A stretch of DNA of 64,000 nucleotides from an uncultured Candidatus Saccharibacteria bacterium (GTDB lineage: Bacteria; Patescibacteriota; Minisyncoccia; 2-02-FULL-40-12; GWA2-44-9), in contig CAYZRE010000002.1 in the NCBI GenBank assembly GCA_964479835.1, forward strand, positions 24,987-88,986. The letters run 5' to 3'. Shown here piece by piece: positions 1-64,000 of this stretch. How positions within the stretch are numbered: position 1 is the first letter of the stretch; each line of letters begins with the position of its first letter. The notes under the pieces were generated by a model. It searched no databases. It saw only the letters and a list, made by a program, of their open reading frames with translations, and was not told where the DNA came from. A program made the translations under genes and the position numbers.

Positions 1-86
1 AGCGGTGTCCCTCGCCGCACAGCTCTGCGTGCGCATCTTCCATACCATTCACGCGCGGTAGCCTCATAGGGGCCCTTCGGGGTCCC

Positions 87-1427
87 TTATTTCTTTTTTA
101 GCAATGGCCCGTAGGGTGTGTCGTCGACGGAGTAGCCGAGTTCTGTGATTTGGTCACGAAGAGCGTCTGATGCGGTCCAGTCTTTCCGGTCGCGTGCCTC
201 TGTGCGTTGCGCGACAATATTCTGAACATCGTCGGGAACTGCCTCGGGCTCGTGCGGGATGATGCCGAATGTCTCGGAGATGAACTCAAAGAATGAAGGG
301 GGAGGCACTGCGCCTTTCGCGTTTGCTTCTCGAATGAGATCAAACACGGCCGCGAATGCTTTGGGTGTGTTGAAGTCGTCATCCATCGCATCGGCGACAG
401 TGGAAACAGCCGGCGTTTCATCGATGAGTATATCAGAGCGCTTCAACATCAGCTCGCCGATACGATTCACGGCGGCCTGTGCAGTATCGAGTGCTGTTGG
501 AGAGAAATCCAATGGAGCGCGATAGTGATTCGATAGGAAATAGAACCGAAGCACGGCCGGTTCGTACTGCTGTAGTGCTTCATGCAAGGTTAGAAAGTTG
601 CCCAGCGATTTGGACATCTTTTCGGATTTATTTTCCAAGAAACCCACATGCATCCAGTATTTCACGAACGGAACCTTACCCGAGGCCGCCTCCTGCTGGG
701 CAATCTCCGCTTCGTGGTGTGGGAACTTGAGGTCCGTGCCGCCGCCGTGTAGGTCGTACTGCGGGCCGAAGGTGTGCTCGGTAATCGCGGTGTCTTCGAT
801 ATGCCAGCCAGGGCGTCCGGCGCCTAATTCGGAGTCTTCCCAGATGGGTTCGTTTGGCTTTGACAGCTTCCAGATGCAAAAATCGCCCGTGTTACGCTTT
901 TTCTCGTTGTCATCTATGCGAGACACCGCATCATCAGCCAGTAGGCCTGTCCTGCCGGACAATTTGCCGTAATCGGGAAAGGTTGTCAGATCAAAATACC
1001 AGCCATCGCCTTCGATGAGGTAGGCGTTGCCGTTTTTTATGAGCGTTTTTACTTGGGCGATAACCTGGGGGATATAATCGGACGCGCGAGCGTACTGTGA
1101 GACGGCGTCGTTACCGAGTGCCAACATGTCGGCTCGGAATGCGTCATCAAATTGTCGGGCATATTCAAGTGGATTCTCGCTCCGCTCGTTGGCGCGGGCG
1201 ATAATGCGGTCATCGATATCGGTGATGTTCTGAATATAATTCACTTCCAATCCTCGATAGCGCAGCCATTTGGCGACCACATCGAAAATAGTAAATGTGC
1301 GCGCGTTGCCGATGTGAACGCGGTCGTAGACAGTGGGTCCGCAGACGAACATCTCAATATGGTCCGGCGTGCGCGGCACCAGCTCTTCAACCTTTCGGGT
1401 CAGCGAGTTGTAGAGCCGAATGGTCAT
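87..1427 (-). CDS. cysS: cysteinyl-tRNA synthetase
   Basis: 446-aa translation with class I aaRS motifs (HIGNARTF, KMSKS) and overall CysRS-like architecture. Confidence 0.9.
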   Translation of the reverse strand: MTIRLYNSLTRKVEELVPRTPDHIEMFVCGPTVYDRVHIGNARTFTIFDVVAKWLRYRGLEVNYIQNITDIDDRIIARANERSENPLEYARQFDDAFRADMLALGNDAVSQYARASDYIPQVIAQVKTLIKNGNAYLIEGDGWYFDLTTFPDYGKLSGRTGLLADDAVSRIDDNEKKRNTGDFCIWKLSKPNEPIWEDSELGAGRPGWHIEDTAITEHTFGPQYDLHGGGTDLKFPHHEAEIAQQEAASGKVPFVKYWMHVGFLENKSEKMSKSLGNFLTLHEALQQYEPAVLRFYFLSNHYRAPLDFSPTALDTAQAAVNRIGELMLKRSDILIDETPAVSTVADAMDDDFNTPKAFAAVFDLIREANAKGAVPPPSFFEFISETFGIIPHEPEAVPDDVQNIVAQRTEARDRKDWTASDALRDQITELGYSVDDTPYGPLLKKK

Positions 1428-1430
1428 TGG

Positions 1431-2696
1431 CTACGAAAATAACACAAACAGCGTCCCGGTCAAAAGGAAGAAGAGTGCTCCGATGCCAAGCGTATGCACG
1501 GGCAGCGAGGAGCGGTGCGGTCCGACGATGTCCGGATTCTTCGCCATGTGAACGACCAAACCGATGAGTAGCGGCGAACTGATGCCCATGGCGATGGCTG
1601 ACCAGAACAAAGCCTGCACCGGTGTGATCCCCAGGAAGGGGACAATCATACCGACGACGACCGCGCCCACCATAACCAGATAGAACGGGCGCACACGGTT
1701 GAACGGTTTATCGATGCTGGCCTGCCACCCCATCATTTCAGATAACGCGTATGCGGCTGAACCTGCAAGAACCGGAATAGCAAGGAGCCCCGCGCTGATG
1801 ATACCCAAGGTAAACAGAAGAAAGGCGTACTTACCGGCGAATGGCTCTAGGGCGACTGCGGCATCGCGTAATGAAGCGATCTCGGTTGTGCCTCCGGTAT
1901 TCCAGATAACTGAGGCCATGAGCGAAATAATGAAGAACGATATGAGATTTGACGCAATCATGCCAAATTTAGTGTCCAAACCGATAGCGGCCAGCATGCC
2001 GTGGTGAACCGGCCTGAACTTACAGATGCGGATATGGGGACGGTCGAGTTTAAGCTCTTCGGCTTCTTGGGACGCCTGCCAAAAATAGAGATACGGCGAC
2101 AGTGTGGTGCCCAATACCGCGAATGCTGTCAGAAGGAAATCGCGCGATGGTATGACCGTCGGTACCAGCGTACGCCATGCGATAGTGAACCAGTCGGGCC
2201 GGACCAGCACCAAGGCGATGCCATACACAAACAATGACAGCGCGAACCACTTGAAGAACATTTCTATCTGCCGGTAGCGGAGCACAATAACCATGACCAT
2301 GATTATGACCGACATGGCGATTGCCGCAGCCTCGATCGGCACCGAGGGTAGTAACAGATTCACCGCTCCGGCCATGCCGTACATGTCTGCGCCGATGTTG
2401 AGCGTGTTCGCAATCACAATCGAGCCGACCGCAAGCGCCAGCACCCACCCGGGGTAGTGCTTACGGATGTTGCCCGCGAGTCCGCATCCCGACAACGCGC
2501 CGATGCGCGCACACATATTCTGGATGGCAATCATGAACGGCAAAATCCACAGCAGTAACCAGGACAACGCAAAACCAAACCGCGCGCCTGCAATGGCATA
2601 CGTTGCGATAGCCGACGGGTCGTTGTCAGCCGCGCCCGTGACCAGCCCGGGTCCAAGATTTTTCCAGTACTGCGCCAACTTGTCTCTCAGAGTCAT
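1431..2696 (-). CDS. NRAMP-family divalent metal transporter (MntH-like)
   Basis: polytopic membrane protein with NRAMP signature (GPGLVTGAADNDPSAIATY). The ORF runs to 2759, but that extension is simply the reverse complement of the CIRCE operator, so the ATG at 2696 (MTLRDK) is preferred. Confidence 0.75.
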   Translation of the reverse strand: MTLRDKLAQYWKNLGPGLVTGAADNDPSAIATYAIAGARFGFALSWLLLWILPFMIAIQNMCARIGALSGCGLAGNIRKHYPGWVLALAVGSIVIANTLNIGADMYGMAGAVNLLLPSVPIEAAAIAMSVIIMVMVIVLRYRQIEMFFKWFALSLFVYGIALVLVRPDWFTIAWRTLVPTVIPSRDFLLTAFAVLGTTLSPYLYFWQASQEAEELKLDRPHIRICKFRPVHHGMLAAIGLDTKFGMIASNLISFFIISLMASVIWNTGGTTEIASLRDAAVALEPFAGKYAFLLFTLGIISAGLLAIPVLAGSAAYALSEMMGWQASIDKPFNRVRPFYLVMVGAVVVGMIVPFLGITPVQALFWSAIAMGISSPLLIGLVVHMAKNPDIVGPHRSSLPVHTLGIGALFFLLTGTLFVLFS

Positions 2697-2732
2697 AGTT
2701 GTTTTCAGTATACCATACCCCCGTGTGGATAA

Positions 2733-2759
2733 TTGGCACTCTTGACGCGCGAGTGCCAA
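2733..2759. promoter_or_regulatory. CIRCE-like HrcA operator (TTGGCACTC-N9-GAGTGCCAA)
   Basis: perfect 9-bp inverted repeat with a 9-nt spacer immediately upstream of the hrcA ATG. It resembles the CIRCE consensus TTAGCACTC-N9-GAGTGCTAA, and a candidate promoter TTGACG-N17-TAGACT (about 2742-2770) overlaps it. Confidence 0.75.
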
Positions 2760-2776
2760 TTTTGTAGACTGGCAGA

Positions 2777-3541
2777 ATGGTAGTCAGACTGCTAACCCCG
2801 CGACAGCATCAGCTGCTCTGGCGGGTCATAGACCAGCATATCGAAACGGGCGAACCCGTCTCCAGTAAGGCCATAGAATCCAGCGGCCAGTTTGATGTAC
2901 GCTCGGCAACGATTCGCAACGAGATGTCTGATTTGGAAGACATGGGGTTTCTGGAACAACTGCACACCTCCGGGGGCCGCGTGCCGACCGCCTTGGCATA
3001 CCGGCTCTATGTGAACGATTTAGTAGCCGCCGAGGGAATCACCATTGGGCAGGCTTTACGGCACCGCGTCGATGGAGCGCTCAACGATACGGACATGAGC
3101 GATGCCGAAGCGCTCAATCGCACGCTGGCACGATTGGTGGGCGAGTTGTCCAGCAACCTGGTTATTGCGAACACCTCCGAACGTCAGGACGCCTACAAAT
3201 TCGGTCTTTCGAACCTGATGGCGATTGCGGAATTTCGTGAGATGGACCGCCTTATGGGGCTGACCGATTTTTTTGATCATTTTGAGTCTATGTTCGAGCG
3301 GATGCATCAGCAAATGTGGCGGCAGGAGGAAGGGGATGTAAAAGTAATGATAGGAACCGAGAATCCACTGCGACAGATACAGGATGAAGCGGTCATCGTC
3401 GCACGGTACCGCCTCCCCCGAGGTCACGAGGGAACGCTCACCCTGGTAGGACCGATGCGCATGGATTATCGCAAGAATCTGGGACTGATGACCTACGCAG
3501 CACAGATAGCAAACCGTATTACCGATAGCACCCGAAACTAA
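2777..3541 (+). CDS. hrcA: heat-inducible transcription repressor HrcA
   Basis: N-terminal winged-helix region and HrcA-like length; sits first in an hrcA-grpE-dnaK operon directly downstream of CIRCE. Confidence 0.85.
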   Translation: MVVRLLTPRQHQLLWRVIDQHIETGEPVSSKAIESSGQFDVRSATIRNEMSDLEDMGFLEQLHTSGGRVPTALAYRLYVNDLVAAEGITIGQALRHRVDGALNDTDMSDAEALNRTLARLVGELSSNLVIANTSERQDAYKFGLSNLMAIAEFREMDRLMGLTDFFDHFESMFERMHQQMWRQEEGDVKVMIGTENPLRQIQDEAVIVARYRLPRGHEGTLTLVGPMRMDYRKNLGLMTYAAQIANRITDSTRN

Positions 3542-3542
3542 T

Positions 3543-3992
3543 ATGACACACGCACCAAAAAACCAAGAACCGGAAGTATCGATGATTGAGAAAGAGAAGT
3601 ATCTGCGACTTGCCGCCGATATGGACAATCTCCGAAAGACCCAAGCCCACGCCGCGGCCGAAATGGCAAAGTGGGCGACGCAGGCGGTTGTCACCGATAT
3701 GTTGGAGCTCTCTGATCTCCTGGATACCGCACTGGCACATGCACCGCCGACAGCGACAGACGGTGCCTGGTATGAGGGGTTACGACAGGTGGCGAAGCAG
3801 TTCCTGGAAAAGCTAAAACGATACGGGGTCTCGAGGATTGAGACAACAGGGAGGACATTTGATCCTTCAACGATGGAGGCGGTACAGATGGTGACGGGTG
3901 GTGAGAGTCATCAGGTGAAAGAAGAAGTGCGGGCAGGATATATAATGCACGAGAGAATCATTCGGCCGGCGAGGGTCATTATCTACGAATAA
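3543..3992 (+). CDS. grpE: nucleotide exchange factor GrpE (short form)
   Basis: 149 aa with a GrpE-like C-terminal region; position between hrcA and dnaK. Confidence 0.8.
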   Translation: MTHAPKNQEPEVSMIEKEKYLRLAADMDNLRKTQAHAAAEMAKWATQAVVTDMLELSDLLDTALAHAPPTATDGAWYEGLRQVAKQFLEKLKRYGVSRIETTGRTFDPSTMEAVQMVTGGESHQVKEEVRAGYIMHERIIRPARVIIYE

Positions 3993-4009
3993 TTAACTAA
4001 CAAAATAAC

Positions 4010-5893
4010 ATGACAAAAATACTGGGAATTGATTTGGGAACAACGAACTCGGCAATGGCGATTGTCGAAGATGGTCAGCCGCGTATTTTGGAGAACGCAG
4101 AAGGGGTTCGCACAACGCCGTCGATTGTGGCAGTCGGTAAGAATGGCGAGCGCTACACCGGGGTGACGGCGAAGCGACAGGCGGTCACGAATCCGAAGAA
4201 CACGCTGTATTCTGTGAAACGGCTTATCGGTCGTCGTTGGGGCGACGCTGAAGTACAACGCGATTTGAAACTGTTGCCGTATGAAATCCGCAAAGGTGCG
4301 GGGGACTCGGTAGAGGTGAAGATGGGCGACAAGTGGTACAAACCGGCAGAAATGTCGGCGATGGTGTTGGGCAAACTCAAATCTGATGCCGAAGCAAAGC
4401 TCGGTACGAAAATCACTGAGGCCATCATTACGGTCCCGGCATATTTTGACGACTCACAGCGTCAGGCAACAAAAGACGCCGGCGAAATCGCGGGACTGAC
4501 CGTGAAGCGCGTTATCAACGAGCCGACCGCGGCGGCGTTGGCATACGGTTTCAACAAGAAGAAAGACGAAAAAATTGTGGTGTACGATTTCGGCGGCGGG
4601 ACCTTCGATATTTCGGTATTGGAAGTCAGCGCCGATACCATCGAGGTCAAGGCGACCGGCGGAGACACGCACCTGGGAGGCGACGATATCGACCAGCGCA
4701 TCATCCAACACTTTGTCGAGGAGTTCAAAAAGGACCAGGGTGTTGATGTATCGCATGACCAGCTGGCCCTCCAGCGTCTTAAAGATGCCGCAGAAAAAGC
4801 AAAGCACGAACTGTCCAGTACTGCGCAGACGGAAATCAATATCCCGTTTTTGACCGCAGACGCATCGGGTCCCAAGCATTTCAGTCTCACCCTGACCCGT
4901 TCAAAACTTGAAGCCCTCACCCAGGACCTCATCGACCGTTCAATTGATCTCACGAAGAAGGCCGTTGCCGATGCCGGACTGAAGATGGGCGATATTCACG
5001 AGGTGTTGATGGTCGGCGGTCAGACCCGCATGCCGGCAATCGTGGATGCAGTGAAGACATTGTTCGGCAAAGAGCCGCACCGTGACATCAATCCTGACGA
5101 GGTAGTGGCGCTTGGCGCGGCCATCCAGGGTGCCGTGATGTCCGGTGATGTCCGCGATGTCCTTCTCCTGGATGTAACGCCATTGACCCTTGGCATTGAG
5201 ACACTCGGTAGTGTTATGACGCAGATGATTGAGAAGAACACTACGGTGCCGACCAGCAAGAGCCAGACCTTCAGTACCGCGGCCGACAATCAGCCGTCCG
5301 TGCAGATTCGCGTAGCCCAAGGTGAACGGCCGATGTTCAACGACAATAAGTATCTCGGCGAGTTCAATCTCGACGGTATCCCACCGGCACCGCGCGGCGT
5401 GCCGCAAGTTGAAGTAACCTTCGATATCGATGCTAACGGCATCCTCCATGTGAAAGCAAAAGATAAGGGAACCGGTAAAGAGCACTCTATCCGTATCGAG
5501 GGCTCCGGAGGTTTGAGCAAGGAGGAGAAGGAACGCATGGTCAAAGATGCTCAGGAACACTCCGCAGAGGACGCTACAAAAAAAGAAGAGGTGGACGCTA
5601 AGAACGCGGCCGAGACGCTCATGTGGACAACCGAGAAGATGTTGCATGACAACAAGGACAAGATTAAAGAGGAAGATAAAAAGGATATAGAGGGAAAAAT
5701 CATGGAGTTAAAGAACGCACTCAAAGACGGAGAGATGGAAAAAATCCGCACAACAGGGGATGCGCTGGGGGAGGCGGCACAGAAGGTCGGCGCCGCGATG
5801 TACGCGCAGGAAGAAAAGAAAACCGGCGAACCCGAGACTCAAACTGCCCAAGAAGCAAAGCCGGAGGAAAAAGCAGAGGAAAAGAAGGAATAA
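4010..5893 (+). CDS. dnaK: chaperone DnaK (Hsp70)
   Basis: Hsp70 signatures [31 protein letters not shown]; 627 aa. Confidence 0.95.
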
Positions 5894-5908
5894 TGATACA
5901 ATAAACAG

Positions 5909-6709
5909 ATGGGGTCGGCATCGTACAAGCGTATCGTACTCATTGTCGCTATTGTGATTTGCGCTGCGCTGACATGGGCAACCGCAAAGCCATGGCTAGA
6001 AAGTCCGCTACGGTTCTCCGGCTGGCTACGGCCGTTCTGGCCGGCCCTCTCGGTCACGGTGCTTGCCGCAGTAGCAGGAGTGTCATTCTGTCTGCTTCAG
6101 AGTAGATGGGACCGTCTGGCGGCTATTTTAGCCTCTTGGGCAGCATTTATCGTATTTTGGCAACCTGATATTTGGTATCTATCAGCATTACCGCTGTTCG
6201 TGCTGTTGTGGTATGAATCGTCACGACGGATACAGGACGACATGCACGACCGACGTACCGTACGCATTAATGCAGCGCTGGGTCGTGGGGTGAAACTCAT
6301 CCTCCTGGGAGCATTTCTGATGGTATCGGTTGGGTTCTATCTCCTGCCGGAAAATCGTTCGGCCGACATCAGCACGCTGAGCCGCGGTGTTCAGGGGAGT
6401 CTCGACGACGCCTATGACAGCAAACTGGTGCGTGGCCAGCTCGATGAGCTACCGGTATCTCTGCAGGCCCAGTTCAGGAATGACATCGCGCAGTCTGTGG
6501 ACGAGTTCTTCCATAACAATCTCGGGCGCTGGAGCGGGTATGTGCCGCCTTTTTTGGCATTCGCGCTCTTCCTGGTGCTATGGTCGGTGTCCTTTATCCT
6601 TCGGGAGGTTGCTATCTGGCTCGGCGTCCTGTTGTTCAAGTTCTTGCGAGTGGTGAAGTTTATCAGAATCGAGGAAAAAGAAGTGAAGGCGGAAGTAATA
6701 ACGCTCTAG
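5909..6709 (+). CDS. hypothetical polytopic membrane protein inserted between dnaK and dnaJ
   Basis: 266-aa ORF with multiple hydrophobic helices and no recognisable family; co-directional with and tightly spaced within the chaperone operon. Confidence 0.5.
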
Positions 6710-6722
6710 AAGAGTACTCGTA

Positions 6723-7493
6723 ATGCCCGCAGACCCCTATACAACCCTTGGAGTAAGCAAAAGCGCCTCGCACGACGAGATAAAGAAGGCGTACCGCAAG
6801 CTCGCGCACCAACACCACCCCGATAAAAAGGGTGGCGATGAGGCACGGTTCAAGGATGTGAACGAGGCGTATCAAATTCTGGGCGATACAGAAAAAAAGG
6901 CGCGGTATGACCAGTTCGGACATGCCGGCTCGCAAGGTGGATTTGGCGGTGCACAGGGCGGGTATCAGGATTTTAATTTTGATTTCGGCGGGCAGGGCGG
7001 GGGATTCGAAAATATTTTTGATATGTTTACGGGGGGCGGATTCGGTGCGGCTCGTCAAAGGCCCGAAAAAGGTGAGGATTTGCATTTGAGTATTCAGGTC
7101 AGCGCAAAAGACTTAGGGAAACAGAAGGTGTACGAATTCGAAGCTTTTGTTGCCTGCGATGACTGCTCCGGTACCGGAGCAAAAGATGCTAAGCTTCGGG
7201 TGTGTACGGACTGCAAGGGCCAGGGTCGTGTCCAGCAGGCAGTTCGCACGCCGCTGGGCACATTCGCCCAAGTTGTCGCGTGCCGCACCTGCGGTGGCGA
7301 TGGAGAGGTTGCCGAGCACACCTGCGCGCATTGCCATGGCGTCGGTCGCAATAAGGCAAAGCGAAAACTGGAACTACACATCCCTGCGCACATCAATGAC
7401 CAGTATCTGATTGCATTTCCGATTGCGGGCAATGCCGGCCTCGGTGGAGTGCCGGCGGGCGACTTGCTGGTGACTATCCGAGTAGGGAAGTAG
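6723..7493 (+). CDS. dnaJ: co-chaperone DnaJ, truncated form
   Basis: J domain with HPD, a Gly/Phe-rich linker, four CxxCxG zinc-finger repeats and CTD I. The protein ends after CTD I at 256 aa, lacking CTD II and the dimerisation region. Confidence 0.8.
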
Positions 7494-7518
7494 TCCGTTG
7501 ACATCGTAAGGAGGAGCC

Positions 7519-8199
7519 ATGACAGTAATGGTGTCGTACCAAGAATGGACGACGCGATACATGGATGAACTGCACCAAGCAGGTGCGACGAGAGAAGATG
7601 CAGCGGTCGCCGTGTTGCTCGGGTGGGACATCCTGCGGACACATCAGGCGTGCTACGGTGTCGAGAGTACGACGCCGGTGCATTTCTCAGCTATCCCCTC
7701 AACCATCACAACAAACCACATTGCACACGTCGCAGCCTGCTGCAGTGGTCCACGGTTCGGCGGCGACGAATTCTATGTCGTGTATGTACCGGGTCAGGCA
7801 AAGTATGTCGCCGATTGGCAGCATTTCACCAGCGGTCGGGTTTCCGCAGGCATATTTTTGGAAGGTATCGCGGTCCACGAAGTCCGCCACCGCGTACAGA
7901 ATCGAGAAACTGCAACACTACGCATGTTCGAGCGTGATAAACTAGCCGGCCAATGGCCCGACGAACACACTGCGGTTGTCGCAATGAACATGCACGAACA
8001 GTTCTTCGAAGATGAGCGACATGACCGGGCCGCCGGGATGTCTCCGGAGGATCTCGCCTGGCTCTACTCGGAGGAAGAATACGACGCAGCTGTTGTGGAG
8101 CGACTGTTCATCCACCGGCACGACACAGTCGTCACTGACGACCAGTTGGCCTCTTTCGTCAGAATGAATTGCCCGCGTATGCCGTCTCGCCGCTCGTAA
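7519..8199 (+). CDS. hypothetical protein with HExxH motif (putative zincin-like metallopeptidase fold)
   Basis: strong RBS AAGGAGGAG 6 nt upstream of the ATG; contains AVHEVRHR (HExxH); no further family assignment possible. Confidence 0.5.
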   Translation: MTVMVSYQEWTTRYMDELHQAGATREDAAVAVLLGWDILRTHQACYGVESTTPVHFSAIPSTITTNHIAHVAACCSGPRFGGDEFYVVYVPGQAKYVADWQHFTSGRVSAGIFLEGIAVHEVRHRVQNRETATLRMFERDKLAGQWPDEHTAVVAMNMHEQFFEDERHDRAAGMSPEDLAWLYSEEEYDAAVVERLFIHRHDTVVTDDQLASFVRMNCPRMPSRRS

Positions 8200-8243
8200 T
8201 CGGGCGGCGTTTTCTTTATGACTCGGTGGCGTATACTAAGGGT

Positions 8244-8786
8244 ATGGATTCGATTCTGGCACGCATACCGTCATGGCCCGGCACGGCAGTCTTGTCCGAG
8301 GCCCTACGGGACCCTAAAGGGCTCTTCGCGATGCTTGCGGTCGTTATGTTGGTGCTGTATGGGTTGTCAGTGGGGCGAACCAGAGCGCTAGTGTCGCTCT
8401 TGAGTATTTATGTCGCGTACATGCTTGCCGTGCTGTTCCCGTATTTGCCCTGGATAGCGGAGAAGCTACCGGAACAGTATCGGTCGCTGGGCGCCGTGGG
8501 ATTGTTTATTGTTTTATACGCCCTCACATTCATTATCCTGTCGCAATCGATGCTCAGAGGTCGCCTGACCCTGGGCGAAATATCGCTCTGGCAAGTTTTA
8601 GTTATTTCGGTTGTGCAAATAGGACTCCTGGCGAGCATATGTCTGTCACTGATTTCCGTGGAGAGAGGCGAGCAGCTTATCGGGCCGATGTACCCTTGGC
8701 TCGGAGGTTCTCGCACGCTATGGGCGTGGGCGGTTGCCTCGCTTCTCATTATGCCGTTTATGCGGTCCCGTAGCCGACGGGACTGA
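8244..8786 (+). CDS. hypothetical membrane protein
   Basis: about five hydrophobic helices. The ORF track starts at 8169, overlapping the upstream gene; the ATG at 8244 (MDSIL) with an AAGGGT RBS is preferred. Confidence 0.4.
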   Translation: MDSILARIPSWPGTAVLSEALRDPKGLFAMLAVVMLVLYGLSVGRTRALVSLLSIYVAYMLAVLFPYLPWIAEKLPEQYRSLGAVGLFIVLYALTFIILSQSMLRGRLTLGEISLWQVLVISVVQIGLLASICLSLISVERGEQLIGPMYPWLGGSRTLWAWAVASLLIMPFMRSRSRRD

Positions 8787-8929
8787 GCTCCGTTCCCTAC
8801 CGCCCCGATATCCCGACTCGGTATCGCTGTCTCCGTCTTCTGACGGAGCATCTCGTTCTCGCGCCGTCGCGCTCCGAAGCCCCTCGCTGGAATACCGGGG
8901 CGGTCTGTCGCTTGCAAGCAAGATTAATT

Positions 8930-8954
8930 AAACGGCTCATCAAATGAGCCGTTT
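8930..8954. repeat. REP-like palindrome copy 1 (AAACGGCTCA-tcaaa-TGAGCCGTTT)
   Basis: perfect 10-bp inverted repeat; one of at least six copies of the same palindrome in the window. Confidence 0.6.
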
Positions 8955-9130
8955 ATCCCGTCTGCGCGAACGCCTGCGCTTGACCGAGTTCAAGGCGCAA
9001 GCGAGGACCGAACCGAGCCGTACTTATGATACGGCGAGGGAGGACCACAGTGAGCAACGAAGAAATCGGGTAAGCCCGCAGGGTGGGAACGCCACTCATT
9101 CCATGGTGGCGCCCACGCAGGCGTTCGCTG

Positions 9131-9697
9131 CTATTTCGCGCGCTCTACATACTGACCGGTCTCAGTATTCACGACAATGCTATCGCCTTCGTTGACGAAC
9201 AGCGGGACATTAATGGATGCGCCGCAATCAAGTTTCACCTGCTTACTGCCGCCGGTCGCGGTGTCACCGCGGATGCCGGGGGGAGCTTCGACGACTTCGT
9301 AGGTCATTTTGATGGGCAGAGTGATGGTGATGACCTTGTCGTTCCATGACAGTGCCTCGAGCACGGTGTTGGGTTTGAGAAACTTAGCCTGGTCCCCGAT
9401 GAGTTCTTCGGTGAGGAGAAATCGTTTCGAGGGGTCTTTCGGGTCGGCGAACCAGAACTCATCGCGATGGTTGTAGAGAAATTTCACTTCACGGCGGGCA
9501 ACATCCGCTTCTTCGAACACATCGGACTGTGCGAGATTGCGCTCAAGAACTTTGCCGTTGAGCAGATTGCGCATTCGAGTTTGCACAACCGGGCGCCGTT
9601 GCTGCATTTTCAAATGGTGTGTTTCCAAGACCATGAACGGCTGGTCTTCGTAGATGAAATAGGTTTTCGGGTGTAAATCGTTGACTCCGAGAGACAT
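9131..9697 (-). CDS. efp: elongation factor P
   Basis: 188 aa, EF-P three-domain pattern (KMQQRRPVVQTRMRNL, C-terminal OB folds). Confidence 0.9.
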   Translation of the reverse strand: MSLGVNDLHPKTYFIYEDQPFMVLETHHLKMQQRRPVVQTRMRNLLNGKVLERNLAQSDVFEEADVARREVKFLYNHRDEFWFADPKDPSKRFLLTEELIGDQAKFLKPNTVLEALSWNDKVITITLPIKMTYEVVEAPPGIRGDTATGGSKQVKLDCGASINVPLFVNEGDSIVVNTETGQYVERAK

Positions 9698-9723
9698 ATA
9701 AGAGCGGTTAAAATTGCCGATGT

Positions 9724-9751
9724 ATTGTAGCAGAATATGGGGATATGTAAA
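9724..9751 (-). promoter_or_regulatory. putative sigma70-type promoter of efp (TTTACA-N16-TACAAT)
   Basis: read on the minus strand, with the -10 about 27 nt upstream of the efp ATG. Confidence 0.45.
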
Positions 9752-9788
9752 GAAAAAAAGAAAACCGCCCGGCTAGAGGCGGGGCGGT
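9752..9788 (-). terminator. putative intrinsic terminator
   Basis: stem ACCGCCC/GGGCGGT followed by a T-rich tract on the minus strand, downstream of the 9773-10261 gene. Confidence 0.45.
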
Positions 9789-10261
9789 GTGGCAGGGGCA
9801 TGTCTGCCGATGAATGCGGGTCTGTAGATGAGAACTTTGATGCCCAGTATGTCGGCGTGCCTCTGAATCGCCGCGTGGCGTTTGCAGTTCTCACCATCGT
9901 CAGGGATATATACCTGATCAATGAAATTGCAAGACGCGAGCGTTTGCCAGAGCGCATCCGAGCTATCAGTGAGAGGCTCCAAAAACGGCGAGAACAGTGC
10001 GATGTCGCGAATGGTTTCGGGTTCGATGACGCTGACGCCCTCAACAGCGAGAACTGCAGTAAGCATGTCATACGCGACTTCCCAGACGAGACTTCGTTGC
10101 GCTTCGGGCATATGGGCCGGTTCCGAAATATATGCCCGTGGCCGCGGCAGGCGCGCGATGATCTCCATCAATACCTTTGACGCACGCTGCCTCGGTCGAG
10201 GCCCGTCGTCGGATATCACTCCCAGGCGGGTGAGGTCGGCCAGCTCGACCGCTTCAATCAT
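9773..10261 (-). CDS. hypothetical acidic protein
   Basis: RBS AGAGGTG 7 nt upstream of the ATG; lies between fmt and efp on the same strand; no family recognised. Confidence 0.4.
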   Translation of the reverse strand: MIEAVELADLTRLGVISDDGPRPRQRASKVLMEIIARLPRPRAYISEPAHMPEAQRSLVWEVAYDMLTAVLAVEGVSVIEPETIRDIALFSPFLEPLTDSSDALWQTLASCNFIDQVYIPDDGENCKRHAAIQRHADILGIKVLIYRPAFIGRHAPATPPRL

Positions 10262-10313
10262 AACTGCACCTCTATGAAGTACTGGCGGTAGTATGCGTCA
10301 CAGTCGCGATTAG

Positions 10314-11267
10314 TCAAACGAGAACGGAGTTGATGAGTTGCGGGTGTCCGTTGATGAAATCCCGGGCGCTTTGACGAGTTGAGCCTTCGAGTTGGATTGA
10401 TTCTAAGGTTAGAGCACCGAGGCCGCAGACAACGACGACCTGCGAGAATTGCAGGACAACGGTACCCGCGGGAGCCGAGGGTACCGGACCATCGAATGGC
10501 TGTGCGTGCAGGATATTAAGCGTTTTATCGTTCAATGTTGTCCAGGTACCGGGGTTTGCCGAAAGCGCACGGACGCGGTTGTTTATTTCCGATGCGGACT
10601 TCGTCCAATCAATTCGACCATCGGAACGCTCGAATTTATGCGTTGTTGTGGCAAGGTTATGATTCTGTTGCAGGGGTATGACCGCATCCTTCGTATACTC
10701 CTCCAGGGTGCGTGCCAAAAGGTCTGCACCCAACCGCGCCAGCTCATCTTCACACAGTAAGGCATCAAATCCCGCGGGAATCGCCCAGCTTTCCTGTGCC
10801 AACACCGGCCCGTGGTCCATGGTATCGTCCAGCAACATGATACTAACGCCGGTAGATGCACAGCCGTCGAGGATTGCTGTTTGAATAGGCGACGGTCCTC
10901 GATATGCGGGCAACAACGACGGATGAACATTTAAGAAGCCGAGACGAGGAACTTCAAGATACCGCTTCGGGATAAGTTTTCCGTAGGCAACCACGATGCA
11001 CAGGTCAGGTTTTAGATTCTCAAATAATGTCCAAAAGGCATCATCTTTCAGTGACGGGGGCGTGTGGATTGGCAGGCCGAGGTCAGAGGCGGCCGTTCGG
11101 ACAGGGCTTGGTGTCACGAGCATGCGCCGGCCGACAGGTTTGTCAGGAGCTGTGACAACGGCCTCGATGGGCCACCCGTCAGTCAGAAGGCGTCGGAGCG
11201 TCGGAACTGCGAATAACGGCGTGCCAAAAAACACGATGCGTAGTCGCCGCTCGATAGCGGCTGTCAT
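10314..11267 (-). CDS. fmt: methionyl-tRNA formyltransferase
   Basis: formyltransferase N-terminal domain (IVFFGTP..., HPSLLPAYRGPSPIQ) plus C-terminal domain. The ORF track extends to 11474, but the conserved N-terminus starts at the ATG at 11267. Confidence 0.85.
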   Translation of the reverse strand: MTAAIERRLRIVFFGTPLFAVPTLRRLLTDGWPIEAVVTAPDKPVGRRMLVTPSPVRTAASDLGLPIHTPPSLKDDAFWTLFENLKPDLCIVVAYGKLIPKRYLEVPRLGFLNVHPSLLPAYRGPSPIQTAILDGCASTGVSIMLLDDTMDHGPVLAQESWAIPAGFDALLCEDELARLGADLLARTLEEYTKDAVIPLQQNHNLATTTHKFERSDGRIDWTKSASEINNRVRALSANPGTWTTLNDKTLNILHAQPFDGPVPSAPAGTVVLQFSQVVVVCGLGALTLESIQLEGSTRQSARDFINGHPQLINSVLV

Positions 11268-11395
11268 CCGAACAATCGGTTTTGGTGCTTCTACGAAAAT
11301 CGCCATGCACGAAGTATACGCCGGCATGCAGGAACGAGACAATTGACAGATATGGAACGATATTGTACTATGACGCCAGTTCTGAGAGGAGAAAT

Positions 11396-11644
11396 ATGAG
11401 CGACCCGAGTATCGTGCCGTGGAGTCTTGTCTGGTGCGGTCTGATACTGGCCATCTGCGGTTTGGCTCTCGCACTGCACACCATCGACCATCCCAAGCAG
11501 AGCCCTCTCGCCTCTGTTGGCGCCGTGGGCGTGGTGTTGGGTATCGTCCTCATGGTCGTGCCACTACTGGTGAACGGTACCGTCATGCTCGAGAGAGCCC
11601 TTTGTGCAGCAGCGCAGAAGGCTTTCGCTCCTGCACGACCCTGA
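11396..11644 (+). CDS. small two-TM membrane protein
   Basis: 82 aa, RBS GAGGAG before the ATG, two hydrophobic helices, followed by a terminator. Confidence 0.45.
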   Translation: MSDPSIVPWSLVWCGLILAICGLALALHTIDHPKQSPLASVGAVGVVLGIVLMVVPLLVNGTVMLERALCAAAQKAFAPARP

Positions 11645-11653
11645 GACACCGAA

Positions 11654-11691
11654 AGCGCCTTCCTATCGGAGGGCGCTATTTTTAATTATTT
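11654..11691. terminator. bidirectional intrinsic terminator
   Basis: stem AGCGCC/GGCGCT with a 12-nt loop and flanking T/A tracts, between a plus-strand small gene and minus-strand def. Confidence 0.5.
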
Positions 11692-12150
11692 CTGCTTTCC
11701 GACGCGGTCTTTGATGGTCGTGCCGTTGAGGTGGTCGGTCTCGTGTTGGAGAACACGGGCGAGCATGCCGCGAGCGCGGAATTTTACGCGTACTCCGTGT
11801 TCGTCGAGCGCTTTGAACATAATTTTCTTGGCGCGGCGTACCGGTGCCCACATACCGGGTATCGACAGGCACCCTTCCTCGACATCATCAGTCTCTTTGC
11901 CGTATTCGGTAATGACGGGATTTGCGTAGGCCGACGGCACTTTATGTTCTGCCGCAAGCCGTTCGTCGATAACAAACAATGCCAAATCTTTACCCACCTG
12001 ATTTGCGGCAAGCCCGATGCCAATATAAGTTATCATATCTTTCTTCATCTCGACGATGAGCTCCGTATACACCCCCGCCTTCAACTGCGCCGCTTTCAAC
12101 GGTGTGCAGGTTTGCTTTAGTGAGGGGTGGGGGATGAGGGTGAGTTCCAT
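11686..12150 (-). CDS. def: peptide deformylase
   Basis: motifs GIGLAANQVG, EGCLSIPG, HETDHLNG. Confidence 0.9.
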   Translation of the reverse strand: MELTLIPHPSLKQTCTPLKAAQLKAGVYTELIVEMKKDMITYIGIGLAANQVGKDLALFVIDERLAAEHKVPSAYANPVITEYGKETDDVEEGCLSIPGMWAPVRRAKKIMFKALDEHGVRVKFRARGMLARVLQHETDHLNGTTIKDRVGKQK

Positions 12151-12181
12151 GAGCTATGGCGATACACGCCTACAGATTATC

Positions 12182-14083
12182 TCATGTAATAGAACGAGGG
12201 TCAACATCTATCGTCCAACGGTCGGGAACATATGAGAGAAGTTCAGAAAGCTTGGAACCTGAAAGGGTACTTTTGATGATGATATGCTGTGTCCATTGCC
12301 CTCCTCCGCGCTCGACCAGTGCCGGACCGGGTCCCAGCAGCCGTGTACCGCGCGCCCCCAGATGCTCAACAGCACGGCGCATACGATCCGCGGCGACGGC
12401 TGCCTGGCGTGATGCAGTTGCCCGGTCACGATGACGAAAACTTAATTTTACAATGCGCGCAAACGGCGGCCACACGAGCGCTTTTCGTTGTGTCAGCTCC
12501 GAGCGGTAATAGGTATCCCACTGCCGCGACGGAACATCGCCAAGAGCATCGGCGTCCTGCCAGCTTTGTACGACCACATGGCGCGGATGTAGGTCAGCGA
12601 TTTTCTCTAGTTGCACGATGAGCCGTTCCTGCGTGCGGTAATCGGGATTGTACGCAAGCGCATCAAGCTGCGGCACGATGACCGTATCGAATGTGCGGCT
12701 GTAGCGATGGCTGAAGATCATCTGGGAGGCGATCAGAATGGGATGTTCCATATCGTCTAATGTTGCCAGTATCGCATGTTCATCGGCCGCGGTGCGTATC
12801 AAGTCGGAATCTAAAATCGGAATTTTCAATTTGCGGTGGCCGTACCGGTCTAATATCGTGTTGACTGCCTCGGCAAGTTTTTGACTACCGGCCAGTCCCC
12901 GGGGACGAAGCGCGCCACCGTGACACGCCGGGCATTGTTTGGGGACTCCTGTAAACGCCCCGCAATGGTAGCAGACGAGCATTTCTTCCGTTGTCCGGTG
13001 CCAGCGCATCGGTACATCACAGGTTGCGCAGGGAAGTGTTTTTTTGCAAAATCCGCATCGCGCAACGGTTGCATATCCGCGACGCGCCGAAAGTATCAGG
13101 AGTGGCTTACCGGACTCATGACAATCCAGTAGCGCATCTGTTGCGTGCCGTGAAAACAAGGAACGGCTGCCATCGAGCTGCTCCTGCTCCATAGAAACCT
13201 GGGTAACGCGGGGCCAATACGGTTTTCTGTCTTCGAGCGTGAGTGTCCCCGTGGAAATCAGATGGTGATGTACCGTACTGATGGCGGGAGTCAGCCAGGT
13301 AAGCGATGCGCCGGTGAGAGCGGCAAGTTGGCGGGCCGCATCCGGTCCGTTATACCGCGGCGTCATATCGCTCTTATACGCTTCGTGGAGGGGATCCTCC
13401 ACCACGATGTGGCGCAGGTCGGACCAGGGTGCAAACAGCGCCAGGCGTGTGCCGATGATGACCCGTGCCGAACCGTCGGCAACTGCACGGTATGCCGCCT
13501 CATATGTGCGAGCCGATACTCCACTGTGTATGACCTGCGGTTTCAACGCGTGCAAAAGGTCACCAAATTCAAGCGCCAGAGAAACTTCAGGAACAAGGAT
13601 GAGCAGCTGCCCGTCCGTTTTCGATGCGATGCGTTTTATTTCGTTGAGAGTTGTATCCGGTTGTGTGAGCACAAGTCGTCCGGCGGGCGGTTCAATTTTT
13701 TTAAGAACATCACCTGACAGAGGAAGTGTAAGTAATTTTCCGCGTTTCCCCAAAAACGGCGGTGCGACGGTTTTCATGCATGTTGCCAGCGATGCTCCGT
13801 AGTGAGCGGCCATCCAACGGGCAAGAGAAAACTGGACACCGCTCATCTGGGGTGACTCGGTAATTACCGAGTCGATTTTCTTGAGGGCGAATGCCGACTT
13901 CTTGAGGGCCAGCTTGGCGGAGCGGACATCAAGGGACTCAACCACTAACGCTAAAACCAGTCGATGACCCATGGTGACCCGCACAAGGCTGCCCTGCGGC
14001 AGGGGAGTCGTCCAAAAGTAATCAAGGACCGCCGGAGCGTTGGCGGGCAAGGTGACCAAAGGGATGACGCGGACGATGTGCAT
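12182..14083 (-). CDS. priA: primosomal protein N' (PriA)-like
   Basis: PriA-like N-terminal 3'-DNA-binding region, helicase-like core and a Cys4 zinc-binding insertion (CGFCKK...CATCD...CYHCG...CPACHG). The Walker motifs look degenerate and the start is ambiguous (14140, 14101 or 14083). Confidence 0.7.
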   Translation of the reverse strand: MHIVRVIPLVTLPANAPAVLDYFWTTPLPQGSLVRVTMGHRLVLALVVESLDVRSAKLALKKSAFALKKIDSVITESPQMSGVQFSLARWMAAHYGASLATCMKTVAPPFLGKRGKLLTLPLSGDVLKKIEPPAGRLVLTQPDTTLNEIKRIASKTDGQLLILVPEVSLALEFGDLLHALKPQVIHSGVSARTYEAAYRAVADGSARVIIGTRLALFAPWSDLRHIVVEDPLHEAYKSDMTPRYNGPDAARQLAALTGASLTWLTPAISTVHHHLISTGTLTLEDRKPYWPRVTQVSMEQEQLDGSRSLFSRHATDALLDCHESGKPLLILSARRGYATVARCGFCKKTLPCATCDVPMRWHRTTEEMLVCYHCGAFTGVPKQCPACHGGALRPRGLAGSQKLAEAVNTILDRYGHRKLKIPILDSDLIRTAADEHAILATLDDMEHPILIASQMIFSHRYSRTFDTVIVPQLDALAYNPDYRTQERLIVQLEKIADLHPRHVVVQSWQDADALGDVPSRQWDTYYRSELTQRKALVWPPFARIVKLSFRHRDRATASRQAAVAADRMRRAVEHLGARGTRLLGPGPALVERGGGQWTQHIIIKSTLSGSKLSELLSYVPDRWTIDVDPRSIT

Positions 14084-14146
14084 GTCTGTATTGAACCACA
14101 TTGGGGATTCGTTGCGAATGACCCGATTTTTGGATACCATAAGACT

Positions 14147-15445
14147 ATGGAGGTCAAAGTACGCATTGCACCATCACCGACAGGCAATCTCCACATCGGG
14201 ACCGCTCGTACGGCCCTGTTTAACTGGCTTTTTGCGCGCCACCACGGGGGTCAATTTATCGTGCGAATTGAGGATACCGACCTCGAACGGTCAAAGAAGG
14301 AGTATGAAACCAATATCGTAGAGGGACTCCGATGGCTTGGACTGGATTGGGATAATGAAAACCTGTACCGCCAGAGCGAACGCCTCGATGTCTATCGCCG
14401 GTATCTCCAACAGCTGCTGGATAACGGTAAAGCATTCTGGCGCGAGTATACCACCGAGGAACAAGATGAGATGAAGCGTGAAGGCAGGCCTGCGCGTGAC
14501 AGGGTCATCGTTCTCAAAGATGAAGGTGATCCCGAGCGAGCGGTAGCGTTTGATGATGTCATTCGCGACACGGTATCGGTGCAGGCAAAACACATCGGAC
14601 AGGTGGTGCTCGCCAAAGATCTGGATACCCCACTCTACAATTTTGCGGTCGTCGTTGACGATTTAGATATGGCTATTACGCACGTGATCCGCGGTGAAGA
14701 CCATATCAGCAATACCGCGAAGCAACTGTTGATCTATGAGGCGCTCAAAGCAACGCCGCCGAAATTTGCGCACTTACCGCTCATTTTGGGCATAGACCGG
14801 AGCAAGATGTCCAAGCGTCACGGCGCCACCAATATCGCCGATTATCAGGTTGACTATCTGCCCGATGCGCTGGTGAACTTCATGGCGCAGATGGGGTATA
14901 CTTATGAGCCGGAGCTGATGGACCGCCAGGAAATGGCGCGACAGTTCGATTTAGCTCGGGTACACAAAAGTGGTGCCGTGTTTGATCAGGCGAAGCTGAA
15001 CTGGATGAACGCGCAATATATAAAACGCATGGAACCCGCAGCATTCAAGACGCTCATCGGGAAGCCCCACCTGCCGGAGGCGGCTGTGCCGTTGATGACC
15101 GAGCGACTTGAGCGATTAGGCGATGTATCGCAATTTGTATATCTGTGGGACGAGCCCGAGTATGAAGCGGAGGTGTTGTTCTGGAAGGACAACGATGTCG
15201 CCACTACGATACGGGCGTTGCGCGCCTGTGCCACATTGGCCGAAGAGGGTAAACTTACAAAAGATGCTCTGGACAGTATCGCGGTAGAGCAGTTCGAAGG
15301 AAAGAAAGGCAGTATCTATTGGCCGCTTCGTGTGGCATTGTCCGGCCTGCGCAACAGTGCCGGACCGTTGGATATCTATGGAGTGATCGGTGCCGGAGAT
15401 GCGACTCGGAGAATCAAAAAAGCCATCAGTAAACTACAACCATGA
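14147..15445 (+). CDS. gltX: glutamyl-tRNA synthetase
   Basis: class I HIGH-type motif (PSPTGNLHIGTART) and KMSKR. The ORF track starts at 13964, but the conserved N-terminus begins at the ATG at 14147. Confidence 0.85.
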   Translation: MEVKVRIAPSPTGNLHIGTARTALFNWLFARHHGGQFIVRIEDTDLERSKKEYETNIVEGLRWLGLDWDNENLYRQSERLDVYRRYLQQLLDNGKAFWREYTTEEQDEMKREGRPARDRVIVLKDEGDPERAVAFDDVIRDTVSVQAKHIGQVVLAKDLDTPLYNFAVVVDDLDMAITHVIRGEDHISNTAKQLLIYEALKATPPKFAHLPLILGIDRSKMSKRHGATNIADYQVDYLPDALVNFMAQMGYTYEPELMDRQEMARQFDLARVHKSGAVFDQAKLNWMNAQYIKRMEPAAFKTLIGKPHLPEAAVPLMTERLERLGDVSQFVYLWDEPEYEAEVLFWKDNDVATTIRALRACATLAEEGKLTKDALDSIAVEQFEGKKGSIYWPLRVALSGLRNSAGPLDIYGVIGAGDATRRIKKAISKLQP

Positions 15446-16686
15446 CCATACACGGAGGGCTCCAACGCGTTATTTTATCGGCGCTCGTAGTGGCGGCATT
15501 GGTGGTGCCCTATTCCGTACGCGCAGAAACAGCTGATGAGGCCCGCATCCGACAGTTGCAGAGTCAGATTGATGCGCTTGAACAGGAGGCGGCCGCAAAG
15601 CGGGCTGTTATCACGACGACACGCGCGCAGGCTGACTCATTAAAAAAAGAGATATCCATTTTACAGAACCAGATTGGAGTCGTACAGGCGCAGATAAACT
15701 CGACCAACACAAAAATAGATCTGACGGTACTGGAGATTGGCGGTGTACAGGACGAAATCGGGCAGAAGCGCGAGGACATAAGTCGCAAACGGGAAACCAT
15801 GGGGCGGTTGGTATTCTTTCTGGACCAGAGAGACCACGAGGATTTGCTCGCCAGCCTGTTCAAATATACGCAATTGTCTGAATTTCTCGCCCAACTGCAC
15901 GATGTGGCGAATGTGCAGAATCGCATCATGGGGATGATTGCGGACATCAAAGGAGTAAAGGCGGCCCTCGAGGAGGACAAAACCGAACTCGAAGGCAAGC
16001 AGGAGGAATTAGAAAGCCTCAATGAACAGGCAGCTCAGCGTCAACAGCAGTTGTCCGGAACAAAAGGAGAGAGAGCTCGGGTGCTGTCTGTCACCAAGGG
16101 TCAAGAGGCGGTGTATCAAAAGCAACTTACGGCGATTGAACAGCAGAAGGCGCAGTTCTTCAAAGAACTACGCGAGTTGGAGCTCAAGGTTGTCTCGGGT
16201 GGGTTTTACATCGTGCATGTGAAGGCCGACTTTGTCCCGTCCTGTGGGACGAAGTTGTTCTCCTGGCCGGAAAGTAACTACTACCTTACCCAGGGCTATG
16301 GCATGACGGCGTACGCAAAACGCGGGGCATATGGCGGGGCACCGCACAACGGCATTGATATCGCCGCCGGTTTCGGTTCACCCATTAAGGCTATCGGCGA
16401 CGGCACGATCGTGGCCAATGGCACGAATTCGGGCTGGGGCAATTGGGTTGCAATTCAACATACAAATAACATGGTTTCAATCTACGGCCACATGAGCTCG
16501 TTTAACCGTTCAGTCGGCGCACAAGTTAGAACGGGAGACATCATCGGGTTCGAGGGTAAAACCGGCAAGGTGACCGGAAGTCATTTGCATCTGTCCCTCT
16601 ATCGGGAGTTCTTCACCTACCTGAAGGGGAGTGAGCTGTACTTCAATTATTTTGACGGCACGGTCAACCCGACCTGCTACCTATAA
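15442..16686 (+). CDS. M23-family peptidase with N-terminal coiled coil (EnvC-like)
   Basis: signal/TM segment, long coiled-coil region, C-terminal M23 motifs (HNGIDIAA..., GKTGKVTGSHLHLSLY). Confidence 0.8.
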   Translation: MTIHGGLQRVILSALVVAALVVPYSVRAETADEARIRQLQSQIDALEQEAAAKRAVITTTRAQADSLKKEISILQNQIGVVQAQINSTNTKIDLTVLEIGGVQDEIGQKREDISRKRETMGRLVFFLDQRDHEDLLASLFKYTQLSEFLAQLHDVANVQNRIMGMIADIKGVKAALEEDKTELEGKQEELESLNEQAAQRQQQLSGTKGERARVLSVTKGQEAVYQKQLTAIEQQKAQFFKELRELELKVVSGGFYIVHVKADFVPSCGTKLFSWPESNYYLTQGYGMTAYAKRGAYGGAPHNGIDIAAGFGSPIKAIGDGTIVANGTNSGWGNWVAIQHTNNMVSIYGHMSSFNRSVGAQVRTGDIIGFEGKTGKVTGSHLHLSLYREFFTYLKGSELYFNYFDGTVNPTCYL

Positions 16687-16716
16687 GAAAAAGAGGGGAG
16701 CTCTAGGGCTCCCCTC
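16683..16716. terminator. hairpin terminator (GAGGGGAGC/GCTCCCCTC)
   Basis: 9-bp GC-rich stem directly after the M23 peptidase stop, with a T-tract on the minus-strand side. Confidence 0.5.
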
Positions 16717-16726
16717 TGCGGTGCGA

Positions 16727-16984
16727 CTACTCGGTGCGATCCCGAGCATCCGGGTTGCGGTCCTCGAAGATCGCATACGGCAACTTGTGCTCGATCAACC
16801 CGATTTCCGTGCCGGTTGCGGGGTCGATGATACGGCCCGTCACGACGAATTCGAATTGCGCGTAGTACGGCTCGCTCGTCAGTTGCTCGACGAGCGCATC
16901 CGCCATCGCCGTTCCCGCCCTCATGAGGTCAGGTCTGGCAGCCTGGACAGCATCGTTGAGCACGATTGTCGGATGGGCAATCAT
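16727..16984 (-). CDS. hypothetical small protein
   Basis: 85 aa; RBS AAGAGGTG before the ATG at 16984; followed by the terminator hairpin. Confidence 0.4.
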   Translation of the reverse strand: MIAHPTIVLNDAVQAARPDLMRAGTAMADALVEQLTSEPYYAQFEFVVTGRIIDPATGTEIGLIEHKLPYAIFEDRNPDARDRTE

Positions 16985-17511
16985 AGGCACCTCTTGATAT
17001 AAGTATAGCATATAGATAGAGACAGGTCAATAATAGGGGAGCGGGGGGCGGTGTGGCACATTACGCCATACGGAAGCAGGCGACAGATGCGGACGGACCG
17101 TGTCGTTCCGCAATGAGTTCCGTCCGACTTACCGATGTTCCGTCCGATATCATCCCGCGCGTAAAACGCGAAGGAACCGTAGCTCTATTTTGACCATCCG
17201 GGGGACTTCTCAAAAATACAATCTGCGTATTCGGATGAAATGTTTACGTGACCGATGGCACGACAGAAAGGGAGGTAGTGGGGGTGTATATAATAGAGAG
17301 AATAATCACATTATTGGCCCCGGGTCTTATAGGCGTTTTTTGGGCATTAACAGGGGAGTCGTGCATGGTATAAGGACGCATAATCTACATTGGGCGACAT
17401 GATATCAAACCGGCCGGGGCACTCCCCTTGGCCGTTTTCATCATGTACGCCCAATGTGGCTATGTTGTGCAACGCGCTGCATCGCACAACATAGCCGAAC
17501 GATGCATCATT

Positions 17512-17542
17512 AAAAAAAGAGCACGCGCCGTGTCGCGTGCTC
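17512..17542 (-). terminator. intrinsic terminator
   Basis: stem GAGCACGCG/CGCGTGCTC followed by T7 on the minus strand, directly downstream of the gene ending at 17549. Confidence 0.55.
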
Positions 17543-17548
17543 TGTACC

Positions 17549-18031
17549 TCACTTCACAAGGACTCTGCACTCTACTCGCGCCATGGTCTTACCTGACTTC
17601 GTCAGCTTGGCGGTAATCACATACTCACCTGGCATGAGCGAGAAGCGTTTGGGAGTGTCTTCAGACCATCGGTCCACCTCCCCTTCTTGTGATGCGAGTA
17701 CGGTCTCGTAGGGAGGGCAATCGCTCTCGTGGCCGCCTTGTAAATCAGAATCGATGTACCACTCAATGCCCGGACACCAGAGATGCTCGCCCGGGTTATC
17801 GACGTAGAGTTTTGCGAGCACCAGTGCGGGACGGAGGCCATAGCTGATTGCAAGACGGGGGCTACACACCAACTTTGCTACCGGTTTCTGCTTCTTCGAC
17901 GGGAATGACGGCCTTGCCGGAATGTTTGCGGTGGGCACAGTGACCTCACCCACAACGACGACCGGCGGGTCCTCCGGGCTCTGTATCTGTATCCGTATCA
18001 GCACCACTACCAGGAACAGTTCTGCCAGCAT
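17549..18031 (-). CDS. hypothetical secreted protein
   Basis: RBS GGAGGAG before the ATG at 18031; N-terminal hydrophobic signal-like segment; Pro-rich linker. Confidence 0.5.
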   Translation of the reverse strand: MLAELFLVVVLIRIQIQSPEDPPVVVVGEVTVPTANIPARPSFPSKKQKPVAKLVCSPRLAISYGLRPALVLAKLYVDNPGEHLWCPGIEWYIDSDLQGGHESDCPPYETVLASQEGEVDRWSEDTPKRFSLMPGEYVITAKLTKSGKTMARVECRVLVK

Positions 18032-18158
18032 ACCGCTCCTCCTTGGAACTACGAAGAAAAGGAAACAGTATGAAATCCCCCGATGCTCGTCAATAATGTA
18101 CAGTGGATATCGGTTTGTGCCTTGCGATAGGCCGTGCACAGGGTACTATGGACTGCAT

Positions 18159-18830
18159 ATGTCACGCATCGTATTCGATATAGAAACCGTCGGCGTTGAC
18201 TTCGCAACGCTCGATGAACAGGCACAAGAGTATCTGCTGAAGTCCGCGCGTACGCCTGAAGAAAAAGAGCTTGTTCCTGAGCGGTTAAGCTTCTCCCCTC
18301 TGACCGGGCAGGTCGTAGCCATTGCAATGCTCAACCCGGAAACGGGCAAAGGAGCGGTGTACTATCAGGCGCCCGGCACAGAGCCCGTTGAGCGCGACGA
18401 AGACGGCATTGTATACGCAACAGGCACCGAGGCCGATATTCTGGAGAAGTTCTGGCGCACCATCGCTTTTTATGAACAATTCGTTACCTTCAATGGTCGC
18501 GCATTCGATTGCCCGTTTCTGATGGTCCGCAGTGCCGTCAATAAGGTAAAGCCGTCCAAGAACCTCGTTCCCTACCGCTACGGGGATGAGCATATCGATT
18601 TATTTGACCGACTGGGATTTTTCGGTGCCGTGCGACACACGATGAGTTTGCATATGTGGTGCCAAGCATTGGGAATTCGTTCAAGTAAAGCAGGCGGCAT
18701 CAACGGCCATGAAGTACCCGTATTTTTCAAGAACGGCCGATACGAGGAAATCGCACGATATTGCTTCGACGATATTCGCGCGACTTCGGAGTTGTTTGAT
18801 TATTGGAATCGGTACATCAATATAAAGTAG
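18159..18830 (+). CDS. DEDDy-type 3'-5' exonuclease (RNase H-like fold, PolB-exonuclease-like)
   Basis: Exo I VFDIET, Exo II FNGRAFDCPF, Exo III YCFDDIRAT; start at the ATG at 18159. Confidence 0.7.
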   Translation: MSRIVFDIETVGVDFATLDEQAQEYLLKSARTPEEKELVPERLSFSPLTGQVVAIAMLNPETGKGAVYYQAPGTEPVERDEDGIVYATGTEADILEKFWRTIAFYEQFVTFNGRAFDCPFLMVRSAVNKVKPSKNLVPYRYGDEHIDLFDRLGFFGAVRHTMSLHMWCQALGIRSSKAGGINGHEVPVFFKNGRYEEIARYCFDDIRATSELFDYWNRYINIK

Positions 18831-18833
18831 AGA

Positions 18834-19574
18834 ATGGAATATGATTCCGTAGAGGAGTTTAAGATGCGCGCAGGATACGATATAGACGGTATCTGGTACC
18901 CGCGCGTTACCTCTATCCTCTCCATCAAAGCGAAGCCTGCTCTGCTTCGTTACTATGGCGGCATGCGGAGCTTCAAGGCGGCTGACGATGTTAAAGAGGC
19001 CAGCGCGCGCGAAGGTACCCTGGTACACGAAGCGGTTGAAGCAATTGCCCGAGGTGAACATCCGGACATTGATCCGAATGCACGGCCATCCGTTGATGCG
19101 TACCTCGAATTTGCGCGCAATAACGACATCGAGCCCCTGCTAGTGGAAGAACGCATCATCAGCCGTCAGCACGGCTATGCCGGAACCATCGATATGCTGG
19201 CGCGGGTCAACGGCGTTGTCGGCGTTCTCGACATTAAGACGAGCAAGCGAATATACCGCGATTACGGTCTCCAGACTGCCGCATATATGCAAGCGCTACG
19301 GGAGAATCCCGATACTCCAACACCGACGACCAGCTGGGTTCTACGATTGGACCAATGCCGTGCATGCGAGCTCTGCGGCGTGTCATTGCGCACAAAAGGA
19401 GGGGCATTCCGTGTCAGTGCCGGCGGTAAAGGATGCACCCATCGGTGGGGTCCCGTGCAGGGACAATTCGAGTTTCAGGAGATGGGAAATACTGAACATA
19501 ATCTGCAGGCATTTCTGGCGTCGAAGTCTCTCTGGGAATGGGAGCACCACGACTACCTGAAACAATTGCGGTAA
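18834..19574 (+). CDS. PD-(D/E)XK nuclease, Cas4/RecB-like, with C-terminal Cys cluster
   Basis: motifs GTIDML, VLDIKTSK, QTAAY and a C-x2-C-x2-C...C cluster; 4 nt downstream of the exonuclease gene. Confidence 0.7.
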   Translation: MEYDSVEEFKMRAGYDIDGIWYPRVTSILSIKAKPALLRYYGGMRSFKAADDVKEASAREGTLVHEAVEAIARGEHPDIDPNARPSVDAYLEFARNNDIEPLLVEERIISRQHGYAGTIDMLARVNGVVGVLDIKTSKRIYRDYGLQTAAYMQALRENPDTPTPTTSWVLRLDQCRACELCGVSLRTKGGAFRVSAGGKGCTHRWGPVQGQFEFQEMGNTEHNLQAFLASKSLWEWEHHDYLKQLR

Positions 19575-19600
19575 AGAAAAACGGCGACCCATGTCGCCGT
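19575..19600 (-). terminator. terminator hairpin (ACGGCGAC-ccat-GTCGCCGT)
   Basis: 8-bp stem with a T-tract on the minus strand, between convergent genes. Confidence 0.5.
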
Positions 19601-20046
19601 CACTTCGGGAGATCGTCTTCGAGGAGGATGTTGCGGTCAAGCTTCCGGCTCTTGATGATGTCCGCAGCCAGGCGTAACGTCATACACTCCGCGACATCGC
19701 CCTCGAGCTCCTCGGCGCGTGCTTCAAGCTCACTGATGACCGTGACCTTTTCCTGCTCGAAGTGATCACGAATCGCCTGCCACTTGAGTTCTGAGGGCAC
19801 CTCTTCGTCCGCGACATGTTCGTGAAATACCTTACAGCCGTCACCCGCACCCCATTCGTTGTGGCAGGACCCCTGTGGCCGAAGGATGTACTGGCCCTCC
19901 GGCTGTCCGTAGGGACAGCGTACGCGTCCATCAACCCAACACGTGTCCGCTTTGATGAGTCTGTTTTCGTCCTCATCAACGACGCGCAGTCCGGCGCGGT
20001 CTGCCAGCATGATGATGCGCTCACGCAATTCCTGTTGATCCATCAC
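19600..20046 (-). CDS. hypothetical Cys-rich protein
   Basis: RBS GGAGGTGAG before the ATG; contains CWVDGRVRCPYGQPEGQYILRPQGSCHNEWGAGDGC. Confidence 0.45.
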   Translation of the reverse strand: MMDQQELRERIIMLADRAGLRVVDEDENRLIKADTCWVDGRVRCPYGQPEGQYILRPQGSCHNEWGAGDGCKVFHEHVADEEVPSELKWQAIRDHFEQEKVTVISELEARAEELEGDVAECMTLRLAADIIKSRKLDRNILLEDDLPK

Positions 20047-20066
20047 TCACCTCCGCAAATACGGTA

Positions 20067-20471
20067 TCACTCAGAGCAGTTGCCCGCAAGCGTGTAGCCG
20101 GCCTGTTGTGCGGCCAGGGCCGTGGGGAACCACAGGCGATTGGCCTCTTTGATTTGCGATGCTCCTGCGCACCAGGGGTGATGATATTTCTTTGTTTTTG
20201 ATGCCTTTGATGCTACCACACGAGGGTCATCGGTGCGGGATGATTTTGGCGGCGCCGTGGTCCCCTGCCCGGAAGGTTTAGGAGTCTGCGAAACAATGGC
20301 TGTGCGTGGCTGAAAAAGCGCTGCATCTTGCGCCGGTCGTGCGCCGTGACGGGCATTTATGATACCCATATTATAGCCGGACCATGCAACAAGGGCGACG
20401 ACAAAACCGCGCCACAGGCGGTCCTGGTGGCGTTTGACGAAAGCGAGTATCTTTGCTATGCTGGATTCCAC
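20067..20471 (-). CDS. hypothetical membrane-anchored protein with C-terminal YHHPWC...AGY...C motif
   Basis: N-terminal TM helix, Pro/Ser/Thr-rich linker and a C-terminal Cys/His motif; apparent GTG start. Confidence 0.45.
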   Translation of the reverse strand: MESSIAKILAFVKRHQDRLWRGFVVALVAWSGYNMGIINARHGARPAQDAALFQPRTAIVSQTPKPSGQGTTAPPKSSRTDDPRVVASKASKTKKYHHPWCAGASQIKEANRLWFPTALAAQQAGYTLAGNCSE

Positions 20472-20531
20472 GTGTGCAGTGCCGACATCCCGGCCTCCAC
20501 GATATAACAGATTCCCCTAACCTAGCCAACC

Positions 20532-20810
20532 ATGGCACATACAAAAGCAATTGGATCTACACAGCTGGGTCGCGACAGTCGCCCCCAGTACCGTGGGCTC
20601 AAACTCCACGACGGACAAATCGCAAAAATCGGTAATATTATCGTCCGCCAGACCGGCAGTACGGTCATTGCCGGTTCGGGCGTCCGTACGGGATCCGACT
20701 ATACGCTCTACGCCGTCAAAGACGGTCTCGTCACCTATACCACTCGCAGAAAGGTCGGTTTTACCGGCGCAGGCCGCACCGTCAAGATCGTTTCTATCGT
20801 CGCGAAGTAA
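20532..20810 (+). CDS. rpmA: 50S ribosomal protein L27
   Basis: MAHTKAIGSTQLGRDS... matches the L27 N-terminus; no rplU upstream. Confidence 0.9.
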   Translation: MAHTKAIGSTQLGRDSRPQYRGLKLHDGQIAKIGNIIVRQTGSTVIAGSGVRTGSDYTLYAVKDGLVTYTTRRKVGFTGAGRTVKIVSIVAK

Positions 20811-20820
20811 CGCAAATCAA

Positions 20821-20850
20821 AAAGCCCCCGTTCGGGGGTTTTCGGTTTTC
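20821..20850. terminator. bidirectional intrinsic terminator
   Basis: CCCCCG-ttc-GGGGG stem with T-tracts on both sides, between rpmA and rplI. Confidence 0.6.
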
Positions 20851-20920
20851 GTTTTGCATAAGACAAAATGAAACTGGGCAGAATCGTAGCGATACTATCG
20901 CGATGACGATTCTGAGTTAC

Positions 20921-21370
20921 TTATACTAATGGATGTACCTCGACCGTGATGTCTGTGGAGACATCGTCAGCGAGTCGGACTTGTGCCGCGTGAGAACCGA
21001 TGCTCTTGATATGACCCTCGATGGCGATTGCGGATGCCGGGATATGCACGCCCGCCTGTTTACTCAACTGTTCGGCAATATCGGCCTCTGAAACACTGGA
21101 GAACAGTGTTCCCTTCTCATTTGCCTTACCTTGGAGTGTGACGGTCGTACCGGCGAGTGTAGCGGCGAGTTCTACCGATTGGGTGTGTGCCAACGCCTGT
21201 AGCTGAAGTTTCTTTATTTTCAGGCCGGCAACTTCTTTAATGACACCGTCCGTGACGCGTTTTCCGAGCCCCCGTGGTAACAAAAAATTGCGTCCGTAGC
21301 CGTCGCTGACCTCCTTGATGTCTCCGACCTGTCCGACGCCTTTAATATTGTCCAGTAATACGACTTTCAT
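20921..21370 (-). CDS. rplI: 50S ribosomal protein L9
   Basis: MKVVLLDNIKGVGQVGDIKEVSDGYGRNFL matches the L9 N-domain. Confidence 0.85.
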   Translation of the reverse strand: MKVVLLDNIKGVGQVGDIKEVSDGYGRNFLLPRGLGKRVTDGVIKEVAGLKIKKLQLQALAHTQSVELAATLAGTTVTLQGKANEKGTLFSSVSEADIAEQLSKQAGVHIPASAIAIEGHIKSIGSHAAQVRLADDVSTDITVEVHPLV

Positions 21371-21384
21371 AGCGGTTCGTTATC

Positions 21385-22623
21385 CTACTGCAGTTTGAGG
21401 ACAACCGCAATGGCCTTGTCCAGTTGTGGGTCTTTGCCCACCGTGCCGATTTCCCAGCCCTTTTCTACGTATTCCTTAGGGTCTATTTTTACCTCGTCGG
21501 TTGGAGTGATGCCAGTCTCGGAGATACTCACACCGTTGGGAGTGAGCCATTTGGCAATCGTGACCTTCAACGAGGCACCGTTGTAGAAACTCTCAAGTTG
21601 TTGAACGGAACCTTTACCGAACGACTGCTCGCCTACAAGCGGAATGTTACGGATATCGTGAAGCGCTCCGGCAAGAATTTCAGACGCCGATGCCGAGCCG
21701 CCGTTGATGAGTACGACCGTGGGTATCCCGGCGAGGCGGGAGTTACCGCTGGAGCGCAACTCATCGACAAGACCATTACTGTAGCGTTCTTGAACCACGA
21801 GACTGTCGGACTTCAGCATCCATCCTGCCAGATTAACCGCCGAATCGAGCAGTCCACCGGGGTTATTGCGCATGTCGATGATAAGCCGTTGCGCGCCTGC
21901 GTCTGTGAGTTCCTTTGCTGCACGCGCGAATTCCTCGTTGAGATTGCCGTTAAATGTATATATCTGAAGATACGCAACTTTGTTATCCAGCATTTTCCAA
22001 TCCACCGCTGGTATTTTGATGGTGTCGCGCACAATTGAAAATTCCATAAGATCGGTTTCTCCTGGGCGCGCCAGGGAGAGCATCACCGTCGTCCCCTTCT
22101 TGCCTCGGATGCGACTAACCGCTTCTTCAACGCTCCAGCCGTCTGATGATGCGCCATCAACCTTCACGACGACATCACCCGCTTTGATGCCGGCGCGCAT
22201 CGCAGGAGAATCTTTAATGGGTGAGATGACGGTGATGACCTCATTGCGCTTACCAATCTCCATGCCCACGCCGGAGAAAGCACCGGATACTTCCTCTTGA
22301 AATTTCTTACTGGTGACCGGTTCGAAGAAAACCGTGTACGGATCTCCGGCTGCCGCTACCATGCCTTCAATAGCGCCGTATACCAGTTTTTGAGTATCCA
22401 GTTTTTCTTTATCAACGAAACGGTCGTTGAGTTTGTCCCAGACCTGCCAGAAAAGACTGAAATCTACCGCATCGGACTTACCTTCGTCTTTGTTGATGAC
22501 CTGCTTGATGATGGTATCAACATTCTGTGCGTTCTGTTGTTTAAAGTAGCTGTATCCCCCGCCAAAACCGGCACCTAGTGCCATGATGACTGCGATGATG
22601 AGGATGAGTCGTTGTCGTTGCAT
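21385..22623 (-). CDS. ctpA: carboxy-terminal processing protease (S41, CtpA-like)
   Basis: signal/TM, PDZ domain, S41 catalytic region (GGSASASEILAGAL...). Confidence 0.85.
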   Translation of the reverse strand: MQRQRLILIIAVIMALGAGFGGGYSYFKQQNAQNVDTIIKQVINKDEGKSDAVDFSLFWQVWDKLNDRFVDKEKLDTQKLVYGAIEGMVAAAGDPYTVFFEPVTSKKFQEEVSGAFSGVGMEIGKRNEVITVISPIKDSPAMRAGIKAGDVVVKVDGASSDGWSVEEAVSRIRGKKGTTVMLSLARPGETDLMEFSIVRDTIKIPAVDWKMLDNKVAYLQIYTFNGNLNEEFARAAKELTDAGAQRLIIDMRNNPGGLLDSAVNLAGWMLKSDSLVVQERYSNGLVDELRSSGNSRLAGIPTVVLINGGSASASEILAGALHDIRNIPLVGEQSFGKGSVQQLESFYNGASLKVTIAKWLTPNGVSISETGITPTDEVKIDPKEYVEKGWEIGTVGKDPQLDKAIAVVLKLQ

Positions 22624-22638
22624 AGAAGGTGAGATTGA

Positions 22639-23484
22639 TTAAGCGTTCAACAGTCGGGGTTGTAGAGGTTGTGGATGTTCAGGCCGGCGACCGCTGACGC
22701 CGTGTTTTCGGAAATAACGAATTGCATCGAAGATATGCCAGCGTGTCTCACGACGCATAAACACGTCCAGTATACCAAAGCGGCCTTTCGATTGCCGCTG
22801 GTGGTAATGATACATCCGAACGGTCGGCATGTACGCTACCGTGTATCCATAATCCCAAAAACGCCATGCCCAGTCAACTTCGCTAAGATACAGAAAAAAT
22901 TGCTCGTCCATAAAACCAACCCGCTCGAGTGCACTCCGAGTCGTCATCAGCGCGGAACCCATCAGCCAATCCGCCGGAGTCGGTTCAGTGAGAGCTTTAT
23001 CGCGCATCAGGAAACGGTCCACAAGACCACGAGTGAACGGAATGGGAATACGGCGGGCCGGTATCATGAGCGGTGTGTAGAAACGAAAACTGGAGTCCTG
23101 TCGTGTGTCATCAAAATTCAACAGTCCGGGTCCCAGAAGACCCACCTGCGGATGGTCCTGCAGGTAGGCCATCATTGCTTCCAGCGTGTCCGGCAGTACC
23201 ACGATGTCGGGGTTCAGAATGAGCAGATAATCCCCCGTCGCGCGACGCAGTCCTTCATTGACGCCCCGGGTGTAGCCGATATTACTGTTGAACGGCACCA
23301 GGACAAGCCGGTCGAAGAGTTCGTCGCAGTCGTGGCGCACGATGTTCTGGGTTTCTATGGTACTCTCTGAATCAACGACGATGACCTCGTATACCATCGT
23401 GCGTCCCAGCGCGCGAGCCAGTGTCGTCAGCGCCAGACGCAGGAGGGGCGGATTCTTGAAATTGACAATAATAACGGAGAGCAT
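22639..23484 (-). CDS. family 2 glycosyltransferase
   Basis: N-terminal GT-A fold (SVIIVNFKN...DSES..., DxD). Confidence 0.75.
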   Translation of the reverse strand: MLSVIIVNFKNPPLLRLALTTLARALGRTMVYEVIVVDSESTIETQNIVRHDCDELFDRLVLVPFNSNIGYTRGVNEGLRRATGDYLLILNPDIVVLPDTLEAMMAYLQDHPQVGLLGPGLLNFDDTRQDSSFRFYTPLMIPARRIPIPFTRGLVDRFLMRDKALTEPTPADWLMGSALMTTRSALERVGFMDEQFFLYLSEVDWAWRFWDYGYTVAYMPTVRMYHYHQRQSKGRFGILDVFMRRETRWHIFDAIRYFRKHGVSGRRPEHPQPLQPRLLNA

Positions 23485-24584
23485 CAGGGTGTTGCGACAG
23501 GAGTTGCACTCAAGGTGGGTACCCGAGGGGATGCGGATGCCGGGTCGGGCGTCGGCAAAACTGGTGAATCAGTGAGCACCGTAGCGAAAAACTTTTTGAT
23601 ATGAACGAGCGAATTATCGCGCGGGAGTAATTCATAGATTCCGTTCACCGTGGCTTCATACAGAATATTCTCCGTGGTGAGATAGTAGCGTTTAATACGA
23701 CCGAGCTTGTCCTGCTGTGCCAATAAATCCTTAACGGTTCCCAAATCGAAAATATTCAGGTCGGTTTCCAAGTGCTTGCGGATTGCCGAAATGACTTCAA
23801 ATGCTTTTAACGGGTCACCGGTGAGATCCAATGCAGCCGCTTTGTCGCGAATAGCCATCATGACCTGCATCTGACGGCGAGAACGGTCAAAATCACTCGT
23901 GCCGTAACGGCTGCGTGCAAAGTACAACGCCTGTTCACCCGTCAGATTGTTTATGCCGGCAGGAAGACTGAATTCGTACCCCCACTGTTGTGTTTCCCGG
24001 AAGGGCTTATCCAGGGTGATTGTGATACCGCCCAGCGTATCAACAACGGTACGAAAGGCCTCAAAATCAACAACCACGATGTTGTCGATACCCACGCCGG
24101 TAATCCTACTGAAGAGCCGTTTGGTACCGCCTAACCCATAGTGCGCATACGCGGCGTTTATCTTTTCCGTCCGTTCGTCCGTAATGCGTACCGTCAAATC
24201 GCGCGGGATTGAGGTGAGTGCGGATACGCCGGTCTTCGTATCCAACGAAAACAAAAGCATTGTATCGGTGAGTAATCCGCCATTGGCAACATCGTTTTTA
24301 CCGCGGATACCCATCACCAGAATATCCAGCCGGTTTGTATCGTTTTCCGGCATTTGATATTCGAGGTCTTTGTCGATGGGAATCATCTTCGAGCCCACAT
24401 CCGCAGTGAGTGAGTTACCGGTGATAAGGTTTACGACCGATATCGTGGCATTGCGAAGCCCGCTGATAGCAAAGATGGCTGTCAGCGCAAGAGCAACTGC
24501 AAGGAAAATAAACAAAGCTCGTCGAAAGTTTTTTCTCCTTTGCCGAGGTGGTTGTGGGATGTCGTAGGGTGTCATGTGAACCAT
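23484..24584 (-). CDS. LytR-CpsA-Psr (LCP) family protein
   Basis: N-terminal TM, LCP core (ILVMGIRGKN..DTMLLFSLD..., IDNIVVVDFEAF). Confidence 0.75.
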   Translation of the reverse strand: MVHMTPYDIPQPPRQRRKNFRRALFIFLAVALALTAIFAISGLRNATISVVNLITGNSLTADVGSKMIPIDKDLEYQMPENDTNRLDILVMGIRGKNDVANGGLLTDTMLLFSLDTKTGVSALTSIPRDLTVRITDERTEKINAAYAHYGLGGTKRLFSRITGVGIDNIVVVDFEAFRTVVDTLGGITITLDKPFRETQQWGYEFSLPAGINNLTGEQALYFARSRYGTSDFDRSRRQMQVMMAIRDKAAALDLTGDPLKAFEVISAIRKHLETDLNIFDLGTVKDLLAQQDKLGRIKRYYLTTENILYEATVNGIYELLPRDNSLVHIKKFFATVLTDSPVLPTPDPASASPRVPTLSATPVATP

Positions 24585-25615
24585 TGATGCATCCTCGCTT
24601 CGGATGTGACTGCCCGATGCATGAGTGCGCTCCGGCGCCTGAACATGCGCGGGAGGAGAGAGAAGAAACGGCCTGCTTCCATCAGTATGCCCGGCTCTAC
24701 GGCAAGCGCGTACAGGAATGTAGCAAATTCACGTGCCAGTATCAGTGGCGCATCCCTCAAAAGGTTAACTATATAGTCATTTTTAATGATTGTAAACCTC
24801 ACATTTGACCAATCCAAACGGCGTTTACGGAGCGGGATTGCACCACGAATTCGCACACGCCTGAAGTGTGCCCCGAGCGAATCGGCGGTCCCCTTGGTCG
24901 TCGCGCGATCGTGCCATGCGACCGCATCGGGAATGAATACCTGTCGGTGGCCCAGGAGCGTCATACGCCACGCGAGGTCAAGGTCATCGCCATACCAAAA
25001 ATAATCAGGATCCCAGATCCAACCGCCCATTCGGCATTCTTCCAGGACCCGCCTACGGAAGAACGGTACAGCACCTTCAACACCAAAGATGTCGTGCACG
25101 GCGGAAAATTTCTGACCATCGGGTTTGCCGTGGCCAATGTTGAGAACTTTCCGGGCGCGCGTCATGCCAAAACCACAGGTATCAATCGTATCGCGATGCA
25201 ATGCGGTGGACGGCTCTCTCTCGAGATGTGCGATGTCGTATTGGTATACCTTCCCCTGCACGGCTGCGATGGTCCCGTCTTGCTGGCATGCCGCCACCGC
25301 GTTCGCTATGAACTGCGGATCGAGCATGACATCAACCGAGAGTGCGAGAACATAGGGGCCGTGGGTGTGCTCCAGCAGCATTTCCTGTCCGGGCCACATA
25401 CCGAGATTGCGGTCACCGCGAATCAGTTGAAATTCGGGGTATGAGGATGTGACGATATCGGCAGTCGTGTCATCGGAAGCATTATCCAGCACCACGACCT
25501 CGATATTCGGGTATGTCTGTGCACGAACCGCATCGAGACAGTGCCGGATGAATCGCCGGCCGTTGTGTACGACAATCTGCACGCTCACCAGCGGTGGTCC
25601 GTCATGCATGGTCAT
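24572..25615 (-). CDS. family 2 glycosyltransferase
   Basis: GT-A N-terminal domain (VSVQIVVHNG...VVVLDNAS). ATG at 25615, overlapping the upstream stop (ATGA). Confidence 0.75.
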   Translation of the reverse strand: MTMHDGPPLVSVQIVVHNGRRFIRHCLDAVRAQTYPNIEVVVLDNASDDTTADIVTSSYPEFQLIRGDRNLGMWPGQEMLLEHTHGPYVLALSVDVMLDPQFIANAVAACQQDGTIAAVQGKVYQYDIAHLEREPSTALHRDTIDTCGFGMTRARKVLNIGHGKPDGQKFSAVHDIFGVEGAVPFFRRRVLEECRMGGWIWDPDYFWYGDDLDLAWRMTLLGHRQVFIPDAVAWHDRATTKGTADSLGAHFRRVRIRGAIPLRKRRLDWSNVRFTIIKNDYIVNLLRDAPLILAREFATFLYALAVEPGILMEAGRFFSLLPRMFRRRSALMHRAVTSEARMHQWFT

Positions 25616-27170
25616 TGGCCCAGACCAGTGCGAGGGTCGTGGCGAACATAAGGTATACCCGCTCGTCGAACACAATCGGATCGGTCAGGACATATGCGTA
25701 GACCCATGGCAGATATAGTAATAACGACGCGGCATACACCAGCGATGGCTCTCGGGCGGATGCAAACCAGCGCCATGCGGCACGCCATACCCCGACGAGC
25801 AACACCAGGGAGACTACGGCGGCAAGGATACCCATTTCGGCGGCAATATGAAGATATAAATTGTGTGCGGTAGAACCGGCGCGCGCAAGCTGAATATCCT
25901 CCTCCAGCACAACCGGGAAATTACCGATGCCAACGCCAAAGAATGGACGGTGTCCGATAGAGTCGATGGACGCGCCCCAAATTTTCAGTCGAATTGCATT
26001 AGACATTTCGCTCAAATCGATTACCGAGCGCAACCGTCTGCCGAACAATCCCCCGTCCAACTTACTCACCAGAAACTGCGGTGACATGAAGATGGGCCAC
26101 GCGAGCGTGAACAATACGAAGAACACAGCCAGGTACGAGGCGCCATACGCAAACATACGCCGTCGAACGGTATCAATGTGCAGGCGGCGCATGGACCACA
26201 GGAGAACGGGAACCAACGCAAGAACTCCAACGGATGCGGCCCAAATACCACGGGTGCCCGATAAGATAGCTCCAAGAAACGCTGCGGGAACCCAGATAAT
26301 CGAAAGTGATGCGTAGGTACGCACCAGCCGTTTCAGAGGCACCGAATCCGCGATGCGCAAGATGGGGCCGGTCGCCATGGCCAAAAGTGCCGGAATACCT
26401 AGAAGAACATAGACCGGGAACGAGTGCGAGTCGGGAAAGAGCGAAAACATTCGCAATGACAACTGTTCGCCGTAGTATGCCAGCCACGTATTACCCAGGT
26501 TAACCGCGATTGAAGACCATTCAGTGCCGAATTGTCTCAATTGAATTCCTCTCCCCCACAGATCGACGAACTGGTAGATGTCCATAAGGTAGACGGATAC
26601 GAGCTGGAGAAAACCCGCGACGACCACGACCATGGTCGGGATAGCGAGATTGCGGATAACCTCTTCCGAAGCGAGCCTCCCCTGACGCAACAGCGCCCAC
26701 ACAAGCGTGGGAACCAACGACAGATTAATGAAATAGATGATGCGCTTGATACCGACGGCCGGATACTGTGCGCCGATGAGCGACAGTCCCGCGAACAACA
26801 CAAGTGCACCTAATTGCCAGGCAACGGGATGAGCCTTGCACCATGCGATGGGGCGGCGTATCCCCTCGCGAACCTCGCGTACGAGCGTTGTGCGCGTTGC
26901 CGGCTCCGCAAGGTAACGCAACATCAACACCAACGAAAGCGGGCGCCACATATTCAGATTATCGTAGGATGCGGTAAGCGGGAGTGCGATGAACAGAGGA
27001 ACCGAACGCACGAAAAAAAGAACGCCGTCATCAAGCGGTTGGCGAAGCATCCAAAGTGCGAGCAGTCCGGTCGCCACCAGCGCACCACCGCGAGGAACGA
27101 TACCTGAGACGACCGCAACGAACACAATCAGATATATCACATACACACGATTGAGCGTCAGGAATTTCAT
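25602..27170 (-). CDS. O-antigen ligase / polysaccharide polymerase-like membrane protein
   Basis: about 12 TM with a Wzy_C/RfaL-like loop (GSTAHNLYLHIAAEMG). Start at MKFLT (27170), overlapping the upstream stop (ATGA). Confidence 0.7.
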   Translation of the reverse strand: MKFLTLNRVYVIYLIVFVAVVSGIVPRGGALVATGLLALWMLRQPLDDGVLFFVRSVPLFIALPLTASYDNLNMWRPLSLVLMLRYLAEPATRTTLVREVREGIRRPIAWCKAHPVAWQLGALVLFAGLSLIGAQYPAVGIKRIIYFINLSLVPTLVWALLRQGRLASEEVIRNLAIPTMVVVVAGFLQLVSVYLMDIYQFVDLWGRGIQLRQFGTEWSSIAVNLGNTWLAYYGEQLSLRMFSLFPDSHSFPVYVLLGIPALLAMATGPILRIADSVPLKRLVRTYASLSIIWVPAAFLGAILSGTRGIWAASVGVLALVPVLLWSMRRLHIDTVRRRMFAYGASYLAVFFVLFTLAWPIFMSPQFLVSKLDGGLFGRRLRSVIDLSEMSNAIRLKIWGASIDSIGHRPFFGVGIGNFPVVLEEDIQLARAGSTAHNLYLHIAAEMGILAAVVSLVLLVGVWRAAWRWFASAREPSLVYAASLLLYLPWVYAYVLTDPIVFDERVYLMFATTLALVWANDHA

Positions 27171-29134
27171 ATGATGTCTTCTATCATACCGAGCATACGG
27201 CGGGCATGCTTCTCCCAAGTATACCTCGATACAATCGATTCCGCCGCATGCTCGATGTCCTGTCGATGCGCTTCATCGGTCAGTCCCCGTTCGATGACCG
27301 CGGCAAGCTCACGCGGTTGGGCGCTGTTCGTGTAGAACGCATGGGAACCTAACAGCTCGCGATGGACAGGGGCGTCCATGACAACAGACGGCACACGATA
27401 AGCCAGTGCCTCAACCGGAGGTAATCCGAATGCTTCCATGTCAGACACATAGACCAGCAGTCGCGCGCCTGCGTATGCAGATGCCAGTTCGTCGTCTGTT
27501 ACACGCTGAGTCCATACGATAGCCGGATGACCCAGTGCTCGATTTGTCGTCTCTACGAGATCTGAAATAACCGGCGGTTGATATTTGTCCGGTCCGATGG
27601 CGTACAGTGTCATCTCGGGATGCTGTGGTGCGATGACCGCAAATGCCAGTATCGTCTCTCGGAGATGTCTGCGCGGCAGACCCTGCGCAACATAGAGCAC
27701 ATAACTACCGGCCCGCGGTACGACCACATGGGCGGGAGTAATAGCAAGTTCGTTGACGGCAATCCGTTCCGGAGAAATGCCGAACAGCTCTGCGACACGC
27801 GTTGCTGATGTATGTGAAATAGCCATGATGCGTGTTGCGCGGCGCGATGCCCATGTTGCAAAGATACGGTAGGCAAGCCGATACTTGAACGGGAGTGCGC
27901 TCCCGCGCATTTCGTACCAAATATCTTCCGTCAGCATCACGATGCTCTTCCCTCGGAAAATGAGCGGGAGCATGAAGTTCGCGATATAGGTGACCGCCGG
28001 GCGGTCAAACCACAGCCGGAGCGGGAAGAACACATAGAAGTAGAGTGAGAAGGAGGCGGGAAGCCATCCGAACGGGCGCACAATGACCGCGCTGACATGT
28101 GTGTGATGCAACCATGGCTCATCCGGAATACGCGATTTGAAGTACGCAACAACCTCGTAGCGTTCGCGCACCTGTGGTAACTCAACAAATGCATTTAGAA
28201 ATCCCCTCACCTGTCGCGCCATACCCCATGAAACATCCTCAAGTGATTCGCACTCGACGGCTATGACGGGCAATGTCGGAATGCGGCCCCAGCGGCCGAA
28301 TATGAAATCAAAAATGCCGGTGAGCGTCGCGCGGCTCTCGGCGGTACGGTGGAGAAACAAGAGCTTTGCCGATTGCAGTGCGATACCGTAGCACACGGCA
28401 AGCGGCACCGCCGCCTTGACCCACCACGGACCGTTACGCCAATTGAACCGGAGCGCGTTGCGCGCATGATAGCGTATAAGTAGAGGGCGGCCGAGCTTTT
28501 TGGTGCTCTCCGATGTGCGGTGCGTAATCACCGGTTCCTCTAGGAATTGAATGGGAATTCCCGCATACCGTGCGCGCAGAGAAAAATCAGCATCTTCGAA
28601 GTACAGAAAGTAATGCTCGTCGAGCAGACCGATGCGCTCAAACACATCACGATGTATGAGTATGCCTGCGCCGATAGCATACGAGCTCTCGGCACCGCCT
28701 ACCCGGTGGTATGCGTGCGGCAGTGTTGGGCGAAGCCATTTTATAATGCCCGCATATGCGGTGCGGTCGCCTTCGTTGAGGGGAAGTCCGACAATGGCCG
28801 GAGTATTCGGTAGCGCAAGTAAGGCGATGAAATCGGGCTGAACAGTGGTGTCGTTGTTGATGAGGAGGAGCCACTCGCTCCCCTGCGCGAGCGCTTTGCG
28901 AATAGCAAGGTTGTTGCCGCCGGAGAATCCCCTGTTACGGTCGCTGTAAATGATATCCAAACGAAGCGGGCTGGACGCGATGTATGAACCCAGTAGCGCA
29001 CGGTCATCCGGGGCGCTGTCGTTATCGACGACAATGACATCGAAATTGCGGGCAGTCTGGCGCTCCAGAGAACGCAGCAAATCCATCGTAGCGCGGGCGT
29101 TGTTGAAATTGACCGTAATGAGCGTGAGGTTCAT
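27167..29134 (-). CDS. bifunctional glycosyltransferase (N-terminal GT2 + C-terminal GT4)
   Basis: N-terminal GT-A (LITVNFNN...VIVVDNDS); the C-terminal half is GT-B/GT4-like. Confidence 0.75.
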   Translation of the reverse strand: MNLTLITVNFNNARATMDLLRSLERQTARNFDVIVVDNDSAPDDRALLGSYIASSPLRLDIIYSDRNRGFSGGNNLAIRKALAQGSEWLLLINNDTTVQPDFIALLALPNTPAIVGLPLNEGDRTAYAGIIKWLRPTLPHAYHRVGGAESSYAIGAGILIHRDVFERIGLLDEHYFLYFEDADFSLRARYAGIPIQFLEEPVITHRTSESTKKLGRPLLIRYHARNALRFNWRNGPWWVKAAVPLAVCYGIALQSAKLLFLHRTAESRATLTGIFDFIFGRWGRIPTLPVIAVECESLEDVSWGMARQVRGFLNAFVELPQVRERYEVVAYFKSRIPDEPWLHHTHVSAVIVRPFGWLPASFSLYFYVFFPLRLWFDRPAVTYIANFMLPLIFRGKSIVMLTEDIWYEMRGSALPFKYRLAYRIFATWASRRATRIMAISHTSATRVAELFGISPERIAVNELAITPAHVVVPRAGSYVLYVAQGLPRRHLRETILAFAVIAPQHPEMTLYAIGPDKYQPPVISDLVETTNRALGHPAIVWTQRVTDDELASAYAGARLLVYVSDMEAFGLPPVEALAYRVPSVVMDAPVHRELLGSHAFYTNSAQPRELAAVIERGLTDEAHRQDIEHAAESIVSRYTWEKHARRMLGMIEDII

Positions 29135-30222
29135 GTCGCGTGTTCTACCAGCATGCGCATGCGTTGCTCAAACTGTTGCGTCCCCCACTGCGCGGCGTGA
29201 GAACGGATTTTCTGGGCGTCGTAGCGGTCCAAATTGGTACGCAATCGTTTGATACCGTCCGCAAGAGCTTCGGGTATCGGGTCATCAAAGAATTCTCCGG
29301 TGACGCCTTCGAGTACCGTCTCGGTTGCGCCCCCGTGACGCAAGGCCAACACGGGCTTGCCGTGTGTCATAGCTTCTATGGCGGTCAGGCCCCAATCTTC
29401 TTCGTTGGGAACAATGACGGCGCGACAATGCTCATAGAGGCCGTCGAGAGCATCATCCGAAACCCATCCCGTGAAGGTAACATTGGTGCCTGCCCGTTGC
29501 TGTAGGCGCTCTTTCAGCGGTCCGTCGCCAACCACTACCAGTCGGTACTGCAGTTTCGCGAATGCATCAATCGCCATGTCGAGAGATTTGTGCGGAACCA
29601 TCCGCGACACAATGAGATAATAATCGTCGATAGATTCACGGGGTGCGACGGACTCGCTGACCGGCCGTGTGGGAGGAGGTACAACGACTGCCGAGCGCCG
29701 GTAATATTTCGCGATGCGCTTTGCAACAGTGTCGGAAATGGCAATCATTTCATCGGGGCGTTGGGCGGCGGCCTGATCCCAAGCGCGCAATGCGTGCCGG
29801 TAGAATCGTGACAGTAAGCCACTGCGCTCATAGGCGCCGTTTCGGTCCCACAGCATGCGCGCCGGGCTGTAGCAGTAACAGATATGGCGTGTACCGGGAC
29901 GAACAACGATGCCCTTAGAGAATACTACAGAGGACGAAATGACGGTGTCGTATCCGGAAAGGTCAAACGATTCGACGGCCGAAGGCATGGCGAGTGCCAG
30001 ATACGGATAGATACGCCACGCAAACGGTACCCGTTGAAGTCCCGATGCAATGACCGTGGCGTTGGGTAGCCACCGGTGCACCGTGGAAGGTTTGTACAGG
30101 AGTGTGTAGATGGGCGCTTGCGGCCACAGGCTATGCAGGGCAATCAGAACGCGTTCAGCGCCACCCACACCGACAATCCAGTCGTGTACGATTGCAATTT
30201 TACCGGCGCTTGGCGATGACAT
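29131..30222 (-). CDS. family 4 (GT-B) glycosyltransferase
   Basis: KIAIVHDWIVGVGGAERV N-terminus and a C-terminal nucleotide-sugar binding region. Confidence 0.75.
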   Translation of the reverse strand: MSSPSAGKIAIVHDWIVGVGGAERVLIALHSLWPQAPIYTLLYKPSTVHRWLPNATVIASGLQRVPFAWRIYPYLALAMPSAVESFDLSGYDTVISSSVVFSKGIVVRPGTRHICYCYSPARMLWDRNGAYERSGLLSRFYRHALRAWDQAAAQRPDEMIAISDTVAKRIAKYYRRSAVVVPPPTRPVSESVAPRESIDDYYLIVSRMVPHKSLDMAIDAFAKLQYRLVVVGDGPLKERLQQRAGTNVTFTGWVSDDALDGLYEHCRAVIVPNEEDWGLTAIEAMTHGKPVLALRHGGATETVLEGVTGEFFDDPIPEALADGIKRLRTNLDRYDAQKIRSHAAQWGTQQFEQRMRMLVEHAT

Positions 30223-31207
30223 TTTTCTTATACGTTTCCAGATTGTCTAATACTTTACCGGTACCACGCGCGACGCAGAACAACGGGTCGTCGGCTACGC
30301 GTGCGGGTACTCCGGTGACTTTGGTGATGAGTTCATCGATGTTGCGGAGAAGCGCTCCGCCTCCGGTAATGATGATGCCGCGGTCCATGATGTCCGAGCA
30401 CAGCTCGGGAGGTGTCAGCTCCAGCACGCCTTTGATAATTTGCAGAATTTCCCGCAAATGTTCGCCCAACGCCTCGGTCACTTCATTGCTCGTAATCTGA
30501 ATGGTTTTGGGAAGGCCGGTTGTCAGGTCGCGCCCTTTAATGTTCAGAGAATCTTCATGCGCGCCGCGGAGCGCACTGCCAATATTGATTTTGATAAGTT
30601 CTGCGGTGCGCTCACCGATGGCGAGCCCGTGTTTCTTTTTGACATATTCAACGATGGCCTGGTCAAATTTGTTGCCGCCGATGCGCACCGATTGCGCCGA
30701 TACGATACCGCCCAGAGAAATCACGGCGAGCTCGGTCGTGCCGCCGCCGATATTGAGTATCATGTTGCCGATGGGGCTGTTGATGGGAATCTGTGCGCCA
30801 ATGGCGGCGAGTACCGGTTCCTTCACAAGATAGACCGCCTTCGCACCGGCGGCCAGTGTGCTCTCGATGACCGCGCGTTTCTCGGCAGAAGTGATACCGG
30901 CAGGTACCGACACGAGCACTTCGGGTTTGATAAAACTGAACACGCCGCCCGCCTTCTTGATGAAGTAGCGCAACATCGCACCCGTTACACGGTAATCCGC
31001 CACTGCTCCGTCAATCAGCGGCCTGACGATGATGATGCTGTCGGGTGTGCGGCCGATCATTTCTTTTGCCGAATTACCGACCGCCAGAATCTTATTGTCG
31101 AGCACCGAAAGGGCAACCACGGACGGTTCGTTGATGACGATTCCCTTCTTGGGCATGAACACCACGGTATTCGTGGTGCCAAGATCGATGCCAATCTTCC
31201 TGGTCAT
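30200..31207 (-). CDS. mreB: rod-shape determining actin homologue MreB
   Basis: [10 protein letters not shown], actin-fold phosphate loops, 335 aa. Confidence 0.9.
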   Translation of the reverse strand: MTRKIGIDLGTTNTVVFMPKKGIVINEPSVVALSVLDNKILAVGNSAKEMIGRTPDSIIIVRPLIDGAVADYRVTGAMLRYFIKKAGGVFSFIKPEVLVSVPAGITSAEKRAVIESTLAAGAKAVYLVKEPVLAAIGAQIPINSPIGNMILNIGGGTTELAVISLGGIVSAQSVRIGGNKFDQAIVEYVKKKHGLAIGERTAELIKINIGSALRGAHEDSLNIKGRDLTTGLPKTIQITSNEVTEALGEHLREILQIIKGVLELTPPELCSDIMDRGIIITGGGALLRNIDELITKVTGVPARVADDPLFCVARGTGKVLDNLETYKKNVIAKRR

Positions 31208-31269
31208 AGCGACTGAATATAGCGTAAATGCCCCTTTTTATCAACAAATAACCGGAGTATACTGATGGC

Positions 31270-32064
31270 ATGAAAAAACGGTCTCGCCGCATTCTTTTCT
31301 GGCTCGCAGTGGTGGCATTCGGACTGGCCAGTTGGGTCGTCGTTAAATACGCGCAGGGGTATGTGTTCGACTGGCGTACCAACGCATTTGTCCGCACAGG
31401 TGCCATTGCGGTGAGCGTCAATACGAGCGCATCACTATTTATTGATGACATTAAAACCGGTGACACATCGTTTCTCGGCGACCGCGTAGGCAGTGACCGG
31501 CTTGCTCCCGGCACGTACGAGGTGCGACTGATCCGCGACGGATATTCGGCATGGAGAAAAACAGCAGAGGTGCGCGAAGGTATGCTCACCGATTTTCCGA
31601 CGGTACTGCTGCTGCCGACCGACGAACAGTCTTTGGGCACGCTGAAATCAGAGGCGTCGGTGTCGTTGGCGGAATCCCGGACGCTCAAGAACGCTCCGCC
31701 GAGAATACTGCCTCTCGAGGTGCGTGTTGATGACTTCGTATTGCGCGGTACGCAGTTACTGGATATGCGCACCGCATCGGGGTCGCTCATTGCGGAAAAT
31801 GTGCTGGGCATGACCGTCGCAGAGAACACCAGCCGTATTCTGTGGTGGACACACAACGAACTGTGGGTGTTGTGGTTGCGCAACACCGATTATCAGCCGT
31901 TTCGTGCCGAGGGAGAGCGGCAGGCCATCACTCGTTTCTCGGTGCCCATCCTTCGTGCCGCATGGTTCAGAGATGACGACCATATCATCGTTGATCTGGG
32001 AAATTCCGGCTATCGTGTTATTGAAACGGATGCCCGTGGTGGTGCGAATATCATCAAACTTTGA
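31270..32064 (+). CDS. hypothetical membrane-anchored protein (PEGA-like beta domain)
   Basis: N-terminal TM; a segment LAPGTYEVRLIRDGYSAWRKTAEV resembles the PEGA motif. Confidence 0.45.
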   Translation: MKKRSRRILFWLAVVAFGLASWVVVKYAQGYVFDWRTNAFVRTGAIAVSVNTSASLFIDDIKTGDTSFLGDRVGSDRLAPGTYEVRLIRDGYSAWRKTAEVREGMLTDFPTVLLLPTDEQSLGTLKSEASVSLAESRTLKNAPPRILPLEVRVDDFVLRGTQLLDMRTASGSLIAENVLGMTVAENTSRILWWTHNELWVLWLRNTDYQPFRAEGERQAITRFSVPILRAAWFRDDDHIIVDLGNSGYRVIETDARGGANIIKL

Positions 32065-32113
32065 CAATACAGTCTGATTACGGTAAACTATTCGCAAGGT
32101 TTAAGGAGGCGCC

Positions 32114-32308
32114 ATGTCAGACCGATTCACGAAAAACCTGACTTTCACAGTTCTCGGTGCGGCTTACATCCTGGGAGGCGTCACTGTCACGCATGTCAGC
32201 CCATACATCGCGGGCGCACTCATCGTCATCGGCATCTATCTCGTCGTAAGGGTTGTCAGGGACCTGGTCACACCGCCGAATGCGGCAGACCTTCACTTCA
32301 AGCCGTAG
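32114..32308 (+). CDS. small two-TM membrane protein
   Basis: 64 aa, very good RBS TAAGGAGG before the ATG, own terminator downstream. Confidence 0.5.
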   Translation: MSDRFTKNLTFTVLGAAYILGGVTVTHVSPYIAGALIVIGIYLVVRVVRDLVTPPNAADLHFKP

Positions 32309-32329
32309 GGGGTCAACAACTGCCCACAC

Positions 32330-32356
32330 CGCCGCCATCCCTCTGGCGGCGTTTTA
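32330..32356 (+). terminator. intrinsic terminator (CGCCGCC/GGCGGCG + TTTTATT)
   Basis: 7-bp GC stem followed by a T-tract after the small gene. Confidence 0.5.
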
Positions 32357-32539
32357 TTCATTCGGGTATACTAAAGACCTACTGCCCAATAACCTTTCTA
32401 CTGCAATCTTCATCTCTTGGCTATGGCTTCGTAATAATTCTTCAACATATCCACCGATATGTTTCAGAATTCTTCCCTCGCCTCGCTCAATAGCTAAAGA
32501 TTTCGTAACGAAAATTATTGAGTAGTAGGTCTTTTGACT

Positions 32540-33601
32540 ATGAACTACGGGGATAAACTACAAAAACTATTAGAGGAGGCAGTGAAACAAGATGCCTCGG
32601 ATTTGCACATTGCCGCCGGCCGTCACCCGACGCTCCGGGTATATGGCGCTCTGGTCGCTCTGGAGAAAGAGGAAATCCTTACGCCCGAATCGGCCGAAGG
32701 GTTAATTTCCGAGCTGTTGCCGCCGGCAATGAAGGAGCGCTTCTTGCGTGAGCGGCAATTGGATTTCGCATATTCGATGAAAGGTGACGGACGCTTTCGC
32801 GTCAACGCCTATTTCCAACAGGGCACCTGGTCCGCCGCGCTTCGGTTAGTGCCTGCCAAAATCCGTACCATCGAAGAGCTGGGATTGCCGGAAGTGTTGC
32901 ATGACTTCGCAAAATTGACACAGGGTTTTATCCTGATGGTCGGACCGGCCGGACATGGCAAATCAACAACCACTGCCGCGATTCTGGATGAAATCAGCCG
33001 TACACGGACTTCCCATATTATCACCATTGAAGACCCTATCGAGTATCTGTTTTCTCAAAATCTCGGCATTGTATCCCAGCGTGAAGTCGGGGGCGATACG
33101 CTGTCATTCGCAGATGGCCTCAAAACGGTATTGCGACAGGATCCCGATGTCATCATGGTCGGTGAGATGCGCGACGCAGATTCCATTTCTGCCGCAATGA
33201 CGGCGGCAGAAACAGGTCACCTTGTGTTCTCCACCCTGCACACCAACTCAGCGGCCCAGACCGTTGACCGCATCATCGACTCATTCCCGCCTGCACAGCA
33301 ACAGCAAATCATCTCCCAGGTCGCCACCACGCTCGTAGCGATTGTGTCTGAGCGCCTCATCCCCCGCATCGGCGGCGGACGCGTACCTGCGCTGGAAGTT
33401 ATGATGATGAACCCTGCCATTCGCAACCTCATTCGCGAGCACAAAATATTCTCAATTGATTCTGTCATACAGACGGGCATTAAAGAAGGCATGATGACGC
33501 TCGACTATTCACTGGCGGCACTGGTCAAAGCAAAGCAAATCACTCCCGAGAACGCCGAACTCTACGCCTCCAATCCGGCGGAGCTCCAGAAGCACCGATA
33601 A
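32540..33601 (+). CDS. pilT: type IV pilus retraction ATPase PilT
   Basis: Walker A GPAGHGKST, Asp box, His box, PilT-like C-terminus. The ORF track starts at TTG 32534; the ATG at 32540 is preferred. Confidence 0.85.
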   Translation: MNYGDKLQKLLEEAVKQDASDLHIAAGRHPTLRVYGALVALEKEEILTPESAEGLISELLPPAMKERFLRERQLDFAYSMKGDGRFRVNAYFQQGTWSAALRLVPAKIRTIEELGLPEVLHDFAKLTQGFILMVGPAGHGKSTTTAAILDEISRTRTSHIITIEDPIEYLFSQNLGIVSQREVGGDTLSFADGLKTVLRQDPDVIMVGEMRDADSISAAMTAAETGHLVFSTLHTNSAAQTVDRIIDSFPPAQQQQIISQVATTLVAIVSERLIPRIGGGRVPALEVMMMNPAIRNLIREHKIFSIDSVIQTGIKEGMMTLDYSLAALVKAKQITPENAELYASNPAELQKHR

Positions 33602-33630
33602 TTGACTTTTCGGTAAGTTCGTCATATAAT
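33602..33630 (+). promoter_or_regulatory. sigma70-type promoter TTGACT-N17-TATAAT
   Basis: perfect -35 and -10 hexamers right after the pilT stop, followed by RBS AAAGGAGAG and the ATG at 33678. Confidence 0.5.
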
Positions 33631-33677
33631 ACTCTTCGATGTGAGAGAGTAGGACTTTAACTTACAAAGGAGAGCTC

Positions 33678-35093
33678 ATGAAGCTCAAAGCAGTGATGGT
33701 CCTTGCTGTGCTGATGGTTGTCGGGACGGCGTACGGCACGGGATACCCCAAACCAAAACCCCTCCCCAACCGTTTCGTTCAAGACTTCGCGCACATCATC
33801 CCCGACCAGGAGGAGGCCCGGCTCGAACAGCGCCTGGAGGCCTACGAGATGGCTACCTCCATCGAGATTGCGGTGGTGACCGTGACATCCCTGGAGGGTG
33901 AAACCATCGAGATGTACACGGTGGATTTAGCCGAATCCTGGGGCGTCGGCAAGAAGAACAAGGACAACGGCATCGTGTTCCTCACCGCTCCCAATGAGCG
34001 GGCCACGAGAATCGAGGTTGGATATGGCCTCGAACCCGATCTGACCGACCTGCGCTCGCACCGCATCATCGAGGAGCAAATCATCCCCCACTTCAAGGAG
34101 GGAAAGTTTCCCGAAGGAATCTCTGCCGGTGTCGAGGGCATTCTTGCTGCCTTGGGAGAAGCACCGTATGCCACTCGGCTCGCCGAGCGCGAGGTCCAGA
34201 GACAGGCGAACATCACGGCAAGGACGGAGGCCGGCAAGCTCTTTGGAATCATCGTCTTGAGCTTCTGCGGGATTGTTTTCGTAGTCGGCCTCTTTGTCCG
34301 CAGAAGTGCCCGCAAAGACCAGCAGAAGAAAAACAAAGAAAAGCTAGCCCGTGTCATCGGTATGATGGGCCGCGTGAGGTCGCAGGGGTATGTGCCGATT
34401 GCCGCAAACCTCGGCCGGTTGCAGGAAAAAAGCCCGAAGAGCGTTTGGCAGGAGTTCGCCGAAACTCTCATGGCCTACCCCGGCAAACTCGACAAGCTCA
34501 ACGAAGAAATCAAACGCCTGTCGAGAAAGAACAGCGTAATGAAGGACCTCGACAATGTCGCCGACGAGCTCGTACGCATCGAGGAATCGCTCACACTGCT
34601 CCTGCTGTTTCCCAAGCGCCTCCAAGAGAAGAACGAAGCTGTGCTCAAGGCCCGGGAAGAAGCAAAGGTGGTCGCCGCCCGGCTCCCTGAACACCTTACC
34701 CGTGTCAGAGAGAAGGTCAGTCAGCCCGCCTACACCAGTAAGGCGCTCGAGCAAGTGGACGCGGCCCAGAGGACTTTCGAAAAGGCCCGGGCATTCCTCT
34801 CTGCCAGGCTGGTGGATTGGATCGCACTCCTGGCAACCCTCAAAGTAATCGAGGCGTCATTGCACCAAGCCACCGAGATGACCAAGGAGAACGAGATACT
34901 GAAAGCGAGCAAGGAAGCCGCGGAGCGCGCGGTCGCCAAGCGACACAGAGAGGAAGAAGAGGATCGTCGCTGGCGGCAATCACAGTCGGATTCCTCATCG
35001 CCTACCTCCTACGGTAGCAGTGGTTCATCTTCCGGCTCCGGTGGATTCGGTGGAGGCAGCTTCGGCGGAGGCGGTTCGTCAGGCAAGTGGTAA
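33678..35093 (+). CDS. TPM-domain (YgcG-like) membrane protein with long coiled-coil region and Gly/Ser-rich tail
   Basis: signal peptide, TPM phosphatase-like domain, TM segment, C-terminal SGSSSGSGGFGGGSFGGGGSSG. Confidence 0.75.
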   Translation: MKLKAVMVLAVLMVVGTAYGTGYPKPKPLPNRFVQDFAHIIPDQEEARLEQRLEAYEMATSIEIAVVTVTSLEGETIEMYTVDLAESWGVGKKNKDNGIVFLTAPNERATRIEVGYGLEPDLTDLRSHRIIEEQIIPHFKEGKFPEGISAGVEGILAALGEAPYATRLAEREVQRQANITARTEAGKLFGIIVLSFCGIVFVVGLFVRRSARKDQQKKNKEKLARVIGMMGRVRSQGYVPIAANLGRLQEKSPKSVWQEFAETLMAYPGKLDKLNEEIKRLSRKNSVMKDLDNVADELVRIEESLTLLLLFPKRLQEKNEAVLKAREEAKVVAARLPEHLTRVREKVSQPAYTSKALEQVDAAQRTFEKARAFLSARLVDWIALLATLKVIEASLHQATEMTKENEILKASKEAAERAVAKRHREEEEDRRWRQSQSDSSSPTSYGSSGSSSGSGGFGGGSFGGGGSSGKW

Positions 35094-35100
35094 CGCACGC

Positions 35101-35137
35101 GGCGCGGGAGGCCTCCAAGACCCCGCGCCGTTTTTTA
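35101..35137. terminator. bidirectional terminator (GGCGCGGG/CCCGCGCC + T6)
   Basis: 8-bp GC stem with T6 on the plus side; overlaps the stop codon of the convergent L,D-transpeptidase gene. Confidence 0.55.
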
Positions 35138-35815
35138 TTGAATCATCCCGCCGATGGGCATAGACGCGAGTTCAGCGGGGGGTACGACAGCAACATCCTT
35201 CCACTGATAACCACGAGAAAGAAACGCTCGCTCCGTGGAAATGGGCTGGCGGTATCCGTCTTCGGTGAGAAGATAAACAGTCGGCGAGTCATCGGCCCGT
35301 GCCAGACGGGCGCTGTAGATTTCTACATACGCTCCGATGTTCGTCCATGCGAACATCTCTATGGCTAATGCAGTCGGCAGACGGATACATCCGGCTGAAT
35401 ATCTGGTAGTGATGACCTCGCCGGATGGGTACAACGGGATATCGTGAAAATAGTAGCCCCCAAAGAACCGCATGCTAAATGGCATAATGGCACCCGATAA
35501 GCCCGAGATATGCCGCCGCTCTTTGGAGAGGATGCGGAACTTCCCGATCGGCGTCGCGGTGCTGTTGTTCGGATTACCGGTACCCGCTATTCGGGTAAAC
35601 TTGTACAGATTACCGTTTTCGTACAGGGCTATAGAGTGATTATAGAGGTTGACCCGGATGAGCTGATTTTGTTCCCCTCCGTAGAAATTCAGCATGAGGC
35701 CCGACAGATAGCCGGAGAACGAGGTATCCTGGGACCGCAGATGCGTTGAAAGAACACCGTATCCGGACAGTGACACGATTGCTACGACCACAGGGAGCAT
35801 CAGCCCTTTACGCAT
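35135..35815 (-). CDS. L,D-transpeptidase (YkuD-like)
   Basis: catalytic motif HDIPLYPSGEVITTRYSAGCIRLP (His/Cys of YkuD domain). Confidence 0.8.
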   Translation of the reverse strand: MRKGLMLPVVVAIVSLSGYGVLSTHLRSQDTSFSGYLSGLMLNFYGGEQNQLIRVNLYNHSIALYENGNLYKFTRIAGTGNPNNSTATPIGKFRILSKERRHISGLSGAIMPFSMRFFGGYYFHDIPLYPSGEVITTRYSAGCIRLPTALAIEMFAWTNIGAYVEIYSARLARADDSPTVYLLTEDGYRQPISTERAFLSRGYQWKDVAVVPPAELASMPIGGMIQ

Positions 35816-35931
35816 ATGTTGACGAAGCTATTTCTTTTTCGGTTGCTTGGGCTTTTTGGTTTCTTTTCTCTGGGAATCGTTTCCTTTTGCCATAGTCGTT
35901 TATGAGTTGCTACCGAATATAGTATATCATC

Positions 35932-36546
35932 TTACTTCTTCCGGCGCGAGACATATAAATACACTAAGATGCTTGCGACGGCGGCAAAAAAGCACCAGAC
36001 GGAAGGAAATGATGGCCGTGACAACCAGGCAACTACGATGGCCGAGGTAAGGGCGATGATGCCTGCCCTGAAAAATCCGGGTATACGCGATACGAGAAGA
36101 GCACCAGAGACAGCAATAATATAGAGTATCGCCGTCTCGGTGCCCAAGAATATGCCCAGATTATAAACGATGTGTCCGCCTGCCGTGTAGATGTACAGGG
36201 TACCCGTGAGCATTTGCCACATGTTCCAGAGAGCCGCCGCTATTCCAAGACCCAAAAACCAGCGAGTGAAATGGCGACTTGCACGGTCCAGTATATACAC
36301 CGCGAACGGCACATAGACCGGCCAAAGAACATAGGCAATCGTCAGGAAGCCGTAGCCCGCAGCAGGGCAGGTGGTGCCATTACCGAGGTAAAGCCACTGT
36401 ACGCCCTCCATGGCCTGTTGGGCGGCAAATACTAGTGGGATAACTGCGACGATTCGCTGCTTCGGCGTGGCAGCGCGCAACGAGGCAACACCAACAACAG
36501 CTAATCCTCCACTGGCAATAAAACTTGCGGTGGCGGAAAAACACAT
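35932..36546 (-). CDS. hypothetical polytopic membrane protein
   Basis: 204 aa, about six hydrophobic helices, no family recognised. Confidence 0.5.
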   Translation of the reverse strand: MCFSATASFIASGGLAVVGVASLRAATPKQRIVAVIPLVFAAQQAMEGVQWLYLGNGTTCPAAGYGFLTIAYVLWPVYVPFAVYILDRASRHFTRWFLGLGIAAALWNMWQMLTGTLYIYTAGGHIVYNLGIFLGTETAILYIIAVSGALLVSRIPGFFRAGIIALTSAIVVAWLSRPSFPSVWCFFAAVASILVYLYVSRRKK

Positions 36547-36549
36547 AAG

Positions 36550-36909
36550 CTATCCCAGAAGAACCATCAAAGCGCCGGCGAGGATGAGCAAGTCAAATTC
36601 CCAACCCGTACCGGTATGTGACCAGAACGGTGTCTTCCACTTGAAGAGATGCTGGTACAGCGCGCCCAGCATGACGAGCACGATGAATGCCGCGCCGTAT
36701 AGCTGTCCGACATTCAGGGCAACAGCTAATCCGGCCGCTATCTCACCAGCTCCGTGCAGAAACGAAACTTTCCTTGAGCCCCACCAAAACGGCGCCATCA
36801 TGTCCGGGTTTTTTGCCTTGGCATACCCATGCACAAGAAAAATGACGCCTAGTACCGTGGTCAGCGCATACCATCCCCAACCGTAGAACTGAAATAAGAA
36901 GTCTGTCAT
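36550..36909 (-). CDS. DoxX-family membrane protein
   Basis: 119 aa, four TM, DoxX-like pattern. Confidence 0.65.
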   Translation of the reverse strand: MTDFLFQFYGWGWYALTTVLGVIFLVHGYAKAKNPDMMAPFWWGSRKVSFLHGAGEIAAGLAVALNVGQLYGAAFIVLVMLGALYQHLFKWKTPFWSHTGTGWEFDLLILAGALMVLLG

Positions 36910-36926
36910 GCCTACAGTATATCACA

Positions 36927-37274
36927 CTAGTTCTCGAGCGCGTCGATTTTCGCGGCGAGAATAAAATCGTTTTTACTCAAGCCGTTGATTGCGTGAGTCG
37001 TAAGCGTCACCTCTAAAAATCCCCAGCCGAAGCGGATATCGGGGTGGTGACCTTCAGCCTCGGCTAGCGCGCCGATGGCATTGACCCGCTTGAGAGCTTC
37101 TGCAAAATTCTTGAATTTCCACTTCTTGAAGATGTGGTCTCCGTCGACAACCTTCCAGCCGGAAATCTCCTTCAAGTATTCAGTAATCTCATCAGGCGTA
37201 GCCTTCGGCGTCTGGCCGTTGCACGCCTCACATGTGTTCTTCGCGAGTTCACTCATTAATTTGAATTGTATCAC
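36927..37274 (-). CDS. pterin-4a-carbinolamine dehydratase (PCD/DCoH)
   Basis: EGHHPDI motif and PCD-like length; apparent GTG start. Confidence 0.8.
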   Translation of the reverse strand: MIQFKLMSELAKNTCEACNGQTPKATPDEITEYLKEISGWKVVDGDHIFKKWKFKNFAEALKRVNAIGALAEAEGHHPDIRFGWGFLEVTLTTHAINGLSKNDFILAAKIDALEN

Positions 37275-37305
37275 AAACTCCGGCTTCGACCCCGACGAGG
37301 TCCGA

Positions 37306-37423
37306 GCGCGTAGCGGCCATACCGTTCAGCAGACGGCTTCGGAGGCCGACGGGCCGAGAACGCAGAAGCCCCGCCAGCAAGGCGGGGACTTCGTGTCTGT
37401 CGAATGGTATGGCCGCTACGCGC
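37306..37423. repeat. structured ~120-nt intergenic element, copy A (candidate ncRNA or regulatory RNA)
   Basis: 18-bp terminal helix GCGCGTAGCGGCCATACC/GGTATGGCCGCTACGCGC, inner 5-bp CAGAC/GTCTG, 11-bp hairpin GAAGCCCCGCC-agcaa-GGCGGGG(a)CTTC, cUUCGg-containing arm; a near-identical copy lies at 40308-40428. Confidence 0.5.
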
Positions 37424-37434
37424 GACCCCCATGA

Positions 37435-37692
37435 CTAGGAGAGGTGCTTCGAGACGAGCTTGGTCATCTCAAACATATTGACGACCGCTTTGCCACCAAA
37501 GACGGCCTTCAAGTTGGCGTCCGCATTGATGTTGCGCTTGTTCGCCGGGTCCTGAAGATTGTTCTTCTTGATGTAGACCCACAGTTTCTTGACGACCTCC
37601 GAGCGGGGCATAGGACCCGCACCAACTACTTCAGCTAACTCCGGGCTGACCTGCATCGGCTTCATAAACGCTGAATTGGCTTGTTGTGCCAT
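37435..37692 (-). CDS. SWIB/MDM2-domain protein
   Basis: 85 aa; pattern ...LKAVFGG...VNMFEMTKLVSKHL typical of SWIB domains. Confidence 0.7.
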   Translation of the reverse strand: MAQQANSAFMKPMQVSPELAEVVGAGPMPRSEVVKKLWVYIKKNNLQDPANKRNINADANLKAVFGGKAVVNMFEMTKLVSKHLS

Positions 37693-37768
37693 GGTTGTTT
37701 ATTAGTTGTTACCGTTCCTTACAAGTATACCCTGAAATTCACACAAAGCGCAAATAGAGAGAAAGGTC

Positions 37769-38029
37769 CTATTTCTTCTTATAGATGACGCCACGGCCCG
37801 CAGAGCCAACCTGAACAATCTTGCCCTCCTTCTCCAGCTCGTCCAGATACCGCGTAGCGGTGGCATCGGATACCCCCAACGCCGTCTGCACCTGGTCGTT
37901 GAACACCTCAGTTCTGCCGTCAAACAGCGCCATCACCCGCTTGCGCGGTGGGACGCTCCCCGCCCCCGCACGCATGCCCGCCCAATACCCCGCCCCGAAA
38001 CCGACGAGTAAAAATATGAACCATGTCAT
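37769..38029 (-). CDS. small membrane-anchored protein with C-terminal winged-helix-like segment
   Basis: N-terminal TM helix; C-terminal ATRYLDELEKEGKIVQVGSAGRGVIY resembles a wHTH; preceded by GGAGGGGAGAGTAG. Confidence 0.45.
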   Translation of the reverse strand: MTWFIFLLVGFGAGYWAGMRAGAGSVPPRKRVMALFDGRTEVFNDQVQTALGVSDATATRYLDELEKEGKIVQVGSAGRGVIYKKK

Positions 38030-38058
38030 GCCTCCATGCTACTCTCCCCTCCTTAAAA

Positions 38059-38089
38059 CACAAACGGCTCATTTAATGAGCCGTTTGTG
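38059..38089. repeat. REP-like palindrome copy 2 (CACAAACGGCTCA-tttaa-TGAGCCGTTTGTG)
   Basis: 13-bp perfect inverted repeat between convergently terminated minus-strand genes. Confidence 0.6.
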
Positions 38090-38110
38090 CCATATACAAC
38101 TACTTCGTAC

Positions 38111-38806
38111 TTACTGGAGAACGCCGATGTAGAAGGCGTTATTCAGAAGGCTAATCGAGTGGCCACTCTGAGCGTTAAAGGCAGTGGTGCCGTTGACGCC
38201 GCAGAGCAGTGCCAAACCCGCTGTACCTCCCGGGTAATTGACATAGCCCGTCACATTGTAGACATTGCCGCTGATAACGGTCCAGCAATTGCCTAATGTG
38301 TTATGCGTAGCAACAGTTGCCATCGTATAACCGACCGGCGTGGCTGTCGGAGTCGGCGTAGGGGTTACCGCAGCAAGTTGGTTTGTCTTACATCTGGTAA
38401 TCGCGCTGTCGTAGGCGGTTTGAGCCGCATCGGACGCGATACGCTGGATGTTCATGGCGACAGTGATGGCAGTGCGATAATTCGCATTTGCCGTATCAAT
38501 CTGCGCCAAGTTACCGTTAGCGGCAGTGATGGCATTCTTCCGAACCTGCTTGGCGTTCTTCTTTGCAGTGTTAAGGACATCCTTAGACGCTTTCTCTGCG
38601 GTGTTGAGCGCCGTCTGGGCATCTTTCCGGCAAGCCCTGTACACGCTACTTGCGTTTATGGACTTTCCGTTGTTTTCCTTCTGCTCTGACTTCTGCTCAT
38701 CGTTTTTACCCTTGTTATCTTTGCCGTTATCGGCCAATGCCGTTGCGGCAAGTGATACTGCTACGAGACCCACGAGTCCTCCCAACGCGTACTTTTTTAT
38801 GTTCAT
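38111..38806 (-). CDS. secreted protein with C-terminal cytochrome b5-like domain (heme-ligand His replaced)
   Basis: signal peptide (MNIKKYALGGLVGLVAVSLAATALA), Lys/Asn-rich helical region, C-terminal HNTLGNCWTVISGNVYNVTGYVNYPGG...GHS pattern of the cyt-b5 fold with Y in place of H in the HPGG motif. The ORF track extends to 39013; the ATG at 38806 is preferred. Confidence 0.55.
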   Translation of the reverse strand: MNIKKYALGGLVGLVAVSLAATALADNGKDNKGKNDEQKSEQKENNGKSINASSVYRACRKDAQTALNTAEKASKDVLNTAKKNAKQVRKNAITAANGNLAQIDTANANYRTAITVAMNIQRIASDAAQTAYDSAITRCKTNQLAAVTPTPTPTATPVGYTMATVATHNTLGNCWTVISGNVYNVTGYVNYPGGTAGLALLCGVNGTTAFNAQSGHSISLLNNAFYIGVLQ

Positions 38807-38906
38807 ACGGATATAGTTAGAGTTATGGTTACATGAGGTAAGACGGGGCCCAAAGCAAACTCTTACAGCACAAAAACAGCCGGTCCTTAGGGGAACGGCT
38901 GGGGGG

Positions 38907-39530
38907 TCAGGCGCGTGGTATCGGGTTGTTGGGCGCTGCGAAGAAGAGCTCGCGGTGCTCGGTGAGGCGCTTGAGCGCCCGCTCAAACTGGGGGTGAAGC
39001 TCTGCGTACTCATCGGGGGTCACGAAGACCATGTAGCCCGCCTGAAGCGCTCCGTGCATCTTAACGAATACGCTACCGTGCACCGCAACTTGTTGTCCTT
39101 GGCGGCGAGCAGCCTGCAATTCTTGCCGCGAATGCGCCCACTCCTCGCGTATGGCCTCCAATCCGGCGCCCACATCGATGTCCCGGTTGAGAACACTGGG
39201 AATCGGCCACGAGGCGTGCGCCGCTATCGTGAGCCCTAACGCGTTGTCACAGATAAGCAAGTTCTCAATGAGCTCGTGATAGCTCTCATCGACGAAGACA
39301 AACTTGACCTCCTTGGTAGTGCACAGGTACAGCAGCTTGGTTTCTGCCGCCGCGACAGCCTCGATGGCCCTGCGGGCCGCAGGAGCGTTCCATGTGGCGC
39401 ACAACCTGCTCATCAGAACGGTCTTGATGCGCGTACGCGCAACCGGGCCATACCACTTGCGGGTGCCTTCCGCGCGCATGACTTCTTCCGCGATGATGCG
39501 ATCTACCTCCGCTTCAGGATATTCCCGCAT
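38907..39530 (-). CDS. hypothetical protein
   Basis: 207 aa; RBS GGAGGAGGTGAGAG before the ATG; own terminator downstream; no family recognised. Confidence 0.45.
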   Translation of the reverse strand: MREYPEAEVDRIIAEEVMRAEGTRKWYGPVARTRIKTVLMSRLCATWNAPAARRAIEAVAAAETKLLYLCTTKEVKFVFVDESYHELIENLLICDNALGLTIAAHASWPIPSVLNRDIDVGAGLEAIREEWAHSRQELQAARRQGQQVAVHGSVFVKMHGALQAGYMVFVTPDEYAELHPQFERALKRLTEHRELFFAAPNNPIPRA

Positions 39531-39579
39531 CTCTCACCTCCTCCGTTGGTATAGCAAGTAAACGCGAGCGTCGCAAACG

Positions 39580-39610
39580 AAAAAAAGACCGAGGGGTGGG
39601 TTCCTCGGTC
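39580..39610 (-). terminator. intrinsic terminator (GACCGAGG/CCTCGGTC + T7)
   Basis: 8-bp stem followed by T7 on the minus strand, downstream of the gene ending at 39624. Confidence 0.55.
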
Positions 39611-39623
39611 GAGGTCGATACGG

Positions 39624-40220
39624 TTACTGCAGGGGTGCGGCCGCCAAATCATGCATGAGGCGGAGCTCGCTCATCTGAATGTCGTACTCGGTGGTAAACC
39701 GCTCCATCAGACGGTCGCCCAGTATGACCCTCAGGAGTTGCTTGAGATGCCAGCACAACCCATCGAATAGCCACCGTTGAGCCTCGAAAATTCCGATAGC
39801 GGACAGGCGCTCAATTTCATCGGACTTCTCTTCGCAGAAGGCGCGCAAGGCGCAGACGATTGCCTCATCGCGCTCGCGGTTATGTGCCTCATGCGGCAAG
39901 ATGGTCCGGAAGATGTTCACCACGCGAGCGATAGTGGCGGTGTCTTCAAAGAGCGCACGAACCTTGGAAGCTTCTTCCGGCATCACGATATGCGGCAGTT
40001 CGGTCGGTCCCAGCGTGTAGGGAATCACCCTGCCCCAGAGCCGAATCACATCCAAGAGCAACCTCCCCTGGTATGGGTCCAGCTCCGGCATCAGTTTTGT
40101 GAACACATTCAGATTGCCAACGAGCCAGCCTGCTAGGCACGCCCGCTTCCCGGGAGCACCGCCGTCCTGACTTGTCATCAGTACCTGAAAGAATTCGAGC
40201 TGCCTTAATCCTCCGCCCAT
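39624..40220 (-). CDS. hypothetical protein
   Basis: 198 aa, helical, no family recognised. Confidence 0.45.
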   Translation of the reverse strand: MGGGLRQLEFFQVLMTSQDGGAPGKRACLAGWLVGNLNVFTKLMPELDPYQGRLLLDVIRLWGRVIPYTLGPTELPHIVMPEEASKVRALFEDTATIARVVNIFRTILPHEAHNRERDEAIVCALRAFCEEKSDEIERLSAIGIFEAQRWLFDGLCWHLKQLLRVILGDRLMERFTTEYDIQMSELRLMHDLAAAPLQ

Positions 40221-40275
40221 AGCGCCTCCTCATGTAACGACACCCCCAACTCTACTCTCCCGCATCTCTCTCCGC

Positions 40276-40299
40276 AAACGGCTCATTATGTGAGCCGTT
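40276..40299. repeat. REP-like palindrome copy 3 (AAACGGCTCA-ttatg-TGAGCCGTT)
   Basis: same palindrome family, followed by CTTTTG. Confidence 0.55.
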
Positions 40300-40307
40300 C
40301 TTTTGAG

Positions 40308-40428
40308 GAGCGGCGCGGCCATGCCATTCAGCAGACCGCTTCGGAGGACGACTGGCCCGAGAACGCAGAAGCCCCGCCAGCAAGGCGGGGCTTCGTGTCT
40401 GTCCAGTGGTATGGCCGCGGAGCTCGAC
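40308..40428. repeat. structured ~120-nt intergenic element, copy B
   Basis: about 85 percent identical to copy A, with the terminal helix preserved through a wobble and a compensatory pair (CGCGGCCATGCC/GGTATGGCCGCG) and the identical inner 11-bp hairpin GAAGCCCCGCC-agcaa-GGCGGGGCTTC. Confidence 0.5.
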
Positions 40429-40436
40429 ACGAACAG

Positions 40437-40604
40437 CTAGCCGAGAAAGGCGAATAACTTATAGATTAGGAATGCCGGCCACACGAGAGCCTTGAGGAAA
40501 CCCACAGCGACCGACTCAAACCCAATCGATTGCTGGTAGAAATACACCGCTGCCCCGATAAATCCGAGAAAGTACACGCCCCCTCCGGTAGCTTCATTTC
40601 TCAT
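40437..40604 (-). CDS. tiny two-TM membrane protein
   Basis: 55 aa from the ATG at 40604 (MRNEATGGGVYFLGF...). The ORF track's longer version overlaps the upstream gene. Confidence 0.3.
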   Translation of the reverse strand: MRNEATGGGVYFLGFIGAAVYFYQQSIGFESVAVGFLKALVWPAFLIYKLFAFLG

Positions 40605-40614
40605 GTTCGTATGA

Positions 40615-40824
40615 TTAATTAATAAACCAGAATGGGTTGCCGAATCGGAGCTTGTTGAGCAAATCAAATGTCGGCGACTGGTCGGTGGCCGCTGACGGGT
40701 CACCATTGCCCCACGCAACGAGAATGTTTGCCTCCCCTTTTTCGTAGTACCCCATCACCGCCGATACATACGCGGCGCCCAACAGTACCAGTAGCCATTT
40801 CAACTTCCTTGATTTGCGCCTCAT
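40615..40824 (-). CDS. small single-TM membrane protein
   Basis: 69 aa, preceded by GCGGGGGAGTAGA about 12 nt upstream of the ATG. Confidence 0.35.
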   Translation of the reverse strand: MRRKSRKLKWLLVLLGAAYVSAVMGYYEKGEANILVAWGNGDPSAATDQSPTFDLLNKLRFGNPFWFIN

Positions 40825-40857
40825 GTCCCCATTCTACTCCCCCGCCTCCCTCCCCGC

Positions 40858-40881
40858 AAACGGCTCACCGATGAGCCGTTT
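40858..40881. repeat. REP-like palindrome copy 4 (AAACGGCTCA-ccga-TGAGCCGTTT) plus adjacent half-copy at 40889-40900
   Basis: 10-bp perfect inverted repeat, with an extra ATGAGCCGTTTA half immediately after. Confidence 0.6.
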
Positions 40882-40897
40882 AATTTCTATGAGCCGT

Positions 40898-41293
40898 TTA
40901 GTTCGTAAATGAAATCGTCAGCTGCAGCGCAGTGGCAAAGAGTCCCCAGAATAAGTACGGCAGAAGAAGCCAGAAGGTTGGACGCAGTACTCGCCATGCT
41001 CGCCATTGAATATACGATAGCGATACGAGCACGAGCAGAATATCCAAAGATGCCGGCCACAGCGGTGTCAGACCTAATTGAATAGGCGTAAACAAAAGAT
41101 TGGCAATCCAATTAATGCCAAACGCCCAGAGGAATCCGCGAGGTGCGCGCCCCTTCCATACCGCATACGCGGTGTACACGGTTGCTATGATGAAAAGAGG
41201 ATAGATGATGCCCCAAGCAACGCCGAACAGCCATGCGGGCGGGGCCCATGGAGGAAGCAGGATGCTCTGATAGAACTCCGCGTAGCTCAACAT
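40898..41293 (-). CDS. tspO: TspO/MBR-family tryptophan-rich membrane protein (short)
   Basis: Trp-rich 131 aa with LPPWAPPAWLFGVAWGIIYPLF matching the TspO N-terminal motif. Confidence 0.6.
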   Translation of the reverse strand: MLSYAEFYQSILLPPWAPPAWLFGVAWGIIYPLFIIATVYTAYAVWKGRAPRGFLWAFGINWIANLLFTPIQLGLTPLWPASLDILLVLVSLSYIQWRAWRVLRPTFWLLLPYLFWGLFATALQLTISFTN

Positions 41294-41330
41294 AACTGAA
41301 GCTCATTATACACCCAACCCCTCTTGAGAT

Positions 41331-41364
41331 AAACAAAAAGAGCCCGCCACAGTGGGGCGGGCTC
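41331..41364 (-). terminator. intrinsic terminator (GAGCCCGCC/GGCGGGCTC + T-tract)
   Basis: 9-bp stem with a T-rich tract on the minus strand, after the gene ending at 41371. Confidence 0.55.
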
Positions 41365-41370
41365 GGACGG

Positions 41371-41910
41371 TCAGGGCTGGAATAATTCTTCGGGCATCAG
41401 ACGCACCTCACGCACCCCCGAAAATTGCTTCGCCGTGTTTTCGATCTGCGCCCGTAAGATGCTCACAAAACATGAACCGCCACCCGTGCGATTGTCGGGG
41501 TCATTGAATGTCAGCGTCAGAACACCGCCAGTCAGCGATGCCGCAGTAAGGGTGACGCGCTTAAGTGGAAGTTCGGAGACCATGCCCTGGGCGCTTTCGG
41601 CTGATGTGGGTTTGGTTATCAGGAGAAGCCGAATCGTGTCCTGGATAGGGGTATTCGTGAACGGAATTTCACGGGTAGCGGGCATCGAACCGCCGGTACT
41701 GCACATGATATTTCCGGACGCATCCTTATCGAGCTCGGGATTGTAGAAGAAAAGCTTCACGCTCCGCATCGCAACCGGAGATGACGACGGTACCACACTC
41801 GGAATCAGTGCACTCGGAAGCCCGCTATAATATCCCAAAGCGATTGCGACGGCAATCGCAATCACAACAAGTACTCCCGCCATCTTTATTTGCTTTGAGA
41901 TTCGCTTCAT
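41371..41910 (-). CDS. GerMN-domain lipoprotein-like protein
   Basis: N-terminal TM/signal, LFFYNPEL...LTLTFNDP pattern typical of GerMN domains. Confidence 0.55.
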   Translation of the reverse strand: MKRISKQIKMAGVLVVIAIAVAIALGYYSGLPSALIPSVVPSSSPVAMRSVKLFFYNPELDKDASGNIMCSTGGSMPATREIPFTNTPIQDTIRLLLITKPTSAESAQGMVSELPLKRVTLTAASLTGGVLTLTFNDPDNRTGGGSCFVSILRAQIENTAKQFSGVREVRLMPEELFQP

Positions 41911-42008
41911 ACCCCAATGTTACTCTCCCACCTTCCTCCCCGCAAACGGCTTCCGCAAAAGAAAAACCGGCAGGCGGAGGCGCCTGCCGGTCCAAACGTT
42001 GCGAAATT

Positions 42009-42326
42009 CTACTTCTGCTTGTCGATGGTCCAGATGTAGCCGGCGGATGTCAGGTCGATGACCTTCCGGGCGCGCGACCGACCGTCGTCGTACTCGGCGA
42101 AGAGCGAGTGCTCTCCCACCTCGTATCTGACGTTGCACTCGCGTTGCGGGGTGGCACGGCAGGTCTCCTCGTCGCCGTCCACCGAGAACACGAGCGGGTC
42201 GGCCGTGTTGTTGATGAACCTGATCAGCCCCGTGCTCTGGGCCTGCACCGGCGGCGGCTGTACCGCGAACCCCGCCATCAGCGCCAGCAGACCAATCGAC
42301 AACACCATCAAGACTGCCTTTCTCAT
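42009..42326 (-). CDS. small secreted hypothetical protein
   Basis: signal peptide MRKAVLMVLSIGLLALMAGFAVQPPPVQA; RBS AAAGGAGG. Confidence 0.5.
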   Translation of the reverse strand: MRKAVLMVLSIGLLALMAGFAVQPPPVQAQSTGLIRFINNTADPLVFSVDGDEETCRATPQRECNVRYEVGEHSLFAEYDDGRSRARKVIDLTSAGYIWTIDKQK

Positions 42327-42409
42327 ACGACCTCCTTTGTTACTGCGAGTTCACACTATAACACACTAATTCCCTCCCCGCAAACCGACCATTTTCCAAA
42401 AAGCAGCGG

Positions 42410-42961
42410 CTATTTCTGATTGATAGCTAGAATTTCGTTAACGCGCTTGAGAACTAGATCGCCATCTAACATCTCGCGTCCTTTAATGCGAAGTAATGGA
42501 AGGTTAGCCGACTCAAGAATACGCTGAACCTCAATATCGCGTTGGATTCTATCTGGCCGCTCATGTGAAGGGTCATCTAGCTCAATCGCTAGTACCGTGT
42601 GGAGACTATTTTTCTCACACAATACGTAATCAACTGACTTTTCGTCGATATGCCGAAACGCACCAAACCAGCTCTGGCCCTTAATCTTGTGCTCAACAAT
42701 CGATGGCAAGTGGATTTGCGGGAATACCAAAAAACGGTCGCCGATTATCCGCGTAAGAAGGCGAAAGAACTCCTGCTCTGTATGCGTCATAACAGAAGCT
42801 TTTCTCCCGTAGAGATATTTATACGGCTGTGCCTTTTGTGTCTTTCTACGAAATAGGCCTACCAGCACCACGAGCACGATAAGGCCAAGAATAATCGGCC
42901 AAAACGGCTTCACGAACGTGAAGAACGCATTCACTATTTGCCAAAAATCGAGATTGATCAT
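42410..42961 (-). CDS. DUF2726-like (NERD / PD-(D/E)XK-related) membrane-anchored protein
   Basis: N-terminal TM, then YVLCEKNSLHTVLAIELDDPSH core typical of DUF2726; start overlaps the RM gene stop (ATGA); AT-rich codon usage. Confidence 0.55.
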   Translation of the reverse strand: MINLDFWQIVNAFFTFVKPFWPIILGLIVLVVLVGLFRRKTQKAQPYKYLYGRKASVMTHTEQEFFRLLTRIIGDRFLVFPQIHLPSIVEHKIKGQSWFGAFRHIDEKSVDYVLCEKNSLHTVLAIELDDPSHERPDRIQRDIEVQRILESANLPLLRIKGREMLDGDLVLKRVNEILAINQK

Positions 42962-45900
42962 TTTATTTTGTCGATTTCTTCCATGATACGGTCGGTTTCG
43001 GTGAGCGCAACAATAATTTTTTGATAATGTGAGATATCATCAAATGACAATTTCATACCACGTCGATCTTTCAACCACTTCTGAGCTGGCAAGTAGCTAC
43101 CCATAACATACCCAAACGCTTCTTCGGATATATTTTGAAAACTTTGCGTTTCATTAATAAATACTTCACCCTTCCTGAATATAGGGAACTTCGGACCAAC
43201 GATGTTACTGCCGAGTGCTGGAAACTTGGATGTGTAGTTACCGATCTCGGGATGTTCTAGTAGATGATAGAGGCGCAGGTCTCTGCCTTTTTGGACGAGC
43301 TTCAGAAATGTCTCCTTATTTGACGGGTACGGAATACGCGGGAAGTCCGTCTTCAGGAATTCTTGGTATTTTTTTCGATAATTTAGTGAGTATAGCGTCG
43401 CATAGATGTAGTCAAGGATATCTTCTGACGATATGGCACCGACAACATTTTCTATTTTGCTCACTATTTCTTTCCTTAGATTAGAGGTTCGTGTATTATC
43501 GTCAGAGTAAAGATATAGCGGGAAGACGTAGCCAGCCTCCTTAGTTCGATTCGTTAGGAGGCACATGTCAATTAGACCCCTTCCAATGAAGGCGTGGTTA
43601 AATTCATTGACTGCCAGCTGGCGAGGAACGAGAAGTGCGATGTTGTCTCGTTCGAGAAGATGCTTCATAATCGCATACCGGGGACGAGCAATGAAACCCT
43701 TATTTTCGTGGGTATAGTATATCCATCTAACATCGAATGGACGGTAAGATATTTGCCTCAAATGAGATTCGGAGAAATTTCTTTCTACATCGTTCTTTGC
43801 GTTCGGCAGCTGCCAGCTACTAGTATCTTTCGGAATGCCGTACTTCTGGCGCAATGCGACAACATCCAAACTCTTAAAATCTAGAACACGCTGTTGGAGC
43901 ATTTCTTTTCTTTGATCGATGGCCAACTCATCCCTGAACGTTGCAATTCCAACACTGGACTCTAAGAATAATTCATCGAGACTGAATCCTCGTCTGTATT
44001 CTTCTCTGCCCTCCATGTTCTTATCCACAAAGAAATACATCTGGTCATCGAGTGACACCTCTTGCCAGTTTGGTTTATAAGAATCTAGGGCAGTAAATTT
44101 CGAACGACGAGAGCCGAATAAGTCGTCATGATATACTCTGGCCGGTTGATTGGCCTTCTTGTCTCCTGTTTTCACGGCAATCAAGATTGCTACTCCCTGT
44201 TGAATATCAAAGACGTTTTCATCTTTGTTGCCATCGGGAGAAAGTTCCTCCTTTTTTAGATTGCCATGGAGATCGAGTACATAGATTGAATCGAAAGTTT
44301 TTGTCAGATGCCATCGCATACCACGAAACGTTGGGTTATCAATGTAGCCGTGAGCTGTGATCATGGCTACGATGCCCGTACCAGTTTTCTCAATAAAACT
44401 CTCTGCTAAACGGATAAACTTAACATAATCATCGTTCAGCCATTTTGAATTCCGCTCTTGTAGCTTCATTCTCCCGCCAGGCTCTACTTTATACACATCA
44501 TGCCCCGTATACTGCTTATTTTGAGACTCACCTTTATATGGCGGATTGCCAATAACGACCATAACCGGCAACTCTTCTTTTACTCGTGAAGCACCAATAG
44601 ACTCTTCGGTAAGCGAACGCATCAGTCCGAATTCAAGCTGTGGTTGCACGGCGCCCGCGGGTTCCAAAGAATTTGTAAGATACACACCGATTCTGTCGTT
44701 TGGTTCGGCACCTGTTTCAGTCAGAACCATGGATAACTTGAGGTGTGCGACAATATAACTTGCGACGAGAAGCTCGAATCCGTGCATTCGTGGAAGTAAG
44801 TGTTCATTTACATAACTTGGCCATTGACCTTTTTGACTCTCAAATGACTCGTATATCTTGTGGATAGTCTCATTCAAGAATGTTCCGGTACCAACAGCGG
44901 GGTCCAAAATCTGGACACGGTGAATCTGTTCCTTAACTTTTTTAAACTGGCCTGTTTTATTAGTCTCCTGAATAGAAATCTCATGCTCAACCTTAGAAGT
45001 GTCTGCCAGTCCTTTTGAGAGACCAAAATCGCGACGAAGAATCTCGTCCACCGATCGAACGATGAAACGTACAATAGGCGGGCGAGTATAAAATACGCCA
45101 CGATCTAACTTCTGCCCTTTATCGTATTCTCCCAAAAAGTCTTCATAGAAATGAACAACGGGATCAAGTGCTTCGGGGTCCTTACCCCACAAACCTACTT
45201 GCCTGAAGCGATCCTCCATAATTCCCTTGACATCAGCTGCGGTAAATATTAAAGATAAATCGGAAACGATATAATCAAGTCTTGAGTCAAACTCTGGGCC
45301 AGAAATATGATTAAAGAACTGCCTTAAAAAGGGGTTAGAGCGTGGCACAAGGCCTTGTGCTTCCTGTCTTGAAAAATTCCCTGGCGTTTTATCGTAGAAG
45401 CGAGCTACAAATAGGCCATATACTAATGTTTGGGCATACATATCCGCAAATTGCTCGATCGTTAGGTCGTGTATAAGAAGACGCTTAAAAACGTCGAATT
45501 GTTCAAGAAGCGATCGACTTTTCTCTCCACCTTCTTTGCTATAGATGACAATATTTTCTCGAAGACGACGCCCTCGACCACCCATGATTCGAGACAATTT
45601 TTCTGCAGAGGTTATCGTTTGAGCTCCGAGTTCAAGAAACGCTGAAAGTTCGCGGACTAGTAACTCATATGCCTCCGCGTGAAATACCAATCCCTCTCCA
45701 TGACGAGATGCGATAATGATTTTTTCTCCATAGGGTTCGCCGTCTCGGAAAAATCGAAATTCAATGTAGTTCGTCAATATAAGCTTCGGATATCCTAGAT
45801 ACCTCTCGAGTTGTTCCGATGTCTGGACTTTATCCAAGTTTACAGCGAGGTCCTTCGTTTCAATGTAGGCAAGAGGAACTGCCCCTTTTTTAACAATAAA

Positions 45901-46071
45901 GTCGGGCGCTCCAAACTGAGAACGCTTTGGCTCATTAATTATCTGGCAGTTCTCGCATGTAGTCCCCAGAAACTCTTCAAAGGGTGCGCGATAAGAATGC
46001 TCACCAGCCTCGCCAGTTGCAAACTTGCCGCCGATTTTTCCGAGATACTCCGCGACTTTATGTGCAGTCAC
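42958..46071 (-). CDS. Type IIG restriction-modification enzyme (fused PD-ExK endonuclease, gamma-class N6-adenine MTase and TRD; MmeI-like)
   Basis: 1037 aa; N-terminal PD-(D/E)XK (GAPDFIV...AYIETKDL), MTase motif I ILDPAVGTGTFL and motif IV VIGNPPYKG in gamma order, long C-terminal TRD; apparent GTG start; AT-rich. Confidence 0.75.
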   Translation of the reverse strand: MTAHKVAEYLGKIGGKFATGEAGEHSYRAPFEEFLGTTCENCQIINEPKRSQFGAPDFIVKKGAVPLAYIETKDLAVNLDKVQTSEQLERYLGYPKLILTNYIEFRFFRDGEPYGEKIIIASRHGEGLVFHAEAYELLVRELSAFLELGAQTITSAEKLSRIMGGRGRRLRENIVIYSKEGGEKSRSLLEQFDVFKRLLIHDLTIEQFADMYAQTLVYGLFVARFYDKTPGNFSRQEAQGLVPRSNPFLRQFFNHISGPEFDSRLDYIVSDLSLIFTAADVKGIMEDRFRQVGLWGKDPEALDPVVHFYEDFLGEYDKGQKLDRGVFYTRPPIVRFIVRSVDEILRRDFGLSKGLADTSKVEHEISIQETNKTGQFKKVKEQIHRVQILDPAVGTGTFLNETIHKIYESFESQKGQWPSYVNEHLLPRMHGFELLVASYIVAHLKLSMVLTETGAEPNDRIGVYLTNSLEPAGAVQPQLEFGLMRSLTEESIGASRVKEELPVMVVIGNPPYKGESQNKQYTGHDVYKVEPGGRMKLQERNSKWLNDDYVKFIRLAESFIEKTGTGIVAMITAHGYIDNPTFRGMRWHLTKTFDSIYVLDLHGNLKKEELSPDGNKDENVFDIQQGVAILIAVKTGDKKANQPARVYHDDLFGSRRSKFTALDSYKPNWQEVSLDDQMYFFVDKNMEGREEYRRGFSLDELFLESSVGIATFRDELAIDQRKEMLQQRVLDFKSLDVVALRQKYGIPKDTSSWQLPNAKNDVERNFSESHLRQISYRPFDVRWIYYTHENKGFIARPRYAIMKHLLERDNIALLVPRQLAVNEFNHAFIGRGLIDMCLLTNRTKEAGYVFPLYLYSDDNTRTSNLRKEIVSKIENVVGAISSEDILDYIYATLYSLNYRKKYQEFLKTDFPRIPYPSNKETFLKLVQKGRDLRLYHLLEHPEIGNYTSKFPALGSNIVGPKFPIFRKGEVFINETQSFQNISEEAFGYVMGSYLPAQKWLKDRRGMKLSFDDISHYQKIIVALTETDRIMEEIDKIK

Positions 46072-46076
46072 AATTC

Positions 46077-46110
46077 TTCAAATCTACCAAAAAACCGGCC
46101 TTGTGGCCAG
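46077..46110. repeat. ~34-nt repeated upstream element, copy 1 (minus-strand reading CTGGCCACAAGGCCGGTTTTTTGGTAGATTTGAA)
   Basis: near-identical to copy 2 at 46601-46632; lies immediately 5' of the RM start codon. Confidence 0.5.
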
Positions 46111-46119
46111 TTCTCGGTG

Positions 46120-46143
46120 AACGGCTCACCGAATGAGCCGTTT
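46120..46143. repeat. REP-like palindrome copy 5 (AACGGCTCA-ccgaa-TGAGCCGTT)
   Basis: same family as the other copies, between the RM gene start and the upstream gene's stop. Confidence 0.55.
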
Positions 46144-46156
46144 GATCCCGTGGTAT

Positions 46157-46591
46157 TCAGACGAGTTGCGGAATTTTCAGTAGCTTGCGTATCTCATTGA
46201 GGTCATCATCATTTCTAAGGGCATTATTGCCCGGACCTAGGCCGTTCGAGAGTCTGATGAGCCGCCGCGCAGCGTCCGCAACATTTCTGTCGTCGTTCTT
46301 TGTACGAAAAACCAGTTGTTTTCTCGATGCTTCTAAATCGCATGAATTTCTACGAAGATCGTCCGAGCATTTTTGATAGCGCTCCGGCCAAAAAGAATTT
46401 TCACTAGGCGGAATAGGGTTTGTTATTACATTCGCGTAATATTTCAATTCGTTATCGATTTTCCCAATCACTCCCTTATATTCTTGCAGGGGCACTAGAA
46501 CGAACCTTTGGATTGTTTCGCCTATCAGAAAAATAACCACGCCAGATATGACGGTCTGAAAAACTGTACTTCCGAGAAGGGTCGCGATCAT
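46157..46591 (-). CDS. hypothetical protein with N-terminal TM helix
   Basis: The ORF track starts at TTG 46612 inside the repeated element; the ATG at 46591 (MIATLLGS...) is preferred; no family recognised. Confidence 0.4.
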   Translation of the reverse strand: MIATLLGSTVFQTVISGVVIFLIGETIQRFVLVPLQEYKGVIGKIDNELKYYANVITNPIPPSENSFWPERYQKCSDDLRRNSCDLEASRKQLVFRTKNDDRNVADAARRLIRLSNGLGPGNNALRNDDDLNEIRKLLKIPQLV

Positions 46592-46600
46592 GTCAGGCGA

Positions 46601-46632
46601 CAAATCTAACAAAAAACCGGCCCCGTGGCCAG
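46601..46632. repeat. ~34-nt repeated upstream element, copy 2
   Basis: minus-strand reading CTGGCCACGGGGCCGGTTTTTTGTTAGATTTG, about 5 mismatches to copy 1. Confidence 0.5.
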
Positions 46633-46670
46633 TCGTGGAGTAGGGTCGGTAATGTAGTAGGGCAGCTCGT

Positions 46671-47327
46671 TTAAACTAGCGTTGCCTGGGAACCACCCAA
46701 TAGGACTTGATTAATGAGATCGTGATACAGCCTACTAGCTAGTGTAGTATTGAAGTCGGGATCATTGGAGGCTGTTAGCAATAGCAGTTTTTCTCTATAT
46801 AGGCCCTGTGACTTTAAAAAGGCGATTTCCGCAGAGTCTCCTAAAATCATTGATTCTATAACTTTGAAGGCAGGGTCCAGAAAAAACTCGGCCACTTTAT
46901 CCTCCAGCTGTTCTTGCTTAGTTTGCTTATTGAGATGGACGAATTGAAAATTCTTTTTGTATCCGATAAAACATTTCCCACCAAGATTGATAATTTCGGG
47001 GCCAAGCTTTTCGCCAGCATCACAGGCAAGAGCGTGAACAAATTTCCCCTGCATTATTTTGGCATTTTCTCCAACCCGAATCAGTATTTCTCTGTTATAT
47101 CCACACAGATGATCTGGGCCCCCGTGTCCGTTAAAAAAAACAATCTGGGGATCATTCTCTGATATAGCGGTCTCAATATTTACTCGAGTGACCGAAGGGC
47201 CCGATAATTCTATAACTACTGTCTCGGGCTGTTTTTTAGCCAGCTCAACCACTCGGTCACACCAGGCACCTATATACTCAGTGGGCCGATCGTGAGCCGG
47301 GTTTGTAAAAACCAGTATGCGGCTCAC
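46671..47327 (-). CDS. caspase-like (C14-type His/Cys dyad) fold protein, candidate peptidase
   Basis: 218 aa; hydrophobic first strand RILVFTNP, then FFNGHGG (metacaspase YSGHG-like) and HALACDAGEK (D-x-C-x-x-G-like Cys motif) in the order expected for a caspase/metacaspase dyad; GTG start. Confidence 0.45.
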   Translation of the reverse strand: MSRILVFTNPAHDRPTEYIGAWCDRVVELAKKQPETVVIELSGPSVTRVNIETAISENDPQIVFFNGHGGPDHLCGYNREILIRVGENAKIMQGKFVHALACDAGEKLGPEIINLGGKCFIGYKKNFQFVHLNKQTKQEQLEDKVAEFFLDPAFKVIESMILGDSAEIAFLKSQGLYREKLLLLTASNDPDFNTTLASRLYHDLINQVLLGGSQATLV

Positions 47328-47581
47328 TGGGTGACAAGATTAGGGTTAGCAATCTTAGCAACAATGCCAGTTCTTAGGGCGCGTAGAAATTCCATTTCTG
47401 TCTCGATATAGTCCAAGCCAATAGTAGACTCATTGGTAACATGTTGAATCATCTCATCTCGAGAGATATTGGCCGCCTGGTCTCCGCTGGAAAAGTGAAG
47501 ATTTCGAGACAAAATTTCTAGTCGAGCTAAGATTGTTTCTTTTACTACCGGATCGGCTGATTTTTGCACAACTTTTTTCAT
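47324..47581 (-). CDS. hypothetical small protein
   Basis: 85 aa, start overlaps upstream stop, stop overlaps downstream start (operon coupling). Confidence 0.4.
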   Translation of the reverse strand: MKKVVQKSADPVVKETILARLEILSRNLHFSSGDQAANISRDEMIQHVTNESTIGLDYIETEMEFLRALRTGIVAKIANPNLVTQ

Positions 47582-47584
47582 ATT

Positions 47585-47782
47585 CTAGATTAGCTGTAAG
47601 CGCTCAAGCTCGCTAAGGATTTTTTCAGAAAGTTCTGTTTTTGCCTTCACTTCAATAAATGCAACATCCCAAGTAATGGGTTTTTGTATTCCGTCTAACT
47701 CAATCACCAAAATAATCTCATTTCGGAGACTTAATGGAATGTTGGAGTAAACTCTTAGAAACCGTTCCCTGAGATCATCCAT
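47585..47782 (-). CDS. hypothetical small protein (first gene of island operon)
   Basis: 65 aa; sits 26 nt downstream of a perfect promoter. Confidence 0.4.
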   Translation of the reverse strand: MDDLRERFLRVYSNIPLSLRNEIILVIELDGIQKPITWDVAFIEVKAKTELSEKILSELERLQLI

Positions 47783-47808
47783 AAATAGTACTTTGTAATT
47801 GGGGAAGG

Positions 47809-47837
47809 ATTATACGCTATTTACTAGGGGGAATCAA
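47809..47837 (-). promoter_or_regulatory. sigma70-type promoter TTGATT-N17-TATAAT driving the island operon
   Basis: read on the minus strand; -10 TATAAT about 27 nt upstream of the ATG at 47782. Confidence 0.5.
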
Positions 47838-48068
47838 GATGGGATGAGCCTCTATATACTAAAATTTACCATTTTTGTGCCAGCAGGGACAAGGGGACAA
47901 CTAAGATGCGCGTGGCCATTTGCGAGCGCACCACCCGGGCCCTGGCATGCTCGCTTGCTGTACCAAAGCCGAGCGAACAGCGATGGCGACGTTACGCACC
48001 GGGAGCGGACAGGGCTTGGGTGGTAAGCGAGAACAGAAACCCCGCCGATTGGCGGGGTTTCTTCTGCG

Positions 48069-48611
48069 TTACCGTTTCGCCCATCTTGGACCCTTCCTCG
48101 CTTTTTTGAGACCGGGTTTCTTTCTTTCGACTTTTCTCGGATCGCGGGTGAGGAAACCTGCCTTCTTCAATTTCTTACGGAAATTCGCATCGAACAGCTC
48201 GAGACAGCGCGAGATGCCGTGGCGAACAGCGTCGGCCTGACCCGAGATACCGCCTCCGTTAACATGCGCGGTGACCTTGAAGCGCTGAAGCGATTTCAGG
48301 CGGCGGAGCGGTTGCTCGACGCGCAGAATGAGGTTCTTATCCAAAAAGTATGCGGCATAGTCCTTATCGTTGACGGTCATGAGCGCGGCATCCTCGGTGA
48401 GCTTGTCGCCCGACTTGCGGGTCATCAGGCGCACGCGCGCAACGGCTGTTTTGCGGCGGCCGACCGCTTCGAAATACTTCTCCTTGGCTCCCTCGGGAAG
48501 TTCTTCCAGTGTCATCGGGCCCAGCTCAATGTCATCATCGTCGCGAACAGTGTCCACGAAGGTGGGAGTGGCGGGCTTTACGGTGATTTCTTCGGGTTGG
48601 GTGGTTGCCAT
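48069..48611 (-). CDS. rpsI: 30S ribosomal protein S9 with N-terminal extension
   Basis: C-terminal GLKKARKGPRWAKR and RRKTAVARVRL core; about 45-aa acidic N-terminal extension. Confidence 0.85.
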   Translation of the reverse strand: MATTQPEEITVKPATPTFVDTVRDDDDIELGPMTLEELPEGAKEKYFEAVGRRKTAVARVRLMTRKSGDKLTEDAALMTVNDKDYAAYFLDKNLILRVEQPLRRLKSLQRFKVTAHVNGGGISGQADAVRHGISRCLELFDANFRKKLKKAGFLTRDPRKVERKKPGLKKARKGPRWAKR

Positions 48612-48615
48612 TATT

Positions 48616-48960
48616 TTATTTGACTAGGATGTGACTCAACAGCTTGTCGCGCTGGCGGTTCTCGGGAAGCATACCACGCACGGCCATACGCAGGACTTCT
48701 TTCTTGTCCTTGGCCCACATCTGCTCTAAGGTTGCTTCTTTCATACTGCCCGGGTACAGCGAGTGCTTGTAGTAGATGGTAGAGGTTGCCTTGGTGCCTT
48801 TGAACACAATTTTGTCGAGGTTATGCACGACGACCTGAATGTCGGGGAGGATGTTGGGCGTCCAGCCGGGTGTATCTTTGGCGCGCAACATAATAGCAAT
48901 CTTAGATGCCATTCTGCCTAACGACTGATTGGTTGCGTCGATTTCGATAACTTTGCTCAT
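48616..48960 (-). CDS. rplM: 50S ribosomal protein L13
   Basis: L13-like sequence. The ATG at 48960 (MSKVIEID) is preferred over the track start 48975, which would overlap rplQ. Confidence 0.85.
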   Translation of the reverse strand: MSKVIEIDATNQSLGRMASKIAIMLRAKDTPGWTPNILPDIQVVVHNLDKIVFKGTKATSTIYYKHSLYPGSMKEATLEQMWAKDKKEVLRMAVRGMLPENRQRDKLLSHILVK

Positions 48961-48964
48961 GTGA

Positions 48965-49312
48965 TTAGGAAACAAATTCTACAATCGCTACGGGCGAACC
49001 GTCGGACTGGCGTCGTCCCAGCTTGATGACACGAGTGTAACCCCCGGCGCGGTCGGCAAACTTGGGGGCGACTTCCTTGAACATCTTGGTTGCAGCCTCG
49101 GTGCCGACCTGCCGAAGCAGGAGTCGGCGACCTGCGAGTGTGCCGCGCTTGGCCTGCGTGACCAGCTTGTCGGCGACGGTCTTGAGCGTCTTGGCGCGGG
49201 CGGTGGTGGTGCGGATGCGGCCGTGGGTGATGAGCGCCGTCAACAGCCCCTTGAGAAAGGCTTTGCGTTGCTGCATCTCTCTTCCGAATACTCGCTTGTT
49301 ACCGCGTTTCAT
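48965..49312 (-). CDS. rplQ: 50S ribosomal protein L17
   Basis: MKRGNKRVFGREMQQRKAFLKGLLTALITHGRIRTT matches L17. Confidence 0.85.
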   Translation of the reverse strand: MKRGNKRVFGREMQQRKAFLKGLLTALITHGRIRTTTARAKTLKTVADKLVTQAKRGTLAGRRLLLRQVGTEAATKMFKEVAPKFADRAGGYTRVIKLGRRQSDGSPVAIVEFVS

Positions 49313-49347
49313 TGGGTGTGTATACTATCACGAAATTACGATATTGT

Positions 49348-50091
49348 CTACTCTTTTTTGGCTTTCTTCTCTTTCTTAATTTTCTTTGCCACGCGTGCCT
49401 CCTGCTCGGGGACGGCAATCTTGGCAACAAGCGCAAAGTGATCGGCAAGAATCGTGGCCGCTTCCTTCATCGCCTCTTCGGGCTGGACGGCGCCGTCGGT
49501 TTCGATTTCCATCGTGACCTTGTTGAAGTCGATGCGCTGTCCGACGCGGACATCTTCGATGCTGAAGTTCACCAGACGAACCGGTGAGTAGGCCGCATCA
49601 ATGGCGATAACGCCGATGGGCAGTTTCTCTTTCTGGCGCATCTCCACGGAGACATACCCGCGGCCCTTTTGTACCGTGAGCTCCATGTCCAGCTCGGCTT
49701 TCTTGTCGGTGAGCGTGCAGATGTGCTGGTCGCGGTTGATGAGCTCTACATCAGAGGTGAGTTGGATGTCGTCGGCGGTGACTTTGCTCTCGCCCTTGGC
49801 GATGAGTTTGACGGTGATGGGCTCATTGGAGAAACAGCGGAAGCGGAGCTTCTTGAGGTTGAGGATGATTTCAACGATATCCTCCTGTACCCCCGAGATG
49901 GCACCAAACTCGTGCTCTACGCCCTTAATCTTGATGGAGGTGACCGCAGACCCCTCCAGAGACGACAACAGCACGCGCCGGAGCGGGTTTGCTACGGTGG
50001 CGCCGTATCCGGGCATCAGAGGACCGATTTCGAACACGGCCTTGTTGCCCTCTTTCTTTACTACTTTTACTTCTTCGGGAAGCTGTATCAT
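49348..50091 (-). CDS. rpoA: DNA-directed RNA polymerase alpha subunit (NTD only, no alpha-CTD)
   Basis: alpha NTD dimerisation/assembly region recognisable; the protein ends at 247 aa with a Lys-rich tail, no alpha-CTD. Confidence 0.8.
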   Translation of the reverse strand: MIQLPEEVKVVKKEGNKAVFEIGPLMPGYGATVANPLRRVLLSSLEGSAVTSIKIKGVEHEFGAISGVQEDIVEIILNLKKLRFRCFSNEPITVKLIAKGESKVTADDIQLTSDVELINRDQHICTLTDKKAELDMELTVQKGRGYVSVEMRQKEKLPIGVIAIDAAYSPVRLVNFSIEDVRVGQRIDFNKVTMEIETDGAVQPEEAMKEAATILADHFALVAKIAVPEQEARVAKKIKKEKKAKKE

Positions 50092-50179
50092 TACGGGTGG
50101 TTTGGCACGTTCTCTGACTGTGAGGGGAGGAGGTTACGGGTCGGGATCTCCCAATCAGCGTTCGTGTTGTACCGGTTAT

Positions 50180-50824
50180 TTACCTTGAATAGTATTCGAT
50201 AATCGCCTGCAAGTCCGTCATCTGTACGCCGCTGGATTCCGCGGTAGGCGTGGACTTCATGGTGGCGTTCGGAATCGTCTTGTCGACTGCCAGCCAGTCA
50301 GGCGGGACATGCGTCTCAAACCAACGCGGCATCAGGGTACTGAAATAGGGGGACGCCATGGACTGCGGGCGAATGCCGATGACATCGCCGACACGCACGA
50401 CAATCGAGGAAGTCTTCGCGCGCTTGCCGTTGAGGGTGATGTGACCGTGACCGACGATTTGGTGCGCCTGATCGCGCGACTGGGCGAAGCCCATGCGGAA
50501 GACCACATTGTCCAAGCGCGTCTCCAGTGAGCGGATGACTGCCGTATATGCGGATTCCTTTTTCGTGTTTGCCAGCGCCTTCTTTACATACGCCTTAAAC
50601 GGCTTCTCCATCATGCGGTACATCTGGCGGACTTTTTGTTTACTGCGCAGTTGGGTGCCGTATTCGGACAGCTTGCGCGGGCGGCGTCCCGAGCCGTGCT
50701 GGCCGGGCGGGTACGGACGCTTCACCATCGCCGATTTTGGCGAGTTGGAGCGCTCGCCTTTGAGGCCGAGTCGTTCGCCGAGTCTGCGTTCTATTTTCTC
50801 TCGTGGTCCGGTATAGCGTGCCAT
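50180..50824 (-). CDS. rpsD: 30S ribosomal protein S4
   Basis: MARYTGPREKIERRLG N-terminus and S4 domain. Confidence 0.9.
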   Translation of the reverse strand: MARYTGPREKIERRLGERLGLKGERSNSPKSAMVKRPYPPGQHGSGRRPRKLSEYGTQLRSKQKVRQMYRMMEKPFKAYVKKALANTKKESAYTAVIRSLETRLDNVVFRMGFAQSRDQAHQIVGHGHITLNGKRAKTSSIVVRVGDVIGIRPQSMASPYFSTLMPRWFETHVPPDWLAVDKTIPNATMKSTPTAESSGVQMTDLQAIIEYYSR

Positions 50825-50827
50825 GGT

Positions 50828-51364
50828 TTATATTCTGCGGGGCTTAGAAGATTTCACGCCGTTATGCGGAACAGGGGTGCCGTCCATGATGGAACTAATG
50901 TTCATGCCAGTGCCTGCGACGCCGCGGATTGCGCTCTCACGGGCCGGGCCGACGCCTTTGACCACGATGCGGACATTGAGCAGGCCGAAGCGCTTGGACT
51001 TTTCGATGACATCCTTGGCGACGAGGTTTGCGGCATATGGGGTCGACTTCTTGCTTCCCTTGAAGCCCAACAGTCCCGCGCTGGAGAATGCAATCACATT
51101 GCCGCCCAAATCACTGATGGCAATAAGCGTGTTGTTGTATGAAATATTGATGTGCACGATGCCGTTGAGTACCTGCTTCTTGGCGGGCTTGACCGATTTC
51201 GGTGTGGCGATGGTCGCTTCAGTTGCTTCCGCAACCACAACATCCGCAGTTTTGGGCGATATAATGAAGGGTTCTTTGGCCGCCTTCGGCTCTTTAACCG
51301 CTTTGGGTTCCTTAACCGCCTTCGGCGCTTTGGTTACTTCAGATTTCTTAGGTGTAGTAGGCAT
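50828..51364 (-). CDS. rpsK: 30S ribosomal protein S11 with Lys/Pro/Ala-rich N-terminal extension
   Basis: S11 core (NGIVHINISYNNTLIAISDLGGN...). The N-terminus carries KAVKEPKAVKEPKAAKEP repeats; the ATG at 51364, just after the rpsM stop, is preferred. Confidence 0.85.
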   Translation of the reverse strand: MPTTPKKSEVTKAPKAVKEPKAVKEPKAAKEPFIISPKTADVVVAEATEATIATPKSVKPAKKQVLNGIVHINISYNNTLIAISDLGGNVIAFSSAGLLGFKGSKKSTPYAANLVAKDVIEKSKRFGLLNVRIVVKGVGPARESAIRGVAGTGMNISSIMDGTPVPHNGVKSSKPRRI

Positions 51365-51371
51365 TGGAGTA

Positions 51372-51758
51372 TCAAGTCTTCTCTGAAGCTTTGGAACGCC
51401 CCGAACCCATCGTGTGGCGGACATTGCCACGGGTCGTGCGACTGTTGGTCTTGGTGCGGCCTCTGACCGGGAGGCGTCGTGACAGACGCGAGCCGTGCCA
51501 GGTGCCCGTTTCTTTGTAGTGCTTCTGGTTTTCGCCGACTTCCTTGCGCAAGTCCCCCTCTATCTTATATGCGCGCTCGATAATCTTCTGGATTTTGCCC
51601 AGCTCCTCACCCGAGAGTTCACTGGCCTTTTTGTCGGGGTCAATGCCGGCGCTCTTGAGAATGATGCCCGAAGTCGTAAGCCCGATGCCGTACAAATACG
51701 GAAGCGAGTAGAGGATTTTCTTATTATCGGGAATGGTGACTCCAAAGATGCGAGGCAT
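51372..51758 (-). CDS. rpsM: 30S ribosomal protein S13
   Basis: MPRIFGVTIPDNKKILYSLPYLYGIG matches S13. Confidence 0.9.
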   Translation of the reverse strand: MPRIFGVTIPDNKKILYSLPYLYGIGLTTSGIILKSAGIDPDKKASELSGEELGKIQKIIERAYKIEGDLRKEVGENQKHYKETGTWHGSRLSRRLPVRGRTKTNSRTTRGNVRHTMGSGRSKASEKT

Positions 51759-51788
51759 GGTGGGTGGGTGGGGATAATTAATGGAAAA

Positions 51789-51902
51789 TTAACCTTGTCT
51801 TTGCTTATGCTTGGCAATCTTGCAAATGCAATACAGGCGCTTCTTGCGCCGTACGAGTTTGCAGTTCTTGCACATGGGTTTTACGGATGCTTGGACTTTC
51901 AT
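51789..51902 (-). CDS. rpmJ: 50S ribosomal protein L36
   Basis: 37-aa [40 protein letters not shown], not in the ORF track because it is shorter than 60 aa; C-x2-C...C-x-C zinc ribbon and KHKQRQG tail typical of L36; between infA and rpsM. Confidence 0.8.
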
Positions 51903-51937
51903 GACACAATAAAATCGGCTGTCACACACTTATGCGA

Positions 51938-52165
51938 CTAATTGCGGTATACGATGCGGCCTCGGGCTTTGTCCGGGGAGAGCTCTAGGGTGACCTTGTC
52001 ACCCATCATGACCTTGATATAGCGCAGACGCATACGGCCCGCTAAGTAGGCCAGCACAAGAGTGCCGTCCTCGAGCTGGACGCGAAATGTGGCGTCCGGC
52101 AACGCCTCTATGACGCTGCCGATAACTTTTGGCTTTTTCTGGTCGTTCAAGGATGCGCTCCGCAA
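51938..52165 (-). CDS. infA: translation initiation factor IF-1
   Basis: 75 aa, S1-like OB fold, IF-1 pattern (GRMRLRYIKVMMGDKVTLELSPDKARGRIVYR). Confidence 0.9.
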   Translation of the reverse strand: MRSASLNDQKKPKVIGSVIEALPDATFRVQLEDGTLVLAYLAGRMRLRYIKVMMGDKVTLELSPDKARGRIVYRN

Positions 52166-52207
52166 AGCCCGACTATATTAGCAGACGGACCCCTTACTGT
52201 CAACGGC

Positions 52208-54157
52208 CTATTGGCCGCCCTCGTCGTACACGAGTTCTATCTCGATTTTGGCCGGGTTTGAGGGCACGGAACGGACCCAGAATGGCGACAGGGTGACGGT
52301 GGCCGACCGGATACCCTCTTTATCCTTGAAGTAGCTCTGGATATTTGCGGTATTCTTGCCGCCGATATCCTGCTTGATGGCGTCGGTATCCACCGGCGCA
52401 TACCCCATGCCCTTCACGGTGACGGTAAAGGTCAGGGTTCCCGAGTCAGCCTTGAACGAGATATCCGAGTACGAAAGCTCTAGCTTGTCGGGCATCACCA
52501 TGAGGCGCTCCCGCTTGAGGAAACTCTTTCGGATAAGCTCCCGAAGATCGGTACTTCGGAACGCGACCGTGGCGAGTGTCCCTGTGGCGGTTGCGGTGAC
52601 CGAGTCGGCGGCGTCATCAACCCGGGCCGAGCTTTGCGCATCCTTCATGACGGGCTTGTCGCCATCAAGCACCATGAGTTCGTCGCCCTGTGCCTCGAGC
52701 GCTTGTTTGATTTCTTCTTTGACTGCCGCACTGGCTGCTGCCGTTGCGTTTTCGAGGTCAACCGCCGTGACGACGGATGAAGGTCCGCTGACACCTCCGG
52801 TCATCGGCTGATCGGAGCGACCATAGAATTGCTTTACCTTATCCGTCTCGCCCTTTTCGACAAAGGCCATGATGGTAAAATTTCCGGCGGGTACATTGTA
52901 GGTCGGTCCGGGTTTGTCGGCGATGACATCCACGGTTGTGGTTCCTGCGACGGTCTTACCCGCGTTCACCGTACTGCCCGGCACCGTGACATTCTGCAGA
53001 GTCCGGAAGACTAACCCGTTTGATGATTGAAATCGTGTCGTCACGACCAGCGTCTGGGGCGAGGAAGAATATTCATTGACGACCGTCAGTTTGCCGCGCG
53101 CCTTGGATGCCACCTCGCGGTTGCCGGTTGCGGGGACCGTATTGGATGCGGTCTTGCTGACCTCCAACAGCTGTCCCGGGATTTTATAAAATGCATCGTC
53201 CACACTCGTGAATGCATCGGACGCCTGTACCGTGATTTGAGTATCCAGTGTTTTTCCGGTGGGAGCCAGCGCAACACGCGCCGAACCGGTTGTGGCGTAC
53301 ACGACCGAACCCAGGACGAGAAATGCGGCCAGCAGGATGCCGGCGATAACTTTCTTGGGAACAGATGCATCTCCGGCACTGCGCGCGGTCAGTGAGAATG
53401 AGCCGGCGAGCATATGGAAGAAACGGGTCATCAGTGACGGTCTGCTGGGAGTGACATTGAGTGTCGTTCTCCGGCCGTACCCGACTTTGTCGCGCCAAAC
53501 CGTATCTATGTAGTCCAGCTCCCGTGCGGTTTGCACGGGGATAGGGGCCGCTTTCTCGACACGCGATGACGGAGAGAGTGTTCTCTGCGGTACCCCGCCC
53601 CGTATGCCGTCTACCACAGACGCGAGCATCGCGGTGGATACATCTTCAGCATCAGGCTCATCGGCTTTGCCGTCTTTATTGTCATCAACCGGATTGCCCT
53701 CTTCATCCAGGACATGCATGTTGCGAAGCGGGTCGCCGTCGATTGCGTCGGAATCAATACTGTCGTTGCCCATCGTCGCGTCCGAAGTCATCGGAACTTC
53801 GCTGAATGCATCGTCTTGCTCGTCGCGGATTTCGGGGTCGGCCGGTGGCGGAGAGCTTGCCAGAACAGCGGGCTGACGGGCCGGAGCCACAGAGGCCGGC
53901 CTGTTTGGTTTCTGTGATGCGATAACGGTAAAGCCGAACTTCTTTGCTAAAACAGCTGTATCGGGATTTGGGGTAAGAACGGAGACGGTCTTTTTACCCT
54001 GACTCGCTTCGCTGGCAAATGCGGCGAAATGGTCTTCATGACGGAAGAGTCTGCCGTTGCGTGGCAAGACCAGAAATACTTCTCCCTCAGGCGCCTTTCG
54101 GAACAGCTCCAGAATCTCGTCGAAGGAGTCGTCCTTGAGAACATTGATAATCTTCAC
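52208..54157 (-). CDS. large hypothetical membrane protein (cytoplasmic N-domain, acidic linker, TM, Thr/Val-rich extracytoplasmic domain)
   Basis: The ORF track starts at an in-frame TTG (54241); an in-frame GTG at 54157 (VKIINVL...) is given as a conservative start. A GAGGTG-tccac-ATG just upstream is out of frame. Confidence 0.5.
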   Translation of the reverse strand: MKIINVLKDDSFDEILELFRKAPEGEVFLVLPRNGRLFRHEDHFAAFASEASQGKKTVSVLTPNPDTAVLAKKFGFTVIASQKPNRPASVAPARQPAVLASSPPPADPEIRDEQDDAFSEVPMTSDATMGNDSIDSDAIDGDPLRNMHVLDEEGNPVDDNKDGKADEPDAEDVSTAMLASVVDGIRGGVPQRTLSPSSRVEKAAPIPVQTARELDYIDTVWRDKVGYGRRTTLNVTPSRPSLMTRFFHMLAGSFSLTARSAGDASVPKKVIAGILLAAFLVLGSVVYATTGSARVALAPTGKTLDTQITVQASDAFTSVDDAFYKIPGQLLEVSKTASNTVPATGNREVASKARGKLTVVNEYSSSPQTLVVTTRFQSSNGLVFRTLQNVTVPGSTVNAGKTVAGTTTVDVIADKPGPTYNVPAGNFTIMAFVEKGETDKVKQFYGRSDQPMTGGVSGPSSVVTAVDLENATAAASAAVKEEIKQALEAQGDELMVLDGDKPVMKDAQSSARVDDAADSVTATATGTLATVAFRSTDLRELIRKSFLKRERLMVMPDKLELSYSDISFKADSGTLTFTVTVKGMGYAPVDTDAIKQDIGGKNTANIQSYFKDKEGIRSATVTLSPFWVRSVPSNPAKIEIELVYDEGGQ

Positions 54158-54259
54158 GGGGTAATAAGTATGATAAAGGTTGTAGTTCAGTATACCCTGT
54201 TCTCCTGCGAACTCAAACCCCCTGCCATGTGGACACCTCAAACCCAGCTACACCACATA

Positions 54260-54287
54260 TTGACTTTTCATGTCAATATGCTATAAT
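54260..54287 (+). promoter_or_regulatory. sigma70-type promoter TTGACT-N16-TATAAT
   Basis: consensus hexamers, followed by RBS AAAGGAGAG and an ATG at 54324. Confidence 0.55.
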
Positions 54288-54323
54288 AGAAGGTAGTTAC
54301 GGTTCATTAAAGGAGAGTGTAGC

Positions 54324-54479
54324 ATGCTCAAGAAAGCCGTGGTGTTCGCGGCGACGCACAAGCTGGCGTCGGCGGCATTCATATTGCTGCCGTTCGTCGG
54401 CACGGTCGTGGCAGCGGGTATCCTGGCGTACCAGAACCGACAGCGCGTCACGGCTCTGGGAACCGCGTGGAGGCACTGA
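54324..54479 (+). CDS. tiny membrane protein (51 aa)
   Basis: MLKKAVVFAATHKLASAAFILLPFVGTVVAAGILAYQNRQRVTALGTAWRH; consensus promoter plus strong RBS; missed by the ORF track (under 60 aa). Confidence 0.4.
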   Translation: MLKKAVVFAATHKLASAAFILLPFVGTVVAAGILAYQNRQRVTALGTAWRH

Positions 54480-54628
54480 TGGACGCCGTCATGTTGGGCC
54501 ACATCGTCGTGATCGCCCTCTGGGTGGTCATCCTCGTCCCGACGATTCGTGGCCTCGTGCACTTCTTTCGCACGACCCGTCTCGCCGACCTCGTGCCGCG
54601 CGTCACGCGCGTGCGAGTCGTCCGGTGA
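54479..54628 (+). CDS. tiny membrane protein (49 aa), translationally coupled
   Basis: MDAVMLGHIVVIALWVVILVPTIRGLVHFFRTTRLADLVPRVTRVRVVR; ATG overlaps the upstream stop (TGATG). Confidence 0.35.
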   Translation: MDAVMLGHIVVIALWVVILVPTIRGLVHFFRTTRLADLVPRVTRVRVVR

Positions 54629-54654
54629 CAAGTTAGTTCTCAACGGTCTCGCGC

Positions 54655-56175
54655 CTAGTGCGCGGGACCGTTATTTATTTCCGTTAGACCGTACAGCTTC
54701 CGCCAAATCGCGTACATGGCCTCGGTATCCCGTTCGCAGTATTTTTTCAGGTCGTTGGAAATTGTCGCACTCTCTTTGGCTGATGTCGCCGGAGAAACCA
54801 TCGTCCACCATGCGTCGGAGGCCTGCCCGCCTTCCTTGATACCAAGATCTTCGTAGCTTAACTCCGGCACCAGAGCCGGAAGTACTTTCTTAATCGAGGT
54901 ACTGCCTCTGAACGCCGGGTGAACATACTGTTGGTCTTGAAAAATCTCCCGAAGGTCGTAGAACATCGCGTTAATCCTATCGATGAACTCCCGGTGAGCC
55001 GGGAACCGGACGGCAAGTTCTTTGTTGACCCCGACTTCGAAAGACTTGTTCCAGGCGATGATGGTTCCACTCTGGCCGATGTGTTCTTCCAAGAGTGCCA
55101 GCACCGCCTCTGATGGGTCAGTCCGTTCTGCATTTAAATACTCAACATGCGTCAGTGTGCCGTCCGGATCTTTTAGGATATGCAGAGAGAACTGGAAAGG
55201 AATCCTCTGATACGGGCGGTATCGGTCAAATATCGGAATCGCAGGTGCAAAAGTCTCGTAGTCAAGAAACAACAGCGGGAAGGCCAGTTTCTCCAACTCC
55301 TTTCTGATGGCCTCGCGGTGTATCGTCGGCGTGCCGGACTGGTGTGCTCGGACCTGGTTCCACTGAATATCCGAAAGCGACATATCTTCGGGAATATCGC
55401 TCAAATCATACAACCCCCGCTCAACAAGGGATTCTAATTTCTTTTTACTCAACCCTATACGGGAGATATCGTGGACAGAATATGCCGGAACCTTTGGGTT
55501 CGAATGCCCGAAGGTGGTGCAGTGCCTGCTTCTTCCCTGATATAGGCACTCACATCCGCCTACCGGTTCGGTTTCACCGGTCAGATATTCCTTTGCGCCC
55601 CGCATCTGATCTTCGGTTGTCTGAAGTCGCTCGAGTACTTTTTCTGTCTCGTCATCAAGCACAAAAAGCTCCCGTATATTGAGCTCGCCGTCCCGGGTGT
55701 ATTCCTTATTCAGGTGAACGAGAAAGTATTTTCCGACTTCGATGTGAGAACGCTTCAGAACCGATGCCTGAAACGCGAGGTCATCGATGTGGTCGTGATC
55801 GGGTCCGTTTTCCTTAACCGAGTTAGTTCCCTTCACCTCATAGAGGTCCCATCGGTCATTGTCGGCGTTGTAGACGAGGGCGTCGTTGCGCGCAATAAAA
55901 CCGTCGACGATAAATGTCGCCTGAAAAATCGCCGGAACTTTCGTGGTCATAAAGCGCACCGTTTCCCGGCAGGCCTCCTCCCCCGTTGCCACAACCTCAA
56001 CACCGCCCGGAAACAGGTTGCGGGCATACGACTCAACCTCGTTGCCCTGCTCCATCAAATGCTTCTCAAAATCGGACAGTACAAAGTGTACGAGGAGTTC
56101 GGGTTTGTGAAGCTTCAACCAAACATTCTTCGAGCAGTAGAGATAATCAAGAAAAGTTGTTTTTGAGATCATCAT
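54655..56175 (-). CDS. DUF2779-like fused nuclease (N-terminal Cas4-like PD-(D/E)XK with Cys cluster + C-terminal DEDDy-like exonuclease)
   Basis: YLYC...RWDLYEVKG (PD-ExK) ...GGCECLYQGRSRHC cluster; C-terminal FLDYETF / YCERDTEAMY exonuclease-like motifs. The ATG at 56175 overlaps the dusB stop. Confidence 0.7.
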   Translation of the reverse strand: MMISKTTFLDYLYCSKNVWLKLHKPELLVHFVLSDFEKHLMEQGNEVESYARNLFPGGVEVVATGEEACRETVRFMTTKVPAIFQATFIVDGFIARNDALVYNADNDRWDLYEVKGTNSVKENGPDHDHIDDLAFQASVLKRSHIEVGKYFLVHLNKEYTRDGELNIRELFVLDDETEKVLERLQTTEDQMRGAKEYLTGETEPVGGCECLYQGRSRHCTTFGHSNPKVPAYSVHDISRIGLSKKKLESLVERGLYDLSDIPEDMSLSDIQWNQVRAHQSGTPTIHREAIRKELEKLAFPLLFLDYETFAPAIPIFDRYRPYQRIPFQFSLHILKDPDGTLTHVEYLNAERTDPSEAVLALLEEHIGQSGTIIAWNKSFEVGVNKELAVRFPAHREFIDRINAMFYDLREIFQDQQYVHPAFRGSTSIKKVLPALVPELSYEDLGIKEGGQASDAWWTMVSPATSAKESATISNDLKKYCERDTEAMYAIWRKLYGLTEINNGPAH

Positions 56176-57125
56176 ACCTGGTACCGGGTTACGATGGCGC
56201 GGACCTCCTCCGCGCTTTTTGTTTCCATCAATTGCAGACGCAACGCCGCTGCGCCCGGCCAGCCGGAAACATACACTTTGTAAAACCTTTTCATCAGATC
56301 GAACGATTTCACGCCGCCCCATTGTCGTGTCCACGCATCGGTATGCATCAGAAGAAGTTGTAGCCGTTCCTGCGGAGTGTGTTCGTCGGTGGCATGCTCA
56401 CCGAATAGCCACGGATTCTGAAAAATACCACGGCCGACCATGTAGCCGTCAGCCCCCCATTTCTTGGAAAGTTCGACGCCGTGTGCAACGCTCATGACAT
56501 CGCCGTTGCCGACACACAGCACTCCTGCCTCATGGCACAAAGTAGCGGCACGGCCGATGAGGTCCCAGTGTGCCGGAACTTTGCTGGCTTCTTTCATCGT
56601 CCGTCCGTGCAAAATAAGTACATCCGGCTTGGCCTGCAGAATCTGGGGTATCCAGGTTTCCATTTCATCGGTACGGTACAAACCCAAACGCGTTTTGACC
56701 GCTAACGGCAGACCACCGGAACCATCTCGGAGGGCCGCGATGAGCTCTTGCGCAAGTTCCGGAGTCTTCACCAGCGATACACCGGCGCCCTGCCGCATGA
56801 CTCCCTTGTCGGGACAACCCATATTGATATCGACGCCATCAAAACCCAGTTCTCGCGCGAGCTTCCCCGCCGCGAAAAGATGCTCGGGCTTAGTGCCGAA
56901 AAATTGTGCCACGATGGGGTGGTCGGCGTTCGTGAGCGCCAAATCGAGCATCAGTCGCTCGCGGCCTGCCGACGCTAAGCCGTGTGCAGACACGAATTCA
57001 GTGTAGAGTACATCGGGGCGGCCGCATGCGGCGACAACGGACCGAAAGGCAACATCAGTGACATCGGCCATCGGGGCCAGTACCGAAAACGGTCGTTGGA
57101 GTTGTTCCCAGAATCCGTGGGGCAT
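56172..57125 (-). CDS. dus: tRNA-dihydrouridine synthase
   Basis: TIM-barrel Dus motifs (LAPMADVTD, FMN-binding region, catalytic Cys in INMGCP). Confidence 0.85.
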   Translation of the reverse strand: MPHGFWEQLQRPFSVLAPMADVTDVAFRSVVAACGRPDVLYTEFVSAHGLASAGRERLMLDLALTNADHPIVAQFFGTKPEHLFAAGKLARELGFDGVDINMGCPDKGVMRQGAGVSLVKTPELAQELIAALRDGSGGLPLAVKTRLGLYRTDEMETWIPQILQAKPDVLILHGRTMKEASKVPAHWDLIGRAATLCHEAGVLCVGNGDVMSVAHGVELSKKWGADGYMVGRGIFQNPWLFGEHATDEHTPQERLQLLLMHTDAWTRQWGGVKSFDLMKRFYKVYVSGWPGAAALRLQLMETKSAEEVRAIVTRYQV

Positions 57126-57535
57126 TATGCGATGGCCGTTTTTCGGCCGGAGGACGGAGAAAGCATTGGTTTGACTTCCAGTGTACGGGCACCCAGCGAT
57201 ATGCCGTCCAGCGAGAGCAGGAACGAGTAGGTACCGGGAGCAGAGAACTGCATCTGCTCGAAGTTCGCAATCACCTGCCAGTTGCCTGAATTGGTACTGA
57301 CCGGCAGTTCGGTGTGGGCGATTTGTGTTCCCGTCGGGTCCATCACATCGGTACGCAAGACATGACTGCCTCCGGTATCAATGTCGAAGTTCACCACGAG
57401 CGCAAAGCGCGGGTACATGAACGGAAACTTGTCCGCATTAATCTGGGTGAACACATTGATGAGGTTGAGATTGTTCGTTCCCGCCGATAAAAACGCTTCC
57501 CGGCACATGATAATGAAATGGGGTTGGATATTCAT
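57125..57535 (-). CDS. hypothetical beta-rich protein
   Basis: 136 aa, overlaps alaS stop and dus start (operon), no family recognised. Confidence 0.45.
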   Translation of the reverse strand: MNIQPHFIIMCREAFLSAGTNNLNLINVFTQINADKFPFMYPRFALVVNFDIDTGGSHVLRTDVMDPTGTQIAHTELPVSTNSGNWQVIANFEQMQFSAPGTYSFLLSLDGISLGARTLEVKPMLSPSSGRKTAIA

Positions 57536-59208
57536 GACACGGTTGCGCGGATACGCCGGACGCCGGCGGATACAGCCTCTTCTTTGGTTATCTTAAACTT
57601 CCCTATCACGCCAGTGCGCTCAACATGCGGTCCACCGCAAAATTCTTTGGAAAAATCCCCTACGGAATACACGTCCACCATATCGGGATATTTTATCTTG
57701 AAGAAGTGCAGAGCTCCGGTTTTGTGAGCCTCATCTTTCGGAAGGGTCTTTTTCTCAACCGTTATATCTTTTTGGACAACTTCGTTGACGAGTTTTTCTG
57801 TTTCCTGAACTTCCTCCGGCGTCATCTTGCGGGGAAAGCTGAAATCAAAGCGCAAGCGCTCGGTGGTGATATCAGAACCCGCTTGTGTTACTTCGTCTCC
57901 TAATACTTTGCGCAGAGCTGCCTGCAACAAGTGCGTAGCCGTATGGAGTCGCGTTACTTTCTGAAGCTCCTCCGCATCCGCAGCTTTCAACTCGCCGTTA
58001 TCGAAGAAGAGCCCGTGTCCTCCGAATTTCTTCTCCGACCCAGCGCGCGATTTTGCCTGATGTTCTTTAAACTTCTCGTCGAACGCTTCACGGGTCAGTG
58101 GTGTTGCTTTTTCGCCGGCTAAATCTTTTATGACCTCAAAGGGCAACCCAAAGCTCTCATAGAGCTTGAACGCAGTGTCGGCATCGATGATGGAGAGGCG
58201 ATCTAACTCCCGCTGTCCTTGTGCGAGAGTTTTTTCAAATTTTTCCGCCTCTGCTTTGACCACCGGAAATATCGTATCCCGGGAAAGCTCGGGGTAGATA
58301 TTCTGGTACGCATCAATCACAAGGCCAATCCGAATAAAAACTTCATTACTGAAACTTCGCAGGTGAACGATCATTCTCCGCACTAGCCGTCGGAGGACAT
58401 ATCCCTGGTCTTTATTCGACGGACGGACACCACCGGAAATCATAAAGGCACATGCTCGTGCATGGTCGGCGATAATCCGCTTTGTTGTATCAGCAATAGA
58501 ATCGGGCAGGCCCGCGGTGATAGACCCGAACAAATCGGTCTCAAATATATTTTTCTTCTTCTGCACTACCATCGCGAGGCGCTCCAGTCCCATGCCGGTA
58601 TCGATGCCCGGGATTTTGAGGGGCTCCAGGGATTTATCTTTTTTCTGGAAGTACTGGTTGAACACCACATTCCAGATTTCAAGACCGTCTACATAGATTT
58701 CCGTGGTTGGTCCGCAGGGACCTTCATCTCCTGTCGGCCCCCAGAAATTATCTGCCCGACCGGACTTCTTGATGGTGATATCCGGTGCAACGGTCTTCCA
58801 GATTTCTTCGGACTGGGTATCAGCCGGCACATCGCCATCGCCGCCGAATACAGTCACATAGTCAATCTTCAAGTCCATCTCCTTGGTGATAAAATCGTAT
58901 GCGTATTGGATTGCTTCTTGCTTGAAGTACCCGCCGAAAGAAAAGTTGCCGAGCATCTCAAAGAATGTCAGATGGCTCTCATCCCCCACCTCATCGATAT
59001 CGGATGTGCGAATGCATTTTTGGATGGAAGCGACACTTTGCGCAGGGGCGAGCTTGGGATTTGTGTAGTACGGCTTAAACTGTTGCATACCGGCCGTGGT
59101 GAACAACACCGACGGGTCGTCGGGCAATAACGGTGAGGAGTCCACCCAGAGGTGTTCCTTAGATTCCATGAATTTTCGAAACTTTTCGCGTATCTCCTGA
59201 TGAGTCAT
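57532..59208 (-). CDS. alaS: alanyl-tRNA synthetase, short form (catalytic + tRNA-recognition + editing-like region, no C-Ala domain)
   Basis: class II AlaRS motifs (FTTAGMQQF, MLGNFSFGGYFK), HxxxH (HTATHLL) and CGGPHV editing-site signature; 558 aa. Confidence 0.85.
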   Translation of the reverse strand: MTHQEIREKFRKFMESKEHLWVDSSPLLPDDPSVLFTTAGMQQFKPYYTNPKLAPAQSVASIQKCIRTSDIDEVGDESHLTFFEMLGNFSFGGYFKQEAIQYAYDFITKEMDLKIDYVTVFGGDGDVPADTQSEEIWKTVAPDITIKKSGRADNFWGPTGDEGPCGPTTEIYVDGLEIWNVVFNQYFQKKDKSLEPLKIPGIDTGMGLERLAMVVQKKKNIFETDLFGSITAGLPDSIADTTKRIIADHARACAFMISGGVRPSNKDQGYVLRRLVRRMIVHLRSFSNEVFIRIGLVIDAYQNIYPELSRDTIFPVVKAEAEKFEKTLAQGQRELDRLSIIDADTAFKLYESFGLPFEVIKDLAGEKATPLTREAFDEKFKEHQAKSRAGSEKKFGGHGLFFDNGELKAADAEELQKVTRLHTATHLLQAALRKVLGDEVTQAGSDITTERLRFDFSFPRKMTPEEVQETEKLVNEVVQKDITVEKKTLPKDEAHKTGALHFFKIKYPDMVDVYSVGDFSKEFCGGPHVERTGVIGKFKITKEEAVSAGVRRIRATVS

Positions 59209-59270
59209 TGCGTCTCAAATTAGCATATTAGGGGCAATATTGAAATCCTCGACAGGACGCCGCAACGGCG

Positions 59271-59305
59271 AAAAAAAGACCTTCTGCGGACGAACGCGGA
59301 AGGTC
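59271..59305 (-). terminator. intrinsic terminator (GACCTTC/GAAGGTC + T7)
   Basis: 7-bp stem with a 14-nt loop and T7 on the minus strand, overlapping the stop of the gene ending at 59304. Confidence 0.5.
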
Positions 59306-59798
59306 AGAGCCATGCCACCCAGATTTCTGCCGCGAGCGCCCAGACGCCAATGCACTCCAGTGCGTCGCCGACGCTGACGCACCAGTTACCCTCCGGAATG
59401 ACAGTCGTAGGAAAGATGTCGCACAGCCACCGCAATCTCGTGAACTTGTTGCTGGGCGCGTAGTAGCAGGCATTGGACTCTTCGTCGCCGATATACGGCA
59501 TGCACTGACCGTTGGTCATGACAACTGCCGTGTTGGCAATCATGCCGCCTGCGATGAGGTAGAGGCCGGCATGTCCAAAGACCACGGCCGCTGCGATGCT
59601 CAACATGCACTGCATCATGATAGTGCACCCGAACACATCACGAGCTCCCTGCTCACTGAACTGTATCGGCGCCTTATGCTGAATCCAGAAGTAGATGAGC
59701 ATCACTGCCGCCCAACCCAGGAGGAGCCAGCTTTCGGTAACCGCCATTGCGATGAGAGCCCCGAGAACGCCCAACCGTAAAAGGACTTCAAAGTACAC
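59304..59798 (-). CDS. hypothetical Cys-rich membrane protein
   Basis: 164 aa, about four TM, several Cys in the C-terminal half. Confidence 0.45.
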   Translation of the reverse strand: MYFEVLLRLGVLGALIAMAVTESWLLLGWAAVMLIYFWIQHKAPIQFSEQGARDVFGCTIMMQCMLSIAAAVVFGHAGLYLIAGGMIANTAVVMTNGQCMPYIGDEESNACYYAPSNKFTRLRWLCDIFPTTVIPEGNWCVSVGDALECIGVWALAAEIWVAWL

Positions 59799-59831
59799 GG
59801 TGCACCTCCTCGGCGTGTTGTACCACAGATA

Positions 59832-59948
59832 TTACACGGTCGTCAATCGCGATACCCAACGGATGACGATGACGCAGAGTGCGACGGGCAAACTGAATAC
59901 GAATATCCAGAAGAATACAAACTTTTTTTCATCGCCGGAAAGGGCCAT
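59832..59948 (-). CDS. possible 38-aa single-TM micro-protein
   Basis: ATG 1 nt after the upstream TGA stop (TGAtATG); hydrophobic; speculative. Confidence 0.25.
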   Translation of the reverse strand: MALSGDEKKFVFFWIFVFSLPVALCVIVIRWVSRLTTV

Positions 59949-59949
59949 A

Positions 59950-60414
59950 TCAGCGGATATACCAATCATACGGCGTGATACCGAAGGTTGTCTGTCCGCT
60001 CGTTACGGTCACCGGGATTTTCGTGTGGTCCGTACATTCGATATTCAGTCCGCACATCACATACTGGGTGTAGTATGCGCGGTAATCGCCCATATCACTC
60101 CCCATCTCCGACGGGTCCTTCACACGGGCAGATATATAGTACTTTCCGGCCGGTACTTCGATGCTCCACGAGGGGGACAGCAGTTCGTTGTCACCTGCGG
60201 GAGTTTCTGTGCAGTATTCTGAACCGCCATCGACCGGCTCGGCACAGACGATTTGTACCGGTATGTACTCACTCGGGTAGTTTGTCGTCCCTTCGATACT
60301 GCCCGGCATGGCCGTTGCATCCTTCGGAGGCGCAAGAAAATACCATGCTCCGGCGGCAAGGGCTACAAGCACGAGGACTGCTACGAGCGAATAGGTGAAT
60401 ATGCGTGAGGTCAT
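59950..60414 (-). CDS. hypothetical membrane-anchored/secreted protein
   Basis: N-terminal TM/signal, beta-rich body with several Cys. Confidence 0.5.
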   Translation of the reverse strand: MTSRIFTYSLVAVLVLVALAAGAWYFLAPPKDATAMPGSIEGTTNYPSEYIPVQIVCAEPVDGGSEYCTETPAGDNELLSPSWSIEVPAGKYYISARVKDPSEMGSDMGDYRAYYTQYVMCGLNIECTDHTKIPVTVTSGQTTFGITPYDWYIR

Positions 60415-60466
60415 TGCGGATGTGTCAGAATTCTGTTATAATTTCTCCGTCCTTGCAAGTGGATAT

Positions 60467-60538
60467 GGGACCTATGGTGAAATGGTATCACAACACTCTG
60501 TGGCAGTGTGGTCACGGGTTCGATCCCCGTTAGGTCCC
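60467..60538 (+). tRNA. tRNA-His (anticodon GTG)
   Basis: manual cloverleaf: G-1, acceptor GGACCTA/TAGGTCC, D-arm GTGA-aatggta-TCAC, anticodon arm ACACT-ctGTGgc-AGTGT, T-arm ACGGG-TTCGATC-CCCGT, discriminator C; CCA not encoded; TGTTATAAT extended -10 about 25 nt upstream. Confidence 0.8.
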
Positions 60539-60593
60539 CAAATACTAAAGCACCCCCGCCTGCCGAGGGTGCTTTAGTATCCTGGAGATGCTG

Positions 60594-60608
60594 AACGGGG
60601 ATCGAACC
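60594..60608 (-). repeat. inverted partial copy of tRNA-His T-arm (GGTTCGATCCCCGTT, 15/15)
   Basis: exact 15-nt match to tRNA-His positions 60516-60530 in opposite orientation; flanks do not fold into a complete tRNA. Confidence 0.5.
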
Positions 60609-60711
60609 GCCGGAGTGATGTGCCGACAACAGTCGGCACCACGAGGCGGGGCCCCGAATGCAAAGTCGGTCGACGGACCGACTTTGACATGAGGGCGAGA
60701 CCCGTACATTT

Positions 60712-60736
60712 AAACGGCTCACCGAATGAGCCGTTT
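60712..60736. repeat. REP-like palindrome copy 6 (AAACGGCTCA-ccgaa-TGAGCCGTTT)
   Basis: identical core to copies 4 and 5. Confidence 0.6.
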
Positions 60737-60827
60737 AGTACCCGCCCCCTGCCGCGCCGTGCAACAGGTAGAACCAAATCGCCAGCGCAATGGCGACTCC
60801 AATGAGAATATATACGATTTTCTTCAT
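60735..60827 (-). CDS. possible 30-aa single-TM micro-protein
   Basis: MKKIVYILIGVAIALAIWFYLLHGAAGGGY preceded by terminator hairpin + GCGGGGGAGTA leader; stop overlaps REP copy 6; speculative. Confidence 0.3.
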   Translation of the reverse strand: MKKIVYILIGVAIALAIWFYLLHGAAGGGY

Positions 60828-60856
60828 ATAGATAGCGTACTCCCCCGCTGATGATA

Positions 60857-60883
60857 TGAAAAGACCCCCGCAAAGACGCGGGG
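60857..60883 (-). terminator. intrinsic terminator (CCCCCGC/GCGGGGG + T-tract)
   Basis: 7-bp GC stem with a T-rich tract on the minus strand, after the gene ending at 60894. Confidence 0.5.
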
Positions 60884-60893
60884 GCCGAGGGCA

Positions 60894-61184
60894 TTAGGCA
60901 TACATGCGAGACAGTGCTGCACGGCCCGCATCGGTAATCTCGAAGAAGTCGCCGTAGCCGTCAGATGCTCCGATACGCTGGGCATAACCGGCTGCCAACA
61001 ACAGTATTCCCGCGGCTCGACGCACATACTGTCCGGGGTCAACTCGTACGCGGTTCTGCTTAGCGATAAGTCCCAGCAGGGTCAGCACCTCACTGTTGAA
61101 CTCCCTGACACGCTGGTCACCGATGAGCTTGCCCAGCGTAGGATCAAACACCTCGCCGTAGGTTGTTCTCCCGTTCACCATCAC
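60894..61184 (-). CDS. hypothetical small protein
   Basis: 96 aa, no family recognised. Confidence 0.4.
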   Translation of the reverse strand: MMVNGRTTYGEVFDPTLGKLIGDQRVREFNSEVLTLLGLIAKQNRVRVDPGQYVRRAAGILLLAAGYAQRIGASDGYGDFFEITDAGRAALSRMYA

Positions 61185-61205
61185 ACACCTCCGCTGCGGA
61201 TAGTA

Positions 61206-62051
61206 TCACCTTACCCATCGCGCGAACACACCCGTTGAGAGCTGACGCCCGGAGCGTTGGCGGAGACATAGTTGGCCGGCTTCTAAGGTACCGGCGCGGC
61301 CTTTCATCGCGTCTTCGAGCAGATTGCGGATTGCTAACTCTGAAGTGTTCGTTGCGTACGCGTTGATAAGAAGGAAACGCGCATCGGGCGAAAGCAGTTG
61401 TACGCAATCGTTCAGAAGTTTCGGCATCTGCTCATTGAATTTCCAAATCTTGCCCGTCGGTCCGTGACCGAACGCGGGAGGGTCCATGATGATACCGTCG
61501 TACTGCGCGCCACGTTTTACTTCTTTGTGTACGAAAATCGCAGCGTCTTCGAGCATCCAGCGGATGGAATCGGCTGCGAGACCGTTGATTTCCTGATTCT
61601 CTTTTGCCCACCCGATGGCCGGACGCGAAGCATCAACATGCGTGACAAACGCACCGCGTTTAGTGAGCCATACCGACGAGGCGCCCGTGTACGCAAACAG
61701 GTTGAGCACCTTCGGTTCCTCTGCGCCGGTGAGCTTGTCGCTCATCAGTTCCCAGTTTGCCGCCTGCTCGGGGAAAATACCGGTATGTTTAAAATTCATC
61801 GGACGGGCACGCAACACCATATCATTGAACCGCAAGTCCCAATGTTCGGGGAGCTCTGTGCGCATGCGCCATTTGTCGTCTCGAAATATGGCATCGGCTT
61901 TGTCCCATAGTTCGGCCGGCTCACTGCGTTTCCAAATGACCTGCGGATCGGGACGGGAGAGCACAAAGTCGCCCCAACGCTCAAGACGGTAATCATCACC
62001 CGAATCTATGAGCTCAAAATCCTTGAATTGCTCCGCTCCATTGAGATACAT
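61206..62051 (-). CDS. class I SAM-dependent (RNA) methyltransferase, RlmI-like core
   Basis: Rossmann MTase motifs (NLFAYTGASSVW, HVDASR, DPPAFGHG). The ORF track extends to 62192; the ATG at 62051 (MYLNGAEQF) is preferred. Confidence 0.65.
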   Translation of the reverse strand: MYLNGAEQFKDFELIDSGDDYRLERWGDFVLSRPDPQVIWKRSEPAELWDKADAIFRDDKWRMRTELPEHWDLRFNDMVLRARPMNFKHTGIFPEQAANWELMSDKLTGAEEPKVLNLFAYTGASSVWLTKRGAFVTHVDASRPAIGWAKENQEINGLAADSIRWMLEDAAIFVHKEVKRGAQYDGIIMDPPAFGHGPTGKIWKFNEQMPKLLNDCVQLLSPDARFLLINAYATNTSELAIRNLLEDAMKGRAGTLEAGQLCLRQRSGRQLSTGVFARWVR

Positions 62052-62133
62052 ATTATTATTGTAGCTCAAAATCGCTAAAGCGTCACTGACGCTGCGATAA
62101 GAAAACCCGCCCTTGTACGAGGGCGGGACACGG

Positions 62134-62883
62134 TCAGAGCGATGCGTAGGCCGTCCGGAGATATCGGGCGACTTTGTCGTTATCGAGCACATCGTCGGTT
62201 CGGACGCCGCCTTCAGCGTCGATACCGATTTCGGGTACCTTCAGACGGATGGGCGCGAGCAGGGATTCCAGATTGTCAGCGTCCAGACCACCGGCAACAA
62301 CGAGTGAGAACCCGGCACCGGACCTTAGACGCTCATGGTCCAATGCGACCAGGTATGCTGTCGCTTCGGCCGGATCCAACGGGATGCCTCGGCCTCCGGA
62401 TGCGTCCACGAGGACATAGTCGGCCGTACCGCCGTAATCCTTGCACACGCGCTTAGCAACCTGTTCCGGATTGTTCTCACAGGCCTGCATGGCTCCCCGG
62501 TTGATCTGTATCACGATGTTCGTGTGCTTCGCGCTTCTGCGGAGCCCCCTGACAACCTGCGGGTCAGGCCAGACGATGTTGAGCTGAAGACCGTCACAGC
62601 TTGGTCCGCCCCACTTGAGAGCGCTCCAGAGCTGAGCTGCCAGCTCGGTCTGATCGGACGTGTTGTAGTGAACAAGATTCAACGCGAACAGATTGCTCAC
62701 GAAGATACCCGCGATGTCTTCGCGCTTCGGGTACCGCTTCGGATTACCTGCCGGCAGACCTCGGATGGTCTTGTGGGAAGCCAGTACACCGATCATGCAC
62801 GGGCGGTCCATAAGAGCCGGGGGTATCAAAAGAGCTGTCCGAACCTGGCGCTGGTCGGTGTAACCGGTTACCCCGATATACAT
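62134..62883 (-). CDS. phosphoribosylanthranilate isomerase (TrpF)-like TIM-barrel protein
   Basis: C-terminal half aligns with TrpF signatures (YVLVDASGGRGIPLD vs YVLDNGQGGSGQRFDW; LVVAGGLDADN vs VLLAGGLGADN); N-terminal YIGVTGYT vs VKVCGLT. Confidence 0.55.
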   Translation of the reverse strand: MYIGVTGYTDQRQVRTALLIPPALMDRPCMIGVLASHKTIRGLPAGNPKRYPKREDIAGIFVSNLFALNLVHYNTSDQTELAAQLWSALKWGGPSCDGLQLNIVWPDPQVVRGLRRSAKHTNIVIQINRGAMQACENNPEQVAKRVCKDYGGTADYVLVDASGGRGIPLDPAEATAYLVALDHERLRSGAGFSLVVAGGLDADNLESLLAPIRLKVPEIGIDAEGGVRTDDVLDNDKVARYLRTAYASL

Positions 62884-62912
62884 GACTCACCTCTGTTCTA
62901 ATTGTACCATAC

Positions 62913-64000
62913 TTATGGCTTTGTGTCTATACTGTCGGTGATGTTCAACGCAGTAAGGAATGCGGCATTCGATGGCTCGCGCTGAAGAAATTCTTTTATC
63001 AACTCCATCTCGGGCTTACTCGAGCCCGGTTCCAACACCGCAGTGCGATAGCGTCGTCCGACCGCCCTGTCCAGCGGATGAGGTTTAAACAGTGAGTACA
63101 TATCCAATGCGTACACCTTGCTCCACAAATAGCTGTAGTACCCCGCGTCGTAATCGCTCATGTGCGACCAGCCGGCGGCCATGATTGCGTCGTCGGGCAA
63201 GTCGATGGCCTCGTACTGTAGTTTCATATCGCGGTACATCTGTGCTAGATGGGCGGGCAGGACTGCCGTGTCCGACGGTAGCGTGTGCATACGCACATCA
63301 TAGAGCGCACGAACTGCCTGCTGGAGATGATAGTTTGCATCCATGTGATGTCGCGCGGCCAGGAGCTTCGTTATCAGCTCGTCAGGCAACTGCTTGCCGG
63401 TGCGGTAGTGCTTGCTGATGCGTTTGAGCACCACCGTTTCCCACGCCCATTCTTCAAACAACTGACTTGGCATCTCGACAAAATCCAGCGGCACGCCAAA
63501 CCCATTCTGCCGTTGCCATCGGCCGCCCGACAACAGCGCATGACAGACATGACCGAACTCGTGAAACAGCGTCTCTACTTCGTCATGTGCCAACAATGAT
63601 GGGTCAACGGGCGTCGGTTTTGGAAAGTTGCACACCAGAGCGGTCAATCCGGTTGTGGTCGAGCCATCTTCTTCCTGTCGTCCCAATACCAGAGGGTGTG
63701 TCGCGGCGTGTCCGTATTTCCCCTTTCGTGGATGCAGGTCTAATGCAAAATGTCCGATAACACGAGTGCCGTCTTTTACTTCATAGAGCTGTGCATCTTC
63801 ATGCCACAACGGGGCATGAGGTACCGGAAAAAATTGTACTCCGAGCACTTCCTGATAGACATCGAGCATCCCCTGCATCACAACCGCCAGCGGGAAATAT
63901 TCTTTGACCTGCTCGCTGTCGATATCGTGGCGCTCCTTGAGAAGTCGATATCCCCAATAGGTCATCTCGTAAAAATGGATAGGCGCGCGCTTCTCCAACC
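62913..64000 (-). CDS. M3-family oligoendopeptidase (thimet/oligopeptidase A-like), C-terminal part
   Basis: HEFGH zinc motif and M3-like C-terminal helical domain; the N-terminus lies beyond the window end. Confidence 0.8.
   Translation of the reverse strand, partial: LEKRAPIHFYEMTYWGYRLLKERHDIDSEQVKEYFPLAVVMQGMLDVYQEVLGVQFFPVPHAPLWHEDAQLYEVKDGTRVIGHFALDLHPRKGKYGHAATHPLVLGRQEEDGSTTTGLTALVCNFPKPTPVDPSLLAHDEVETLFHEFGHVCHALLSGGRWQRQNGFGVPLDFVEMPSQLFEEWAWETVVLKRISKHYRTGKQLPDELITKLLAARHHMDANYHLQQAVRALYDVRMHTLPSDTAVLPAHLAQMYRDMKLQYEAIDLPDDAIMAAGWSHMSDYDAGYYSYLWSKVYALDMYSLFKPHPLDRAVGRRYRTAVLEPGSSKPEMELIKEFLQREPSNAAFLTALNITDSIDTKP

Follow-up and report, generated by a model that had tools for sequence, protein, structure and literature searches.

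A low-GC island downstream of rpsI in a Patescibacteria genome carries a predicted restriction-modification unit and an undescribed protease cassette

Introduction

[quoted passage not shown] Modules of this kind include EACC1, Pepco/Trypco, CATASP and bacterial gasdermin with caspase-like proteases. Those described so far combine a sensor (Avs, DGR-linked, and others) and the protease in one chain and have a single effector, which is pore-forming once cleaved (PMC12642450). Better-known peptidases of clan CD are the gingipains (C25), the CHAT proteases (SAVED-CHAT, TPR-CHAT/Craspase), separase, metacaspases/caspases (C14), and legumain (C13).

Here we describe a cassette of three genes, A, B, and C, found in a 64,000-nt stretch of DNA (the window). 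Like the protease-small-effector modules, it is one operon in which the gene of a caspase-like cysteine protease directly follows genes for small proteins that are not enzymes. In contrast to these modules, it has two soluble small proteins and a sensorless protease, A and B resemble none of the Pfam families detectably, and cleavage of A or B is hypothetical. Compared to the clan CD peptidases listed above, the C protein (about 215 aa) is little more than a catalytic domain; prodomain, p10/p20 processing linker, TPR, SAVED, Ig, and secretion signal are all missing. The cassette shares with type II and tripartite toxin-antitoxin modules the small overlapping genes, an own promoter, a patchy distribution, a location between housekeeping genes, a composition unlike that of the host, and an occasional clustering with other toxin-antitoxin or restriction-modification (RM) genes. 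It differs from them by the lack of a known toxin or antitoxin domain and by its largest component, a clan CD protease, which to our knowledge is no recognised class of toxin in such modules.

Results

Gene content of the island

The cassette is part of a low-GC island with six genes, all on the minus strand, which leave no room for others (Table 1). A sequence-only reading of the window had listed a DUF2726-like protein, a 1037-aa Type IIG RM enzyme, a transmembrane protein, and a three-gene operon with a caspase-like protein, together with a consensus promoter and repeated upstream elements. All of these were recovered by the analyses described below.

Table 1. Positions of the island and its features in the window.
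Feature	Position	Strand	Basis and remarks
Low-GC island	42390..47880	.	Profiles of GC, GC3, and tetranucleotides; sharp on the right, approximate on the left
DUF2726 protein, 183 aa, transmembrane helix and nuclease-like domain	42410..42961	-	Pfam, PHROG, hydropathy
Type IIG/IIL restriction-modification enzyme, single-chain, 1037 aa (predicted)	42958..46071	-	PADLOC, Pfam, PDB, motifs, plasmid homologues
33-nt repeat copy 1, terminator-like hairpin and U-run	46079..46111	-	Repeat search; RNA fold
One-helix membrane protein, 144 aa	46157..46591	-	ORF list, independent gene call, hydropathy
33-nt repeat copy 2, terminator-like hairpin and U-run	46601..46633	-	Repeat search
Gene C, 218 aa, minimal clan CD (caspase-hemoglobinase fold) cysteine protease	46671..47327	-	
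Gene B, 85 aa, soluble, directly upstream of C	47324..47581	-	Homologous to proximal upstream ORF elsewhere
Gene A, 65 aa, soluble, first cassette gene	47585..47782	-	Homologous to distal upstream ORF elsewhere
Promoter-like site TTGATT-17 nt-TATAAT	47809..47837	-	Consensus scan, 10/12 matches, best in region

The A-B-C cassette

The last gene of the operon, C, encodes a protein with the clan CD fold and the catalytic dyad (His68-Gly69 and Cys102). Signal peptide, prodomain, and sensor domain are absent from it. The protein from the window did not match any of the Pfam clan-CD families, and only 4 out of 130 members of its family showed a weak match to Pfam Peptidase_C25. The start of gene C is overlapped by the stop of gene B by 4 nt. 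In the family alignment of the A protein, the residues F8, N14, P16, R20, W38, E44, and L56 were invariant. Neither A nor B had a sequence match in Pfam or the PDB, we found no homology of the two to known antitoxins, inhibitors or effectors, and hydropathy revealed no obvious hydrophobic or amphipathic segment in them. For the cassette as a whole, there was no match in Pfam, NCBIfam, PHROG or PADLOC. The novel part of the island is this cassette, which is undescribed.

The promoter-like site, which corresponds to the consensus promoter that the island had been credited with, is located 27 nt upstream of the gene A ATG. The total of promoter-like matches in the region was not above the shuffled expectation, and therefore we give weight only to where this site lies. 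Upstream of gene A, promoter-like sites were present in 23 of 48 other loci, compared to 8 of 48 in the coding control.

A profile search of metagenomes retrieved 1,991 clusters of the gene C family at 50% identity, almost all of them about 215 aa in length. We compared 80 metagenome loci and the loci L001, L085, L002, and L169. The proximal upstream ORF was homologous to B in all 78 loci having upstream sequence, and the distal one to A in all 71. The median spacing was -1 nt between A and B and -8 nt between B and C. We concluded that A, B, and C form a cassette that is strictly conserved, coupled in translation, and widely but patchily distributed. Its named hosts are Parcubacteria, Patescibacteria, Moranbacteria, and one archaeon of the Nanohaloarchaea (DPANN).

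The immediate neighbours of the cassette are unrelated housekeeping genes (RecQ, PilM, RNase J, glycosyltransferase, Rrf2). Some neighbourhoods hold RhuM, AAA_21/AbiEii-like, Fic, ParE-RHH, Bro-N or RM genes, and at locus L102, an RM enzyme with 48% identity to that of the window directly follows the cassette. The apparent enrichment of defence and mobile genes among the neighbours is modest.

These neighbourhoods also bear on another explanation, by which A-B-C serves a cellular role specific to lineages of ultra-small symbionts (CPR, DPANN), such as that of a dedicated processing protease and its two small substrates or adaptors, and stands beside the RM gene by chance. The abundance of the C family in CPR-type metagenomes and the mostly housekeeping neighbours would fit such a system, as would the C-terminal membrane anchor borne by some family members and the lack of matches in PADLOC and PHROGs. 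The cassette also had no match in the phage and plasmid collections. However, the cassette is missing from the syntenic region in the four closest relatives, and its neighbourhoods are not conserved. Its GC content was below that of the flanks in 23 of 30 loci, with a difference of up to 11 points, and strongly so in the window and at the archaeal locus. Moreover, it is common to bacteria and an archaeon, and its own promoter and overlapping genes resemble an addiction module. We consider a cellular system unlikely, and favour the view that the cassette may be a toxin-antitoxin or abortive-infection-like protease module.

The RM enzyme, the DUF2726 protein, and the membrane protein

The 1037-aa protein, which starts with GTG, matched the PADLOC model REase_MTase_IIG (PDLC03610, 4e-279) and Pfam Type_ISP_C (6e-76), and also MmeI_Mtase, N6_Mtase, and Eco57I. 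Matches in the PDB covered the MTase-TRD part (LlaBIII, 1e-38; 7LO5, 3e-34; LlaGI, 2e-28). The protein harbors an N-terminal nuclease motif (PD56...E71-x-K73), an N6-adenine methyltransferase with motif I (DPAVGTGTF, residues 390-398) and motif IV (NPPY, residues 509-512), and a C-terminal Type_ISP_C target-recognition domain. As in Type IIG/IIL enzymes (MmeI/DrdV-like; 7LO5 has about 1029 aa), one chain of about 1,030 aa carries an N-terminal PD-ExK nuclease motif, and the gamma-class N6-adenine methyltransferase (NPPY) followed by the Type_ISP_C domain is shared with these enzymes and with the MTase-TRD part of LlaGI and LlaBIII. Unlike the Type ISP enzymes LlaGI and LlaBIII, the window enzyme has no helicase or translocase domain; it is therefore not of Type ISP. 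The assignment as Type IIG was upheld by these results, and the protein is predicted to be active in restriction and modification. Proteobacterial plasmids carry full-length homologues (about 42% identity over 99% of the length), which bear the NCBI annotation 'type ISP restriction/modification enzyme'.

The RM stop codon and the start of the DUF2726 gene share 4 nt, and this translational coupling to a membrane-anchored DUF2726 protein sets the enzyme apart from the enzymes named above. No DUF2726 annotation was present beside the plasmid homologues at the two sites examined. The protein matched Pfam DUF2726 (3e-27), weakly REase_MTES_1575, and phrog_14167 (1e-12). By hydropathy, an N-terminal transmembrane helix (about residues 19-37) precedes a PD-(D/E)xK nuclease-like domain, and DUF2726 has been assigned to the PD-(D/E)xK superfamily (PMC3424549). 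The protein may function as a membrane-anchored nuclease.

For the membrane protein, hydropathy showed a single transmembrane helix at the N-terminus, followed by a tail that is soluble and helical. Its true start is probably at 46591, as in the independent gene call, which gives 144 aa. Its only database match was phrog_7512 (8e-6), phage records gave none, and no homologue was found beside the cassette in 83 other loci. The repeated upstream elements are the two copies of a 33-nt direct repeat with 91% identity. Copy 1 is located 8 nt upstream of the RM start (fold of -19.8 kcal/mol, z -3.7). Copy 2, located 10 nt upstream of the membrane-protein start, is a terminator-like site after gene C.

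Composition, borders, and origin of the island

GC content in 500-nt windows dropped from 0.56-0.59 to 0.40-0.47 within about 42.3-47.9 kb. Five 1-kb windows of the island had a GC content of 0.425-0.451, compared to 0.546 +/- 0.019 outside (z = -5.0 to -6.3), where all 1-kb windows across the 64 kb were at or above 0.498. The tetranucleotide distance from the remaining window reached 0.41 at its maximum, with a background of 0.10-0.18. GC3 was 0.37-0.50 for the six genes and about 0.56-0.73 for neighbouring genes, and synonymous codon usage was shifted (AGA from 0.05 to 0.21, CGC from 0.43 to 0.18, CTA from 0.05 to 0.19). At the right edge, the 60-nt GC jumped from 0.47 to 0.65 within about 20 nt; the left edge, at about 42390-42410, is less well defined. 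By these measures, the island is foreign in composition, as the sequence-only reading had proposed from its AT-richness and codons.

Low GC could also mark native DNA in which amino-acid usage, expression level or another local constraint has shaped the composition. The borders are indeed devoid of mobility signs: domain searches of the island and the 7 kb to its left found no integrase or transposase, in line with the earlier reading, no tRNA gene was present within 12 kb, direct repeats flanking the island did not exceed the chance level, and no target-site duplication was found at the borders. A true empty site was also not found, with synteny ending right after rpsI in all relatives compared. 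However, the drop was largest at synonymous third positions, synonymous codon choice was altered, this was the sole such region in 64 kb, and low GC ended abruptly at 47880. Furthermore, plasmids and genomes of 36-48% GC hold the closest relatives of the island genes. A native origin is very unlikely.

A derivation of the segment from a prophage or an integrative element that lost its recombination module is also very unlikely. Mobile elements often carry RM genes, and the PHROG families matched by the DUF2726 and membrane proteins are of unknown function; however, structural, replication, and recombination genes are absent from an island completely filled by its six genes, C and the membrane protein lack counterparts in phage records, and one scan of viral contigs for C was negative.

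The window stems from a metagenome-assembled contig, and the matching Logan contigs of run SRR6868923 (40361-44999 and 45001-47980, 100% identity) break at 45000/45001 and 47980; however, each compositional junction is internal to one of these independent contigs, the left one reaching 2 kb into GerMN and TspO and the right one 100 nt into a host-type GC-rich spacer conserved in a relative, which makes an assembly or binning chimera with a fragment of another organism hardly credible.

The flanking genes were those named before, TspO (1e-19) and GerMN to the left and rpsI, rplM, rplQ, and rpoA to the right. To the right of 47880, the DNA is host-like, with positions 47927-48023 being 82% identical to an intergenic element of a relative. 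In four relatives (L004-L007), the S9 proteins were 61-86% identical to that of the window and eight or nine genes of the ribosomal cluster were collinear as far as rpsI. The 10 kb downstream of rpsI had a flat composition in all four and contained none of the six island genes. The closest homologues of the left flank (GerMN) were only 61-65% identical, with rearranged surroundings. In another relative, a different low-GC insert (XRE-HNH-DUF2726) occupies the same place and adjoins GerMN. A DUF2726 gene with 31% identity to that of the window adjoins GerMN in a relative (L168), and the leftmost gene of the island may therefore have resided in a variable spot for longer and not be part of a single incoming block.

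Horizontal acquisition, as suggested by the earlier reading, was supported by the composition and by the lack of the six genes in the 10 kb beyond rpsI of the four relatives, and further by the occurrence of the cassette in dozens of unrelated neighbourhoods including that of an archaeon, the RM homologues on plasmids, and the alternative insert next to GerMN. From these data, we infer the transfer event itself.

Discussion

The segment is probably a composite accessory ('defence-type') island from lower-GC donors that unites an RM unit and a protease cassette with the proposed logic of a toxin-antitoxin or abortive-infection system. The island itself would be an ordinary composite defence island. 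Homology assigns a defence role to the RM enzyme only, and such a role is hypothetical for the cassette, the membrane protein, and the DUF2726 protein; likewise, we infer all functions proposed for A, B, C, and the latter two proteins.

The recipient would be an ultra-small bacterium with a moderately GC-rich CPR/Patescibacteria genome (Yanofskybacteria-like), and the island would have entered a variable region directly downstream of rpsI, at this end of the ribosomal-protein cluster. Three minus-strand transcription units are predicted: the cassette with its own promoter, the single-pass membrane protein, and the RM enzyme with the DUF2726 protein. The RM enzyme would methylate host DNA and cut unmodified incoming DNA, and the DUF2726 protein, coupled to it in translation, would act as a PD-(D/E)xK-like nuclease at the membrane.

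Gene C presumably encodes a minimal, cytoplasmic cysteine protease, with A and B as obligate small partners kept in a fixed ratio by translational coupling. Since C has neither prodomain nor sensor domain, control in trans by A and/or B is the most likely mechanism. A and B may be inhibitors or pseudosubstrates of C, or pro-effectors that are cleaved by C. Either way, infection, loss of the cassette or a similar disturbance would set proteolysis free and growth would stop, as would be expected of a toxin-antitoxin or abortive-infection module.

Composition and Borders of the Island

The segment from 42390 to 47880, here called the island, had been described in the sequence-only reading as visibly AT-richer than its flanks, as using different codons and as free of integrase and transposase genes, and all three statements held when they were computed. 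In 500-nt windows, the GC content dropped from 0.56–0.59 to 0.40–0.47 between about 42.3 and 47.9 kb. The five 1-kb windows of the island had GC contents of 0.425–0.451 (z of −5.0 to −6.3 against 0.546 ± 0.019 for the remainder), while no 1-kb window outside the island, over the whole 64 kb, fell below 0.498. The tetranucleotide distance to the rest of the window peaked at 0.41 in the island and was 0.10–0.18 elsewhere. Third codon positions were most affected, with GC3 of 0.37–0.50 in the six island genes and about 0.56–0.73 in the neighbours. Among synonymous codons, AGA rose from 0.05 to 0.21 and CGC fell from 0.43 to 0.18 inside the island. The compositional anomaly is real and the sole one in the window, and composition and codon use both deviate as they do in genomic islands.

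The right border of the island was abrupt at 47880; the left border was within about 42390–42410, just beyond the DUF2726 stop codon. Pfam domains of integrases or transposases were absent, and no tRNA gene was found near the island, the closest being located at 60.4 kb. A search for direct repeats or att sites at the borders gave only matches of 12–15 nt between both edges, which is chance level. Integrase, transposase, tRNA target and border repeats, the mobility signatures of genomic islands, are all absent. We consider an assembly chimera unlikely, because independent Logan contigs of the sequencing run SRR6868923, the source of the window DNA, cross both junctions, and because the spacer to the right is conserved in a relative (L004). 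These contigs matched 40361–44999 and 45001–47980 at 100% identity, and they span the left junction by 2 kb and the switch at the right by 100 nt into the GC-rich spacer.

Gene Organization of the Island

The island is filled by six genes, all encoded on the minus strand (see the table below).

Genes and signals of the island, with positions in the window
Feature	Position	Strand	Remark
Promoter-like site TTGATT-17-TATAAT	47837-47809	-	before gene A
Gene A, 65 aa	47782-47585	-	
Gene B, 85 aa	47581-47324	-	stop overlaps start of gene C
Gene C, 218 aa	47327-46671	-	
Terminator-like hairpin with U-run	46634-46615	-	after gene C
144-aa protein	46591-46157	-	one N-terminal hydrophobic helix
RM gene, 1037 aa	46071-42958	-	
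DUF2726 gene, 183 aa	42961-42410	-	start overlaps RM stop by 4 nt

The repeated upstream elements that had been noticed in the sequence turned out to be a duplicated terminator-like hairpin, located 8–10 nt ahead of the membrane protein and RM start codons. They belong to a 33-nt direct repeat with copies at 46079–46111 and 46601–46633, which are 91% identical and each comprise such a hairpin and a U-run. The repeat may function as a shared attenuator or as an element controlling read-through.

The Restriction-Modification Enzyme and the DUF2726 Protein

The assignment of the 1037-aa protein as a Type IIG RM enzyme was borne out by a full-length match to the PADLOC model REase_MTase_IIG (4e-279), and that of its downstream neighbour by a match to DUF2726 (Pfam PF10881, 3e-27, 95.2 bits with a gathering cutoff of 24.7). 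The RM protein also matched the Pfam families Type_ISP_C (6e-76), MmeI_Mtase, N6_Mtase and Eco57I. It shows a nuclease motif (PD56...E71-x-K73) and the methyltransferase motifs I (DPAVGTGTF) and IV (NPPY). A nuclease, an N6-adenine methyltransferase and a target-recognition domain (TRD) are, therefore, combined in one polypeptide, as in Type IIG/IIL enzymes. The nearest solved structures were the methyltransferase-TRD parts of LlaBIII and LlaGI and a 1029-aa adenine-specific enzyme (entry 7LO5), and all PDB matches were limited to the methyltransferase-TRD part (residues 385–1007 of the query). In contrast to the Type ISP enzymes LlaGI and LlaBIII, the window protein has no superfamily-2 helicase-like ATPase translocase between nuclease and methyltransferase, as judged by the lack of a helicase Pfam domain, and it is shorter (1037 aa versus 1406–1578 aa). 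Full-length homologues were found on plasmids of Pseudomonas, Acinetobacter and Agrobacterium (about 42% identity) and of Borrelia (about 35%). By its sequence, the protein is an ordinary single-chain Type IIG/IIL enzyme. In enzymes of this type, a single protein methylates its own site on the host DNA and cuts unmodified DNA nearby, and the enzyme of the island would be expected to do the same.

The window DUF2726 protein has an N-terminal membrane helix. On the two plasmids that were inspected, the RM homologue had no DUF2726 gene annotated beside it. DUF2726 proteins are members of the PD-(D/E)xK nuclease superfamily (PMC3424549). Coupled to the RM gene, the membrane-anchored protein may contribute a second nuclease activity.

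The Genomic Site of the Island

The host is a CPR bacterium, and the best matches of its ribosomal protein S9 were to Yanofskybacteria, Paceibacterota and related MAGs, and an exact look-up of this protein returned no record. One search of genome contigs with S9 as the query yielded four relatives (L004–L007) that share a collinear stretch of eight or nine ribosomal-cluster genes with the window, ending at rpsI. Over the next 10 kb downstream, their composition was flat, and they harbored neither an island gene nor a gene of the left flank of the window. As the left-flank genes are also absent, the site itself is not conserved there. Synteny thus generally breaks down at the rpsI end, which fits a variable region and prevents a clean comparison with an empty site.

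On the left side, the closest homologues of the GerMN protein were 61–65% identical. Two of the loci encoding them (L166 and L167) were rearranged. In the third (L168 1–2980, Logan SRR22387922), the gene for a GerMN protein with 65% identity to that of the window has a different low-GC block directly upstream, comprising an XRE-like HTH fragment, a 230-aa HNH protein and a 128-aa DUF2726 protein with 31% identity to that of the window. The presence of a different low-GC block at this position implies that the spot is variable in the lineage. This suggests that the spot adjacent to GerMN is a hotspot of repeated insertion or a region that has long been variable. The DUF2726 gene may have been there before the other island genes.

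The flanking DNA showed some further features. Outside the right junction, the spacer that separates the island from the rpsI terminator contains a GC-rich element some 100 nt in length (47927–48023), which is 82% identical to an intergenic sequence of a Yanofskybacteria MAG (L004 4322–4419). In L004, the copy is located at the opposite end of the ribosomal cluster and in opposite relative orientation. Both copies fold as one long hairpin (31–34 pairs) with 3–4 compensatory pairs, and no Rfam family matched the element, which is a candidate for an unannotated small RNA. Over the whole window, one tRNA reached the Rfam threshold and no other family did; sub-threshold matches in the spacer were driven by the rpsI terminator hairpin and were dismissed as RNA candidates. 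Outside the left junction, the host DNA contains an exact 13-nt repeat, CCTCCCCGCAAAC (coding strand GTTTGCGGGGAGG), at 41935–41947 and 42373–42385, 25 and 47 nt upstream of the starts of GerMN and of a 105-aa gene. On the coding strand it resembles a ribosome-binding site. In the S9 protein (rpsI, 48069–48611), the Pfam S9 domain (residues 51–180) is preceded by about 50 additional N-terminal residues, which were also present in the three closest relatives. The ORF at 49348–50091, which we take to be rpoA from its N-terminal sequence, encodes 247 aa, and homologues of the relatives align over about 227–230 residues. RNA polymerase alpha subunits are normally longer, and the C-terminal domain may be reduced or missing here.

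Genes A, B and C Form a Conserved Cassette

The closest homologue of gene C (61% identity) was found on a contig with 36% GC (L001), with homologues of A and B directly before it. The same arrangement was present at a second locus, L085. A metagenome scan yielded 80 more cassette loci, and wherever upstream sequence existed, two small ORFs preceded gene C on the same strand. With window A as the phmmer query, the distal upstream ORF was matched in all of 71 cases, and with window B the proximal ORF was matched in 78 of 78, with no cross-matches between A and B. The genes overlap or nearly abut: the gap between A and B had a median of −1 nt and a mode of −4, and that between B and C a median of −8 nt. 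Gene A is strongly conserved, with F8, N14, P16, R20, W38, E44 and L56 invariant. Conservation is weaker in gene B, where G33 and G55 are invariant and R20 and L66 almost invariant. Promoter-like sites were present upstream of A at 23 of 48 loci, compared to 8 of 48 in a coding control, which lacks the higher AT content of intergenic DNA. Together, these data show that A and B are obligate, co-translated, small soluble partners of protease C.

Searches for known relatives of A and B remained negative. The window proteins had no match in Pfam, NCBIfam, PHROGs or PADLOC, and the family profiles matched no PDB sequence. The 63 A and 67 B sequences gave no consistent Pfam match at E ≤ 0.05 in a Pfam copy that may omit the EACC1, Pepco, Trypco and CATASP models. 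In PADLOC-DB v2, the DUF2726 protein, the membrane protein and A, B and C were without match at E ≤ 0.1, and the RM enzyme alone matched.

Gene C has the alpha/beta fold of clan CD, with the catalytic His and Cys, in this order, following consecutive central strands. Fold and residues show it to be a minimal and catalytically intact clan CD protease. The window protein matched no Pfam or NCBIfam model and, by sequence, belongs to no curated family (C14, C25, C13, C11, C50 or CHAT); 4 of 130 relatives weakly matched Peptidase_C25 (best 7e-7) and one matched CHAT. By profile search, the family comprises about 2,000 sequence clusters. Some of its members carry a C-terminal hydrophobic tail (P0092 and P0347) or several membrane helices (P0324), and a sub-family appears to be membrane-anchored.

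Distribution and Neighbourhood of the Cassette

The neighbourhoods of the cassette are not conserved. The gene directly downstream varies by locus and encodes mutually unrelated proteins (RecQ, PilM, RNase J, a glycosyltransferase, Rrf2, a glycosidase or RhuM). Homologues of the membrane protein, DUF2726, the 105-aa protein and GerMN were missing from the 83 cassette loci, so that none of them is a fixed fourth gene. We analyzed 145 genes within 4.5 kb of cassettes by Pfam and PADLOC. The commonest families were AAA_21 (AbiEii-like, 4), RhuM, ABC_tran and Peptidase_M23 (3 each), followed by Fic, N6_Mtase/Eco57I and Bro-N (2 each) and many single housekeeping genes. A ParE-RHH pair is encoded near the cassette of L085. 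An enrichment of defence genes around the cassette is at most suggestive.

An RM homologue was found beside the cassette at one of the 83 loci (L102 1148–5323, Ga0209542_10006228). Here, A-B-C is directly followed by a gene for a 1027-aa RM enzyme with 48% identity to that of the window, and the flanking genes are housekeeping-looking, presumably encoding serine hydroxymethyltransferase and an aminoacyl-tRNA synthetase. The window and L102 represent two independent cassette-RM adjacencies, which is anecdotal.

The GC content of the cassette was lower than that of its flanks at 23 of 30 loci, by 3.3 points on average over the loci and by up to 11.5 points. Named hosts were Parcubacteria, Patescibacteria, Moranbacteria and one archaeon of the Nanohaloarchaea. 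The locus of the latter (L169 5573–6645, MAG JBDGRK010000005) contains the full A-B-C (hmmsearch 9e-18, 1e-18 and 1e-79) in an islet of 37–41% GC, between genes with a CDC48-type ATPase domain (plus intein) and a RecA/Rad51/KaiC-type ATPase domain. This indicates that the cassette was transferred between bacteria and archaea. A phage or plasmid origin found no support: phage and plasmid collections, searched by tblastn, contained no counterpart of C. One scan of viral contigs for C was also negative, phage records held nothing similar to the membrane protein, and fold matches in BFVD were limited to weak ones with caspase- or clostripain-like proteins of giant viruses. Our results show that A-B-C is an autonomous, patchily distributed and compositionally foreign operon.

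Discussion

The island is a defence-type genomic island of a familiar kind with a Type IIG RM enzyme, and as a foreign block with a restriction enzyme it is routine. The cassette is of greater interest. In recent work, caspase-like proteases have been recognized as executioners of bacterial immunity, as in Craspase, SAVED-CHAT and the proteases activating gasdermin or EACC1. To our knowledge, every caspase-like immune protease described is coupled to a large sensor. In contrast to Craspase TPR-CHAT, SAVED-CHAT and Avs-caspase, no sensor (TPR/Cas7-11, SAVED or STAND NTPase) is fused to gene C or encoded nearby: gene C is a bare 218-aa domain, and A, B and the neighbouring genes are without sensor domains. 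While fold and general logic of the cassette are already known, we found no curated family or published system that matches its combination of a bare protease with two unannotated small proteins and no sensor. Our literature search likewise found no description of a minimal clan CD cassette in CPR or DPANN organisms.

Since C has neither a prodomain nor a sensor, its control needs to be exerted in trans. The most likely reading, to which we give somewhat less than even chances, is that A, B or both inhibit C, serve as its pseudosubstrates or are cleavable pro-effectors. The cassette would then follow the same logic as toxin-antitoxin modules and as protease-small-effector defence modules described recently, such as EACC1 and Pepco (PMC12642450). 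EACC1, Pepco/Trypco and CATASP are small proteins whose genes directly precede that of a caspase-like or trypsin-like protease; in the same way, A and B were found before C at all loci with upstream sequence. As is typical of toxin-antitoxin systems, the cassette is a compact autonomous operon with patchy and context-independent distribution. We tentatively propose that A-B-C is an undescribed autonomous conflict system of the toxin-antitoxin or abortive-infection type, in which a sensor-less mini caspase-like protease would be checked by A/B or would activate them, and which would move horizontally among CPR and DPANN organisms.

The main rival explanation is that the cassette serves a lineage-specific cellular function in ultra-small symbionts. 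We regard this explanation as rather unlikely.

A conflict system remains our preferred, if tentative, reading. Ultra-small symbionts of the CPR and DPANN are, as far as we know, generally reported to have few well-known defence systems. The cassette is abundant and crosses the boundary between bacteria and archaea. As a conflict module, it would represent a minimal case of protease-gated cell control and a candidate system of defence or addiction in organisms with poorly known immune repertoires. If it is a cellular system, it would stand for a widespread unknown function of ultra-small symbionts. In either case, A-B-C is a compact unit of three proteins that is experimentally tractable.

Follow-up and report, generated by a model that had tools for sequence, protein, structure and literature searches.

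Clan-CD proteases act as executioners of eukaryotic cell death and also of bacterial immune pathways, among them Craspase, SAVED-CHAT and gasdermin activation. Securin restrains separase, and a prodomain restrains gingipain, while Csx30, the dedicated substrate of Craspase, exemplifies a clan-CD enzyme whose substrate is encoded nearby. Transpeptidases and ligases also occur in the clan (GPI8, legumain-type ligases, PorU). No clan-CD protease is known to us among the toxins of described toxin-antitoxin systems. The locus examined here lies in a stretch of DNA of 64,000 nucleotides (the window) and carries a stand-alone clan-CD peptidase homologue of 218 aa, g3, preceded by genes for two small proteins, g1 and g2. 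The g3 family is large and new to Pfam, NCBIfam, PHROG and PADLOC, with the fold cut to about 215 residues and paired with two dedicated mini-proteins.

Organization of the locus

The features of the locus, all on the minus strand, are as follows:

47809..47837 (-): putative sigma-70-like promoter, TTGATT-N17-TATAAT, 5' of g1 (from reading of the sequence and a promoter scan)
47585..47782 (-): g1, small partner protein, 65 aa (open reading frame and homologue conservation)
47324..47581 (-): g2, small partner protein, 85 aa (open reading frame and homologue conservation)
46671..47327 (-): g3, stand-alone clan-CD (caspase/gingipain/CHAT-fold) cysteine peptidase homologue, 218 aa
47126-47124 and 47024-47022 (-): predicted catalytic codons of g3, His68 and Cys102 respectively
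46605..46634 (-): intrinsic terminator closing g1-g2-g3 (hairpin 46634-46615 and T-run; copy D1 of a 33-nt repeat)
46157-46612 (-): g4, 151 aa from a TTG start or 145 aa from the ATG at 46594

The four open reading frames lie where a first-pass annotation of this DNA had placed them, all on the minus strand, and the FFNGHGG and LACDAG motifs it had noted in the 218-aa product are present in the translated sequence. The first three are real genes: there are about 2,000 clusters homologous to g3, and g1 and g2 are conserved 5' of it. The overlapping stops and starts described earlier for these genes are found at the g2/g3 junction (GTGA), but not between g1 and g2, where the TAG stop is followed by AAT and then by the g2 ATG in the same frame.

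The promoter had been called perfect. TTGATT-N17-TATAAT is indeed present at 47837-47809, and is the sole 10/12 match in a 6.6-kb scan (42000-48600), but its -35 hexamer agrees with TTGACA at only 4 of 6 positions. The scanned region contains 7 promoter-like sites against 9.3 expected from shuffled sequence, so there is no excess of such sites, and no operator-like inverted repeat of note occurs at the g1 promoter. On the other side of the trio, the scan places the terminator directly after g3, as an 8-bp stem with 5 GC pairs followed by a T-run.

A predicted minimal clan-CD peptidase

The AlphaFold2 model of g3, built from a 76-sequence alignment, has a pLDDT of 96.1 and a pTM of 0.92, and consists of an alpha/beta/alpha sandwich around a central six-stranded sheet. 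The structures most similar to it are clan-CD peptidases throughout (match scores given):

Gingipain RgpB, 17.6
Gingipain Kgp, 17.1
SAVED-CHAT, 16.6
Separase, 14.1
Metacaspase-9, 13.6
Legumain, about 13
Caspases, about 11

In a Foldseek search with the model, SAVED-CHAT comes first (E 4e-6). The protein had been read from its sequence as a caspase-like His/Cys-dyad protein, and this reading is borne out by the high-confidence model, which has a clan-CD fold and not an unrelated one, by the structural matches and by the conservation of the dyad. His68 follows a strand at residues 62-66 (IVFFN-G-H68-G) and Cys102 a strand at residues 96-100 (FVHAL-A-C102), giving the clan-CD order of His-Gly and then (Ala/Ser)-Cys, each directly after a hydrophobic beta-strand. 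His68, Gly69 and Cys102 are found in all 149 members of an unbiased set of cluster representatives with mutual identities of 50% or lower; Asp143 occurs in 146 of the 149, Gly67 is also nearly invariant, and position 13 is Asp or Glu wherever the sequence is ungapped. The invariance of the dyad, together with the near-invariance of G67 and D143, fits selection on catalysis, and g3 is predicted from its sequence to be an active cysteine endopeptidase, with D13 and D143 as candidate S1 determinants for a basic P1 residue. The protein has no sensor domain, which counts against a toxin-antitoxin or abortive-infection reading.

At the sequence level the relationship to known peptidases is faint. 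g3 has no above-threshold match in Pfam, NCBIfam, PHROGs or PADLOC, no Pfam clan-CD family reaches threshold in 76 members of its family, and a profile search of PDB sequences found no clan-CD chain. The only hint is the Pfam family Peptidase_C25, which aligns with residues 44-105 at 10.7 bits (E 0.3), below its gathering threshold of 23 bits, and is also the commonest sub-threshold match among g3 relatives (6 of 76, best E 0.0066). The CHAT, caspase C14, legumain C13 and clostripain C11 families do not match g3 at E <= 1 and are absent from the 25 families most often listed for the 76 relatives at the same cut-off. The best local hhalign match to human caspase-3 places His68 on the catalytic His121, with P = 0.088, not significant alone; the same alignment has a common HG..G hairpin motif.

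Searching 5.8 billion proteins with the single g3 sequence returned two relatives only, and a profile made from these two and g3 found 81. When 1.84 billion representatives were searched exhaustively with a profile, 1,991 clusters (50% identity) were found at E <= 1e-3, 245 of them at E <= 1e-30; the best 150 of the 1,991 are almost all stand-alone proteins of about 205-220 aa. By its modelled fold, g3 represents a new sequence family of clan-CD peptidases. Its few named records are all labelled “hypothetical protein” and come from Candidatus Saccharibacteria, the Patescibacteria group or an unclassified “bacterium”, so that on these few records the trio has been seen so far only in Patescibacteria (CPR), a group of ultra-small bacteria.

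The small partner proteins

Both small proteins are conserved about as well as g3, and their alignments give the following consensus sequences:

g1: ..KFLKvYAnLPlxLRxeIvaVIDxxPisWnaAyiEIxnxTklGkkILkkLkeLgII (F8, W38 and E44 of the alignment invariant)
g2: ..LViARLexmPpNvkiSiGseGeFtkdELIehVekeDeiGkkIiemqLeFLRaLkkG (R20, G33 and G55 of the alignment invariant)

Neither has a match in Pfam, NCBIfam, PHROG or PADLOC, nor a convincing match among PDB sequences, and neither matches any antitoxin or regulator family; a single-sequence homologue search with g2 returned g2 alone. The earlier statement that g1, g2 and g3 belong to no recognised family is upheld, as none of the three falls within an existing family or a PADLOC model. 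When their profiles are compared with hhalign, g1 and g2 align over 49 co-linear columns (P = 6.8e-4), and both appear to share a layout of helix, short beta segment, helix, Gly-containing turn and helix. From this sequence comparison they are probably distant paralogues. The single-sequence AF2 model of g2 is helical and of low confidence (pLDDT 56).

Two other assignments were considered. A profile match of g2 to 7dww, a designed double-psi barrel (E 9e-5), would suggest a cradle-loop or AbrB-like protein, but is treated as unproven because it derives from two copies of one 21-residue motif, of about 12-13 bits each. DUF7713 is a sub-threshold match in 5 of 37 g1 members (best E 0.012) and is not informative.

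Median isoelectric points are 6.4 for g1, 6.1 for g2 and 8.9 for g3, and the near-neutral to acidic partners may form a stoichiometric complex with the basic g3. That the partners are conserved as well as g3 is unusual for fast-evolving antitoxins, and counts against a toxin-antitoxin reading.

Conservation of the trio

A narrow-alignment search for related loci recovered one genome locus, while a degenerate DNA pattern based on the NGHG...C...IGY...F motifs recovered 120 metagenomic loci, all encoding a member of the g3 family. The set used for comparison comprises 135 loci, 134 besides the window. All g3 relatives examined by neighbourhood, at 24-61% identity, are preceded by these two small genes. 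Of the 114 loci whose sequence extends far enough to hold g2, 110 have a homologue of it immediately 5' of g3. In the other four, g2 is split in one, g3 is split in another, the two are fused in a third, and in the last the spacing filter missed the gene; the fusion is a single natural open reading frame (locus L116). Upstream sequence is long enough for g1 in 100 loci, and 97 of these have a homologue of it there on the same strand. The order g1-g2-g3 does not vary, the commonest spacing at the g1/g2 junction being a 4-nt overlap, and most g2/g3 junctions have a 4- or 8-nt overlap or are 0-3 nt apart.

The genes that follow and adjoin the trio in the window show no such conservation. Adjoining it are a Type IIG restriction-modification (RM) enzyme (PADLOC REase_MTase_IIG, 4e-279; Pfam Type_ISP_C, 6e-76) and a DUF2726 protein (3e-27), which confirms the neighbours named in the first-pass annotation. 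That annotation had also taken g1 to g4 as one unit in a defence island. Homologues of g4, the RM enzyme and the DUF2726 protein are found in none of the 134 other loci, where no recurrent partner is seen, so that the defence-island setting is not a general property of the trio; nor does the quartet recur anywhere, only g1-g2-g3 being found elsewhere. In the closest relative (L001, 61% identity) the gene downstream is unrelated and on the opposite strand. Over all loci the downstream gene is on the same strand in 53 and on the opposite strand in 39, with no enrichment of genes containing transmembrane (TM) segments (34% vs 28% background).

In the window, the two copies of a 33-nt direct repeat (30/33 identical) flank g4, each consisting of a terminator hairpin and T-run. 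Across Pfam, NCBIfam, PHROGs and PADLOC the only match of g4, a weak one (E 8e-6, PHROGs), is to the phage family phrog_7512, whose function is unassigned, and it has no tblastn match in INPHARED phages. The bracketing repeats, the phage-family match and the lack of homologues at other loci indicate that g4 is a separate, non-conserved insertion or cassette beyond the g3 terminator, and hence that the module consists of three genes, not four. The RM enzyme and DUF2726 protein, like g4, are neighbours within one acquired island and not components of the module.

Genomic context and mobility

The island (42958-47900) has a GC content of 0.435 compared with 0.546 for the rest of the window, in agreement with its earlier description as AT-rich, and the trio itself is at 0.42 (vs 0.546). 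A comparable departure is seen elsewhere: in 26 of 43 long loci the GC content of the trio lies more than 3 points from that of its flanks, being below them in high-GC hosts and above them in low-GC hosts. This pattern fits repeated horizontal acquisition.

The surroundings of the trio are highly variable. The largest neighbour cluster is present at 7 of 135 loci and nothing else is conserved, while a sample of 150 non-redundant immediate neighbours contains 135 different Pfam families. Mobile or defence genes in this sample are two integrases, two transposases, a type I RM system, ResIII, NYN, MNT, RhuM and a DNA methylase, and PemK is also a neighbour at some loci. Housekeeping genes (FtsH, RecG, AIRS, FKBP, a tRNA synthetase, Lgt, PGI) adjoin the trio in many loci; it is inserted between FtsH/PP2C and RecG in locus L006, and beside a ribosomal-protein cluster in the window. 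The frequency of housekeeping surroundings counts against a defence reading.

Because its GC content departs from the flanks in many hosts and no neighbour is conserved, the trio behaves as a mobile cassette. There is firm support for regarding it as a self-contained, mobile operon for a minimal clan-CD protease of catalytic appearance and two small proteins dedicated to it; a putative promoter and a terminator of its own go with it. As for the vehicle of transfer, g3 has no tblastn match in INPHARED phages or PLSDB plasmids, no trio locus was found in IMG/VR, and no convincing att-like flanking repeat or tRNA occurs at the borders of the island.

Proposed function and alternatives

In the manner of toxin-antitoxin systems, the trio is a compact operon of small partners and an effector that behaves as an autonomous mobile cassette. 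This cassette-like mobility, and the combination of a protease with small partners, make a defence or toxin-antitoxin role plausible. PADLOC-DB v2.0.0 matched none of g1, g2, g3 and g4 at E <= 1, but only the neighbouring RM enzyme, which counts against such a role.

The preferred reading, put forward tentatively, is that the trio acts in the manner of a tripartite toxin-antitoxin module or an abortive-infection switch, with g1 and g2 either keeping g3 in check or being its first substrates. The effector would be a minimal cytoplasmic clan-CD cysteine endopeptidase of the caspase-hemoglobinase fold, with His68 after beta3 and Cys102 after beta4. Its partners, translationally coupled to it and in complex with the basic protease, would keep it inactive as an inhibitor or pseudosubstrate, much as securin does for separase or the prodomain for gingipain, or else would be the first proteins it is dedicated to cleaving. 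Once a trigger arrived, for instance a phage infection or the loss of the labile partners, g3 would be free to cleave its targets in the cell. If the trio is a conflict module of this kind, it brings a protease-based system to the CPR, whose known immune repertoire is very sparse, and offers a three-protein model for the restraint of a caspase-fold enzyme.

A stronger form of this reading, possible though on balance doubtful, is that the trio belongs to a hitherto undescribed family, present throughout the Patescibacteria, of toxin-antitoxin or abortive-infection systems that act by proteolysis, with a small caspase-fold effector gated by a heterodimer of paralogous mini-proteins with a new fold. 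It would amount to a minimal “prokaryotic caspase plus inhibitor” death switch, with an effector among the smallest stand-alone caspase-fold proteases.

A serious, if rather unlikely, alternative is a dedicated maturation system unconnected with conflict. Here g3 would process g1 and g2 once, either both as substrates or as substrate and chaperone, and the product would be an active small-protein heterodimer serving CPR biology, for example regulation or an epibiotic lifestyle. Such a role would suit the strict order and tight coupling of the genes, the equal conservation of g1, g2 and g3, the many housekeeping neighbourhoods, and the frequency with which clan-CD enzymes have one dedicated substrate encoded nearby, as with Csx30. 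It sits less well with the small proteins themselves, which have no obvious leader/core or tail architecture, with the GC anomaly and variable insertion sites, which mark an accessory and often-transferred element, and with the patchy distribution of the family (about 2,000 clusters at 50% identity), which is not universal in the CPR. Even if it is not defensive, the trio would represent a CPR-specific proteolytic pathway together with two new small-protein families.

Since the clan includes GPI8, legumain-type ligases and PorU, g3 might also be a transpeptidase or ligase that attaches g1 or g2, or a fragment of either, to a target protein. This is very unlikely: the closest structural matches (gingipains, CHAT, separase) are hydrolases, there is no signal of a ubiquitin-like fold and no Gly-Gly or Asn/Asp ligation motif, and the genomic context suggests no target. 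It is less probable still that g3 is an inert caspase-fold scaffold, a pseudo-protease within a small regulatory complex, given that the His68, Gly69 and Cys102 residues are present in 149 of 149 representatives, and G67 and D143 in nearly all. Weakest of all is a four-gene defence system, in which g1-g2-g3 would join with the TM-anchored g4 and be tied functionally to the RM enzyme and DUF2726 protein; these genes do share one strand and one low-GC island in the window, but the terminator between g3 and g4, the terminator repeats around g4, the missing homologues at all 134 other loci, the unrelated opposite-strand gene in L001 and the ordinary frequency of TM genes downstream have largely refuted it.

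Comparison with known systems

Among the structural matches the gingipains RgpB and Kgp (MEROPS C25, clan CD) rank highest, but their catalytic and Ig-like domains together exceed 400 aa, compared with 218 aa for g3. The latter is cytoplasmic, without signal peptide, prodomain, Ig-like domain or T9SS C-terminal domain; it has 10-15% identity to gingipains, a C25 score (10.7 bits) under the 23-bit cut-off, and occurs in Patescibacteria whereas gingipains are found in Bacteroidota. Compared with the CHAT proteases (SAVED-CHAT, 8tl0; Craspase TPR-CHAT/Csx29; DdvA), g3 lacks sensor domains of the SAVED, TPR or transmembrane kind, consists of the minimal domain alone and has two small partners, and is encoded in an operon without CRISPR or cyclic-oligonucleotide genes. 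The eukaryotic separase, unlike the minimal g3, exceeds 1,000 aa and includes helical domains, and securin is intrinsically disordered and has no sequence relation to g1 or g2.

Bacterial operons for gasdermin and a caspase-like protease would, on the preferred reading, resemble the trio in that a caspase-fold protease is encoded beside the protein it acts on, in a conflict system. However, at 65 and 85 aa g1 and g2 fall far short of gasdermin size and match no gasdermin, and no pore-forming component was found. Functional metagenomics has identified the Patescibacteria-restricted defence genes ldgA and ddgA/Dallas (PMC12366544, Cell Host Microbe 2025), whose proteins are described there as having no structural homology to known proteins; by this description alone, g3 is unlikely to be one of them. 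A description of the g3 family was not found in the literature.

In organization, the trio is like tripartite toxin-antitoxin systems (for example omega-epsilon-zeta and PaaR-PaaA-ParE), which also have two small genes and then a larger effector, tightly coupled, in cassettes that are complete in themselves, are inserted at variable sites and have an anomalous GC content. Unlike these systems, the trio has small proteins that match no antitoxin or regulator family, and its toxicity and neutralisation are hypothetical. What is new here is the sequence family and the operon architecture, while the fold and mechanistic class are already known.

A bracketed gene downstream of the trio

Past the terminator of the trio, which ends in the gene for the caspase-fold protease homologue (g3), lies a further gene, g4. 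The features concerned are:

46157-46612, (-): g4, 145/151 aa, with a hydrophobic segment at the N-terminus
46079-46111 and 46601-46633: the two copies of a 33-nt direct repeat, 30/33 identical

Each copy of the repeat consists of a terminator hairpin, a T-run and G(T/G)TAGATTTG. The copies stand 522 nt apart and bracket g4 exactly. Given this bracketing, g4 appears to be a cassette that came in along with a duplicated terminator, or was placed into one, between the trio and the neighbouring restriction-modification gene. The protein has a near end-to-end match (E 8e-6) to phrog_7512, a phage family of unknown function. A tblastn search of g4 against GenBank phages gave no match, and no homologue was found beside any of the other trio loci.

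Gene junctions within the trio

The first two genes, g1 and g2, share one reading frame in the window (junction at 47582-47587) and in the closest relative, locus L001 (1608-1613). In L001 only a stop codon divides them; the window has one additional codon there. Readthrough as a conserved feature is ruled out, since the junction at most other loci is an out-of-frame ATGA overlap. Three further trio loci carry fused or split genes:

L116, 649-1467, (+): g2-g3 fusion ORF, 272 aa, joint ...LRAFKKGIF-CVLFSRPKHDD...
L014, 441-667: g2 split into two ORFs, metagenomic locus
L076, 583-1238: g3 split into two ORFs, metagenomic locus

The split genes are possibly pseudogenised copies or assembly frameshifts. 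In L116, g2 is joined directly to g3 within the single ORF. Either an indel at the 4-8-nt overlap usual for these genes has produced an artefact, or the fusion is natural; a natural fusion would hint at contact between g2 and g3.

Genomic surroundings

Three features flank these genes:

42410-46071, (-): Type IIG restriction-modification gene and downstream DUF2726 gene, 4-nt overlap
48069-48611, (-): ribosomal protein S9 gene, 180 aa, adjoining the low-GC island that holds the trio
52208-54241, (-): 677-aa ORF, family not obvious, just upstream of infA

The Type IIG protein (1037 aa; Type_ISP_C, MmeI/Eco57I-type methylase) and the DUF2726 protein may form a two-gene restriction unit. The latter, 183 aa long, carries a hydrophobic segment at its N-terminus and weakly matches REase_MTES_1575. 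The island's insertion point directly follows the terminator of the rplM-rpsI pair. S9 itself has an N-terminal extension of ~50 residues, many of them acidic. In bacterial ribosomal-protein clusters secY-adk-map usually lie just upstream of infA, the place occupied here by the 677-aa ORF.
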